Assembly: GCA_047495785.1 (NCBI GenBank)
Contig: JBLDXI010000020.1
Location: 1,054,001-1,118,000 of the forward strand
Direction of reading: 5' to 3'
Origin: Lepidodermella squamata
Taxonomy: Eukaryota; Animalia; Gastrotricha
DNA: 64,000 nt
The first letter of the stretch is position 1, and each line of letters opens with the position of its first letter. Below the pieces are notes generated by a model that worked only from the letters and a program-made list of their open reading frames with translations, was not told the DNA's origin and did not search any database. Below, one piece after another: positions 1-64,000 of this stretch. The position numbers and the translations under genes were made by a program.

Positions 1-3000
1 TGATCCGATCAGTCGCCGCTCAGACGAAGGCCGCTAACGGAACCGAGTTTTGGCTTGGCTACTACTTCCCAGCGTTAAGCCCACCTCCAGTACCAGGTGG
101 AAATGCAGCTGCGTTTTATGGACCACGTAATAATATTTTCTCAAAGAAATTTGACAGATTTTAGAGGGGCTTTATCACAGTTTTGGATGTACGCGGGAGA
201 ATCGTTGATGTTAGCAAAGTGAAAGTGAATCTCAACAAAAACATCTCCACTAGCCCAACGGTTATGTGCATTGCTTATCGGTTGGGTGCCCACACGCTTC
301 AATTGGACGATTGCAATGCAACAAAGTTCTTCATCTGCGAATATCGACGGTCAGGTTGCTGCATGCGTGGGTCGATTGCAGTAACACGCAGCGATGGATC
401 GCAGTCATGCGTCCGATTGACAGCGACTAATTCATCGCGGCCGAATCCCAATGAATTTCAAGGGTTTCTCCCTGAAAGTAGAGACTCATTCATGGCGGAT
501 CTCATCGGAACCTCAGCGACTGAATTCGTCTACTACGGCCCGACCTTTACCAGCATAAACGGACATTTCTATTGGCCAGATGGTCAGGTGGTTTCATGGG
601 CCTATCCAAGCGCGGCTAACCCGAACGGGTACATTTACATGGTGAACCGAAGTTCGCTGATGTATGGCTGGCTCAATGACACTGTTGGCGCGAGTCCTTC
701 TTCTAACGCTGTAGCAACTGTTTTACCGATGGCATGCACTGTGGTGACATCTGGCTTCCCGTGGTTCAACTGGTTGCAACATGGGTCTTATCTATGGTAC
801 TTTTCGACAGTTATTGGTAACGTGAGCAAGGACCTTGAACCCGCATGCAAAGACCGGGGAGCTCTGCCGATAGTTTTCGACAGCGAGGATGATTACTCGT
901 TTGCGGTTGGTTACAGACAACTGTCTCCAGTTGGTGTTAGACTCAAAATCGATCAAGGTTGAGAACTTAACTAAGAACTGAAGCGCTTTTTAAAGCAGCT
1001 ATTATTGCAGATCGATGTATGGCTGGCTGGCTCGAGATCACTGGGCGTTGTTACCGAGTCGTTAAAAGTCCAAGAAATTGGACAGCCGCTGATCAATACT
1101 GCAGACGGAATTTCGGCGCGAAATTAGCGACGATTCCAACATGGGAACATGTGAGGCTATTTTAATCTAACGGGATATTATATCGTTAGCGACGTTGAAT
1201 AACTCGGATTTAGGTTTGTTTACTTCCCTTTCAAGGTGATAGGTGACAAGTCAAAATTCCTGTTGTTTTTGCATCTTCATTCAAGTTAAAAAGCCGCTTT
1301 TTACTTGTCCCCCGTGACCTTGTAAAGGATGTAAACAAGCATAAATCCGAGTTATTCAACGTTGCTTACGATATGCTCACCTTTGATGCAGAACATGATG
1401 CTCGCTCAACTGTTGCAAATCAGCAGCTTGAATGTGGCGAAGGCCTGGATTGGCGGGAGAAGTCTTGCTGATGGCACTTTGGCATGGTCAACTATGCCCG
1501 CAAAACTATGGTCCGACATCATGGTATAGCGTTACGAATTTTTACCAGAAGTACAGCTATAAGAATGCGTTCTGTTTGCAGTATAAATATGATCCATCGT
1601 TTAATATGGCGGTATTGAATTCGGCAAAAACAGCAGCCAATCAATGCATGTTTACGTTCTCGAATGGCACTTGGCACGTTGAGTCTTGCGAAAGCACGAA
1701 TGCTTTCATATGCGACCACAGGATTCCGAGCAGCACGCCAACTCATCCAGGCAATAGCAGCAATTTATTCTCTTGCTCATTTTTAGCGTTTGTTATTAAC
1801 AGATCCTGGCAGTGGTCCTTTTGCTTGTTCAATAGCTGGGGATGGGGGGTTCGTTTATTTCGGGGGCCGATGTTATGATCGTGAGTCAATTTATCTCACG
1901 CTTCGAGATACTTTGCAACCTGTTTTTTCATAAAGCTTTGTGGGTCAATGGATACAAGCTTTCAGCTTGGCAGCAGTGTTGGCAATTCCCGTGCCATTTG
2001 TCATCGCTAACGTCAGCCCTGGATTTGGTGCTTTTTCAAGGAATTACAGCTGCACTTCGATACTCCTCCTCTACGTTTTATATTGGGCTGGTGGCATATT
2101 CCAGCCTACCCGGGGATTTTGGTAAAAAAGCAGAGAGTTCAAAATGAGATATTTACAAGTGACATGATATTGTTTGCTGCAGGATCCTACCGCTGGATCT
2201 CTTCACCCGGTGAAGAGTATATTAATGTTTCACTAGCTGAGACTGGCCCACAGTATTTCAACGTGAGCGCTGGCCCGGCCTCGACATCGACTCCTGCGGT
2301 CATTGCGAGATCGACTCCGGCGGCGTAATACTCTAACCGTCACAATCTTAAGATTTTTTGCATATTTACATTGTACTAGGGGTTGGTCCACATTAGATCC
2401 GACCACGATTTCAGCTGGTATGAGAACATACTACCCTCTGATTTTGAAATACGCCGCCAAGGGCTGTCCATTCGGCTGGCATCTCTTTGCCTCAAGCTGC
2501 TATCGCGCAACCTTAGCCTATACATCAAGAGGTAGAAATCCGACTGATTGAAACTATCGTTTCCTCAGCAATCATGTTTCTCAGTTACACCACTCAACTT
2601 CTACGCAGCAGTTTACAAATGCCATACTGAAAACCTAAAAACTTGGAACGTCGGAAGTTCTTGGCCGATAAGCATAAACTCAGAGGCTGAAATGTTATTC
2701 GCTCGCTTTTTCCGAGCTGCAATCGCCACTCAAAGTGTCTACCCCGGCGCCACGTGCCTGCCTTCAGTCCCATGCAATGCGACCGCACACAAATGGAGAA
2801 ATTGGCAAAACTGGACGGTTCTTCCAACAAACAATTACATGCCGTCTCTTTTTAAACAACCTTGGGATTATAGTAAGTTAGATCACAGAAAGTACTTCAG
2901 CGAAAGCAACTGATACCTTTCAGCTAACCGACAGTGGCCAATCGATAAAACTACCTTATCGCCTGTTCTGTCGATGGGTTTGTATGTTAACCCATTACGC

Positions 3001-6000
3001 AATTCCAGCGAGAGGTTCCTCGGCATCGGATCAGACGGAATGTTGACTTCCTTCGCTGGCACGTCACCCAGCTATTCGAATTCAATGGGGTCAATAATCT
3101 GTGAAAGCAAACCATTTGTGCCCTGCAAAGCTGCCTGCCCCGATGACTGGGTTATTGTTGGGGATAGGTGCATCTACGCTCCTGGCATGGATAGCATAGG
3201 TAGTTGGCAGTTTGCTCTCGACACTTGCTACAGCTACGGCGGCTACCTCGCCCATATCGAAACCGCGGAAGAGAATGACCTGTACAACAGAATTTTTTAC
3301 GACACCAGCGTCTTCGGCAATTTATGGATTAGCATGATTACGAGAATGTACCGATGTCCTGACAAATACTTCTATCACGGCCTGCTGAAAAAATGCTACA
3401 GGATCAACATGCTGCTATCTGGTTCCATGACCTACAACCTAGCCTGGTCGAGTTGTGCGGCTGAAGGTGGGGGGTATCTGCCGATCCCGCAAAGTGATTC
3501 AGAAAATTATTTCCTGCGGAGATTTATGGCGAATTATTTCGTCCGTCGAACTTTGCCGATAGGCTTGTATACCAGTCTAAGCGGTCAAAATTTCGATTTA
3601 AAAAGTAATGTATATCCCAAATATTTATAAATAGTGACTCTAACTTATCGCTCGAATGGATAGGCCCAACCGCAGCTAACATCATGAGGTGGGCTAACGG
3701 TATGCCTTTTAATCCTGACACATACAGCACAAACTGGGCAAGCTCTTCTTCGGCAATGCCCGTTTACACCGCAATGAACACTTCCGAATGCACTAACTGC
3801 TCGGCTTGGACAACATTCACCCTTGGTGGTGGAGCGTTTCCTGGCGCTATCTGTGAAGCGGAGCCTATCATCGAGCCCAATAGAGGTTCTTGGATCAGCG
3901 CTCTTTCAAAATGTAGCCTCCAATATACTTTTACTAGTTATTAGAAAGTCCCGTTTTTTCAGACGTCTCATGTCCTGTCGACTATTACCCGATCGATGGC
4001 CGATGCTTCAGGCTCCACGCCACTCGGGCGAATGCAACAATGCTCCCCGGCATATGTAGCCCAAACCCTTCGCTTGCTGGATCTAGTAATCCTGGCGGAA
4101 ATACCAATCTAAACACCAACACAGTCACTCTCAACCAAACGAACTGGGCGCGAATCGATACAATGGAACAAGCTTTGTTCTTCCAACACATGTTAGCAGC
4201 TGGCGGCTTTGTCCAATCCCAGTCCGCGCTAGATTCTAACCATATTTACGGATTTTATACTCAGCTAAGACTGAGAGAGAATGTGACAGCTTGGCCTATA
4301 AATTCTGTCTTAGTTAAGGAGGTTAATTCTACAAGCAACACCCTACACAGGCAAATCAACCTGCCTGCTTGTAAGATGCAAAGGAAAATGAAAAATTGGA
4401 GCCTTGCTTATTTATTTTCATAAACATTTTAGCGAATTACTATTGGTACGAAGATGGGTCTTCGCCAGCTGTCGACTCCTTCATTGGCCGGATAATCGCA
4501 AATAAAAGTGTGTGTGATTTGTGCGGCTTCTCGGCACCCGTGGGTAATTACTACGGCCTGATTCAGCCCAGGCAATTGACCGGAACTTGGATGATGTGGC
4601 TGGTAAGTGACACTGTGGATTGTCTTGGCAGTCTTGTCAATGGGACACGCATACCATTCCAATGGCTCAATCAAACTATTCTCTGTTCAACGCCTGGATC
4701 TCCTGTTGCCGATAGTTTGTTGAAAATGAAACAAGAACATCTTATCAAGCACCTTTTGTTTCATAGTTCAATCTCTGATGACTAGACCAACCTGGTTTTA
4801 CACGGATGAAGATGTCACTCAGCCTAGGGTTTATTCTAATCTTAGCACAAAGATTAGCCCTACGCCTGGCCTCTGCTATGCTTTCCAAACTGGAACCGGC
4901 CAGTGGGTTCCCGATAACTGCACTACGGCGGGATACTTCATATGCGAACGCCCTCTGAACCCAGGTTGCCAGCGCGTTGATTCAATCTCACCATTGAAGC
5001 CTTCCAACTGTTCTGCGGCACCTTTATATTTCAACGGATACGAAATTTACAACGCCAACAAAGCGAGTTGGAATTCGACAAGCCCTGGGCTTAATTACAG
5101 CGGTAAGAGAACCTGCTTGCAAAATTCCTTGTACAATGATCTTTCTCGAAAGTTGGCACGTCTGTAACAATAAGGTGCCCCAGTAACTTCAGGTTTGAAG
5201 ACTTTGCGGCTAACAAAACTATAGCATGCTGGAACTCAACCGGCTGGGACGACCTGCCACAATGTGTTGAAAGTAGGGATAAATACACCACGATGTATGA
5301 CGCAGTAAATTGAGAGCTGCAATTTTTCAGATATGTGCACTGTTTTGACTGAGGAAAATATGATCGAATTCGAATCTTGTGATAACTGGGCCCGATTCGC
5401 TTGCAAGGTAGACATCGCCTCGGCCAATCGTCGAGTGCTGAACTATACCATAGCGCCAAAACCTGCTCAATATGGTATGAGTTGTATTCCTATTGCCTTA
5501 GTTTCCGCTCAAAAAGACTAAAATGCACAGTCCCGAATTGCCCTGTTCCAAGTTTACCTCTTCAATCAACCTTGAAAATGGTTTTCAACTGCGATCAGCT
5601 GACTTACCCAATTGGGAGTAGAGGCAGAACGACGTGCGAAAACGCAACCTTAGTTTTCTTGCAAAGCGGGCTAAGTGAGAATCAGCTAACTTGTGACTCA
5701 GATTCCTCTTGGTCAGGCCTTGACCGCTGCGTTGATGGGTGCCTGCTCGGTTCGATGGCCAACACGTTGAGATGCGGAAATTCGTCCATCGAATTCGCTG
5801 GCAGTTGTTTTGTATACGGCTTGACAGATGGTCAAATGTTTGAAACAAGTTCCTTCACCTTAGCAATGAGCAATGAGGAAAACGGCATAATGTTGGCTGA
5901 ATTAGAGGATTTGGATGCGTTGGGTCAAGTAGCAGATGCGATTGAGTTTTCGACTGGAGGGCAGCGTGGCTTTTTCTGGGTCGGCGCAACTTACGATATA

Positions 6001-9000
6001 GATCTCGAGGATTTTGTTTGGCAAAGCACCGGTGACTTGGTTGATTCGTCATTATGGATCAGATCGATTCCTGATTCGCTATTTTCCAGCCAATTTTGCC
6101 CGATACTAGATATATCAAAAGATTATCCTGGCCTCGACCTTGTTGATTGTTCGAAATTCTCAGCTACTCCTCTTTATCAATTTAAAATCCCCAGCGTCAA
6201 CTGTAAATTACTTTGGATTTGTTTATTTTAAATTTAATACTAGCCATGTTTACAGCTATTTTCCCTAAAGTCGACAACTTGAGGGCGTATTGGCCATTCG
6301 CAGGTGAAGACCCGATTTCAGACCGAGGGCCGTATTCTCTGTCCTTTAATGTTACAACGAAGAACGTTTCGCGGTCTTATCGAAATGACACCCTGGAATG
6401 GTTCAATCTGACGAGTGGATTGACAGTTGCATTTGTTGCGAACACAGCCTATTCTAGCACGGCAAGTCCTGCTAAACTGACGATCGGAGTTAATCAAACG
6501 TTGACGGTCACACTGAACTCGCGGTCGGTTGAGTTTTCACTTCGGAGGAACTCCTGGTTCGACTCCCAGGCTGTAACTGCTAACTTTTCATGCTGCCCAC
6601 CGATAGCATTTACGCTAGATTGGGCAACCATGACTGGCAAAATATACATAAACTCAGCTGTAAATAACTTTTCAGTTTTCGAAGCAGCTCTAATGCCAAC
6701 ACGCCTAACTGGTCCGATTGAAATAATACAAAACAACTTGAATCCAGTTGGGAATCAAATGAATTGTATGGCAATATATGATACCACTCTAGGGGACCTT
6801 GACGTCAAAAAGCTGCTGATACCTTGCGTCGAATACTCTCGAAGTTGCTTTCTATCTCTTGCATGATGTTCGATTTCAAAGTTTCTAACTAGATCGAAGC
6901 ATTGCGTATGGTTTCAACGGTACGTGTGGAAATGGTGTGGTCGAGATAGATGAAACTTGCGATGATGGAAATTCGGTGTCATTGGATGGATGTAGCGATA
7001 TGTGCCAAATAGAAGGTAATTAGCCATAGCTTATTGGATTGCCCGAAAGATGAATATTGTGCCTAAAGAGATTGACTGCTGCCCAACTGGATTTATGCTG
7101 TGGCGTGGAAACTGTTATTACTCGGCGGGTCCAGAGTAAGACTTCAATGAATGATCAATGTTCAAGCAAACTTTCATTTTGTACGCCACTAAAGACTGGT
7201 AAACTCTTCGAACATTTCTGCGATTTGTGCCGATATTCAGCCCTATCCTGCCTCGCCTTTACATCTTGATTCGGTTGATGAAATGGCAGAGCTCAACAGT
7301 GTGATATACCCTATTAGAACCTCTACTCAGTTCTCAACATCGCTCATGCAAATCTATTCAAGTACCATGAAAACAAAATGTTTCGCCGTAACAACTCATC
7401 TTTTGTTGCCCTTGGATATTGGCGGCAAATATGCCAGCGATTTGATCGGATTTTGGGTTTATTCAGAAGCTCGATACCACCAGCCAGATGTTAGTGGCAA
7501 TGAACTTCACGGGTTTTTTGTTGGCGAGCCGCAAATGAGCAACGTGCCCTGGTCACTAACAGCTCGGGTCGCAACATTCAATGCGTATAGTGAGTGAGTT
7601 TTGAAAGAGTCTTTCCTCTTTAAGACCCTTTTGTTGCAGCTTACCATGATTTGAGCAATTTTCACGACACCAGAAACTTTAAATGTCCGATGACTTTCAT
7701 GATCTATGGGAAGTTCGGAGTCCTCTCAGAGTACCAGTCCAGATTCTATCTGCCGGATTCGCCTTGCTTTTTTGACATTGCCTTCAAGACAATTTCGGCT
7801 TCAAATTACGAAGTTGGGCACCAGGCGTGCTACGATTATACGACGAATAAAATTTCCTGGCAAAATACTGGTAATCGCAGTGGAAATGCACTATTCAATT
7901 ACCGAGCTGTCACGCCGACTAGCTCGTCATTCAATTACACACCTACATATGGGAAAACTCTAAACTCAACGGTTATGAATAGGTGGACAACAGTAGTGAT
8001 TTCCTGCCATGAAACGTCGTTGAAAATACGCTTAACCGCGGACAATGAAACTTGGCAAACAAAGAGTATCGTAAATAACATGTCCTCGTCTTTTGCTCTA
8101 CGTATTGGTCGCGGTATCAACGGCCCCGTGGCTTGCGCTGCGTTATATTCTCGTTTTTCCGATCCGGATACGGGCTCGTGGATGAATGAATTTACAAAAA
8201 CTTGCGAGCAATCGGTATCTGCAACAGGCGATAAAGGCTGCGGTAATGGCATTCTCGATGATTTTGAGGAGTGCGACGATGGAAACCTAAAAACTGGCGA
8301 CGGTTGCTCTCCATCCTGTCAACTAGAAGGAAATTCCATGCCTAGATTCCCACTCGCTGGTAATCTGTTAGGTCTATGGCCGCTTACGTCTCAATATGAA
8401 CTCGATGGTAATGATTTTTCGGCTTTGAAAGAATTCATTATTCTATATGGCTCTCTTTCAGATATTGGGTACCAAAGAACTACTGGTGTCGTCTTGTCGG
8501 GACCTCTATCCTATAATTTCACGTCGTTCTATTCAACAATTTGGGACGGGACTCGGCAAACCTTAAATGCTGAAACAGCAATTTTTTCTTCATCAAATAA
8601 GTAAGAGCAGCTTAAAGCCATTATCTGATGATCATACATTCTTCACCTCAGCGTGTCTCTGATTCCAAATGCTGACTGGCCTTGGTACGACGTCTCCTTC
8701 TTTCATACGTTCAGCTTTGGCTGTTTCATACACATCACATATCTGGACAATCAAACGAGGACTTTGTAACCATTTAATTAAAATGCGATTATGGAATTTA
8801 TCATAATCAAACAGATTCTCCGTTTCGGGTGGGCTGGTTACAGCAACCTACAGAGTCGAACTGTACGGCACAACTCAAGCGTCGCTGTTTCTTGAATTTG
8901 CCAATGGAGACAATACCACTGTTCGTGTCAGAATCAATAGAACTGGGGAATGGGACATCATTAAGGCGTGAGAATGTCATTCAAGTCTGTACTAGCTTTC

Positions 9001-12000
9001 GCATCTTTTTTATTCCAGACCTTTCTACGTCATGTATACCCTCAGCAACAATTTTGATGGCAACGGCATCGCCACCGTTTACGACAACATTGGAAACAAG
9101 TTGAACTCGACGGCAATTTCGTATTCGAAAGTGAATGGAGCATTATCGAACGATGTGGCTGACTTTCTGGTCATTGGAAAATTTGGGAAAAATGACGGCC
9201 TGATTGGCTCGGTGTTCTGTTTTTCGCTCTACGACGCGGCCATAACTGCAAACGACATCCCCGCGATAGCTTCATCTTGCCGCAGATATAGCTGTAATTC
9301 TGATCTTTTGTCCGTCATAATTTATAAATAACGGTTGAACTCATAGCTTGTCCAGTCGACTTCATACCTTACAAGCAGTTTTGTTACTATCACGAGAGTG
9401 CTGTCGGAATATCGAGAACCGTGCCCGATCAGTGGCGTTATTGCCGACGACGTGGTTCATCGCTTGCCCTCTTTCGCAGTAGGCAACATCAAGACTGGCT
9501 TATTTCAACCATGCGCCTAGCTCCGAATGCTGATAACATTAAAGGCATTTCAACGGGACTTACTGCAGCGGCTTATAACATCTCCAATGGAAGTAAATTT
9601 ACTGATTTGATTTGCATCATGCCTGGATGCGGATGTTATTTATTTAAACAGCCACCGATTTTACGTATTACTACGGCTTCGAAGGATCTTCGCCTCTTAA
9701 TGCCTCTACGATGTACATGAATTTATTTTCGCCATACGATATAAATCCAGCGGGCCCGAATCCTTATGCCATCGTGTCAAGAAATACATCTTCACTCAGC
9801 AACATCAGAATGAACTTCACTTGGGGCTTTCAAACGTTCAATCACAATTTTTCGTCGAGCAGTTTTTTCTGCGAAACGCCATTTTATGGTATAAAATTGA
9901 AGCCTATTCTCATGAAACCGAATCTAAAGTTATTTTTGAAGCGAAAGCAGTTTGCGGTGATGGAAAGTTACAGTTCGGTGAAAGTTGCGACGGCCCGAAC
10001 GGCGATTGCGACAATAAATGCAGGCTAATCGGTAAAAATCCAAAGACTTTATTCACAGCCTGAATTTCTCCATATTTTTAATTTAGGGCATCCTGATGTC
10101 TACCTGCCGCTATATACCCTCGGCTTTTGGCCGCTGAACAGCATCTATCGTGGTGTTGATATCACCCGCAGTTATGATGCGATCACTAAAAAAGTTCTTG
10201 GAGGTCATTTGAGAACTGCCAGCCCATTTCAAACTGTCTTCAACGTGCCGAAGGCATACTACCTTATTGAAAACTCTGACGGCCTCGGTCGCTTTACGTC
10301 AAAAAATAGCATCGGTTCGAACGAATATAGAACGTTTTCAGTTTCGCTATTCTATCTTATGGACTTCAGGCCCTATACGATTAAGAAAGGCTACTTGCTT
10401 GCTATTGGCAACTACAAAATCGCGTCGTATAATGATTCGCAGGATAGCTCAACGATTGGGCTAGACTACGGTACCAACAAATCAGTGAAGTATAATAAAT
10501 GTCAGAACCAACGAAATATATGGGCGCACCATATGCTCACAATAGACCTGAGGCAGACTCCTGGTATCGTTAGATACTTCATAAATGGCAAAGAATGCGC
10601 GAATGACAGTCTGTCACTTGACGCGCCGTTGCCAAATATTACTCAAGTCTACTTTGGGGCTCTTCGCGGCGTTATCACCTGTGTCTCATTATACAAAACC
10701 ATCCTTAACAAAAAGGACATCGGACCACTGCAAAAAGCTTGCAGAAATACGGCTATTCATCGGAAGAACGGTAAAACGTTTTTTCATTATTCTTCGATTT
10801 CAACTTGTCAAATGTTTCATCAGTTGTTTGGAATGGCTGGTATTGGAGTCTTGCAGGGAATTCAAAGCGCATACCTTACTCTCTGCCGCCAGGTTCTTGG
10901 GTCGGAGAAAGGAATTTCACCACCAATAGCATTAAAACTGCCTGGGCCTATGATATGGCGAACAGCTCGCTAAACAGCTATTCATCTGATCAGACGAGAC
11001 TTATCTGCAAAGTGCCGAACACCTGCCGTAAATCAACTTGCAATGAGCCAATGACATGTCCAAGGCCTCCAGCGCCGTGCGTCATCGATGCAGGATACAA
11101 TAGTCAATTCAGCCTTCAGTTCGGATTGAACGCAACGTTTACTCATTCTTGCCTATCAAACACTAAAATACCAGATCAAGCACTTGGCTTCCAAGTCACT
11201 TCTAGGTGCAACGCTACCGGGGACTGGGATGTCATAAGCTGCCCAGTGGTCAATCAAAAAGTCTACAATATTCCACCGCAACCCTCTTCTTACAACGCGC
11301 CTAATACTAACGTCGACAAATTCCAATGCAAGCCTGGCTTCAGATCCGATGTGAATGCACAAGCGTCTACTTGCTTGGACAGCGGCCAATGGTCACCAAA
11401 ACTCATAAACTGCTCACGTAAACCAAAGTGCATGAAATTGAAAAAAATCGATAATGATATGACATCATAGGTACGCCTTGTCCCCTTTTCGATGCTGATG
11501 CGTACAATGTAACGGCAATGCCTCCTACTGATGATGGAAATGTACCTGAGTTTCCGAATTATATGAGCTCAATCAGCAATCTTTCATGCAGTAAGTCAGG
11601 AAGTCAGGAGTTTCGAATTGTGATATTCAATTATTGTCTATAGTGCCCGGTTTCGAAGTCGTGAATGGTGTCCAAGATTCTTCAACTACTCGTATATGCT
11701 CCTTTGATCCCTCCGCGAATGCAAATGGATGGAAGCCGTCTCCATTCAGCTGCACTAGTAATACTTCTTTGAAATAAGGGAAATTTCAGCCTTAATACTT
11801 TCTCCACAGTTAAAAAGTGCCCCGCGTTGCCAGATGTGGCGAATTCAACCAAAAATGCCAGCAGCACAGCAATCTATCCTTACAGATCTTATGTGACATA
11901 TCGGTGTTTATCCGGAAACGAATTGGCTACCAGTAATTTCTGGCTGGGTTACGAGCAGACCCTACGGTGTAGCTCAGCTGGAGCCTGGGTCCCGGCTTCA

Positions 12001-12790
12001 AGCTCTGAAGTTACTGTAGCAAACCCGACTATCGACTGCTCGCTAAGTGCTTACTACCGCGGATGCTACGCCGTCCACCCTAAAGAGATAACTCTGGCCT
12101 CCAGCATCGAAATTCTGGTGAAAAACGCAGATTTATACCCGATTATAGCTTCGGTCGATGTTGACGTATCTCTCGTGAGACTCGACCCTCTCCGTTTGTG
12201 CCGTGAATTTTGCATGGCTAATATGTCGGCGTATTGCGGCCTGGCTGACAGTTATTGCTTCTGCTTCAAGCTTAAGCCTCAGTCGGCTGTCTCGGTTGAC
12301 GAGTCTACCTGCTCGAGCGATTGTGTTGATACGTCTGGAACTTTCCATCCAGAAGGTAGGCAGTATTGCGGGTCGAGCACGCCCTTAGCTGACGACCGGC
12401 TTATCACGTCGCTTTACATCACGAGTGTGGGCTGCTACAAACCGAACCGGCTTGTTCCTGTTGTGAAAGATGGAGTGTTGCTGAACCTCATGGCGTACAC
12501 CAACGAGAGTCTTCAGCTTTGGCCTTATCAAGCCACAACTTACCTGTTCTGCCCTGAAAATATGGTTTAATTTCAAACAGCCATGACTATTATGTCATTC
12601 ATTTAAAATGCTTTTTCCCAGGTTACGACGGGGCATCAAAATCAATCAAGATTCGTAATTGTTACATGTGGCCTGGCGAGTCGATGGACATTCGATCCAT
12701 TTGAATGCGAAGGTAAACGATTTTAAAAATGTTATGGCATACGCTTACAGCGTGCTTGCTTCAAAAATTTGTTGCCATAGCTAATTTTTA
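1..12790 (+). CDS. Giant multi-exon extracellular mosaic protein, 5'-truncated by the window: many C-type lectin domains, sushi/CCP, LamG/pentraxin-like domains, three Myxococcus-type Cys-rich repeats and a WSC domain
   Basis: Consecutive + strand ORF fragments join in phase across ~50-60 nt introns (e.g. 1523-1581, 1751-1802, 4715-4766). CTLD motifs: [27 protein letters not shown].....FICE. CCP motifs: CKPGF...C...GQW. WSC-like: YRGCY...CREFC...[11 protein letters not shown]...C...C...CG. The 3' end is uncertain (TAA near 12790, or a further exon to ~12990). Confidence 0.85.
1180..1374. mobile_element. ~195-bp MITE-like inverted-repeat element inside intron 1151-1391
   Basis: ATATCGTTAGCGACGTTGAATAACTCGGATTTA... 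is the imperfect reverse complement of ...TAAATCCGAGTTATTCAACGTTGCTTACGATAT over ~75 bp. It explains why this intron is much longer than its neighbours. Confidence 0.75.
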
Positions 12791-13091
12791 ATTTAACGCT
12801 CGCTCAGCACTTGAGTTGTGCTCGGGGATCTGAGTTATGGAGTAAGTGTCAGGGGTTAGGTTGTTATACATTTCGGAACGGATCGATGGCTGTGAAGGTC
12901 AAATACAATATGACGCAGACCGAAAATCAGCTCCACCGGGAATCAACTGGACTCGACTATATCATACTGTATAAGAAACCGAAATAATGAACATGACCAA
13001 GAGATTGCGATTTTTGAACAAGTAAAATAGATGTAAAATGGATTCAGGTGTGATTTTTGTTTTCCCTCTGTGATTGGCTACCAGAAAAAAG

Positions 13092-13805
13092 GCCGTTTGA
13101 TTTTTCTGGAGTAAAACCCTGCTTAGAAAGCACTGTGCCCAGAAAGCAGCCGCTTTCTAAGCAGCTAGTCGTTGCGGCAGTGTGCATGGAAAACACTGCT
13201 TTCTAAGCAAAATGCTTGCCAAGCAGTACAAGTGCTTTCCAAGCACTGCTGTCTAAGCAATGCGCGCTAACACCGCTTTCTATACAAATTTATCTTTTCA
13301 AGTCATCAAATCTGACTTTTTAGGCATTAAATCAGTCAATACCTCTGTCTTTGACCGTTTGCAATCGAAAAAAAATTAAAAGGCAGCAGTTTGAGACCAC
13401 CGCGGTTTATTGATATCATTTCTGCAGCAATTTAAGCTTTGATTTCATTGGCCAACCATTGTCAGTTGCGGAACTGACAATCCTGACAAACACATCGGCG
13501 TATCGGAGACTCAAATTAGAACATCTACATATTTAATTGGACCAATTAGGGATTAGAAGCATGAAAAAGCATGAAAATCCCGATTTAATGACGTAAAAAG
13601 CTAAAAATTTGTATAGAAAGCGATGTTAGCGTGCACTGCTTAGACAGCAGTGCTTGGAAAGCACTTGTAGTGCTTGGCAAGCATTTTGCTTAGAAAGGCA
13701 GTGTTTTCCATGCACACTGCCGTAACGACTAGCTGCTTAGAAAGCGGCTGCTTTCTGGGCACAGTGCTTTCTAAGCAGGGTTTTACTCCAGGAAAATCAA
13801 ACGGC
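13092..13805. mobile_element. Non-autonomous DNA transposon with ~200-bp TIRs and 8-bp TSD (Mutator/foldback-like; superfamily uncertain)
   Basis: 13092-13291 is the near-perfect reverse complement of 13605-13805. Direct repeat GAAAAAAG at 13084-13091 and 13806-13813. Internal repeated motif GCTTTCTAAGCA/TGCTTAGAAAGC. Confidence 0.9.
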
Positions 13806-14024
13806 GAAAAAAGCAGCACGTGAACAGATTCGTATAACTGCATGAATATATAGCAAAATGACATTATGATGCTGGATACTGACTAAATTGCAATGATGAT
13901 GATGATCGAGGAAAGAATCTTATAGACACAGCTATTTGTTTATATTTGACATTTGACGAAGTGCGTTTTAATAATAACAAGGTGAAGAATAAATAAAATA
14001 AAAATAAGAAATCGAGTGTTGTTT

Positions 14025-16361
14025 TTATGCGATGAAAACAACTGAACTCGAGGCCGAATACAATAATTGGCCGCAAGCGAGTACAAACACCTGAATGCAT
14101 GGCAATTCCGACCCAGACAAGACAACCATGATGAGAATAATTGCCAAAAACAGTGAAAACGTGAAAATAATAGCTAATTTCAGCAATTTACATTCCGCCG
14201 TCAACTGCTGAGGAACTTCGAGATTTCGCAAGCCAAATGCGCAGAAAGCCGAGAAAAGCAATAATACAGCATTGATGGCAAGAATTGCTGCTAGCCAATA
14301 TGTGGAATTCGCGGAACCACAGGAATCAAAAGCTGTGTCGAAATACTCGTCGAGAAGCTCGTCAAAAGATACCTCTGAAGTATGGATGCTAAGCATCGGC
14401 GTATCGACTGAGAGCCAAACAGCCACTAGAACCGTGACCGTAACGATTATCACGAAAGTAACCAAGTTTAAAGCGTATTTATTGCGCCTAGTCATCAGCA
14501 TTGTCTGTGGGACGATCTCAGACATTCCTCCAACTAACGACGCCCTTCGTGATAAGACGGTTGATCGGGATTTAACTGAGGCCTTGCTGTTGTTAGTTGA
14601 TGATAAGCCCTTGCGCTTTTTCTGATCAAGTCCCATTAGCTTGTAGTAGCTGAAAACAGTGGCTAGGATGACAACGTTGACCAGGGTGATGCCCAAAGAT
14701 GGAAGAGCTGGCCTCATTCTACATTCAAGTTCTGCGAAGTAATCTCTTCCAACAATAAGGACAACAGCTGAAGTATCCATGGCCAAACCTCCGACAAATA
14801 AAAGGAATTTCTGCGTGGAGTCAAAATAAGAGGCGACGGTTGTAATCTTGATTTCCGACCTAATAACGGACACTATTTTCGCTATGATGCTCGCGGTTGA
14901 GGTAGCAATCACTGTTCCAAATAGAGCTGATCCACATTTAGATACTCGGTGCGTTACCCCGGAGAGATCTTTAGGAGGGGTTCCCAATGGTGTGTACCAA
15001 ACTATATTATCCATCTTAGCAATATTGTATCCATAAACCAAGTTAGAATCATTAGAGCCACCTTCCTCAGATTTAGTCATTTTGTATGCAAGTCGGAGTT
15101 TGTCGTCCACAAGTTGACCTATCCAAAGCTTCTCAGTCAGATCGCCTTCGAAGGTGAACTGATATCTGCCTGTTCTCAGCCCCATGAAGTCGACTTTTCG
15201 GGCCGAAATATTTGCGACTTTCGCTACAAGCTCTCGGTTATTTCGAAAATCAACCAGAGATTTGTTGTAGCGGCTTTGCAGCGTTTCTTCAGTTTTGTTC
15301 AACGTAAGAATAGCTGCCGAAATCGTGTCGAAGCAGGTGAAGCGGAAGTCGTGATCAACCAGCTTTTGACCTCCTGTTAAATCGTTGAATAAGGCCTCGA
15401 ACTCGTTGTAGCTGTACGCAAAACTAGGAGCACTCGGATCGACAGCGAAACGTTGAATTGCAGTTCCTGTATGGAAAACGCTTCTAAGTTGCCACTTCAA
15501 AATGTCTCGATTGCAGCCAGGGGGTATCGGCAGCCTTGGGGCGTCGGATGGGAACATGCAGTTGAAAGATAGGAAGATGAATACGTAGTAAGGAGCCCTT
15601 ATCCCAGCTTCATAGGCCAAACAAAGAAACTTAACACAAAGGGGTAGTTGCACGATAGAAATTCCTATTACTCTTGTCCGAGTTGCCAGTAACATTTTCA
15701 TCGTATCCATCGTTATGTCGTATTCATTAGCATAAAGAAGAACGTCCACATCCATTTTGCCGGCGAAGTCTTGCATGAGTTTACCCATCAAATTTTCATT
15801 CGGATTATTCGCGTTCGTGACGATGGACATTTCTTTCCATTTCCCGATATACTTGACGAACACTATGCCAGCCAGTGCCGAAATATCTGTTGGCCCAGAT
15901 CCGGGAAACAACGCCGAAAATAGCTTAGCCCGCCTCGCCATAATGTAAGCACCGGTGCATTGCTCTGAAAATTGAGTCAGCCCCAGGAATCTAGCTGTTA
16001 AGGATGAGACATGGCAAGCTATTGTTGGTCCCAAAATAACAGGCGAAGGGTAGAAATTGTCTACCGAATTCTCAATGCGATTTTGGTTGTATTTGATGAG
16101 AGCGGCGTTAGACAGAAGAGCGTTTGGACCTTCGTTCGCATGTTCGAGAACTAGTCGATACCCTGGTAGAAGATCATCGCGAGAATTGACGTAGTCGACC
16201 ATTATTCGAAAGGTTGCTTCACAGGCGGGCCACGTCGTACTTCCCTTCTCGTCGAATGGGAATAGAGTTAACATCGACAGATTCGCCTTGATGAGTTTAG
16301 CATGAGACCGATCGGCTGTTAGTTGAATGATCGCTATCAGTAGGAAGCGGACTGCTTTCAT
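14025..16361 (-). CDS. Intronless GABA-B-like class C GPCR (Venus flytrap + 7TM), paralog 1
   Basis: Signal peptide (MKAVRFLLIAIIQ; ORF extends to 16388), VNSRDDLLPGYRL, FLCLAYEAGIRAPYYVF, W..GTPPKD linker, seven hydrophobic segments, no cysteine-rich domain, almost no C-tail. Confidence 0.88.
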   Translation of the reverse strand: MKAVRFLLIAIIQLTADRSHAKLIKANLSMLTLFPFDEKGSTTWPACEATFRIMVDYVNSRDDLLPGYRLVLEHANEGPNALLSNAALIKYNQNRIENSVDNFYPSPVILGPTIACHVSSLTARFLGLTQFSEQCTGAYIMARRAKLFSALFPGSGPTDISALAGIVFVKYIGKWKEMSIVTNANNPNENLMGKLMQDFAGKMDVDVLLYANEYDITMDTMKMLLATRTRVIGISIVQLPLCVKFLCLAYEAGIRAPYYVFIFLSFNCMFPSDAPRLPIPPGCNRDILKWQLRSVFHTGTAIQRFAVDPSAPSFAYSYNEFEALFNDLTGGQKLVDHDFRFTCFDTISAAILTLNKTEETLQSRYNKSLVDFRNNRELVAKVANISARKVDFMGLRTGRYQFTFEGDLTEKLWIGQLVDDKLRLAYKMTKSEEGGSNDSNLVYGYNIAKMDNIVWYTPLGTPPKDLSGVTHRVSKCGSALFGTVIATSTASIIAKIVSVIRSEIKITTVASYFDSTQKFLLFVGGLAMDTSAVVLIVGRDYFAELECRMRPALPSLGITLVNVVILATVFSYYKLMGLDQKKRKGLSSTNNSKASVKSRSTVLSRRASLVGGMSEIVPQTMLMTRRNKYALNLVTFVIIVTVTVLVAVWLSVDTPMLSIHTSEVSFDELLDEYFDTAFDSCGSANSTYWLAAILAINAVLLLFSAFCAFGLRNLEVPQQLTAECKLLKLAIIFTFSLFLAIILIMVVLSGSELPCIQVFVLACGQLLYSASSSVVFIA

Positions 16362-17186
16362 TTTTAAAAATGGAGAAATGATCAACATGTACAGAAGATT
16401 GTCTCTAAAAATGCTTTATAATGAGCTAATTTGAAGCCATGAACATCGCGTTATCATCCAATTAGCGAGTATAAGTGTCACAGTTCGCGAGTGCGTTTCA
16501 GGCAATCAGGAAAAACATTTCTGTCTCCTTGTAAAAATCCCTTATAAACAGCGCGGATTTGTTTCGCATAAAGATTTTAATGGTGGTAATTATGCGCACC
16601 ATAGTTAATTTGGGCTGCGACTTAAAAAAGCCTCGAGCCTAATGATAAAAAACCTAGACCCTAATTTGAATCGATCACAAGTTCAAATTTAATGATCAGG
16701 ACAAAGGACAACACATTTTGTGTTTTGAACTTCTGGACATTCTTTGGGATACAACCAAGAGAAAAAATGTCTTCGCTTTGTAAACCGATTCTTCCATTAT
16801 CAAGTGAGCGATCTATAACTTTGCTTCATTATTTATCTTTAACCGCAGTTCAGTGAACTCACGACAGCGGAGGCTCTTTTTCGCTCAATATAACTTGCGG
16901 CATTTGGAGATCGTGCAATTTGCAGTGTTTCAAATTGCCTGTATTCTCCCTGCACTTTGCAGCATGTGCGAAGTAAATCAATTCAAGTTGTGATTCCACC
17001 TAGCATGCGCTTTCAACCTCGAGGTGCTTCCGTCTGTAACTTATTTTTAAATATGCGCGTAGCACAAAGCAAGGCAATGAAAAGCGGAGAGGCGCGCCTT
17101 CCTGTTATTCACTGACAAAAACATTCAGCTGATAGCCTGCAACAAAAGCTAAACACTCATTGTGTCGAAAAAATTATTTCCGCGTT

Positions 17187-19562
17187 ATGAATCACTTGAA
17201 TCTTGTCCTGTTGACATTGCTTAGCTTCTCTTCGACACAAGCCAGCAAGTCGAAGACCTTATCAATTCTTACCTTTCTGAATGTGGACAATAAGGGACAG
17301 ACAACCATGCCGAGTTGCGAGGCAGCTATAAGATACGTGGCTGATTACGCCAACTCTGCTCCTGAATTTTTGCCAAACTACAAAATTCAACTTCAAGTTG
17401 AAAATGAGGGAGCGGGAGCTGCAATGTCCAACTACGGCCTGATGAAATTCTACAGAGCTCCACTGAATGCTACCTTCAAGTCTCCCGTCGTTTTCGGACC
17501 AACTGTATCTTGCAACAACGTCGCCTTAGCACTGAAACACCTTCATTTTACGCATTTTTCACCCCAGTGTGCCGGGGCTTTACTCGTGAGGCAGAAGAAA
17601 CTGTACTCGGATCTGTACACGGTCCAAGTCGCGGCTGAAACCAATGTCGTGGCAGGCTTATGGTTCTTGAAGTCAGTTGGTAACTGGAAACAAATTGCGA
17701 TATTGACAAACGCTAATAACGCCAACGAGTACTTAATTGCGCAACACCTGCTCTCCGCAGCGATTGAGGACGGTATATCAGTTTTGGCCTATGTGAGTGC
17801 TTACGACATTACCATGGAGACAGCCGTTGCGCTGAAAGAATCAAACGCTAGAGTGATTCAGATGGTCATGGTGTCTGGACCGCCTTGCGCTAGGTTTCTT
17901 TGTTTTGCGCACATGGCTGGAATGCGTCCTCCGTATTACGTGTTCGTCAACCTGTTATGGTGCGCCTTTAACGTTGAAAGTCCTTCATTGGCCCTCCCGG
18001 ACGGTTGTACAAAGGAAATCCTTTACGAACAGCTAAGCATCATGTTCTTCTCGGGGACATTTGCTAACCCAGTCAATACGTCACTTCCACCGACAACACT
18101 AGGCTATAGTCTTAGTGATTTTGAGAAACATATGAACCTCAATGGGAAAGGCCCAGATTTCTCGAATCGGCACCTTTGCCACGATGCGATGTTAGCAGCT
18201 GTTGTTAACCTCGACAGAACCGAGCGAATTTTGCTGTTGAAATTCAACAAGACACTCTCAGATTTCACAGAAGAGCCGGAGTTTGTTTCGTCGATTGTCA
18301 GATCGGTTTCACAAAACACAGACTTTAACGGTCTGAGGATCGGAAGGCTAAGTTTCACCGAGCTAGGAAATGTCGCTGGGGATGATAGGTATTTCGCTCA
18401 GATGACTGCGTCCGATCCAAGAGTAATTGCGAGGCTGACGAGAAAGCCACTAAATGTATCAGACGATGGTATCTCCTACAACATTAGTGATTACGAACTT
18501 ATTCCAATCAGTTACCCTGTCTGGTCCACGAATGGAAACAGGCCACCGAAAGACCTCTCAGCTATTACGATTATCACGGAGCAATGCTCTCTAGCTTTTG
18601 CGATCACGATTAGCTCAGCAATCTTCATACTTTTCGTAATTCAAATCGCTCTCGCGATCAGAAATCTGAACAGAGGTCCAGGGACTAAAGCCGCAATAGT
18701 TTTCGGATGCATCTTGCAAGAAGCTTCGTCTCTAACATTGGTAACCGGAAGCAATTGGTTCCCCTCTGTTGAATGCTTCTTGCGTCTGTTTCTCAGTGGA
18801 TATGGCTTGGTCTTGCTAAATGGAGCAACCATCTACCTGAGTCTTAATATCTTTAAAGCTACAGGCCAAATGAAGCCGAAGGCAGTAAGGTTCAATGCAT
18901 CCGCACGTCTGAGACAATTTTCGTCAACATCGCACCATTCCAGCTCGGTCAGTGTAACCCGGGAAAACGCGACTTTCCGCAGAACTCGATCCTCACTAGG
19001 CATTTTAAAATCGACCAACATGGTTACACTGACTTCGATAATAATCATTATACATGTAATTGCGGTGATCGGCTGGGTAGGAGGAGATAGCCCGAAGTTA
19101 CTGACTTCTGATACGGATAGCTTTTTCGACCCTTCTGTCGACAGTTATGTGGTTCTGCGAAGGATCAACTGTGTCCTTTCTAATCAAGCAATATGGCTTG
19201 GAATTCTCGTACCCTCACAGTGCTTGGCTCTACTAATTTCACTGCTACTTATCAACAGTGTGAAGCATCTGAAACTCCCTCAATCTCTAAAGTTTGAATT
19301 GAAGTGGGTTCGTTTAACAGCTACGAATCAAGCAATCCTTCTGGTTGCTACTACTTTGATAATGCTCATTGTCTCTCAATCCCCTCAATATTGCATTCAA
19401 ATGACAGTTTTATCGGCCTGTCAGCTGGTTTATTCAGCATCTACCAGTTTCATTTTACTCTTGCCAAGACTTGAGGAGAAACGACATATTGGAGAGAGGT
19501 TAACCGACTCTACAGGAGCAACATCACATTTGTTTAGAATGAGAAGAACAGAAGCTTTGTAA
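17187..19562 (+). CDS. Intronless GABA-B-like class C GPCR, paralog 2
   Basis: ATG at 17187 starts a signal peptide; FLPNYKIQL, FLCFAHMAGM.PPYYVF, CHDAMLA, W..NRPPKD, 7 TM segments. Confidence 0.88.
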   Translation: MNHLNLVLLTLLSFSSTQASKSKTLSILTFLNVDNKGQTTMPSCEAAIRYVADYANSAPEFLPNYKIQLQVENEGAGAAMSNYGLMKFYRAPLNATFKSPVVFGPTVSCNNVALALKHLHFTHFSPQCAGALLVRQKKLYSDLYTVQVAAETNVVAGLWFLKSVGNWKQIAILTNANNANEYLIAQHLLSAAIEDGISVLAYVSAYDITMETAVALKESNARVIQMVMVSGPPCARFLCFAHMAGMRPPYYVFVNLLWCAFNVESPSLALPDGCTKEILYEQLSIMFFSGTFANPVNTSLPPTTLGYSLSDFEKHMNLNGKGPDFSNRHLCHDAMLAAVVNLDRTERILLLKFNKTLSDFTEEPEFVSSIVRSVSQNTDFNGLRIGRLSFTELGNVAGDDRYFAQMTASDPRVIARLTRKPLNVSDDGISYNISDYELIPISYPVWSTNGNRPPKDLSAITIITEQCSLAFAITISSAIFILFVIQIALAIRNLNRGPGTKAAIVFGCILQEASSLTLVTGSNWFPSVECFLRLFLSGYGLVLLNGATIYLSLNIFKATGQMKPKAVRFNASARLRQFSSTSHHSSSVSVTRENATFRRTRSSLGILKSTNMVTLTSIIIIIHVIAVIGWVGGDSPKLLTSDTDSFFDPSVDSYVVLRRINCVLSNQAIWLGILVPSQCLALLISLLLINSVKHLKLPQSLKFELKWVRLTATNQAILLVATTLIMLIVSQSPQYCIQMTVLSACQLVYSASTSFILLLPRLEEKRHIGERLTDSTGATSHLFRMRRTEAL

Positions 19563-19619
19563 AATGTAAAAGATGATGGGAAAGTGATAAAGTTAATCAT
19601 TACAGTAGGGTTTGAAGTG

Positions 19620-21988
19620 TTAGTTTAAGTGCATCATTAGAGCCATGAATATTCCGAAGGAGTAAATCAGCTGACCGAAAGACATTACGATGCTCTGAAT
19701 ACAAGCGACTTGTGACGATGACATAACTATGATTACTAGACAAACGCCTGCTAAGCACGAAACACCTCCGAAAGCCGCAAAACTCAGTCGCTTACGTTCT
19801 TCTCGCAATGAGACTTGTAGGCGAAGTTTCCTTGCTCCATAAGCACAATATGAAGCTGAAAGGAGTAGCAAGAAATTCAGGGCCAGGAATGGGGTTAGCC
19901 AATAGGCGAAATAGGAGCATGCACAAGTTCTGGTAGACGTGATGTAGTACTCATCCTGTTGGTCATCATATGCAACTGGCGAAGATTTTACCTCTACCTC
20001 CAATGAATCTGTGGCGAGCCAGAAAGCAAGAATTATGACTACCATCAAAGTTACTACAATCATGCCGATTCGCATGAACGATTTCTTTCTCTGGAATGCT
20101 AGTTTTTCGTCTCCTTGGTTCCTGATACTGACTGAAATCGACCTGGCTTTGCTTGATAATCGCGGCAGACTAAAGCGACTTGCTATTATGGGTTCATGAT
20201 AATTGCTCTTCCTCGACTCGGAATCACTTTTCTCGTTACTGTTAATTGACTTTTTCGCCTCGCTCATTCGCGGCTGTTCCATGAATTTGTAATAGCTGAA
20301 CATATTAGCGAGAATCACGCAATTTATCAAAGTAATACCGATTGTGGGTAGTACTGGGCGGATTTGACACTCGAATTTCGGGAAGTAGTCACTGCCCACC
20401 AAAATTAATACAGCAGAAGCGTTAACCATGAAACATCCGATGAATAACATGCATTTTTGCACTCTATCGAAGTAGGATTTCCTCTGTTGATGTAATTTGA
20501 TCGCCTTGATGAAGAATATGATATCAACAGTGAGAGTAGTAAAAGATAAGATGGCTGAGACTCCGATTGAGGTCAAACCACATGTCGCAAGACGGTGAGA
20601 AATTGCCGATAAATCTTTAGGCGGATTCCCCAACCTCGTCGACCAAACAATTTCAGCCAGTTTTGTTACTTTGTAGCCGTACATCGTATCAGGATCGTTG
20701 CCCTTAGATTCGTCCATCCTGTACAGCAGCCTTAGTTTATCATCCACAACTTGCCCGATCCATAGCTTTTCAGTCAAGTCACCCTCTGAAGAGTAAAAGT
20801 ACCTTCCCATTCTCAGCCCGATGAAATCTACAGACATGGCTGATTGATTAGCAACTCGACCGACAAGTTCTGGGTCACTACGGAAATCAAGCAGAGATTT
20901 GTTATATTGTCCCTGAAGAATTGCTTCGGTTTTGTTCAGGGTTAGAATCGCGGCTGAAATAGTGTCGAAACAGGTGAAGCGAAAGTCGTAATCGACTGGC
21001 CGTTGAAAATTTGTGACCTCGTTAAATTTCGATTCGAATTCCGAATAATTGTACGCAAAACTGCTCGTATTTGCAGTAGCATCCAATCGATGGATGGCGG
21101 TTCCGGCGTAAAATACGCTTCTCAATTGCTCCCGAAGCATTTCCTGGCTACAACCAGGTGGGATAGGTAGATTCGGAGCGTCTGAAGTGAACAAACAGTT
21201 GAGAGATAAGTATAAGAACACGTAGAATGGCGCCCGAATTCCAGCTTCGTAAGCCTGGCACAAAAACTTGACACACATAGGAAGTTGGACGAACGCTAAT
21301 CCGATGACGCGAGTTCTTGTCGCAAGTAGTGATATCATCGTTTCCATAGTAACGTCGTATTCATTCGTGTATAGTAGAACGTCAACTTTCATTTTTATAG
21401 CATACTCGACCATCAAACTACCGATCAAGTATTCATTCGGATTGTTGGCGTTACCAACAACTGAGATTTCCTTCCATTTATTGACTTTTTTCACGAAAAC
21501 CATAGCCGACAAAGCGGCAATGACAGATGGGCCGGAACCTGGATAGAGGGCGGAAAACAGCTTTTTCCTCGATAAGATGTAAGCACCAGCGCATTGAATT
21601 GAAAATTGGGACATTCTAAGGTAGCGAACTGTCATCGAGGAGACGTGGCACGAGATGACTGGGCCTAACACTATCGGAGACGGGTATAAAGCGGTGTCCA
21701 CGCTTTCAACTCGATCGCGGTGGTATTTAACCAGGGCAGCGTTTGAAAGAACGGCGCCGGGTCCGTCGTTAGCTATTTCAGGGATCAAGCGATATCCCGG
21801 CAGCAAATCGTCACATTCACGTAGTCGATCATTATTCGAAACGTCGATTCACATGCTGGCCAGGTATTTTGTCCGCGTTGGTCCAGCGGGAAAAGAGTCA
21901 ATATCGAGAGGTTTGCCCGTATCGCTTTCCCTGAAATTAAGCCAAAGCTTTGACAAATCAGCATTAAAACTGCGAGTTTTACACTCAT
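19620..21988 (-). pseudogene. GABA-B-like class C GPCR, paralog 3, with a single frameshift at ~21814 (recent pseudogene, null allele or assembly error)
   Basis: ORF 21785-21988 (signal peptide to ...RIMIDYVN) and ORF 19620-21806 are two frames of one gene. Paralog 1 reads YVN-SR-DDLLPGY; here AAT GT GAC GAT TTG implies a 4-nt deletion. Confidence 0.8.
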
Positions 21989-22763
21989 TTTTTCTAATTC
22001 AAATTTTAAAAGTGGTCCAAAAAAGGATCTGCTGGAAAGGAGATTTCCTGTCAGTCGAAGGAGAGCATAAGCAACAGCGCAGACCGTAGGTTTAAACGTG
22101 CCTTTTCTGTAGTCAACTAATTATGAACTGACGTAAATGTGTTAAATGAAGCTGACTTTTTGGAAGAAAAAGTCACATGGTATTGAAGAGACGTCGAAAA
22201 TTGTCCACCATACAGGTTTCAACATGAGACGCTTTAGGTCAATTAGCCTGCCGCAACACGCAACCGTCGCAACACGTCACTTGTGATTATAAAAGCAATC
22301 AATATTTGCAGTACCAACAAAATTTATTAAATTTCCCTAACCCTTTAGCTACCACCCCGTGAGGAGTTAACACGGCAAGGTTTTGCAAAATTTGATGTTT
22401 TAGCCATACTGCGTGCAGATAATTCCACTAATTCCTGTTTTTTCAACTGATTATTTATAGGACCCGAGTGAAACGTTTCTAATCGAAGGACTTTTAATTG
22501 AACTTTTAATTAATAGAAAATGTATAAAATTGAATAAAAAATCAGCTAATTAATTTCCTTCCGCTCTGATGCAATGTCCTGACAGCCTGAATTCGCAAGT
22601 AAAAACGTGTGTGCAACCCGCCTCAAGCCCTCCGGACATTTAAATGTCGGGTCTAACAGAATATCTCATCAGCCCTGGGGACAATCCGGACTGACAAAAA
22701 TAGGGAGTGTCTGTGTTTAATCGGTGTCACTTGAACCGCAGTCGGCTCTACGATCCCTGTGGT

Positions 22764-22806
22764 AATATCGTAATATCGTATACCTAATATCGTAATATCG
22801 TATACC
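22764..22806. repeat. Short tandem repeat (AATATCGT)2-ATACCT duplicated, next to a small hairpin; possible transposon remnant
   Basis: taatatcgtaatatcgtatacctaatatcgtaatatcgtatacc, adjacent to the GAACCG-cagt-CGGCTC stem-loop at ~22733-22748. Confidence 0.5.
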
Positions 22807-23382
22807 TTTCCACACTATTATAAGTTCATAGGTACTCACGCTGAAACTCGCCAAAACACGTATTATTGAAGGTTGAGAAGCGCTGTGTCCCAAGTTGTAA
22901 AATGTCGAAACGGATATGGACCCTGCCACCACTGCTGGGTTGCGAATATTTGCATCAGACATCAGCATATAGCTAGTTTTAAGATAGAGGTCCTACTACT
23001 GACTTATAAACGCCATGGGCGTCAGATGTTGTGATGAATCAGTATCGAGTGGTTGGAAGAGTAAACAAATCAGGTGATTTTCGATCGCTCATTATTGTTG
23101 AACGATTAATGACAATCAATAATTGTCTGCGGTACGAGATAGCTATTGAAATGAAGAACACATTGATTATTTTTCTTAAGTTGTACTGATTTGTACTGAT
23201 GAGATGGGGAAAATCGCTAAAACGCAACAAAGGAAATGCTGCCTTTTTTCTAGTTTAAACGAGAAAAAGCTGTTTATCGCATTTTTATCTCTTCACCGTC
23301 AAAAGTTGAACTGGCGTGCTGAAAAAATTGTAGCGGAAAATGTATCAGAATAACTTGTCTCAATTTTCTCAGCTGATATAAA

Positions 23383-24924
23383 ATGGAAATGGGAGAAATC
23401 TCGTTGGAAAAAGTCGATGCTGCCAGCATTTCACCGAATACGACCGAGCTAGTTAAGGATGATCAAACAAAACCAGGCAGGAAGCTTGTGCACTACATCA
23501 GGCTGTTTTTTGGACCAGAGCTGTCACTTTTCCTATTCGTAACATCTGCCGGAGTCATAGCCCCAGCGCAACAGAAATTCATATACGACAAAATTTGTCT
23601 GTACAAATTCAACGATCGGGAGCTATGTTCCGCGATCAACAATTCCCCAGATCTAGCAGCTCAGGCAGCTGCGGTTCAAGTCGATTTTACAAGCTATTCA
23701 ACATTCAACCAGTTCTCTATTCTAATCCCATCGTTGTTCGTCATCATGATTATGGGAACTTGGTGTGATCGATTTTCCTATCGAATACCTCTTGTTGTCC
23801 CACAAATTGGTACAGTTATCAACACATTACTCCTGATCATCTTCGCCTATCTTCCTAACGACATTCTCGATCCGGTCAATTATGGAGCTTTTTCTTTAAT
23901 CGTAGGCTTAACTGGTTCGGCGAATACTATGATAGTTGCTTGCGCCGCTTATGTCAGCAAAATTTCCGACGATCAAAGCCGAACAGTCAGACTGGCAGCG
24001 ATTGAAGCGGCCATAACAGGGGGAAGTATGGTTGGCAATTTAATCAGTGCCTACGTCCTAAGTCGAGCCGGTCCCGTTACCGCATTTGTCCTTCAAATAG
24101 CGCTGGCCCTTTATTCCGTAGTTTACATATTCGCGATGGTCCCGGAGTTGCATAAATACCAGGAAGTGAAGGCAAAAGTGCAGAGTGAAACCAATGGAAG
24201 CTGGTTGAAATACATTTTCAAGCCGCGACGAGACGTTATTGATGGCTTTCTCATCTTCTTCTCCCGATCGGAAAAATATGCCGAGATGCGGAAATACCTC
24301 ATTTCCCTGCTGATTCTCTACCTAATTCAAGCATCAGTTGCTAGTGGGGTTATGGGCCCGATATTCCCATTCCTATCCCTCCGACCTATTTCAATGTCTC
24401 CGAGTGATTTTGCGATAATCAGCGCGGTTCAGGGCGCAACGGCTTCTCTGAGTTTATTTTTCGTAATGAGAATTCTCAAAGTTTACTTCCATTTTTCCGA
24501 CCCTGGTTTGTACATTGTCGGGGCAGCTTCAAGAAATGTCGGCCTCCTCGCCCTAGCTTTTGGCGGGTTCTACCCCGATTTCGCACCTTGGCTCTACTGC
24601 GCTTTCGGTATGTTCAGTTACTATCCTTTCATCACATGTCGATCTGGTTTATCGAAACTGATCGACGAATCTGAACACGGTCGAATGTTTGCTGTACTGA
24701 CGTTACTCGACAATTTGCTGTCAATGATAACGATTGCCGGGTACAATGCGGTCTATGCGGCCACTGTCACAACGAATTTCGAGTCGGAAGGGCTAAATTA
24801 TATCCTCCATGGTTACACATTCCTATTTGGGGCTATGCAATCGTCAGTTTCTTTTATTCTTGTTATTTGGCTCGGCAGAAGAGGATTAAAAAGTTGGAGT
24901 TTCAACTCTAAAATCAATTTCTAA
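23383..24924 (+). CDS. SLC46 (PCFT/HCP1)-like MFS transporter, copy 1, intronless
   Basis: 513 aa with ~12 TM segments; YDKIC...C loop after TM1, G.WCDR (motif-A-like), AYVS.IS....RT.RLA.IEA, RSGLSKLID.SEHGRMF. Confidence 0.85.
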   Translation: MEMGEISLEKVDAASISPNTTELVKDDQTKPGRKLVHYIRLFFGPELSLFLFVTSAGVIAPAQQKFIYDKICLYKFNDRELCSAINNSPDLAAQAAAVQVDFTSYSTFNQFSILIPSLFVIMIMGTWCDRFSYRIPLVVPQIGTVINTLLLIIFAYLPNDILDPVNYGAFSLIVGLTGSANTMIVACAAYVSKISDDQSRTVRLAAIEAAITGGSMVGNLISAYVLSRAGPVTAFVLQIALALYSVVYIFAMVPELHKYQEVKAKVQSETNGSWLKYIFKPRRDVIDGFLIFFSRSEKYAEMRKYLISLLILYLIQASVASGVMGPIFPFLSLRPISMSPSDFAIISAVQGATASLSLFFVMRILKVYFHFSDPGLYIVGAASRNVGLLALAFGGFYPDFAPWLYCAFGMFSYYPFITCRSGLSKLIDESEHGRMFAVLTLLDNLLSMITIAGYNAVYAATVTTNFESEGLNYILHGYTFLFGAMQSSVSFILVIWLGRRGLKSWSFNSKINF

Positions 24925-25226
24925 ATAATTCATATTAATTTGATAATTAAGGAAAATGAATTTTCTTGAATTTGCAATAATTCTTAAAAAATTTAAATTT
25001 AAATTTCACTGTGACACGCGATAAGGCCTCAATTGCCACATTTCCAGTTCATGGGCTGAGATGTTTTATCTCAAACAATGAATCGTCATAAGGAATTATC
25101 GCCCCTTCTAGGCCTTATCTGAGGCTAACCGAGTGCACTTGGCTGGTGTTCCGTTTTCCGTATTCACCCCGCTTATCTGGCTTCATGTTGTGAAATAAGT
25201 CAAATTTCGGGGTAATTTTTTCGAAA

Positions 25227-26819
25227 ATGATGGAAGCTGAGGAAAAAGCTTTGCAAACGGCTGCTTACGACGAAAGCCCCGGCGACGAATTCGCTGGGGA
25301 CAATACGTCAGATGAAGGGACTAAAGCAGCCGTAACTACTGGCCCGAAAACTCGATTCATGATCATTTACTACTACATCAAGCTCATCTTCAGCGCTGAA
25401 TGGATGCTTTTCCTATCTGTAACGGCCTATTCGATATTTTCGCCTGCCCAGCAAAAGTTTATCTACGACAAAATTTGCCTATACAAATTCAATGATGAAC
25501 AGCTGTGTTCGATGATCGACAAATCGCCGGAATTAGCCGTTCAAGAAGCGGCTGTTCAAGCTGATTTTACGAATTTTTCATCTCTATCAAATTTCATTTC
25601 ATCTATACCGGCTCTTTTCGTTCTAATGATCATGGGAACTTGGTGTGATCGTTTTTCATATCGGCTACCACTGGCGATCCCGCAAATTGGATCGATGGCT
25701 GTAACAATTTGTTACATTATTTTCGCCTATCTACCGAACGATTTCCTCGACCCGGTCTACTACGGAGCTTTCTCACTTTTATCTGGTCTATCAGGTTCTT
25801 ACAGTACTATGATGGTCGCATGTGCCGCTTATGTCAGTCGAATTTCCGACAGCCACAGCAGGACGATTCGATTAGCCGCTATCGAAGCCGCAATCACCGT
25901 GGGCAGTACCATCGGAAGTCTGATAAGCGCCTATATTTTAAACAGAACCAGTCCGTTATTCGCTTTTGTCCTTCAAATCGCTCTGAATCTCTACTCAGTT
26001 GTCTTCATTTTCACTATGGTGCGAGAGTTACATAAATATCGAGACGTCAAGGCTAAGGTGATGAAGGAAGCTGGTGGCAGTTGGTTGAAATTCATTTTCA
26101 AGCCCCGGCGAGATGCTATTGACGGCTTCTTAATATTCTTCGGCCGATCAGAGAAATACGCTGATGTTCGCAAGTATCTGAACACCCTACTTGTGCTATT
26201 TTTGATACCTTCAACATGCGCCAGTGGTATTCTAGGACCCATTTTCGCCTATCTAGCTCTTCAGCCGATATCAATGACCCCAAGTGCTTTTGCTATTATG
26301 AATGCGGTACAGGGGGCTGCGGCTTCTTTCAGCCTATTCGTGATAATGCGAATTTTAAGGCGGAGCTTCAACATTTCAGACGCTGGTTTGTACATTATCG
26401 GCATGAATTCGCGAATAATCAGTCTCGTCGCCCTTGGTTTGGGTGGATTTTACCCAGTGTACGTACCCTGGGTCTACAGTGGGCTGTCGATGTTCCTCTA
26501 CTACCCGTACATAACCTGTCGCTCTGGTTTGTCCAAGTTGATTGAAGAAAACGAGCATGGCCGAATGTTTTCCTTACTCACCGTTTTCGACAATTTGCTG
26601 TCTATGGTTGCGACGATTGGTTACAATGCTGTGTATTCAGCCCTAGTCTCTTCGCAGTACCAGTCGAAGTCGCTCAATTACGTCATGCATGGTTATACGT
26701 TCTTTTTTGGAGCGGCGCAATGTTCAACTGCACTGATCCTTGTCATGTGGCTCGCACGGCAAGGAATAAAAGGCTGGAGCTTTCATTCGTCCATAAAAAA
26801 CAACGACGCCAATAAATAA
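25227..26819 (+). CDS. SLC46-like MFS transporter, tandem copy 2, intronless
   Basis: 530 aa, collinear with and highly similar to 23383-24924 (PAQQKFIYDKICLYKFND, IMGTWCDRFSYR, CRSGLSKLI). Confidence 0.85.
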   Translation: MMEAEEKALQTAAYDESPGDEFAGDNTSDEGTKAAVTTGPKTRFMIIYYYIKLIFSAEWMLFLSVTAYSIFSPAQQKFIYDKICLYKFNDEQLCSMIDKSPELAVQEAAVQADFTNFSSLSNFISSIPALFVLMIMGTWCDRFSYRLPLAIPQIGSMAVTICYIIFAYLPNDFLDPVYYGAFSLLSGLSGSYSTMMVACAAYVSRISDSHSRTIRLAAIEAAITVGSTIGSLISAYILNRTSPLFAFVLQIALNLYSVVFIFTMVRELHKYRDVKAKVMKEAGGSWLKFIFKPRRDAIDGFLIFFGRSEKYADVRKYLNTLLVLFLIPSTCASGILGPIFAYLALQPISMTPSAFAIMNAVQGAAASFSLFVIMRILRRSFNISDAGLYIIGMNSRIISLVALGLGGFYPVYVPWVYSGLSMFLYYPYITCRSGLSKLIEENEHGRMFSLLTVFDNLLSMVATIGYNAVYSALVSSQYQSKSLNYVMHGYTFFFGAAQCSTALILVMWLARQGIKGWSFHSSIKNNDANK

Positions 26820-27795
26820 ACTCAGTAATATATTAAAAATTATTATAGCCAGATTCAATTTTCAAAATATGAATAAAGATGAGATTTATGGTCCGGCTTC
26901 CCAAAGGTGTAAAATAGACGATAGAGTGGTCAATCATGTTGTCAAATTTGTTCGTCTAAAATTGGCCGTAAAGGAACCTTCTGGTTCATGGGCATTTGAC
27001 TCAGATCGGGCCACAATCAAACAGGCGCCTACAGCCTACAGCGTCACTCATGATGGAAGATCACGGACGGACCAGGCATCGGATTCATCATGTATGTGTC
27101 GAAGTCCGAAGTGGGACCCTCTTAGCCACCCGCCGTCTCCACCTGGGCCAGAACCCGCCACTTTGGGATCCCAGAGTTGTTTCCAGTCGCAGTTCGGAAT
27201 CGTTTGGAGTAGAACAGTTGTTTCGATTGTTGTCTTAGGCGGTAGATTCTGCTTAACGCGTTTTTCAACGATCGGATCGGTTTCGGTTGACTGATTCCGT
27301 TTGATAATTGATTTAATCGGCTTTGTTTGAAATGAATTATCGCAGCAGTTGGTCTGTTCATGGATGAGGAAGAGGGATGAGGAAATCCACCCATTACATT
27401 TTTTTTATAAGATAAAAAAATTCCAAAGCATCTCGCAGCTATCGGAAATGAGTCCTCGCGTCCTCCCTCCTCATCCTCATCCTCCTCCTCCAATTTCAAA
27501 TTTTCTATTTTCAGTCGCTTTTCAATTCGAGAAACATGGTTTTGTCGTAAATAAACGTCATTACGGTATCGGTCAAAGTTGGAAAGATTGAAATTGCTCT
27601 TCTGCGCACTCTCAACTTAGCCGCCGTAGGGATATATGACATACGCATCACTATAGTCGACGTCAATTATTATAATTAATACACAAGCACATTCGATAAA
27701 TGACGAGCATGGCTGCCTACACCGTGGCAATCGATTGTCCATTTTAGCCAAGAAAATTCACTTGCACGTACGCCTCAAGCTTCAATATAGAGAGA

Positions 27796-30189
27796 ATGCA
27801 GTTCCTCAACCTTCTGCCGATTTTCGCTGCTGTTTCAGCTACTTCTCTGAATGTAACGGAGCCGGTCACTTTGAGATTACAACTCATGTATGCTATAACC
27901 GGCGCGTTTGTCAAATTCGAGGACACGCCGGCAACGGCCCAACTGGTCGCGAGCTTGATCAACAATCGATCAGACATTTTACCTGGCTACCGGCTGGAAA
28001 TGGCATTCGGCGATGAGTCGGCCTCTTCTAGCAAAGCTGTTTCAGCTGCGATTGCTTTTGCATATGAGATGGAGCCTAATAACTCCTCAATAATTCCGTC
28101 TCCGATAATTATTGGCGGTGGAGCTTCGGCGGCTTGTAAAGCTCTAGGCGCCTCCCTGCCTTATTTCGACTACATCGCGTTATCAACGGGTTGTATAGCG
28201 GATGTTTCGACGGGTAGGAATCGGTACCCTAACCTGTTTCTATCAGCCGGTGTTTCATCTTCGAAAAACTACGGCATTCTTAGATTTTTCCGGGAAATCG
28301 GTAAATGGAAACGTTTTGCTATTCTAGTTTTCGCCCAGTCAGCGAATGAAGCTTTCATGGAAGCGAACCATCTTTACAACTCAGCCATTGAACTTAAAAT
28401 GGAGGTTCCGTGGTTCAATGCAGTGATGAACTTCGATTCTGAAGCAGCAATTTCTTTAAAAAGTAGCGGCATTCGCATAGTTTACGTTGCCGCCGTTAGC
28501 AGAAGCTTTGCAGTCATGTTTTTCTGTCAGACCTACCTGGCTGGGATGACGGGGGAAAGATTCGTTTTCGTAACAGGAGACAACGTATTCTTAGATCTGC
28601 CGACAATACCTGAAAATTCCTTACCCTTTGGGTGTACTAAGGCTATGATATACTCGCAATTCAAATCAACGTTTTGGATCGGAATCCTCGACGGATCGCA
28701 AACTCCGGATGCAAAATCATTCCTTGGCTATAATCAAGTTGAATTCGACCATTTACTTTTCGATTTTAAAAATTCAACCAAGAAAGGCCCAGATTTCGAT
28801 TACAGGTACTTGGTTCATGACGTGGTTCTGATAGCTGCCCTGACCCTCAACTCGGCCGATCAAATTTTATCCAGCAGGAACATGTCTTTAAAAGATTTCA
28901 AAACCCGGTCAAATTCTGTCATGGCAGCGACCCGATCTGCTTTTAGAAAAATTGATTTCGCTGGTTTAAGGAATTCTAGGATCAGGTACGACGAAAATGG
29001 ATCTTTCTACGGAATGCTCATCTACATCAACTACTGGCAGCCAATCGGTGGCTTTAACAAGGTAATGGCAATTGAAATGGCTGAAAACAGTTCAAATTCG
29101 CAAATTTACGACAGCTATCTAATCAGGCTATTAGTTGATAAAATTCCGTGGCTCAACGCCGATGGGAAACCTCCGATCGATGGCGCCTTTCGAGTTAAAA
29201 TTGTCCACGGCCATATTTTCGACTCTCGAATTTCATTCGGGCTGATTAGTCTTACTCTTACGATTATTCAAATTTTGGGCCTGATTGCGACCTGTTTCGT
29301 CCGCTCGAGCAGTCAGAAATTCGCGATGACTCATCCGCACATAAAATGTCTGGGCATTTTCGGGTGTTTATTCTTGAATTTAGGATCTTTCCTATGTGTA
29401 ACAATCAGCGAAACCTATCCAGCTGTTATACTGGGAAGTTTCATATCAGGTTTGACTTTGATTTCATGGGCGACTACGATCAGAATTTCCATCGCTAAAT
29501 TGGTTATTCCGTCCGAAATTCGCGGCTACAGCTCGAGAATTTCTCATTATTTGTTCCGCAGTGTGAAACGAAGCAAGAAAAGGAACGAAGACGCCGAAGG
29601 AAGGGCAGGGCGAAGCGTCGAGGCGGAATTAGAAATTTGTTTGGACATTCTCACCAGTCAAATAAAACACGACATTATCCTAGCTGGTCGAGACAGCTTC
29701 GTACTAATGTCAATTTTCGTAATAGGTCACATCGCCGTCCTAATTGCGTGGTTGATCAAAGTTCCATTTGATTGCATCTCAGAGCCCTACTCGCCTGATG
29801 AATATCTCGAGCAAACAGACACGTGGCTGGAACACGTCGTCATAGAGTGCATGTCTTACGATCATGTCGTATGGACTGTTTCGCTTCTCGTCTTTCATGC
29901 CACTCTTCACGTTATTGTCGGATTTTCGGTCGTTCTATTCCGGCTGTCACGCCGATACCGTCTTTGCCCAGAGTTCAACCACAATGCTTGCCTGATACTT
30001 AATGCTATGGCAACCTATTTGATAGCTCTATTTTCGCTGCTTATCTTGAAAAATCCGTTGATGCGGCTTCAGGTTGTGGCCGCTCTCGGCCTACTTTTTT
30101 CAGCCTTATCAAGTGCTGCTTGGATTCAGCCGACCATCTCTTTGATTCGGAAACACAGAAATCAGGCCGCAATCGTGGATTACTCTTGA
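27796..30189 (+). CDS. Intronless GABA-B-like class C GPCR, paralog 4 (most divergent)
   Basis: Signal peptide; INNRSDILPGYRL, RNRYPNLF, FFCQTYLAGMTGERFVF, W..GKPPIDG, 7 TM segments. Confidence 0.88.
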   Translation: MQFLNLLPIFAAVSATSLNVTEPVTLRLQLMYAITGAFVKFEDTPATAQLVASLINNRSDILPGYRLEMAFGDESASSSKAVSAAIAFAYEMEPNNSSIIPSPIIIGGGASAACKALGASLPYFDYIALSTGCIADVSTGRNRYPNLFLSAGVSSSKNYGILRFFREIGKWKRFAILVFAQSANEAFMEANHLYNSAIELKMEVPWFNAVMNFDSEAAISLKSSGIRIVYVAAVSRSFAVMFFCQTYLAGMTGERFVFVTGDNVFLDLPTIPENSLPFGCTKAMIYSQFKSTFWIGILDGSQTPDAKSFLGYNQVEFDHLLFDFKNSTKKGPDFDYRYLVHDVVLIAALTLNSADQILSSRNMSLKDFKTRSNSVMAATRSAFRKIDFAGLRNSRIRYDENGSFYGMLIYINYWQPIGGFNKVMAIEMAENSSNSQIYDSYLIRLLVDKIPWLNADGKPPIDGAFRVKIVHGHIFDSRISFGLISLTLTIIQILGLIATCFVRSSSQKFAMTHPHIKCLGIFGCLFLNLGSFLCVTISETYPAVILGSFISGLTLISWATTIRISIAKLVIPSEIRGYSSRISHYLFRSVKRSKKRNEDAEGRAGRSVEAELEICLDILTSQIKHDIILAGRDSFVLMSIFVIGHIAVLIAWLIKVPFDCISEPYSPDEYLEQTDTWLEHVVIECMSYDHVVWTVSLLVFHATLHVIVGFSVVLFRLSRRYRLCPEFNHNACLILNAMATYLIALFSLLILKNPLMRLQVVAALGLLFSALSSAAWIQPTISLIRKHRNQAAIVDYS

Positions 30190-30840
30190 AATCCAAGTTA
30201 ACTTCAGGAATGACCCACGAGCTTGGAGCGATCTTGAAATTTCAGGAAATGTAATTGCTGATTCAGCCAAGAATTCGGTATCAGGTTGTTGCTCAATGAG
30301 GCATTATGCGATTTTTGTCAAAAAGCCAATTTCAAGCTACGGAAGTCGGCAATACCTCGCTGAAATTAGGGTAGATTTTCTACAATATGATTGAATTTTG
30401 GAGATTTATTCCTGATCTTTGGCGATCGAAAACATTTAGCGGGATTAAAATTTGACAATTGGCGGGTAACTTTGGACGCTCATTTACGTTCGGAATTTCA
30501 TTTTGAGTTTTCAGTGTTTATTGACTTAATTTCGGAAACAAAAATTGACAAGGGGCGTATCATCTGTTTTTCGAATAAATTTAGAACAATACATTTTGCG
30601 CAGCCGCAGTTTTTCAAAATCAAAAATTTGCCTTAACTTCAGGTGAGTTCCTTGCAAAAACCAATCTTTTATTCTTCTGCTTTCATTATACTCCTGTTTT
30701 GCAGGTCAAAGGTCACACGTGCACACGTGATCAAAACGTGTGATCAAAACACTAAACTTTTAGGTTGTTGCTAGTGTGGTAGTTTCGTCGTTTCGTCATT
30801 TCGTCATTTCGTCACCATGAAAAAAAAATATAAAAAAAAT

Positions 30841-30910
30841 GTTGTGAGCTGGAGTCGAACTATCGACCTCTGGTTTCCTGAGCTATAGCTTGTACCACTA
30901 AACCACACAG
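30841..30910 (-). ncRNA. Degenerate tRNA-like sequence (A box + B box + oligo-T), left arm of the foldback element
   Basis: Minus strand: TGGTTTAGTGG (A box) ... ACCAG AGGTC GATAG TTCGACT CCAGC (B box/T arm), followed by T-runs. Stems are imperfect, so probably not a functional tRNA. Confidence 0.6.
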
Positions 30911-31000
30911 GAGACACATGGGATCCGTCTTAGAATCAATTGATATAGGCCACAGTTAAAGCATACTTCAACAAGATAGATGCACACGATTTTAAGACAA

Positions 31001-31080
31001 CTTGCTTGCTTAGTGGTTCCAGCACTAGCACTCGAAACCAGAGGTTGATAGTTCGACTCCAGCTCATATCATTTTTTTTA
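31001..31080 (+). ncRNA. Degenerate tRNA-like sequence (A box + B box + oligo-T), right arm of the foldback element
   Basis: TGCTTAGTGG (A box), D-stem GCT/AGC, loop with TCG at the anticodon position, AGGTT, GTTCGACTCC at 31051-31060, then T8. Confidence 0.6.
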
Positions 31081-31830
31081 TTTTTTCTAAGTTTTTTCGG
31101 TCTTTTGAAAGTTTTTCAAAGTGACGAATTGACGAAATGACGAAATGACGAAACCACCACCAACTTAACAACAAGCAACAACTTAAACGTTTAGTGTTTT
31201 GATCACACATTTTGATCACGTGTGCACGTGTGACCTTTGACCTGCATAACAGGAGTATAATGTTCTTCCGATAACTGAGAGAGACTGAGAGACCCTATGG
31301 GAATATCCAATGCCAATTTCCGTCCCAAAATTTTCTTTTGTTCGGGAAATTGAAAGGAGGTCCCAAATCGTCCCAAATAAATTGCGCTATAATATTTCTC
31401 AAAAATCAATTATTGATCCAAATTGGAACTTAAACCATTCGAAAGCTCAACAGACGGGCAATTTTATAAAACAAATCGTGTGTTTTTTCATTTGGTGTTA
31501 CAAAGCCATCATCCACCTGAAAGCCGAAGTGTCCTAAGTTAACCTGTCCAAATGTCTCTGCGTTCCGGTGTTCATTGATCAAATCAGACAACTAGTTGTA
31601 AATTCCGCCAGAGGTGGGGTGAGATTGGATGAGATTGATATGTAAGGTGCGAAGCTGAAGCAGATGTTCATCGTTGCCAGGCGTGAAGCATGTCGTGTCA
31701 GAAAACTATCAGGATGTTAACATCTGTGCTAGGGAAAGGTATACAGCCAGATTGTTGTGTCCAATTTTAAATAAATTTTTCACTTCATTTTCAAGACTTC
31801 TGATCTGATGACACTTTGAGTGGTCAAACC

Positions 31831-33018
31831 ATGCGATTTTTGTTGAGTTTTGTTTTATTTACCGCTCACGTTGTAGCGTTAATTGTTGCGTCTCGATCTC
31901 CTACTACTACTTCAACCTCATGCAGTCCTGCCGTTGTTTCAAGTTCACTATGGATGACCTGTGCTCCGCCTGAAATTCGCCGCCGGCCTATTTTATCGCT
32001 AGCTATACCGGGCTCTCATGATTCATTCGCGTACTGGCTCGACGACAACCCGAACCTTGAGTTAGCTCCGGATATTTCCAGCTGGCAGATTCATCTCCTT
32101 TCAATCTGGTCGTTGTTCTGGGGCCGCCAGGAACTCAGATCGATGCTGCGAGGCTGGTCTCTCACCCAAACCATGGACATAACCAGCCAACTACGCCACG
32201 GCATTCGATATTTCGACATTCGTGTCGCCTACGACCCAACTAGTGATCAGCTGAGATTTGTCCACTTGCTGTGGGGCCTACCGGTGTACCCAGAGTTGGA
32301 GAAACTAAACGCATTCCTAATAGCTAACCCACGCGAAATTGTTCTGCTTGACTTCAACCATTTGTACGACATGGAACCCGAACAACACGTCCAGTTTGCC
32401 AAGTATTTAGTCAAGCTCTTCGGGCCGAACAGGCTGGTTTCTTTTCGACGCTGGGGCAGATTAAGCTGGCTCACATTGGCTAGATTACAGCAATACAACC
32501 AGCAAGTTATAGTAATCTATCACGACCCGGAAGGTGTTCATGCTTCGGGCAGCAAATTTTGGCCGCAAGGAGCTGCGCATAGCCCGTGGCCTGATACAGA
32601 TCAGCTTGGAAATTTGATGGGTTTTCTCGACAAGGTAGGAGAAAATTTCGAAAAAATCCTCCTTAAAAATCCCAATTTTTTTCAGCAATATCAAAACCGC
32701 ACCGAGCCGTTTCACAATTTCTTTGTCTATCAAGGCGTTTTAACTCCAAGCGCGTCACTCGTGGCTGGAAAATCCGGCCGTGGAAGCCTTCGCTCTGATG
32801 TCGCCGAACTTGCAACGCCAGCTTTCACGACGTGGATTCGCGTCAACCTCGGCGGCGATGTTGCGTCGCTGCCTCAAGTTGTCCGGCGTCGAAAAAAGTC
32901 GAACTTCTCGCTGCGGCGCGATGCCAGCCACGATAAGTTGGCTATTTGCATAGCTGATTTTGTTGAAATAGCAAATTTTACGCAAACTGTTATTCAAATG
33001 AATTATGCGTTTCGGTGA
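31831..33018 (+). CDS. PI-PLC X-domain-containing protein (PLCXD-like) with N-terminal signal/anchor; probable 51-nt in-frame intron 32635-32685
   Basis: LAIPGSHDS, WSLTQ...I.SQL..GIRYFDIRV, RFVH, EIVLLDFNH, C-terminal ICIADFV. Confidence 0.9.
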   Translation: MRFLLSFVLFTAHVVALIVASRSPTTTSTSCSPAVVSSSLWMTCAPPEIRRRPILSLAIPGSHDSFAYWLDDNPNLELAPDISSWQIHLLSIWSLFWGRQELRSMLRGWSLTQTMDITSQLRHGIRYFDIRVAYDPTSDQLRFVHLLWGLPVYPELEKLNAFLIANPREIVLLDFNHLYDMEPEQHVQFAKYLVKLFGPNRLVSFRRWGRLSWLTLARLQQYNQQVIVIYHDPEGVHASGSKFWPQGAAHSPWPDTDQLGNLMGFLDKVGENFEKILLKNPNFFQQYQNRTEPFHNFFVYQGVLTPSASLVAGKSGRGSLRSDVAELATPAFTTWIRVNLGGDVASLPQVVRRRKKSNFSLRRDASHDKLAICIADFVEIANFTQTVIQMNYAFR

Positions 33019-33710
33019 GCAATAAAGTCGAGATAAATTTCATCGTCGCATCCGATCAAGTTTTATTCACGGTTTAAGAAATTTCATAATAGGTATATAT
33101 AACTGGTTGAATTTTCGCTATAATATTTAGTGAGGACGCCGTCGTGTCTTGAACAGTTGTTAAAATCGTCAGTTAAAAAGAAAAAATATTTGTTTGAATA
33201 TAATGCACGTCGAAAACAGTTTGAAGTAGTATGACAGGACAATATAAAAATCCGCTAATATTTTAACAAAATAAATACGAAAAAATTACAGTTATTTGTT
33301 TTACTGTCGATTGGCCGCGTTTCGAATTTGAGCGGCTGCTAATATTATAATAGAGATACTCACATGCAAGTTTTTGTCATGCAAGGTGATGTTGTCAAAG
33401 GATAAGGTGAGGTTTTTTGTTCTTTTACGCGTGAAAGTTACAACTGGCTTATTTTCATAATATATGTCAGCAATTTTTATCACATTTTCAGCCATAATTC
33501 AAACAGTTTACAAGCCGATACGATTTACAATAAAATCAAGAATAAATCGTTGATCATAGAAGGTAAAATTTTATTAATTTTTTTGAGATACAGGCATCGA
33601 ATTTTAGCATTTTTCAAGAGACTGGCAGCTTTGAAGATAAATCAAGGGCTTTGACTAAAGTTCCTATATTTCAGCCGTGGCAGTTATGATCGCAATTTCG
33701 AGAACGAAAC

Positions 33711-36700
33711 TCATTTCAAATAATAGAAGAAGGACCACCTTAAATAGAAATCTTTTGTAAAAATAGACTAAAAATGAGGCAAACTTTACCAGTAGACGAC
33801 GCTGAATAAAGTGAATGACAGTGGAAAGACAAGTCGGCTGAAAACGTCGACGCTCGCCGCCGATATGTACGTGAGCAGGCTATGCAGCGTGTTGAAGCGC
33901 CGGCAGCAGCGGCACCACGAAAACGGCGGCCTAATTCCAGCCTAAAAATAAATAGAAAAAAACCGTAAAATTCCAGGAAAAAAATTAGTACACAAATTGT
34001 GAGTTTCTACTGCCCGAGAGAGATTCGAAAAAATCATTCAATTGCTCGCGTTTTTACTAGTACCAAAGCATTTGAACCCACGACATCGAATCGTTTTAAT
34101 ATTTCGGGTGTGCTTTCTAAAAAAGCGAAAACTATGTAACGAAGCAAAGAAAAATTTCCGTAAAATCACTCGGCTATTCAACGAAATATTGAAGCCAGCA
34201 TTAAATATTCGGGTTAAATAGCTCACCCTTAAATAAGCCTGTGAAATTGAAGTAATTATCATCAATTTTTTCACAAAATTCGTGTCGCCTGTAAATAGGT
34301 AATATTTTAGTGGACTCAATTAATTACCTCTTTATAGGTATCGGGTAGACATTGCCAGTACTCGCCGACTTCTTTATCGTGTGATGCGCATTCGCGTTCG
34401 ATGCAGAACAAAAAGTGAACCATAGCGTACTCGATAAGGGAGAGCGCGGCGAATACAAGGCAGGCGAATGACCAAATGTCCCACGCTTTGATGTAGCCGA
34501 CGGGTGGCAAATTGCCCGCCGCTGTTTCTTTGATGTTAGTCAGCGTTAGCACGGTGAGCAGGCCGAGTTGCACGCGCGCCTGCGTCGCGTCCGGGTGGAA
34601 CCAGAAGCTGATCCACGACAGGATAACCATGAGACCGCTCGGAATGTACAGGCGAATAACGTACAGCTTGAGCTTTCGCTCTAGTAACATTTCGAGCTTC
34701 AAACACGGGTAAAGACCGGTCAGATACTGCTGTTCGCATTTTCCGAAAGTCAATCCTATAAACAAAATCAAATTTTTCAAAAAAATGGGTCAATGGTGCG
34801 ATTTTTTATCGACTTATTCACAAAGTTTTGAATGACCTAGAGCTATTCAATGATATGAATAGATTGCGCCAAGGTCTCTTAGCTACGTACATATATACTG
34901 AGGTGTTATTAGTAAATTTTCTAGAAAATGTACACTTTTTCAGCCAAAGTATGATTATACAAATTTATCGCTGTTAGGAAGCCTTAAAATGGAGCGATAT
35001 CAGCGAAATATTATCCTTAATGAGAAAATACTACGGAAGTATCTCGTCCTATCGCCAACAGTCATCAAAGTGATGGAGATGGACCGACTTTTCCCAGAGA
35101 GTTTCGTCGCAAGGCTCAAGGCAATTCATTTTTTCCCTAATTTTTTCAAAAATTAATTGTCAATTTTTTACAGAATTTGAGGCCGATCGATCAAAATGCA
35201 TTCATGATCGATTTCGTCGTAAATTTTCCCGGGGTAGAAGCGTATGAGAACTTCATTTTCCTGCTTCGAAAAACGTCCCAGTCATGGTTGAGTGAAATCA
35301 TCGAATCCGGGAAAGCAGTCGATAATTTCATGCATTTCCGACCCGATGAAGCAATGGCGCCTGGTTCTTACCAATTACAGCCGTATCAAAACAGCACAAC
35401 CGGGTTCGACCCATTATTTCAGCAAATTTCCGGCGATGTCGGCGGCATGTATGAATTTCTAAGCGGCGCGAATCAAGGCTACGGCGCTGATAATTTGACA
35501 GCTCTAGTCCCAGCAGGCGGCTCTGACGGGTCGTTGATGACCCGCGGGGTTGTCGATTTAGTCCGCGAGTGCCGCCAGCGGCAAATCAACGCCGAGCAGA
35601 GGCTGGCCCACTTACAACGCGAGCAAATGGCGCTGAAGCATCGCATCGCGGAAAATCAACGCGAGCAAGCGGCGGTTCAAGCCGCGAAGGCCTCCTTAGC
35701 CCAACTAGCGACAAGTGCGGATCGCGTGACGAAACAAGCCCGGCAAACTGAGATAGCCACCTCAATTGCCGGGGCTGCTTTACCACCCGCTGCCCTACCG
35801 CTGCCGATACCTAGGGCCCCGTCGCGGGTGCCACCTGCCCTCCCCTCGCCGCACGCAGCGCACTACCGAAGCGTGCCGACTCGTCTGGGAATTTTGCGTG
35901 AAACTGGGTCGAAATTTCACCACTCTAATTTACCGATGCCGATGACAAGTAAGCTAACTTTAGACGAATTAGCCCGCATCGGGTGATGCTGTGTTGTGGT
36001 GTAGATTTTTAGTGCGCATACCTTTCATTTTGTACTGCTGGACCTCGCTGCCGTCACCGCTATCCATCCACTGTTTGGTCCATCGTGACTGAGCGGCAGC
36101 CCATGCAAATGTCATCATCTCGTTTGTGTGACCGACTGCGAGTTTTTATAGTAATTAAACACGCGAAAATTTACAATAAAAAATGACTTACAGCTTTCCA
36201 ACAAGACCGGGCAGTTTTGAGTGTCAAATCTTGAAAAACACATTTTTAAGGTGAATTAAATTAAAAAATCCGATAAATTACGGGTATTTCCACAGGTTCA
36301 TTTGGCAAGAGAATGAAGCAGTCAATTTCATGTCGTACCTTTAGTTTAAAAAAATTGAAATTTTTTTGAAAACCTTCAAGTCAAAACTTACACAACCGTG
36401 CCGTTTCGAGACACTGTCATGACACGATTGGGCCTGGTAATATCATGGAACGAGGCGGCTTTTTCATTCCGAAAAAAGACGTCCGGCGTCCACATTCTGT
36501 CCCAAGTTCCGTCCTCGAGACGGAATTCAGGTGGACCTTTTTGCCTAGCGAAAATTTTCGCTATCCTCCCATCGACCCAAGTTTGACGCAGGAAAAACGA
36601 CATTGAAATTTCCTGTGTAGAAATTAATTCAGGTAAATTGCATTTTTATTAGGAATTCTAACCATTGTAGCTTCATTTATTGCTTGGATGCGTTCGATCT

Positions 36701-37151
36701 CGAAGAAAAGATCCACATTGGTCGCGTGGCCCATTTCAATGGCTGGCGGATCTTTGAGACTGACATTTTTGTACAGATAATTTGAAAACTCGTCGTAGTA
36801 ATCGGCAAAGTCTTTAGCCTGGCGGATGCTGGGGGCCGACGCGCCGCCGCCACCGCCCGCCGCTTTCGTCGGGCGGCTGGCCGGCTTCGACGCCCCGCCG
36901 GCCGCAGCAGACACGCCGCCAGGGTCGTGGCCGATGAGCGCGGTGATGATGAGCGAAACGAGGGACAAGACCGGGAAAACAGGGGGCTGGCGGAAGCGCC
37001 GCCACGACAGCCCCGACGCAGGCGCCGTGCGGCGGGGCGGCGTAGCTGCTGGTTTCGGCCGAATTTCCGCGACGACAGCAATGCCGCTGCTCAACTCGGG
37101 CGGCAGGCTGCTGCGACGGCGGCGGTGTTTCGGTGACACTTGATCGAGCAT
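33711..37151 (-). CDS. Cys-loop ligand-gated ion channel subunit, glycine receptor/GluCl-like, 8 coding exons, ~508 aa
   Basis: Exons 37151-36663, 36612-36392, 36338-36282, 36229-36192, 36135-36022, 34755-34328, 33941-33790, 33738-33711 splice in phase with GT-AG. Motifs: FLRQTW, WTPDVFFRNEK, Cys-loop CQMNLWKYPFDTQNC, LESFG, second disulfide CEQQYLTGLYPC, M1 LYIPS..VILSWISFW, LPPVGYIKAWDIW, M4 VDVFSRLVFP. Confidence 0.92.
34989..35986 (+). CDS. Nested antisense gene: CARD-like death-fold domain + coiled coil + Pro-rich tail (~314 aa), with GC-AG intron 35121-35173
   Basis: Exon 1 MERYQRNIILNEKILRKYL...FVARLK (44 codons) joins in phase 0 to NLRPIDQNAFMIDFVVNFPGVEAYENFIFLLRKTSQSWLSEII, resembling the CARD C-terminal G..AF..F...LR...Q..L pattern. 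The gene lies within channel intron 36021-34756. Confidence 0.7.
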
Positions 37152-40100
37152 AATTTTCCAGCCGCAAACGGCTCACATATTAACATCTAAAAAATCGTTT
37201 AAAATATTCAAATTAAAAATTGTTGAGAAAATGAAAATAATTCCAAACTTCGCATATTGTTAGGAAATATGTTGCCTCCTGAGAATGGGGCAAAAAAGCA
37301 TTGGAAAATGTAGGAATAATGAAGATAAAAATAGGCTCTTTGCCTTCTAAACGATGCCCAAGAAAATGTATATGATAATTAAATGAAGTTTTTATTATAG
37401 AAAATCTAATTTTTTTCACTCGAGTGGACGTGATTGCAATATGATATTACATTGAAAATGAATATAAATCTTCGGCCGGGCGGCAGGGCATCAAGGCAAA
37501 CACGGCAAGACGTGCATTAAAAACAGGCTCAATTAGGCTAATGAGCGGGCGGGCTCACGTTTCTGAAATGAATGATGAGCTTAGCTCTGCTTGTATTATT
37601 ATTATTATTATTTTGCAACAACAATAAAAAGCGCAAAATTTCGCGGCAGCAGCAGCAGCCGACAAGGACGACGCGGCGTGAGCGCGGCGAAATCGATTCA
37701 CGCACGGTATATAGTAGTCGTGTAAAATTCGGCCAGAAAATACAAGCAAAAGCACGGAGGAAAGGAGCGAGCAAGATGGACGGCGATGATGTGAAATAAT
37801 ACGCCATAAGTAAATCGAAATAGAAATATAATGGCCAACAACGACGACGTGTGCGGCATTATTTTAGCCGCCTCGAGGTGTGGCTGCGCGGAGCAAAAAA
37901 GAACAAAACGAGTTGTCATCGCCAGGCAATCGAATTCCTCGTTTATTATCACAGCCATATTATTATTATTGACAGACTCGTCGTATCATGAGAAATCTCG
38001 CCACTGTACTCGATATATCCAATTCATCAAAAGCATCGATGCGAGAGCTGTATAAGAATATAAAAAAACGCGATCGAGTGCGGAAATTCGTGCGATATAA
38101 AAAAAGCTAAAATATCATGTGCGCCCACCTGATCGGAAAATTTTCGCCACAGGTATGTTATCAAAACATGGCCTTATAAATGCATAATGACGACGGTCAC
38201 AAAGCGAAAAATCACGGCTGCTGCTGCTGTTATTGAAAACAACAATCGGGTTTAAAATGGTCGTGGACGATAATAATAAAACGAAAATAAATAATTTTCG
38301 AATGGTACGCGCGCTTTAATCGTGATTAAACTTTGTAGCGCATCACATTGAAAAATCGTAGGGATATAGATAGATAAACACGCTCTTTAGACACGCGCAA
38401 AGCATTATATACGTATAGGCCTAAAATTCAGAGGCAGCGGTTGAATTATTATTATTATTATAATGGCGGAAAGCGGTGATAATAATAATAATAACATGAT
38501 AAGGCCGAAGCAAAAACCAAGCTGTTTGATTGTGCAGTGATATGGTGGTTTTTCGATTGTAATATTGACCGAATGCCTGCTAGCCGGCGACGACGGCGAG
38601 GACTATATGGCGGCAGGCGGGCAGGCACGGCGATGATGATGATAATGTAAAACACAAAAAATCACATTATTTCAACAACTAAGTTGCAGAGAATACGGCA
38701 CAATTGCCTTGCTATAGCTGCTGAGTTTTCGCGTTGTCTATCATCGATGGCGGTCGATGATGTGCGCCTGTTGGCGGGACGAGCGAGCGCACTAGGCAAA
38801 TGGCAAACATGGCGAAGCCTATTACATATTATATATGAAAAGCGCATTTCAGTACGCGCGCCCAAATCTAGGCTCGCAGCGAGACAGATTGAGCGGAAAA
38901 AATGATGCCGGATGACCACTAAATCGCGTTTGTATAATTGATAAGCTTTTTCTCGCTGATTATTGATTTCGAGAGTAAAAAAAATGCTGGAAAATCGTGC
39001 GCTAACTAAATTTCAGAAATGCATTTTTAAAACAAGATGTTGTGATTTGATCATACGCTTTTTTGAACTCGTTTCTTGTACCTAAAGCGGTATCGATTTC
39101 GTATTGCGGATAGGTTTATAAATAGCATGAAGTTATCATCGCGATGAAAGATGAGCTGGGCTCAAAAAAATTTAAGGTAGATTGTCAAGACTTTAATCGT
39201 CTCTCTGACCTAGAACTAATAAAGTAGGTGAGTGCATTATAGAATCGTTGGTGAATTTCCGCCTAGGGTTATGATCGATTGTAATAACACTGGTCATGTT
39301 TTTCGAAGCCGTTTTGTGCCACGCGAGTGAAATACGAATTACCGATGCTTGCCATAAATGCGGAATTGATGAATTCATCAGAAAAATATTGCGCAGTTAT
39401 CACTTACTTATTGCCAATAAATTTCTTAGAGTAATAAACTCAAAGCAGGATCCGCTCAATTGATGAGCATCTCATAAAACATATTGCGTGATTTCGGTGT
39501 CAATCAACTCACTGTAATGAAGAGAAATAAATGTTTTATAACGATCGCAATCATTGCTTTTTCAGGTGAAATGAGATCCGAAATATGAGGTTCATCTCGC
39601 GAGAGGAGTTGCTTTGGTTTTTCGGCAAGAATAATACACCTCGTTTTACGAGTTTCTTCCTGCTCTCTCTCGAATCGAGACTAGGCGCGGATGGACACAC
39701 GCGAATGAGCAATCAAATTATTATGACCTAATGCGCGGGCCATTCTTTCCCCGCGCGCGTTAAAGCGCACGGCTCGTGGCACCGGCCGCGCTAATCGTTT
39801 TATTTTGCTATTATTTATTTGTTTAATACATAATCAGCATCGCCAGTTCGCCGTGATATATATCTTATTTTCTTCTGCGGTGTGCGAATTCCCATTACCA
39901 TTAATTTCACAATTATTTTCCCCGATCACGGATACGGCCTCGCAGGAATCGTCGGCCCGAGAACGCTGACCAACGAATGCGGGCGTCGGAGCGTTTTTTT
40001 TATCAGGTTTAAATAATGCCTCAGGCGTGTCTGATGTCTGGCCCGGAAAAAATAAAAAATAAATCCTAATGTTATAGTTCGCCTTTCAGACCTAGAAACT

Positions 40101-40609
40101 CAACCAAGCCGAATTAATCATAGATTTCCTTCATTTTTATAACGGTGTTTTTCACGCCAGTGAAATCAATGTTTTTACCTGCGATAAACTTCACTGCGAG
40201 GGAGCAGGAAGCGTGCGGACAGGCGGCAAATCATTTCAACCAATAGGACACGAATGAGACCAATAGGACACAATCGATACGGCGTAGTTTCCGCTGATGC
40301 CGATAACCTTCTTTGAATTTATCCGCCTGAGAGTTCGCCGAACAACAGACTTCCGGCATCCTCTAAAGGCGCAAATCTTTGACAACGATGAGATTAATAA
40401 AAACAAACCCCATGAAACGAACCACCTACTTAATGGTATTGAGAGTTCCTTTAACACAACCATCATCCCCGATCCTCTTGGGAGACTCCCTCTGCGATAT
40501 TAATGAGGTGGAAAAGTCCGAAAATTCAATTATATATCATTTAATCTAATAATTATTCATTGAACTTTAGAATTTTGAGGTTATTTTCTTAGCCAAATTT
40601 TCGTTCGCG

Positions 40610-41026
40610 ATGCAATTTGTTGCGCTATTCCTTATGCTGGTCGTACCTTCAATATTGGCATTAATTGACGCCAAATCATCATCATCATCATCATCGCCGT
40701 CTTCGGTAGCTAAAAGCAAATGCGGACGCGATCCTACAAAACTGTTAGAAGCAATGGTTTTAAAATACAAAAAAATTGAGAGTAAGTTTTCAATCACCAA
40801 GGGATCACCGAGCCCTAATACTGCGTATTTGTTTTATATTATTTCAGAAACAACCGACATGTTGCCGATTGTTATCGGCCTCGAGAAGAAAATGCCTGGT
40901 TTTATCAATATGTTCGTGGCCCGGCATGCCGCCTACACGGAGTGCATGCAAAAATCTCGACTCGTCACTCGCAACAGCAAACTGGCGATAAAATTAATGA
41001 ACTCATTAGTGAATCACAAGTTTTAG
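40610..41026 (+). CDS. Small putative secreted protein of unknown function; probable 66-nt in-frame intron 40782-40847
   Basis: Signal peptide MQFVALFLMLVVPSILA, Ser run, two Cys; GTAAGT...TTTCAG intron. 3' end uncertain. Confidence 0.55.
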   Translation: MQFVALFLMLVVPSILALIDAKSSSSSSSPSSVAKSKCGRDPTKLLEAMVLKYKKIESKFSITKGSPSPNTAYLFYIISETTDMLPIVIGLEKKMPGFINMFVARHAAYTECMQKSRLVTRNSKLAIKLMNSLVNHKF

Positions 41027-41817
41027 GCGTATTTAAATTTAAATTATAGGTGAATAAAAAATAATAATTTCAGGCATCTCTAATAAGTGAAAAGTGGGGT
41101 TTGGCGAATTTTCTGACATCGTGAGATTTTGATACCGCTTTCAATATCATTGAACAAGGAGTCAAGCGATATGAAAAAGAGGTTGATAGTCATCAGGATT
41201 GATGAGAAAACGGGCTTCAAGATTATTTACAGGTGGGAATTTTTATTTCGAAAAATGCACCTTAAAAAAAAACTAGTTTTTTATTGCATCAATTAATTTA
41301 TTCGTCGCGCAATAAATTTCTAATTTTTTTATGCGCATTCCGGATTCGTTGAGGGTAATCTGAGGTGAGGAATCACGCTATATGTTCAAGCATTTTGATG
41401 GAACCAAGCTAGTGCTTCCACGTCAACCTGAATCGATAAGCCTTTTCGGCTACACTTTGGGGTCTTTAAGGTGGTTGGGAGCTTCTAACAGGTCTGAATT
41501 CCGAAAATTCAAAATCCTCAAAAAGAACTGCGTAAGGACATCTAGGAATCCAAGAATCGTCCCACCTCAATATTCGACACAGTTCATGCCATTTGCTGGA
41601 AAATACGCCAAACCCTACTTTTCACTTGGTAACAGTCATATAGTGGGAAAAGAGTTCAAATTAGGAGAGTATAATATGCCCTGGAATAAAGCGGAAGCTA
41701 TATCCTATTTCCTAATTACCTATGCGCACCGACGCGGAACAAACACCGCCGACGCCTGGTGAAATTTTGGCGTGCAAACTTTACCATACCATATATCAGT
41801 ACTCTCTAAATTTTGAC

Positions 41818-43124
41818 ATGATCGCTAGTGTTGTCTTAGCAGCTTTCACTCTACTAGTCATCGCCCACAACGAACTGTGCAATTACGCTGGGGTTCTGTC
41901 GTCAAGCGACGCCAATGAAGCGGAACCATGTCCATTATCTGACTGGATGGCTTGCCTAAATGAGACGATAAAAAATCGGCCTCTGAACTGGATTGCCATG
42001 CCAGGCTCCCACGACTCGTTCGCCTACTCGTTCCTGCCGTACAAATCGAGGCCGCGAAATAGCAATATATCGCAGCATCACATTTTTGCCCCAGATATGG
42101 ACAGTGAGCAGATAAATATGTTGGAGCTATTCTCGTCGTTCAACAGCCCGAGTTATGTACGAGATGTGATTGCTAATTGGTCTCTCACTCAACACCTTAA
42201 TTTTACTCAGTAAAAATTAAAAAATAATCGAATGAGAAAAATCAAAATTTTTAAAACAGGCAATTGGAGGCTGGTATTCGGTACTTTGACATCAGAGTTG
42301 GGTATAACGAGGCGACCCGTCAGTTACATTTCCTTCACGGGCTGTGGTGCGAGCCAGTTTTTCCAGCTCTGGATAGTCTCAGCTACGATTTTTTGCCGAA
42401 TCACCCCGGGGAAGTCATTCTTCTTGATTTCAATCATTTCTACGACATGGCGATCGAACACCACTTCCACCTGGCGAAATACCTGTTGGATACATTCGGT
42501 TCTAGGCTAGTCCCTAGGAGGCAATGGATTTCAGCTGGGAATGTCACTATCCACGGGCTTACAAACCGAGGCCAACAGGTCATAGTTTTCTACCACGATT
42601 TATGGCTAGTTCAACACATTGTGAAAGGCACTTTCTGGTCCGGATCGACCATCCCAAGCCGATGGCCCCAAACCACAGATATCGGACGGATGTTCGACGT
42701 GTTGGACGAAGTGGTTAAAACTCATGAGAAGGACAAAGAAAATAACAAAAGAACGACTTTTATCGTTTACCAAGCAATCCTAACGCCTGATGCTGGGACA
42801 ATTATCTTTAATTTAGGCGACTCTACGGCATCTTTGCGGACAGTTCTAGCCGAGGAGGCGACTAATCAATTCGTGACTAATTGGCTGCCGAGAATTTTGA
42901 ACCACCACGCGACTAATTCAACCCTGCCAACCCCGCAACGCAAGGCGAAAACTGGTAAAAAGAAGCCGGGTAAACAGCGGCAGGTTGTACTCGAGAGCAA
43001 CGCCTCTCAATCGAATTCTTCAGAGTCACATTTCTACCTGGGCACTTTCAACATTTTCATAGCAGATTTCGTCGAAGTCGCTAATTTCAGCCGATCTATT
43101 ATTGATATGAACAACAAGTTTTAG
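41818..43124 (+). CDS. Second PLCXD-like protein with N-terminal signal/anchor; intron 42210-42259
   Basis: MIASVVLAAFTLLVIA leader, IAMPGSHDS, WSLTQ.L....QLEAGIRYFDIRV, HFLHGL, EVILLDFNH, IFIADFV. Confidence 0.9.
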
Positions 43125-43194
43125 TACATTCCTTGCAGCAAATTTTATTGGTGATGAAAGCCAATTATTTAATAATAAAGAAAGAACTGCTGTG

Positions 43195-43707
43195 TCACAA
43201 ATCATCGCGTTGATTATTACCCGGCTCTTCATCGCCGCTCATGGCCCAGTTCGTTTTCGCCAGCTCTTTGTCGTAGTCTTTAATCGCCTGAGTGAACTTT
43301 TTCCGTTGCTGATCGTTCAACTGTTTGCCGTAGATGTCGATGATCTGCTGGCAGACGTGCCGCGCCTCCGCTAGACTCCGCATTTTGAAGGCTGTTAATT
43401 GAATGTGGTCCAAAATTGTGACAACGTCCAGCGTGTGCGGCATTTCGTATTCTTCAGTTAGGTTGTAGGCCCGCCAGGCCTCGACAAACATTTCGTAGGC
43501 ATCGCGGTACTGGCCGAAGCGGAATAGACCGTAGGCCTGCTCGAACACGGTCTTCTCGCGGCCTCCGAATAGCGAGCTGTTAATAAATCGGCCGAGTTTG
43601 TCGAAAATTCCGAAAAATTGCCCATCAACGCGGTAAACTCCGAACGCAGCAACTAGCAGCAGTAAATACGAACCTGCTGCGAAGTTGTTGTCTGAGAATA
43701 ATCGCAT
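43195..43707 (-). CDS. Secretory-pathway TPR protein resembling the peptide-substrate-binding domain of prolyl 4-hydroxylase alpha; C-terminal RDDL
   Basis: Signal peptide; AY.LFRFGQY.DA..MF.EAW and VVTILDHIQLTAFKM.SL.EA....QII resemble the P4HA TPR helices (VLDYLSYAVYQQGDL.KA). No catalytic domain. Confidence 0.6.
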   Translation of the reverse strand: MRLFSDNNFAAGSYLLLLVAAFGVYRVDGQFFGIFDKLGRFINSSLFGGREKTVFEQAYGLFRFGQYRDAYEMFVEAWRAYNLTEEYEMPHTLDVVTILDHIQLTAFKMRSLAEARHVCQQIIDIYGKQLNDQQRKKFTQAIKDYDKELAKTNWAMSGDEEPGNNQRDDL

Positions 43708-44070
43708 ATTATAAGCGAGAAATATATGAGGTATGAAAGTACATGCGGCGAGATATGGATGAAAGGCAGCTGAATAAAGTTGTACACGAGTGGATTACGC
43801 TGTTGTGTATTGCTGCAAATGACGCGTTATATAATGTATGTTGTGTGCGTGGTGAATGCGTATGGAAAAAGGGCCACATTTTGTAAACAATGCGATGCTT
43901 TGTCAACCAGCAGAATAGGCACAAAGACAAAGGCTTCCTAAATTTGAATAGAGACATCGAACAAGCAAAATCATGTTTTTAAGGCAGCTTTATTTTCAAG
44001 GAGGCTTTCCTATATTTCCTAACTATCACCGATGTTATGTAAGAGGTCTTGGAGGGTGGTCATAACTTTC

Positions 44071-46988
44071 CTACTTTGTTCCGCATCCTCTCATCGTACA
44101 ACCTTGAGTTCCAGCGCCATGGCTAAGAAGAACTCGAACTGTTTCAGTCTTTCCATTAGCAGCCGCCAGCATCAGAGCAGTTTTCCCTTCCTTATCCCGC
44201 AAATCAACCTCAGCTCCTCTTTCAAGCAGATAGAACACAATAGGAGTATGTCCCTTGTTACTCGCTATATGTAGAGCAGTCTGCCCTGTAGTTACAGTTT
44301 TGGCGTTGACGTCACAGCCACGCTCCACTAACGCACTGACAGTTGCCAAATGCCCGGCATCTGCCGCGTAGATCAAAGCAGTGTTGCCAAGATTGTCCCT
44401 CGCATTCACAGACGCACCTTGACTGACCAAATAGTAAACTAAGCTCGGATTTCCGTTTCCAGATACCAGGATCAGCGGCAGCTTTCCTTCGTAATCTTCC
44501 TTAACGTTAACATCAGCGCCGGCGTTGATCAGTAGACCAAGCACAACTTCGCTTTGGTTGCAGGCGGTGGCTCGATGAATTGCAGTGCCGTTCGAGTTCC
44601 TCCAACGGCAGTCACCTCGCATTTGGCGATCGCGCCAGTTCATGTTAAGATAGCCCAGTCTTATGAGGTTCTGCAGTGTTGAAAGGTCACCAGTTGCAGC
44701 TGCATCGCACAATTGACCTTGTTGCCTCTCGATTAGAGCGGATCTGTCCTGAAAGTAAAAAAAGACCAAACATGATACCTAGAGTAAATCCAATAGAGAT
44801 ATACGGTAGTAGTCGTTATAGGGGTCGTTGTGAGAGCTGAAAGAGATAGATTCAAAACTGAATGGCGGAAGAGTTGAGGGAAACATACGTCTACATTGCC
44901 CGGGGGTGGACCAGCGACCACTTTCTTGGCAAATAATCACGAATGGTCCATCCAAGTAGTAACCAGCATTGCAGGCACTCGTTCGACTCGCCCCAACAGT
45001 TGCAGAGGCCGAAGCACTATTCACAATGTAGCCATTGGGGATCTGCGGCAACGTCTCACAAGCTTGATATGAATAGTAAACATTTGAAAAGGAATCGATT
45101 GAATAGTAAACTCACTGATTATTCTCGAGCAGATTCCGGGCTGACTCCAAGAGCCGGAGCTTTGGCAAGAAATGCTAGCAGCTCCATTCAGGACATAACC
45201 CTGGTTGCAGCCAATGGTTCTCATCGACCTGACGGTTGATGATCCAGAGCTGACCATACCATTTGCAATGTAAGGGACGGATTGGCAAGTTACAGGCGGT
45301 GGTGTAACGGTCGCCGGAGCGTTGCATTGACCCATTCGCGGACTGAAAGAGCCGTCATTGATGCAGTAGTAAACTTCGTTTCCAGAAACGTAGAATCCGG
45401 AGAGACAAGCTAGGCGAACAGCTGTTCCAGCGACGATGATGGAGCTCTCGGGAAGGGTGCTTCCATTAGGATCGATGAAGTAGCCAAAAGTGGCAGCAGG
45501 AATCACACACTATGGGAAAACTTAAAACTTAACAATGAGATTTCACAAGGATTAATAGTTGTTTACCCTTCCAACAGGACGACCGCCAGTGTTAGAAGGA
45601 ATGCAAATACCAGGCTGCGACCATACGCCGTAGGCGTAGCATACAATGACGTTAGCCCCACTTAACGCAAAACCAGTGTTACAAACAACAGATCGAGTTG
45701 CTCCGACTGTTGCCGATCCCTCGTCGATATAGCCGTTCTGAACTATTGGCACGTTTTCGCAGCCGACATTTGAAAAAGAAGCACCGGATACAGGGAGCCT
45801 ACGCACGGCAGCTACATTCGCCAACGTCGTTGGCAGGGTTGTTGAAGTTAGTTCTAAAAGACGATCCACCTAACCAAGTATACTGATAAGTTCTACGCCA
45901 TACCTCGTCTGATCTTGACAAAGTTGTAGATCCATGGCAAAGCGGCGCAAAGTCTATTGTAGATCGCAGGATTTTCCGGTGTGTATCTGCTACAGGACAG
46001 GTCGCTATGTGACACCAATCCGATGAGGAATGTTTTCTTCAACTGAGAATTCTGGCATATAACAGGCGAGCCTGGTTCCCCTACACACGGGTCGGGTTTC
46101 GTCGTCTCGGTATTGCCTCCTGCACACATTTTCGCAGGTGATAACAGCAATCCCCTCATCCTAGTCCAGGCAGTTTGGCAAGCAACTGCAGTCAGAAGAG
46201 GTAACTGCCCCTTACGTAAGATTGAGGAAGCCGAAGAGTTCCATCCTGCAATTATACCCGTTATACACGAGTCGATACCCGTTTGCTGTCTCTGCTGGCA
46301 CGTGACGTCGTTAGCTAAGGAGATCGGTCGAATCGACGAGCTGCTGTTGACTCGAATCGGAGAGTTGAGTTTGACCAATGCGAAGTCGTAGTTATAACTA
46401 CGCTCGTCATAGTTGGGGTGGACGAAAATTCCAATCGAAGGCTGTGACTGCTCTCCTGGCTCTGTAGAGATGGAGATATCAAACTTCCCAAGGTATGCCA
46501 TCACTCTGTAAACAAAAATTTGCAATAAACCAGCTAATATAATGATGTAGTTACAGAGTGGCATTGGGGGACGTAACACAGCTGGCTGAGGTGAGTATCC
46601 ATTGGTCCGAAATAAGAGTCCCTCCACACCATCGACTCTCCTGTTGGCCGCGAGAGAACGCTTTTAGTCGAACCTAGTCAATCTCAACCTTTATTATCCA
46701 TGTATTTCATGTTATTTTCTGTAAATTCACCATCCATGGGAATTCTCCTGGTGTTGTAACTTCACCTTCGTATAGAGGAGGCTTTCTATAGCTTGGGATT
46801 CCGTCGCCGTCATCGTCTGGCTGGGGGTTTCTGACGTTCCAGTTACCTAGGCCGGCATTACCGACCTGATCTGTTGGTTGATAGTAGTCGTAAATATTCA
46901 TCGAATTTTCGTTATCAGTGTCATCAGCCAATGCTGATGTTAACACTGATAAAATTCCTAATAGAAGAAAACTAAGTTTTCTGGCCAT
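44071..46988 (-). CDS. Multi-exon secreted mosaic: inactive trypsin-like serine protease homolog + 4 sushi/CCP domains + Thr linker + ~6 ankyrin repeats
   Basis: Signal peptide; PGEFPWMV, CGGTLISDQWILTSASC, YDFAL, CVGEPGSP. In-phase GT-AG introns 45903-45854 and 44804-44749 link protease to CCPs and CCPs to ankyrins (G.TALH.A...G, V..LL..GA.V). Confidence 0.75.
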
Positions 46989-48107
46989 CGCGTCGTGTGA
47001 GATTGAATGTTTTTGTTAATCAAGCGAAAAATTCATGAGTCGTGACAAAAGGGCTATTGTTCTGGAGCTAAGCTCTCACAATCAAGGTTTTTTGAAGTCT
47101 GAACACATTTTTACAAAAATTGCATCAAGGCCCCGGTCACCGTATACTGTTAGCGGCACCCCCGCATGTGAGGCGAACATGACTTCAAATCTCCGTACGA
47201 TGAAAGTTCCCATTCGCAACCTTATCCGAAGAGTATCAACCTTTTAAATAGACCCTGTTTCAGATATAAGGATTGAGAAGGCCTTTCGCGTTTCGCTTCA
47301 AGATGTATCTATAGTCTTGACAATTTGCAAGCTATCAAAATTCATCAGTAACTCAGTAATTCATCAATAACTTCCAGGTTGTTTATTTGAAATCGCACAT
47401 GGATCTAGCATGTCGTAGTTTATTTTTATAGGCCCTCCGCCGGTAGGCGCTATAGGCGCTTTAGATCTAACATCTAAAAATGTGTTAAAGGGCATGTTTT
47501 TGTTTTGAATAAGTCCTTGCCAAGCGCACCTTCCGAGTGTCACTGTATCAACTTCTAGTCTAGCGGATACAGATATATAGCGATCATGCCAACTTTTCTT
47601 TTAACTTCCAGGATCGCTACCAAGCAATTGTTGACACATATTTCCGTCTTAGACTGATCCTGAATTCGGAAACAGGAGCTTCGCTTCCTTAAGAGTAGCA
47701 AAATGTCTGCTGAAAGCTTAGAGACGAATAACATGTTGAAAGGGACACCATGTCTTCTTTAATCCAAATAGGATTTCATTACACCTTCCTATGGAGGGAT
47801 GCAACTGTCGTACGCTGAACATAATCTAATCACGATATAAGAGAGAATAAGAGGTTTAACAGTGGCAAAGATTGCGAACTATTCCGATGAAGCGAACCTT
47901 CTTTTTCAATAGGTATACATGATTGCTTTGATACATTTTACTCGTTATGAGGCTCGAGTCAACGCGCCGAGAGCGTCTATGACGGATGGTGGTACAAATA
48001 AAAATCCTTCACGTGCGAATATGAAATTGAAGGCTACATATATTTTCAAACAACAACTATGGTGCAGAATTCCCCAGTAAAACGTTAATATATATCCAAT
48101 TATCCAT

Positions 48108-50492
48108 TTATCGGGTTGCCTTGCGGAAATGACCAAGAAGCGGTACCCAAAACACTGCAGCTGCTGTTGAGTTTCCATGTAAGATTAGCCCAATAGACCA
48201 AATTAACTGTCTGGTTATCTGCCTGGAGGCTATAAACGCACCAGCGACGACGAGAGCAGGAATCGCAATGGCGTTAGCCATAGCCAGCTGCAAAGAGTTG
48301 AACTCACTTCCCAGGGCAGGCATCATAGGCTCTTGGCGCAGTTTGAAGACAAGGAAGCAGCATAATATGGCCGGGATCGCGTAAAAACCAGCAAACATGC
48401 CCTGCCATATGATAGTTGATGACGAGGTGAAGCAAAACAGCTGGGTCACATCAAAGTACTGGTCGTCGTTATCAGAGAACATGATAGGGCCTGTCACTGC
48501 CACTGGCGATGGAGCTTCGGTGGATATCATCCAGATTGCAACAACGATGGCGTGAATGACTGTGCAAATCAAATTTCCTAAAATGCTTGGTCGGTGGGAT
48601 TTTCTCCTGTGCTCAAGTATCAAGCTAAGCTCTGGAGGGGCTCCATGATGTGCTGGTTTTATTAGCGGACTTCCCCTGCCGGCAATAGGGCTTCGAACTC
48701 TTATCAGTTGTTGACAAACTTGCGGCGTCAACCGTTTTCTATAAGGCTTGTAGACGCGGTATATGAACGAATGCAATGATAGAAGTTTGGTGAACAATGC
48801 TATCACAGTGATACTTGCTCCCATCGTCGTTAGTGATACCTGACAGTAACACACTCCAACATCGAGAGGGGCGATGAATGCTATAGCTGCAATGTCTTCC
48901 AAGATTGCCCCGAAAACTATAAAGATGTTGATCGAATTTTTACCGGTTACGGAGTACTTTTTGTTCGCCTTCGCGAAGATGCAAATCGCGGTGAAAATCA
49001 TCAGCAAGGTGGCTAACAGGAGCGAGACCATTAGAATAACCAAGAATGCCGCGGGGGATACTCGTCTTACTATGTGGTTTACGCCGGACAAATCTCTAGG
49101 AATTTTTCCAGTTTTGGTTCTCCAAATCGGCTGTTCATATTCTACTAGAGTGTAATAGCTGGAGTTTCGAAGCGTAAGACTGGTCTCACCGTTATGCCAC
49201 ATTCGCGTAATGATGTAGAGTCTATGATCTGTGGTCCAGTATTGGGATATTGACATAAGCCTTCTATCTGCTTCGAGTCGATCTTTTGAGTACCACAGTC
49301 TGAATTGCAGACCCTCATAATTCCCCGATGCAGCAGACTGATTCACGGCAGTCATTACGATCTCGGGTGTGTTCGAGTAGTTTCTTAGGGTAAGATTTGC
49401 TGTTTGCTTTAGATGGAGGTCCCCTTGATGTAGGGAAGTCAACGTTTGCAACATGGCGTCGTGACAAATGTACCTTCGAGTCCAGTCGGGAGAACGGGAT
49501 GCATTTGTTATCAAATCTAGCCGACGGTCGAACTCTTTAGTGTCATATCCAAGCGTTGTGTTCTTATTAGTTGGCAATGCCAACCCCTCATCATTTCCTA
49601 CAAATACAGTAAATTCGTACTGTTGAACCACCGTTGTCGAAGTGCAGCCAGGAGGTAGAGTGATTTCAGGGCTGTAAGGGTCAGCATAGGCGTTGGTAAA
49701 AGCGACAAAAAGGAAACGCGGACCTCGAACTCCTTCTTTGTGAGCCAGGCAGAGAAAGGCCAGTAATCGTGGGGATTCGAAGAACGTCAAGTAAACGATT
49801 CTCGCATTGCTTGACGCTAGAGATTGGGCTGTCTCAGGTGATTCAAAATCGATGATATGAGCAAACCAGACAACGCTGATCGAAGCAGCTTCGAATACTT
49901 CATAGATAACTTTCGCGACAATGAACTCAGATAAATTGCCTGGGAAATAGATCAGGCCGACCTGGAGCCATCTGCCAACGTTTTTAGCGAGATGAAGCAT
50001 GACTGCGAAGTTGTTTTCCTGAGAAGTCACGCGTCGATACAAATTCGGAAAACTTATACGATTGTCGGTAAAAATAGCGCCACCGCACCAGGTCGCAAAC
50101 TGAACCATATTATGATGTCGGGCTATGTCGGAGAAAGTTTTGCAAACGTAGTAGCTCCCAATTACGGCCGGGGCAAGATAGCCTTTTACAGTAGGGTCAT
50201 AGTTTTCCTCCTCGAATTTCGACAAGAAGCTCATCAAATTTTTCGGCGCCAACTCTGCAAGAGAACCTTCATCGGCATAAGTTACCTCAACTCGATAATC
50301 CGTCAGCATGGCGTCATTTGCATTAACTTCGTCTACAGCAACTTGCATTGAAGCTTGACATACTTTTCCGTCCGCTGGCTCACTGCCAGAGAAGGGGATG
50401 AATGCCAACAGTGATAGCCGATCTATAGCCAGAGCAGGCGATAGCAATACTAGGTACCAGGACAAGAGTACCAAATCGTATATCGAAGTCAT
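48108..50492 (-). CDS. Intronless GABA-B-like class C GPCR, paralog 5
   Basis: Signal peptide; CQASMQVAVDEVN, FPNLYRR, FLCLAHKEGVRGPRFLF, ICHDAMLQ, WRT..G.IPRD, 7 TM segments. Confidence 0.88.
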   Translation of the reverse strand: MTSIYDLVLLSWYLVLLSPALAIDRLSLLAFIPFSGSEPADGKVCQASMQVAVDEVNANDAMLTDYRVEVTYADEGSLAELAPKNLMSFLSKFEEENYDPTVKGYLAPAVIGSYYVCKTFSDIARHHNMVQFATWCGGAIFTDNRISFPNLYRRVTSQENNFAVMLHLAKNVGRWLQVGLIYFPGNLSEFIVAKVIYEVFEAASISVVWFAHIIDFESPETAQSLASSNARIVYLTFFESPRLLAFLCLAHKEGVRGPRFLFVAFTNAYADPYSPEITLPPGCTSTTVVQQYEFTVFVGNDEGLALPTNKNTTLGYDTKEFDRRLDLITNASRSPDWTRRYICHDAMLQTLTSLHQGDLHLKQTANLTLRNYSNTPEIVMTAVNQSAASGNYEGLQFRLWYSKDRLEADRRLMSISQYWTTDHRLYIITRMWHNGETSLTLRNSSYYTLVEYEQPIWRTKTGKIPRDLSGVNHIVRRVSPAAFLVILMVSLLLATLLMIFTAICIFAKANKKYSVTGKNSINIFIVFGAILEDIAAIAFIAPLDVGVCYCQVSLTTMGASITVIALFTKLLSLHSFIYRVYKPYRKRLTPQVCQQLIRVRSPIAGRGSPLIKPAHHGAPPELSLILEHRRKSHRPSILGNLICTVIHAIVVAIWMISTEAPSPVAVTGPIMFSDNDDQYFDVTQLFCFTSSSTIIWQGMFAGFYAIPAILCCFLVFKLRQEPMMPALGSEFNSLQLAMANAIAIPALVVAGAFIASRQITRQLIWSIGLILHGNSTAAAVFWVPLLGHFRKATR

Positions 50493-50988
50493 TATATTAA
50501 GCTTTATCCTCTACAAGTTATCTATTCAATAATGTACGCAATAGCTCAAACATACAAAGTAATGCATACGTCGGGTTTTAAGTCCCCTGTCAGAGTTACG
50601 AGTGCGCTTCCGTTCGTTGGATATCTTACAGACATTGAGCACATGATATGTCCTCTAGTAAGTTTTAAGACGTCAGTTTTGTTACTTATCAAACCGGAAG
50701 AAAAGGAATTCTATGACACACCCCCGAGTCTACAAATGGTCCACGCAGACTCGCCATCAAATTGCTATCAATTTGACGTGATCAGCTTTTTCATAAAAAC
50801 AGGAAACTCCCCGCTCCCCGCTTCAACTATATGTGGTCTATATGTCATTTTACCAAAGGGACAGACTCCTCGAGCATGCGGATTTATGAGCATAGGCTAC
50901 TCGATATGATACCCCACTTTTCTGATTTTTCCAGAAGCGTCATCTGTATGACGTACGTGAGCCACCACCTCAGAAGCTAGCATGTGAG

Positions 50989-52984
50989 CACGGACCCACA
51001 TCTTTTCATCGGAACAATAAAAACTTTCATCGTACTCTTTTTCATTACCGTAAACACTGAATGTAAACACTCGTACTTAAGGTTGGTCTTATATTCGCTG
51101 CTTTTCCAAAAAAAGTACATTTTAGTTCAAAAAACAATTATATTCGAATCACCCACCTTATAAAAAGGTACTATTTTTTGATGAGTAAAAAACGACTGTT
51201 TTGATAGGCCGTCAATATTTTATAGTCAAAAATGTTCGGAAAATTTTTCACGCACTCATCGCAACTCTCAACACTGGCAGCAATAAGAAAGCGGGCTTTT
51301 CTAGCTGTTTACTACGAATATAAATTTGCATTTCATCAAGGCTTCAAGTCCGCGATGGGGAGTGGAAGGGGCTGTAAGGTTAAAATTTCTAGAGGCTGTC
51401 GTATTTGAGCGCAGATTTGAGATAATATGAGCCCAAGGGCAGCCTTTTCGCTTTCTTATTTCAAAAAGTACTTGAATATAAGGTTGAATAACTAATATTG
51501 CCTCGGCAAAATATTTTTTCAAAAAGTTCTCTTTTAAACGGTGGTACTCTTTTAAACGGCGGTCTACCTAATGATCGAGCCTCCCTTAAGTACGAGTTTT
51601 TACGGTAAACCATCGGAAAAACAATTTTTCAGAAAATTTCGCATTAAACCATCGGAATCGAAAACGTGCATTAATCCATCGGAACACACCATTATTTCAT
51701 CGGAACACGCCATTAATTCATCGGAAAAGGGGTTCTATAAGTTTAGTGGTCATATTTCAAGATTGCCTTATTGATAATAAATGGAATTGTTGCGAAATTA
51801 CGCCTCAGATGATGAGGCAGAAGGTAGGGGCCAATCAATTCTTTTCCGAATCCGCTGATGAGAATAGGAAGACCTCGAAATCGTTGATAAGTCGCCTTAT
51901 GTGATCAATTATGAATTCGACGAGCAGCCAGCGAAAAAAGGAGAAAAACCTTTTTGGCCCGTAGTGATTTCTCGCAATTTTCTTCTCAAATTGCTAGCAG
52001 CGGCCTAGTCGATGCGATCCACAAGGTCATCCAAGGGAGTTACGTCAAGACGGCTATTATCCCGTGTTTCGTGCTTGAGATTTTAAGGCTATGTGTTACT
52101 TTCATATGAAGTTTAACTGCCGCAAATGCTTCGGAAGTAAGTGCTTTATTTGGTTTTCCGATGGTTTCAGTCAGTAATTTGCTGTTACAGCGGGTGGAAT
52201 TAAGCTTTGGTACGCGGTCCACGAAGCTGTCGTCCAACTGGCGAAAGATTAAAACGAGGCATTTCCGACGGTTTCAGACGATAATTAATTAATTTCTCTT
52301 TGCATTTCCTATTGTTATGGCTATCGACGAAGGATGAGCTTAGGGCTATTCCTATAATGCTTACGTTTACGAAGGCTTCATTAAGTAATTCGAGCCAATT
52401 AATATCTATGGTCCGCTGTCGTTGTTGGTTGGTATGAAGGCGCCTCTGATTTTATAATAATAACGCACTATAACTAATAACGCATATGAATCGCTGAATA
52501 ATTGGCTAAAGGCTGAAAGAACTGATAGAGGACTGTCCCGACCTCGCTGCATTTCTCTCGAAAAACGACGATGTCATCAATCACTGGATTTCTGGAACCT
52601 TTGGTTGCTGAGCCTAGACAAGGTCGCGAGCGTGGTCGTAGTACGGCTTTTGTTCCAGCCCAACATCGATTTGTGTTGACGAAACTGTCTGTAGCCGAGG
52701 TCGTGGCAAATTCACCAGCTCTGTTTCTGTCGACGTAGGAAAAAACGGAGGGCTAACAACTCGAAATACGCAACGGGGTGGAAATTTTAAAACAGCTTTC
52801 TAATTATTCGTCGGAAATCAGTATCTTAAAGTGTCGGAATATACTGTTATTGAAATGAAGCTTTTCCGATGAAATAGGATGCATTTTTAATAGCAAAATA
52901 TTTATTCCGATAGTTCCGATGGTTTCAGATAAAAATGGTACGATGAAAGTAATTATTGTTCCGATGATTTGAAGTTACTTCGTG
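50989..52984. mobile_element. Non-autonomous CMC (CACTA/Mirage/Chapaev)-type transposon with CACG...CGTG termini and 2-bp TSD
   Basis: Both ends read CACG-N14-CATCGGAACAATAA..ACTTTCATCGTAC. Subterminal CATCGGAA arrays at 51611-51727 and inverted at 52864-52967. AG duplicated at 50987-88 and 52985-86. Confidence 0.75.
51048..51605. mobile_element. Tc1/mariner-superfamily (pogo/Tc2-like) MITE nested in the CMC element
   Basis: TA-CCGTAAA...ACTCGTACTTAAGG / CCTTAAGTACGAGTTTTTACGG-TA. Removing it restores CATTAAACCATCGGAA, matching the host repeat unit at ~51642. Confidence 0.8.
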
Positions 52985-53174
52985 AGCACGTGCGCTACGA
53001 TCCTGGATAATGCCCACAAATCATCGCTTCTTACGTAGGCAGGGATTCGATTTGACACAATCCACGACGCAATCTATTTTGATTTATAAAGCTGACTCGC
53101 AAATTTGATTAATTAGGATGTTTGGTAAGGATAAGTCAAGCTTTCAGCTGTTCTCATTCCATTCAAGCCTTTTA

Positions 53175-54845
53175 CAGTGCTCCCTCGATAAAAGCACTGG
53201 GTCGGGAGCCAGACCCGGTCTTTAAACAAGGGAAAGCTATAACGAGGGCTGTAATTGAATGCAGAAGCTAAAAATAGACCGTTTCTACGACTTAAGACAG
53301 TTGGCATGCCAACGCGCAGAAAGAGACGGACACGGATTACGTGTCATTACAAATTTCGCTCGCTGAAGGCTGTGAAACAGTAACACTATGAATTGTAAGT
53401 TCGTCGCCAAGTTTTTATTCTTATTTGCCAGGGCGGCTTTGATTTGACTGGTTAGCCTTGTTTTTTACTCTGATTTCAAGTCCTGCCTGGGGTTAACGAA
53501 CTCAGAATAAAAAAAACCTGGAATCTCATCATTTCAATTTACTTCAAAAATGCCAAGCTCGTCCGATTTCGCAAACAAATTTCATTTGAAATCACAGCTT
53601 AAAAAATCAATCACCTCGGTCAAGATTGACCAGAATACTTCGTAGAATTAGTTAAAAAATGAAAATTGAAACAATTAGGATGAATAATGTATTTTCGACA
53701 ATTTTTTCGCGGTTAACCTGAATTTTTCTTTTTTAAATTCATCGAATTAATGGCATTGAGCAATCACGGGCCGATTTCAAGGCATAAGGCGTGTGGTTCC
53801 GTCAAGAGGGAAGAGGGAACAAGAGGATGTTTAGATTGAATATAGAATAAATTTGTATCTTCTCAGGCGTGATCTCGTTTTCATTCAACTGGCCTATTAA
53901 GATCAGAACAAGGTACAAAATCGGGCAGAAGCTCCCGCCGCCCCTCCTCGGGATGTTGCGATTTTCAAAGTCAAAATTGAATGATTAAAAGTTGTGAAAA
54001 AACCCGTAAAATTGCCAAGACGTTGAGGAATGAAATCGTAGAGTAGTGGCAGCCATTTTCATGTTAGATCAGGCCTATCGACTATCGAAAATCGGCTAAT
54101 AATTCCAATAACTCAGGGAAACTGGAACGAATGAAATCGGTCTAATTTTATGAGAATGAATCCATGTATCGAAATTAAAATAAATCTTAAAACAAGGACA
54201 TGATTCTTCATGATTACGCAACCCAGCCGGGAACAAAATTAGGAAGTTTCATTTTCCTTAAAAAAACACGATTTATATCCCGATTTGATCATGCTAATAA
54301 TGCTGGTAAATGTCAAGAGATTTTCTGGCCGGGAAAAAGCTAAAAAATGAAAAATCAGGGCAGTTCAGATGAGCCTTTTAGTTGATCAGCAATTGACGTG
54401 AAGAAAAATCTGCAAATCAAGGAGATGGAAGATTGACGGGCATTTTTATAGTTATTGAAATGAATTGCTGATTTTGTCTGATAAACTGGCGTAATTTCTG
54501 ATGAAAAAGTTTAACAAAAAAACAAGACGACTTGAGTGGCAGCTAATCCACACACTCTGTTGCGTAATCACAGCCATTTCAAAGCCACAGGAACAGCTTA
54601 ATGCACTGATGATCTTTCAACTCGTTTGGACTAAACTTGAAATAACTGGATCTCTCAAAACCACGACAACGCGACGCTAGGTTTCTAGGAACGCTAATTT
54701 TTCACGCTTAATTTTTTTAATCTATCAAATAATTATTATTTGTTTAATTAAAAATTTACAACTAATTTATTTAGCAGGGTCCAAAATTACGGTCTACAAA
54801 CGAGGGAGTTCGTTTAAGGAGGGTGCCACTAACGAGGGAGCACTG
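53175..54845 (+). mobile_element. Decayed pogo/Tigger-like DNA transposon
   Basis: TA-CAGTGCTCCCTCG ... CGAGGGAGCACTG-TA. Disrupted transposase-like traces (NEIGL resembling DETGL at ~54130; ILHDYA...KNT...PFDH...NVKRF at ~54200-54325). Confidence 0.7.
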
Positions 54846-55211
54846 TATTCGCCTTTTTTGTTAATCAAGTGCAGGTCAAACAATGGGTATAAACTTCTGA
54901 TGACTTGTTTTGAATTTTTCAAGGACTTCGTTTAAAACTGACTTGATTCGGCGTCCTAATGATATCACACCACCAAAAATGAAACATCTTTTCAATCGGT
55001 CGAAATGACTTGTTTTGGGCTAAAGCTCCGAATGCAACGTAATTTTGGGAATAAGGATCTCTCGCAAGAATAAAGTCAATTGTATTAGCTAAACGGATAA
55101 TTGAAGTAAGCTAAAGCATTACGAAGTAGAGCAAAAATGGGCTAGTAAGTGGACATCCATTAATAAAGTTTCAGTTGCAAGCCCTCGCTATACTCGGCTA
55201 GTGTTGTGTTT

Positions 55212-57680
55212 TCAGTCATATTCGATTTCATTTTTGATCATCTTACTGGAGAAAGATAAATTCTTCATTGTGAGAGCCAGTTGACGCCGTTGAATGACCA
55301 CTTCCCGGCTTGGTTTTATCGGCGATCGTTGCACTCGACTCCAGAAACCAGGCCACAAAGCCGTCGCCGCTACTGAATTTCCATGCAAAAGAAGTCCTAC
55401 AGACCAGATGACTTGCCTTAAAATCTGGCCTGAAACCACGGAGACTCCCGCGACTGTAAGAAACGATACTGCGATGGAATTAGCTGCTGCTAACTGGAAG
55501 TAATTGAACTCTCGTTGTAAAGCCTGCAATATTACTTCTTGTCGGAGTTTGAAGATGACGAAACAGCAGAAAAGAACAGGAAGCGCGTAAATCGCTCCGA
55601 AAACTCCCAGCCAAATAGTCGACGAAGACGATGCGTCGCAAACAACGTGTGTGACGTCGTAGTACTGGTCTTCGTAGTCGCTATACATGATTGGACCTGT
55701 GACAGGTATCGGCTGTGGGGTTTCGGTTGTGAATATCCAAGTCACAATCACCAAAATGAAAATCACCCCACCTATCACGTTTTGAAGAATACTAGGCAAG
55801 CGATAAGCTGCTCGGTGCTCGGTAATTAGGCCAAACTCAGTTGGGGTAACTAAATTCGCACATTCTTGCCCGGAATTTGGACCTTGAAAACTCAGAAACA
55901 CGCGGGTAGAGCCCGGCCATAGGCGCTTGCGATATGGGCCGTAAATATTTCGCACAAATTCATTGAGCGAGAACAGTTCTGAGAAAAGCGCCATCATTGT
56001 GATCCCTCCTCCGAGCAAAGCAAAAGCCATTTGCCCGTAGCATATGCTTACATCGAGGGATACAACGAAAAAGATCGAAGCGACGTTCTCTAATATTGCA
56101 CCGATGACAAGGCAGAAGTTCTTCAGCGGCCCGTCACTCAGCCCATAGACATCATCGGATCTGTTCAAGATGTAACACCCGACTGCTGCCAGTATTGAAC
56201 TCATCATAACGGCTAGGCACAGAATCGCCCAGAAAGCAGAAGGTGGAATCAGTTGGATCGAATGACCGATGCTTGAAAGATCACGTGGAATGTGACCTGT
56301 GTTTGTCCGCCAGACTGGCTTCTCGTATTGTATTATTTCATAAGAATTTGTGTTCGTGAGGTTAACGCTAGTTGCGCCAATGTACCACATTCGCCAGATT
56401 ATGTGGAGCCTGTAGTCTGACAGCCAGTATTGAGAGATTGACATGAAACGAGAATCAGCTTCGAGTCGATCTTTAGAGTACCATAGCCTGAACTGCAGGC
56501 CTTCGTACCTACCGGCAGCCGCTGATTGATTGACAGCATTCATGACAATTTCAGGCTTTTGAGTGTAGTTTCGAAGTGTTAGATTCGCCGTTCGCTTCAG
56601 TTGAACTTCCCCTTGATGTAGCGATACTAGAGCCTGCAGCATAGCGTCGTGGCATATATATCTCCGAGTCCAGTCCGGTGATCGAGAGGAATTGGCGAGT
56701 CTGTCGAGTCGACGATCAAACTCAGGAATGTCGTAGCCTAGAGTTGAGTTCTTATTTGTCGGTGAGGCCAAACCTTCTACATTCCCGACGAAAACTGTGA
56801 ATTCATACTGTTTGACTATCATATCAGGAGTGCAGCCATCTGGTAAGGTGATTTCAGGGCTGTGAGGGTCTGAATACGCATTGGAATAAGCGATGAAAAG
56901 GTACCGAGGTCCTCGAACTCCTTCTTTGTACGTCAGGCAAAGGAAAGCGAGAAGTCGAGGGGTCTCAAAGAACGTTAAATACACAATTCTAGCATTGCTT
57001 GACGTCAGCGAGTGGACAATTTCCGGCGTTTCAAACTGAATTGCATAGGCGAACCAAACAACGCTAATTCCGGCTGATTCGAACACTTCATAGATGATTT
57101 TAGCGACTATGAATTCGGAAATATTGCCGGGGAAGTAGAGTAAGCCGACCTGGAGCCATTTCGCGACATTTTTTGCCAGATATAACATTGGGGTGAAATT
57201 ATTCTCTTGAGGAGTGACTCGTCGATATAGATTTGGGAAACGCTTCCGGTCTCCTGTGAAAACCGCCCCTCCGCACCATGTTGCGAATTGAACCATGTTG
57301 TATTGCCGGACTATTCCAGAAAATGTTTGGCAGATGTAGTAGCTCCCTACAACAGCAGGTGCTAGATAACCATCAACAGCTGGGTCATAAGTTTTTTCCT
57401 CGAATTGCTGAAGAAACGCCATGAGCTTGACTGGGGCGAGGGTTGCGAGGGATCCTTCGTCGCGGTAAGTTACTTCAACTCGGTAATCTGGTAGAAGGGC
57501 TCCCTTTGCGTTCACTTCATCTACCGCAACCTGCATGGATGCTTGGCAAATCTTGCCATCAGCAGGTTCACTCCCAGTGAATGGAAGAAATGCCAGCAAA
57601 GACAGTTTATCCTTAGCTTGGGAAGTCGGGCTTAAAGTCAGAAGAAGACCGATCAAACTGAATAAATGCTTCCGACTCAT
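55212..57680 (-). CDS. Intronless GABA-B-like class C GPCR, paralog 6
   Basis: Probable start MSRKHLFSLIGLLL (ORF extends to 57752). Ectodomain very similar to 48108-50492; 7 TM segments. Confidence 0.88.
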   Translation of the reverse strand: MSRKHLFSLIGLLLTLSPTSQAKDKLSLLAFLPFTGSEPADGKICQASMQVAVDEVNAKGALLPDYRVEVTYRDEGSLATLAPVKLMAFLQQFEEKTYDPAVDGYLAPAVVGSYYICQTFSGIVRQYNMVQFATWCGGAVFTGDRKRFPNLYRRVTPQENNFTPMLYLAKNVAKWLQVGLLYFPGNISEFIVAKIIYEVFESAGISVVWFAYAIQFETPEIVHSLTSSNARIVYLTFFETPRLLAFLCLTYKEGVRGPRYLFIAYSNAYSDPHSPEITLPDGCTPDMIVKQYEFTVFVGNVEGLASPTNKNSTLGYDIPEFDRRLDRLANSSRSPDWTRRYICHDAMLQALVSLHQGEVQLKRTANLTLRNYTQKPEIVMNAVNQSAAAGRYEGLQFRLWYSKDRLEADSRFMSISQYWLSDYRLHIIWRMWYIGATSVNLTNTNSYEIIQYEKPVWRTNTGHIPRDLSSIGHSIQLIPPSAFWAILCLAVMMSSILAAVGCYILNRSDDVYGLSDGPLKNFCLVIGAILENVASIFFVVSLDVSICYGQMAFALLGGGITMMALFSELFSLNEFVRNIYGPYRKRLWPGSTRVFLSFQGPNSGQECANLVTPTEFGLITEHRAAYRLPSILQNVIGGVIFILVIVTWIFTTETPQPIPVTGPIMYSDYEDQYYDVTHVVCDASSSSTIWLGVFGAIYALPVLFCCFVIFKLRQEVILQALQREFNYFQLAAANSIAVSFLTVAGVSVVSGQILRQVIWSVGLLLHGNSVAATALWPGFWSRVQRSPIKPSREVVIQRRQLALTMKNLSFSSKMIKNEIEYD

Positions 57681-58765
57681 CAATAAATGTTTTAGGATTT
57701 CAGAATTGTTATTGCAATGACTACTAATATAGGATGGTGAAATCGTGGTCATAGCTTTCGTGTTTTTCTGTTGAGAAACATGTGCACACGACAGGAAAGC
57801 TTCGAAAGGGCGTTAATGGAACTCTCACCGGACGTAAATCAGCGACCGAGCGTTTCCGGAACGTCGGTGCAGTTGAGACATTGGCTTGAAGTTGAATCGT
57901 TTTCAGCAAACAGTGAGACAGTCAATCTATCGGCGTCATGTATTATCCGTGTTATTTGCCGCACGGAGAGCTCTGGCGAGATTCCTTTTGAGATTGAATA
58001 CACACATGTCGGTGTTCCATTTTTTTCAACCTGTGTCGAAGAGGTGGCTATAATATCAAATGTCAAAACATCCTTTGTTAAAAATTAAAAGCGAAGTAAA
58101 TTTGAAAAAACAGTTTCTTTATAGCTGGTACATTGAACGTTGTGACCCACTTCATACGACGATTCAGAGACACAAAATGACAAGTTGTGATGCTCCATTA
58201 CGGATACAATACATTACATTTAGTTACATTGTGATACAATTAGTTTCGTCCGGTTGCGCAATTGGAGGGTAAAATTGGACTTGTGCAGAAACGCCGAGTG
58301 TACAATTTAAAATTTTCAAAGCCCGTGCGCTAATGTCAAAGGGCTAGTTTTGATTATACAGGCGGTTTTTACACTAAAACGTAATTCAGACAACACTCTC
58401 TATCGAATAGATAAGTATAGGGTTCTCACGTGAAAAACTAATGGGAAAAAGTTTTCGCGCATCTAAACTTTCGAGAAACAAGTGCGCGCACTCTCAACTT
58501 GCGCGTAAAACGTGTTTATATTAATTTTTCGCGCGACAAATTCATATTCAAAATCGATAGAGAACTGTCCGAATTATTTGTTGGCAGCAAAGCCGACACG
58601 ATACTCGAAAGTAGCCCTTTGACATAAAAGCGCGCGGTCAAAGTTTTCGACTTGGCGTTTGCGTACAAGTCCACTTCTCGCTCAAATTGGGCTACGGACG
58701 TTTTTCGGCTGGAGGAAACTAATATGGACCCGGAACTGAGCATTTGTGACAGCCCAAATATGATT

Positions 58766-61210
58766 TCACGCCACTGCTGACAACGTTTTGGTCAATTTCT
58801 TTCTCTTGCCAATGCTCGTCGTTCGTGTTTTGTGTGACGTTGCAGGCGAATTGTAGCTGGAGCCTGGTACGATATTTTGAAGGCTTTTTCCTTTCAATTT
58901 CGCTGCTAAAATGACCCGAAGAGACGTGAAGCAAGTTGCTGAACTGTAAACCAGCAAGCTGAACGCCCAAACGATGTTCCTAACAATCGATTCATCATCA
59001 ATTGCGCTGACGGCAACAATGACTAGGCAATAGATTGCAAGAGCATTAACAGCCGCTACTTGCAGCGAAGTTACTTCCTTTCTCAGTGCTGCTATTACGT
59101 TAGACCGGCGAAGGTTGTAAGCGATGAAGATGTTTAAAATAAGCGGAATAGCGTTCATGGCGCAAAATGTAGCTTCCCAATAGAACGAAAATTGACTCAT
59201 ACAGATTTCGACGGTTACATCGAAATATGCGTCTTTCATCTCATCGAACGTCACGTTACCGGTGAAAATTGTCGAGCGGCTAGGTCCGAAAACTAGAAAC
59301 CAAACCGCCAGAAGACTACCATTCAAAAGCATAAAACCAATCGGTCCTGAACTGTTAACAACTTTGCTTCGATTGTTGTGAGAAACGATCGAAGCAGCTT
59401 CGGCAGGTTGCAGAGTGGCCAGTCGTAGCGAATCGGATGGCAAAGGTGCGATGAAAACCGATTTGGCAACGAATCTAAGCCGCGATTCTTTTTTGAAAAA
59501 TTTCGAGACATTCAGAAGCTTGATGAATAACGAGCTGTTTGCTGCACTCATTCCCAGAACCAAAATTACGATTTTCGACGAGCAAATTGAGTCTGATAAA
59601 GGAGACACGAATAAAACTGCAGCAACATTTGTTAGAATTGACCCGATTGTCATTGCGAAGTTACTGAAGAAATGGTCAGAAATCCCGTAAATTCCATGGA
59701 ACTTTACGGCTATTAACATCGCGACTGTCATACCAGTTGAAGACAGGACAGCAATGGCTAAAACGACCCAAAATATGGAATCAGGAACTGTTTCGAAGAG
59801 ATGGACAACCTCTGAGAGATCACGAGGTGGTTGTCCCGAATTTGTCCCCCATTCAAAATCATCAAACCTCTCTATGGAGAAGTAGCTCATGTTGCGAATG
59901 GTGAGACTGGTATTTCCAATATGCCACATGCGCCGTATCATCCTCGGCTGCCTCAATTCTGGGACGTACTGAGCCATGCCTTGAAAGCGATTGTCAGCCT
60001 CAAGCCTATCTGTCGAATAGAAAAGCCTGTGCTGTAGGCCTTCATACTTTTCCGTAGCCGCACTTCTGTTGACGGCATGCATCACTAATTCCGGGTGGTC
60101 CCGAAAATCTCTTAGAGTCAAGTTATTGGCCTGTTTTAGCTGTTTATCAGCTCTGTCCAAAACGACTAGAGCTTGCAGCATGGCATCGTGGCAAATGAAT
60201 CTTCTGGCGTAGTCGACCGAGCGAGTTGATCCGGTGATTGCGTCCAATTTCGCTTCGAATTCTGTCGTGTTATACCCCAGCGATGTATCTTTCACCAAAT
60301 TAGGCACGAGACCTTCGAAATTTCCAACAAAAACTGTCGCTTCATACATCTTCAAAATCATGGACCTAGTGCAGTCCGGCGGAAGGGTTATGTTGGTGCT
60401 ATGGGGGTCGATGTAAGCATTGGAATAGGCGATGAAGAGGTAACGAGGCCCGCGAATGTTCTCGCGATATGCCAAGCATAGAAAAGCCAGCATTCTAGGG
60501 CTTTCGTAGAATCCAAGATAAACAATCCTAGCTCGACTTGCCGTTAGCGAATCAATTATCGCCGAATTATCAAACGAAATTACCGACGCGAACCATACAA
60601 CGGAAATTGATTCCGATTCGAATATTTCGTACAGAAATTTTGCGACTAAAAATTCGGAAATATTACCAGGAAAATAAACAATGCCAACTTCCTTCCATTT
60701 AGCAATGTATTTCGCGAGGTATAGTTGGGGGATGAAGTTGCTTTCCTGGGGTGTTACCCTTCGATATAAATTCGGGAATCGATTTCTGTTACCTGTGAAA
60801 ACCGTCCCAGCACACCAAGTAGCAAATTCGACCATGTTGAACTGGCGAACTATGCCTGTGATAGTTTGGCAGATGTAGTAGTTGCCAACAACGGCCGGGG
60901 CTAGGTAGCCATCTATCGAAGGGTTGTAGTATTGATCTTCGAATTTCGATAGAAATGCCATTAAATTCACGGGAGATTTCGTGCCAAGGGGCCCTTCATC
61001 GCGATACGTGACCTCAACTGTGTAGTCGGGCAGTATGACGCCCTTCGAGTTGACCTCATTAACCGCGACTTGCATTGCAGCCTGGCAGACCTGACCATCA
61101 GCTGGTTCGCTTCCGGTGAAAGGGACGAAAGCCAGGAGGGCTAATTTATCTTTCGCTTGAGCTGTCGTGAGTATTGCTAACGCCAAGGGAGCCACCATTC
61201 TGAAAAGCAT
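58766..61210 (-). CDS. Intronless GABA-B-like class C GPCR, paralog 7
   Basis: Signal peptide, KDKLALLAFVPFTGSEPADG, RNRFPNLYRR, ICHDAMLQ, GQPPRD, 7 TM segments. Confidence 0.88.
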   Translation of the reverse strand: MLFRMVAPLALAILTTAQAKDKLALLAFVPFTGSEPADGQVCQAAMQVAVNEVNSKGVILPDYTVEVTYRDEGPLGTKSPVNLMAFLSKFEDQYYNPSIDGYLAPAVVGNYYICQTITGIVRQFNMVEFATWCAGTVFTGNRNRFPNLYRRVTPQESNFIPQLYLAKYIAKWKEVGIVYFPGNISEFLVAKFLYEIFESESISVVWFASVISFDNSAIIDSLTASRARIVYLGFYESPRMLAFLCLAYRENIRGPRYLFIAYSNAYIDPHSTNITLPPDCTRSMILKMYEATVFVGNFEGLVPNLVKDTSLGYNTTEFEAKLDAITGSTRSVDYARRFICHDAMLQALVVLDRADKQLKQANNLTLRDFRDHPELVMHAVNRSAATEKYEGLQHRLFYSTDRLEADNRFQGMAQYVPELRQPRMIRRMWHIGNTSLTIRNMSYFSIERFDDFEWGTNSGQPPRDLSEVVHLFETVPDSIFWVVLAIAVLSSTGMTVAMLIAVKFHGIYGISDHFFSNFAMTIGSILTNVAAVLFVSPLSDSICSSKIVILVLGMSAANSSLFIKLLNVSKFFKKESRLRFVAKSVFIAPLPSDSLRLATLQPAEAASIVSHNNRSKVVNSSGPIGFMLLNGSLLAVWFLVFGPSRSTIFTGNVTFDEMKDAYFDVTVEICMSQFSFYWEATFCAMNAIPLILNIFIAYNLRRSNVIAALRKEVTSLQVAAVNALAIYCLVIVAVSAIDDESIVRNIVWAFSLLVYSSATCFTSLRVILAAKLKGKSLQNIVPGSSYNSPATSHKTRTTSIGKRKKLTKTLSAVA

Positions 61211-62030
61211 TTTTCGAAAGGATACAAAAAAAATCAGTCGATCAGTGCAAATTTCCTTGACAATTTTTTAAGGATATACCGACCGCTATCGATGGGATTC
61301 GCTTTCAATTATCAAGATTGCCGCGCATTTTTGCAGCGTTAATGCAACGATGAACCATGACGCCTTCTGAAGTTCCAGGCAACCTCGAATTGTAGAGACA
61401 GATCATAACAAGCCTAATTAGCCATTAATAACATTGGAGACGCGTTCTTGTTGATGATTGCTCACAGCTTTTAGCTGTGGAGACATTTTTACCTCACGCT
61501 TTCGTCATCCTGCTTTTCTCAGGAGATTAAAAAATTCGACTAGTCATTACTTTGATGAAGTTTCTTGGCGAGTAAGTCTCTCAGCAGAGGATCTAAAATT
61601 AGCCCACTACTTACTGTCTTGAATCAGGAATATTTAAGCGAATTAAGGTATGGAAACTGGGTGATGCATTATACTTGAAGCTCGAATTATTTGGCTAGAA
61701 GAAGAAAGTCTCGCGGTAGTAAAACTTCTCCTAGATAGCCTAACCAAATGCACGAAAAACGGATCGGAGATGAGAAACGATGTCCCATTATATTGCCGGG
61801 GCAGAATTTAAATGCAGTAAGACTCGGAAATAAAATCCGGAGAAATTTAGTCCAACTCAATAAAATACGGATATTACCCGAAAAATTTACCATCGGGGGT
61901 TTCCGGGTTTTTATACCGATAAATTCAAGGTGAGAATTCAAACACGGAACTTTTCATTCTTGTTTATTTCAAATTTACATCATAAACGAGAAAATCTAAA
62001 GATGATTTACCGGCGTAAAGTCTCCAAGAT

Positions 62031-64000
62031 TTACCGGCCAAGCGCGAATAGCTCATGGGCTGTACTACGCCGCACTCTACCAGCCGACATTTCGCGCCTC
62101 TCGACCCTGCCCTGGCACATGTGATAGAAAACCATCGCAAGAGAAATCGCAATGAAAACAGCAGAGCTCAAAATTGAAACGACCATAGCAACGTAACGTC
62201 GAGTTTGGCTCTCGCTCGAAATGTAGTAATAGCTATTGGCGAAATAAATCAGCTCTTCAGAATCGCCACTCTCCTCGAGTCGGCAATGCGAATGGGCGCG
62301 ACCAAAGAAAAAATGACCGGAAATTTTATCACTGCATTCGAAGTTGAGGAAATTCGTAGCTGATGAATATTCAGCAAAAGCCTCTTTAAAAGCTTCCCGA
62401 GGTTCAGACGATTGACGGTAGAGAGTTAACTGAAGTTCAGAAGGCGCCTCCCCAGCCGAGTCGAAGCCGAACTTGCAATTCGAGGTAACATTTGGAAGGC
62501 TGACTTTGAACGATGTCCGCCGGATGTAGTTGTACAACATCGAGCCATTGCGGATCATTGATCTACACGTAGCGATTGCACAATTTGATTTAAGCACTTT
62601 TTTGATAGCATTAGTTCCGGCTAATAGGGCTCTCGTCAATGATTCCAGGCTGTTTGGAACATCAATTGTTAACATTGAGGTGTTTGAAACCATTTTCCGC
62701 CAAGAAAATGGATCTTTACAGCTGTTCATTTCGTTTGCACTGACGAGTCCAACTTCTGCATTGACAAGGCGGGTTGAATTCCTAATCATAGCGCTAAATA
62801 ATAAAAAATAACGATTATCATTGAATATTTCAAATCCAAGGCCTACCTGGTGAAAACGGTGTATTTCTGGTAATTTCTTGCTATTTTTGCCAATTTTATA
62901 GCTCTGAGAAGAGTTGCCGTACCCTCCTCGCCGCAAATGCAAATCACGCCAGGAACTTTTGCATATTGTGAAAGACTTTTCCCAATGAAAACCACATCCA
63001 TAGAACTGCCGGTGAGGATCAAATCAGCCGCGATGGTAACGCCAACTTTAGCTAGTTCGGCCCTCATAACGCGAGCGCCAACTTCAGACTCGTATGAATT
63101 GCTGGAATGCACGAGGTCGACATATCGCCATTTGATAACTTTTCCGATGAGAGCGGCAAAAACTTGAATTTTAACCTTGTCAGATGGCACTGTCCTTGCC
63201 AGAAGGGGGAAGCGATTTCGATCACTGAGCTCAGCTGACTTGGAAGTGTATTCAATCTAGTTGAAAAAAATTATGAAACAAATAAGAAAAAGTATAAATT
63301 AAAAAAAGCGATTAAAAAATCCGCCTTAAAATTTCTGGGTCATATTTTTGTATTTTTTTGAATTTTTGAATTGTGTTATCATTTGAGCGTTCCAATTTTT
63401 TCTCCGTTCAAAATGCACGATTTTTTTTTAAAACACTCAAAATCACGAGATGTGTCTTGGAACCCGGTACCAGCCCGGTACCAGTGCCGGAACCAGCCAA
63501 TGTTACTTTGATGACCACGATGGAAAAGTTTCAAAATCGCCCACCGTTCAAAGTGGATGAATAATATGTCTTTTATTTGTTTACTTACCAAAGGAATATT
63601 GAGCTTATGAAGTTTTGAAGCGACGCTAGCTGTTACACCGCCTCTTCCATCGCAAATGACGAAAGCAACAGTTCGATTATTAGCAACCCTAGCGTTGCTC
63701 CATTTTTCTATTTTCGACGATGCTAATTTCGGCGAGGAACACGAATCGATAACTTCAAAGTCGAGCTTGAACAATTTGTTATTGAAGTATTCATCATTCA
63801 GCTCCCATATCATTCGCCTGGCGTAGCGTACGATTTGCGTGCTACCTGGTACCGAAGAGTTACAAGTGTTATTTCGCCCCTGATTGAGAGGTAGGATAAA
63901 TCCGACTGTCACTACATTGTACTGTGATCGGCTATCAAAACTTGCTGAGTCGAAAAATATTAGAGACAAGTAGGCAATAAGGGCAATATAGTTGTCAATA
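62031..64000 (-). CDS. mGluR-like Venus-flytrap (ANF-receptor) ectodomain protein with a single TM helix, 5'-truncated, at least 3 exons
   Basis: VGFILP, L.FEVIDSCSS, VASKL..LNIPL|IEYTSKSAELSDRNRFPLLARTVPSD, KWRYV.LVHS.NSY; one TM (YVAMVVSILSSAVFIAISLAMVFY). GT-AG introns at ~63587-63257 and ~62846-62795. Confidence 0.7.

What the first reader, a model, noticed from the sequence alone, without database searches (positions are those of the whole stretch)
30684..31262. Foldback transposon whose two arms each contain an outward-facing tRNA-derived Pol III cassette
Seen: a ~580-bp imperfect palindrome. Each arm has, from outside in, a TIR with CACGTG/TGATCA repeats, a (TTTCGTCA)n array, an oligo-T tract and a tRNA-like unit with A and B boxes. 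The two units are head-to-head across a ~90-bp non-palindromic spacer. B-box regions are nearly identical between arms while acceptor and anticodon stems have decayed. Known: tRNA-derived promoters typify SINEs rather than TIR elements, and B boxes recruit TFIIIC and can act as chromatin insulators. Inference: a SINE/MITE chimera that could spread Pol III small-RNA units or insulators, here between a GPCR and a PLCXD gene.
Basis: partly seen in the sequence, partly recalled or inferred. Interest (0 to 1): 0.75.

Follow-up and report, generated by a model that had tools for sequence, protein, structure and literature searches.

The report
Jumping DNA element carrying tRNA-like units
This is a young, roughly 25-copy, non-coding cut-and-paste transposon whose two long inverted arms each hold a worn-down tRNA-gene-like promoter unit; that cargo is unusual, but nothing shows it is active.

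Summary
It is not a local duplication. The genome holds at least 16 full-length copies, 1.2-4% from their consensus, and about 49 matching ends. Termini are sharp (CATTATAC...GTATAATG) and most copies have a 2-bp target-site duplication (TT here).

It is a MITE with long foldback-like arms, not a SINE. CA..TG ends, 2-5 bp duplications and subterminal 8-bp arrays fit the CACTA-Mirage-Chapaev(-Transib) clade. Coding elements of 2.2-3.2 kb in the same genome share its ends and array but lack the tRNA-like unit.

Each arm's unit keeps tRNA-gene geometry: A box, a 33-nt gap, B box, 11 nt, then a run of eight T. It meets 15-16 of 18 invariant tRNA positions. The cloverleaf is gone: 10-12 of 21 stem pairs, no ARAGORN or Rfam tRNA match, and folding no better than shuffled sequence.

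The unit occurs only in this family and its close relatives, so it looks like a DNA-level capture. Copies decay evenly along their length, which argues against host selection on them. Pol III or TFIIIC activity is plausible but untested. This is a new MITE family with unusual cargo, of modest interest.

The parts
30682..30683 (.). Left copy of the 2-bp target-site duplication (TT)
   Evidence: 11 of 14 distinct full-length copies have matching 2-bp flanks of variable sequence.
30684..30775 (+). Left outer terminal inverted repeat. It starts CATTATAC and contains CACACGTG x2 and GTGATCAAAAC x2.
   Evidence: I1, 95% complementary to 31171-31262.
30783..30814 (+). Left subterminal array, TTTCGTCA x4
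   Evidence: The same array lies near the end of the coding relative (L034:1030-1100).
30820..30839 (-). Oligo-T tract read on the - strand (T8 at 30832-30839). It is terminator-like and directly follows position 73 of the left unit.
30840..30912 (-). Left tRNA-like unit, 73 nt. A box 30895-30905, B box 30851-30861.
   Evidence: 16/18 invariant positions, 10/21 stem pairs. No tRNA call.
30913..30998 (.). 86-bp largely non-palindromic spacer between the 5' ends of the two units
   Evidence: Shared by all copies.
30999..31071 (+). Right tRNA-like unit, 73 nt. A box 31006-31016, B box 31050-31060.
   Evidence: 15/18 invariant positions, 12/21 stem pairs. No tRNA call.
31072..31121 (+). T-rich tract: T8 at 31072-31079, then further T-runs. 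It includes about 25 nt that the left arm lacks.
31122..31153 (+). Right subterminal array, TGACGAAA x4
31171..31262 (+). Right outer terminal inverted repeat, ending GTATAATG
31263..31264 (.). Right copy of the 2-bp target-site duplication (TT)

Best explanation
The stretch is one copy of a young, non-autonomous cut-and-paste DNA transposon: a 579-bp MITE with about 240-bp foldback-like arms. It most likely belongs to the CACTA-Mirage-Chapaev(-Transib) clade. Shown: sharp CA..TG termini, mostly 2-bp target-site duplications, about 25 dispersed loci and no coding capacity. Its terminal 20-33 nt and its subterminal TTTCGTCA array are shared with 2.2-3.2 kb protein-coding elements in the same genome. 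Inferred: a transposase from those relatives binds the ends and arrays and moves the MITE in trans. Inside each arm sits a 73-nt module that most likely descends from a tRNA gene captured as DNA together with its terminator. It was then copied into the other arm by the inverted duplication that made the palindrome. The modules keep the Pol III type-2 promoter layout (A box, B box, T-run) but have lost the cloverleaf. They cannot make a working tRNA. At most they would recruit TFIIIC/Pol III and give short outward transcripts ending before the arrays. Whether they do so is not shown.
For: Mobility: at least 16 full-length copies at 86-97% identity to the window copy. 49 ends lie within 3 mismatches of the 33-nt terminus, against 0 in the control. 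Insertion boundaries are exact and 11 of 14 distinct copies have 2-bp duplications; one has 3 bp and one has 5 bp. Copies are 1.2-4.2% from the consensus.

Clade: CMCT elements share CA..TG termini and 2-5 bp duplications (PMC12730594). CACTA-type MITEs with 2-bp duplications are described (PMC6004678).

Partners: related TIRs pair at 3,127 bp (C33), 3,205 bp (C29) and 2,158 bp (C73). The C73 element's end in L034 has 30/33 TIR identity and the same array. Its 107-aa ORF has paralogs inside the other CATTAT-ended elements. Two more distant paralogs lie about 0.6 kb upstream, on the same strand, of two of the genome's only four Transposase_21 matches.

tRNA origin: the A box - 33 nt - B box - 11 nt - T8 layout fits a gapless 73-nt tRNA numbering, with 15-16 of 18 invariant positions. 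This geometry is absent from shuffles and nearly absent from other held DNA.

Acquired cargo: the 29-nt T-arm core occurs 44 times in the genome, all inside this family or its close relatives. It is absent from the coding relative's end and from a 235-bp sister MITE.
Against: No intact autonomous partner was read. The C33 copy's first exon matches in two overlapping pieces, which suggests a frameshift. The Transposase_21 link is indirect and weak (21-22 bits, below the cut-off, in distant paralogs only). RAG1 and DDE_Tnp_4 profiles do not hit these elements.

The tRNA reading rests on motifs and spacing. The Rfam tRNA model gives no match at E <= 10 even in 96-101-nt searches. ARAGORN finds nothing at normal thresholds. 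Only 10-12 of 21 stem pairs are standard, and folding energy equals that of shuffles. No source tRNA could be named.
Confidence: 0.75

Rival explanations
1. Same MITE, but the A-box and B-box resemblance is coincidental. On this reading the conserved 33-nt core is simply part of the long arms. It might be a binding site for the transposase or a host factor, or it might be kept alike by arm-to-arm homogenisation. It would have nothing to do with tRNA or Pol III.
For: There is no tRNA call by ARAGORN or Rfam. The cloverleaf is essentially random at 10-12 of 21 pairs. No matching tRNA or SINE exists elsewhere in the genome within 3 mismatches of the 29-mer. The core is conserved about as well as the TIR and the array (91% vs 89.5% and 91%), as expected for a cis-acting transposition signal.
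Against: Two separate motifs, their 33-nt spacing, the 11-nt distance to a T8 run and 15-16 of 18 invariant positions all fall in one gapless tRNA register. No shuffle reproduced this. The coding relatives and the sister MITEs with the same ends lack the core, so it is not needed for transposition.
Confidence: 0.2
2. The modules are active and maintained. On this reading the transposon lineage keeps a divergent pair of Pol III/TFIIIC units because they help it, for example as a chromatin boundary against silencing or as a source of small RNAs. It would thereby seed the genome with extra TFIIIC sites.
For: All promoter-critical positions and the terminators are intact in both arms of nearly all copies. 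The B-box region is as conserved as the TIRs across diverged subfamilies, while the stems and upstream parts are not. Both arm types persist through subfamily splits.
Against: Within the young family, substitutions are spread evenly (1.8-2.6% in every segment except the homopolymer linker), so inserted copies show no constraint. The relatives compared are few and not independent. Sister families transpose without the module. No expression or binding data exist.
Confidence: 0.2
3. It is a SINE-type retroposon or a single local inverted duplication of a tRNA pseudogene, not a DNA transposon.
For: It has an internal Pol III-like promoter. Several truncated copies break at the oligo-A/T tract.
Against: It has long TIRs with exact boundaries, 2-bp duplications, no 3' tail and about 25 dispersed loci that carry both arms. 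The truncated pieces are outer arms or include upstream spacer, so they are not unit-length transcripts.
Confidence: 0.02

Closest known systems
CACTA/Mirage-type (CMC, CMCT clade) non-autonomous elements and MITEs
   Same: CA..TG termini, 2-bp (range 2-5 bp) target-site duplications and short subterminal repeats in inverted arrays near both ends. Small, non-coding and multi-copy, with longer coding relatives in the same genome (PMC12730594; PMC6004678).
   Different: The termini read CATTAT rather than the usual CAC. The arms are complementary over about 240 bp. The internal part is a tRNA-like module pair. The transposase link is only indirect.
MER6/MER6A composite MITE of mammals (a Tc1/mariner MITE carrying a V-SINE fragment; PMC6887750)
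   Same: A DNA-transposon MITE that spreads a sequence of Pol III-element origin by cut-and-paste. It is a composite built from two unrelated sources.
   Different: MER6 holds a SINE body that lost its tRNA-related head, in one copy, and has TA duplications. Here only the tRNA-like promoter part plus terminator is present, twice and inverted, in a different superfamily.
tRNA-derived SINEs (including dimeric ones such as Twin of Culex; cited from my own knowledge, not checked here)
   Same: A degenerate tRNA-related region that keeps A and B boxes while the cloverleaf erodes.
   Different: SINEs have no TIRs. They end in a LINE-related or A-rich tail, make long variable duplications and move through RNA. 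None of that is seen here.
Foldback (FB) elements of Drosophila and similar long-inverted-repeat elements
   Same: Almost the whole element is two long inverted arms that contain short tandem repeats, so it can snap back into a hairpin.
   Different: FB arms are long, variable arrays of tandem repeats with longer duplications (from my own knowledge). Here the arrays are only 32 bp, copies are uniform in length and the duplication is 2 bp.

Membership tests
MITE (miniature inverted-repeat transposable element) | Short (<~800 bp) and without coding capacity | tested here: met
   579 bp. The only ORFs inside are trivial ones of 51 aa or less.
MITE (miniature inverted-repeat transposable element) | Terminal inverted repeats and target-site duplications at exact boundaries | tested here: met
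   11 of 14 distinct copies have matching 2-bp flanks; chance is 1/16 per copy.
MITE (miniature inverted-repeat transposable element) | Multi-copy, homogeneous family | tested here: met
   At least 16 full-length copies and 49 ends. Copies are 1.2-4.2% from the consensus.
CMC / CMCT clade (CACTA-Mirage-Chapaev-Transib) | 5'-CA..TG-3' termini and 2-5 bp target-site duplications | tested here: met
   criterion from PMC12730594.
CMC / CMCT clade (CACTA-Mirage-Chapaev-Transib) | Autonomous partner encoding a CMC-type DDE transposase | tested here: inconclusive
   The ORF of the CATTAT-ended coding relatives has distant paralogs 0.6 kb upstream of sub-threshold Transposase_21 matches. The 3.1-3.2 kb elements themselves could not be read. 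The RAG1 profile finds nothing.
PIF/Harbinger-ISL2EU (the other group with 2-bp duplications) | DDE_Tnp_4-type transposase in the partner element | tested here: not met
   None of the 57 PF13359 matches in the genome lies in a CATTAT-ended element.
SINE | Internal Pol III promoter (A and B boxes) in a tRNA-related head | tested here: met
   At motif level only.
SINE | No TIRs; a 3' tail; long variable duplications from LINE-mediated retroposition | tested here: not met
   92-nt outer TIRs, no tail and 2-bp duplications.
tRNA gene / tRNA pseudogene | Cloverleaf recognised by tRNA finders or a covariance model | tested here: not met
   ARAGORN finds none; only odd calls appear at 80% thresholds. 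Rfam RF00005 gives no match at E <= 10. 10-12 of 21 stem pairs are standard.
tRNA gene / tRNA pseudogene | Invariant positions, A/B-box spacing and a terminator after position 73 | tested here: met
   15-16 of 18 invariant positions, a 33-nt gap and a T8 run starting at position 74.
Drosophila-type Foldback elements | Arms built mainly of long tandem-repeat arrays, variable length, longer duplications | tested here: not met
   The arrays are 4 x 8 bp, length is uniform and the duplication is 2 bp. The criterion is from my own knowledge.
Active Pol III transcription unit / TFIIIC site | Occupancy by TFIIIC/Pol III or unit-length transcripts | not testable with these tools
   No expression or ChIP data were available.

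The most novel reading that the evidence does not exclude
A cut-and-paste DNA transposon lineage has captured a tRNA gene, duplicated it into a divergent pair, and keeps only its Pol III/TFIIIC-recruiting parts. On this reading each new insertion plants a pair of TFIIIC sites (possible boundary elements or small-RNA units). This would be a DNA-transposon counterpart of the way tRNA-derived SINEs spread such sites.
Probability: 0.2. Interest if true: 0.6.

Novelty: new variant of a known kind. Interest (0 to 1): 0.38.

Why it matters
If the units bind TFIIIC or Pol III, this family would show that tRNA-type promoters and possible boundary elements can be spread by DNA transposition as well as by retroposition. 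It would also give a young, nearly uniform set of about 25 insertions for testing effects on neighbouring genes. If they are inert, it is simply a clear example of a MITE built from transposon ends plus captured host DNA. It also helps annotate a poorly described CA..TG, 2-bp-duplication transposon group in this animal.

Tried and rejected
Single-copy inverted duplication: rejected.

SINE or retroposon: rejected.

Functional tRNA: rejected.

Rfam MIR2630 match (47 bits against a 144-bit threshold): a generic long-hairpin hit, not a family match.

An abundant SINE or tRNA gene as recent donor of the unit: none within 3 mismatches of the 29-mer.

PIF/Harbinger-ISL2EU partner: no DDE_Tnp_4 match in the related elements.

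RAG1 Pfam profile: no match anywhere in the genome.

The partner's 107-aa ORF gave no Pfam family, nothing useful in the ESM Atlas and only 2 weak hits among 1.8 billion proteins; one of those is an ADAR-like protein and probably spurious. The DUF7833 matches are weak and only served to show collinearity.

A metagenome scan for the 25-nt core found nothing.

Literature searches found no MITE described with paired tRNA-like A/B-box units. The nearest precedent is MER6.

The organism stays unidentified, and Repbase/Dfam could not be queried.

Full report
**What is there.** Window 30684-31262 is a 579-bp imperfect palindrome. The repeat finder gives three collinear arm segments:
- 30684-30775 / 31171-31262: 92 nt, 95% complementary.
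- 30776-30824 / 31112-31160: 49 nt, 90% complementary.
- 30825-30901 / 31010-31086: 77 nt, 86% complementary.

As single-stranded DNA the element folds into one long hairpin (-208 kcal/mol, z = -33). TRF confirms CACACGTG x2 near each end. It also confirms a four-copy TTTCGTCA array at 30783-30814, mirrored by TGACGAAA at 31122-31153. Inward of each array lies an oligo-A/T tract and then a 73-nt unit. The left unit is 30840-30912 on the minus strand and the right unit is 30999-31071 on the plus strand. Their 5' ends face each other across an 86-bp spacer.

**It is a mobile family, not a local duplication.**
- A search of the window's own 121-Mb genome returned at least 16 full-length copies at 86-97% identity to the window copy, plus many fragments.
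- The 33-nt terminus occurs 49 times within 3 mismatches, against 0 for the reversed control.
- All full copies start CATTATAC and end GTATAATG, with unrelated flanks.
- In 11 of the 14 distinct copies, the two bases before the element equal the two after it (TT, AA, AA, CA, AA, TT, TA, TA, AT, AT, GA). One copy has a 3-bp duplication, one has 5 bp, and one has a damaged end. The window copy is flanked by TT (30682-30683 and 31263-31264).
- Copies lie 1.2-4.2% from their consensus; the window copy is at 1.7%. The burst was therefore recent.
- The element has no meaningful ORF.

These are the defining features of a MITE.

**The asymmetry is old and fixed.** The two arms differ in four ways: the spacer, about 25 extra nt in the right T-rich tract, and the 5' halves and acceptor parts of the two units. 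These differences are the same in every copy. Both arm types persist in diverged subfamilies (L015/L016 at 7%, L017 at 11%, and others). They were features of the master element, not decay of individual copies.

**Which kind of transposon.** The CMCT clade (CACTA/EnSpm, Mirage, Chapaev, Transib and allies) is described as sharing CA..TG termini and 2-5 bp duplications (PMC12730594). CACTA-type MITEs with 2-bp duplications are on record (PMC6004678).

A relaxed search with the first 20 nt found 117 ends, against 9 in the control. They include:
- other MITE families of about 525-550 bp;
- pairs 3,127 bp apart (C33), 3,205 bp apart (C29) and 2,158 bp apart (C73).

I hold the right 1.19 kb of the C73 element (L034:1-1187). 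Its terminus matches the MITE's at 30 of 33 positions. It has the same TTTCGTCA/TTTCGTTA array at the same distance from the end. It has no tRNA-like unit, and it carries minus-strand ORFs beginning about 390 bp from the end.

The first ORF (107 aa) has paralogs inside the C33 and C29 elements. Further paralogs lie on C2, C4, C24, C16 and C11 within a few kb of a CATTAT-type end; another, on C66, had no such end among the places one search listed. Two more distant paralogs (C42:256729, C1:927530) lie about 0.6 kb upstream, on the same strand, of two of only four Transposase_21 (CACTA TNP2-type) matches in the genome. Weak DUF7833-like matches show that the C4 and C66 elements place the C-terminal piece 1.9 kb downstream of the N-terminal one, against 0.55 kb in C73. 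Full-length elements would therefore encode a protein of at least about 670 aa, and C73 is a deletion derivative.

DDE_Tnp_4 (PIF/Harbinger-ISL2EU, the other group with 2-bp duplications) does not hit these elements. The RAG1 profile finds nothing in the genome.

Earlier notes of this scan (s1-365904, s1-421954, s1-407478) describe 3.2-3.6 kb two-gene elements in this genome with CAT..ATG ends, 2-bp duplications and a RAG1-fold transposase assigned to the CMC/Transib group. That agrees with my reading, but I could not link their sequences to mine.

I therefore assign the MITE to the CMCT clade with about 70% confidence. An intact partner was not demonstrated. The C33 copy's first exon matches in two overlapping pieces, which suggests a frameshift.

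**Are the units tRNA-derived?**

Against:
- ARAGORN finds no tRNA in the window or in any of the 40 loci. It gives only an aberrant call when thresholds are cut to 80%.
- The Rfam tRNA model gives no match at E <= 10, even when only 96-101 nt are searched.
- As RNA the units fold no better than shuffles (z -0.4 and -0.6) and not as cloverleaves.
- Only 10-12 of 21 canonical stem pairs are standard; I estimate about 8 would be by chance.

For:
- Laid out without gaps on a 73-nt tRNA numbering, the units meet 15 and 16 of 18 invariant or semi-invariant positions: U8, A14, R15, G18, G19, R37, Y48, G53, T54, T55, C56, R57, A58, Y60 and C61 in both, plus Y32 in the left unit. A21 and U33 fail in both.
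- The A-box-like motif is followed by exactly 33 nt, then the B-box-like motif, then 11 nt, then a run of eight T starting at position 74.
- A composite scan used A box with at most 2 mismatches, a 28-45 nt gap, B box with at most 1 mismatch and T5 within 7-16 nt. In 626 kb (both strands) it hit only element copies plus one other site. It hit nothing in 20 shuffles.

The T-run immediately after position 73 is what a tRNA gene with its own terminator looks like. It is not what a SINE head looks like.

I conclude, at about 75-80%, that the unit descends from a tRNA gene or pseudogene taken up as DNA, and that only the promoter-relevant positions have survived. No isotype can be named.

**The unit is cargo, not part of the transposition machinery.** The 29-nt T-arm core occurs 44 times in the genome within 3 mismatches. 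Every hit is inside this family or its close relatives. The coding relative's end, a 235-bp sister MITE (L034:4880-5115) and the other MITE families with related TIRs all lack it.

Among diverged arms the T-arm/B-box segment is as conserved (91%) as the TIR (89.5%) and the array (91%). It is more conserved than the anticodon arm (75%), the D arm (76%) and the upstream part (47%). That is suggestive, but it rests on few, related lineages.

Within the young family, substitution density is flat at 1.8-2.6% in all segments. Only the homopolymer linker is higher, at 5.7%. Inserted copies therefore drift neutrally.

**How it most likely works.**
- Shown: it is a non-autonomous element that inserts with 2-bp duplications.
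- Inferred: a CMC-type transposase from the roughly 3-kb relatives recognises the CATTAT termini and the subterminal arrays and moves it in trans.
- Inferred: the palindrome arose by inverted duplication of one end plus adjacent captured DNA.
- Possible but untested: each unit recruits TFIIIC and Pol III and yields a non-tRNA RNA of about 75 nt that ends at the T-run, before the arrays.

The two RNAs would be alike in sense, not complementary. Read-through by Pol II from a host gene would give a hairpin with a stem of about 240 bp, as for many MITEs.

**Context.** The copy lies between two plus-strand ORFs. The upstream ORF (27796-30189) has an ANF_receptor domain. The downstream ORF (31816-33018) has only a weak, sub-threshold PI-PLC-X match.

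**Comparison with known elements and novelty.** The closest known kinds are CACTA/Mirage-type MITEs, which match in ends, duplication and arrays. MER6 is also close: it is a mariner MITE that spread a V-SINE fragment lacking its tRNA-related head (PMC6887750). Five full-text literature searches found no MITE described with a divergent pair of tRNA-like A/B-box units. The library is partial, and Repbase and Dfam could not be queried.

I rate this a new MITE family with an unusual variant of cargo. Interest is modest unless Pol III or TFIIIC activity is shown.

Noticed in passing
G000 C1:1.03-1.33 Mb, C3:1.52-1.87 Mb, C15:1.62-2.88 Mb, C19:0.09-0.85 Mb: Dozens of 72-nt tRNA genes with identical Rfam scores (37 at 74.8 bits, 25 at 72.5 bits) lie scattered at irregular 2-70 kb spacing. 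The first-look screen flagged 14,660 tRNA-like candidates. This may be large dispersed tRNA gene families or a tRNA-carrying repeat.
   Followed up: no
L029:3374-6288 (G000 C3:3320373-3323287): One copy of the MITE is split by an insert of about 2.35 kb at element positions 61-69. Those 9 bases are duplicated on both sides, which suggests a nested insertion of another transposon with a 9-bp duplication.
   Followed up: partly
L034:4880-5115 (G000 C73): A MITE of about 235 bp has the same kind of ends and a TGACGAAA x4 array but no tRNA-like units. It is a sister lineage or a deletion derivative.
   Followed up: partly
G000 C2:1964197-1964734, C7:1386740-1387277, C10:1177334-1177869, C34:518578-519115; C31:1905459-1906008, C34:679139-679663: At least two further MITE families of about 525-550 bp have related CATTAT-type termini. 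One of these terminus types also lies 2.7 kb from an ORF paralog on C4 (end at 1169850-1169869, ORF at 1166895-1167188).
   Followed up: no
L034:474-794 (-) and paralogs: The N-terminal exon of the putative transposase of the CATTAT-ended elements has about 20 paralogs in this genome. It has only two weak matches among 1.8 billion representative proteins.
   Followed up: partly
L015/L016 (G000 C66:128221-128762 and 131248-131789); L025/L026 (C4:655460 and C10:1690100): Two MITE copies sit in a 3,027-bp tandem duplication. A truncated copy is shared, with its flanks, by segments on two contigs at about 90% identity, which points to a segmental duplication or diverged haplotypes.
   Followed up: no
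L024:4947-5092, L025:4961-5104, L027:4923-5102, L040:4958-5062: Several truncated copies break exactly at the oligo-A/T tract between the array and the tRNA-like unit. The tract may be a hotspot for breakage or template switching.
   Followed up: no
window 34316-34780 (-): An ORF with a neurotransmitter-gated ion-channel transmembrane region (Neur_chan_memb, E 7e-22) lies downstream of the PI-PLC-X-like ORF.
   Followed up: no
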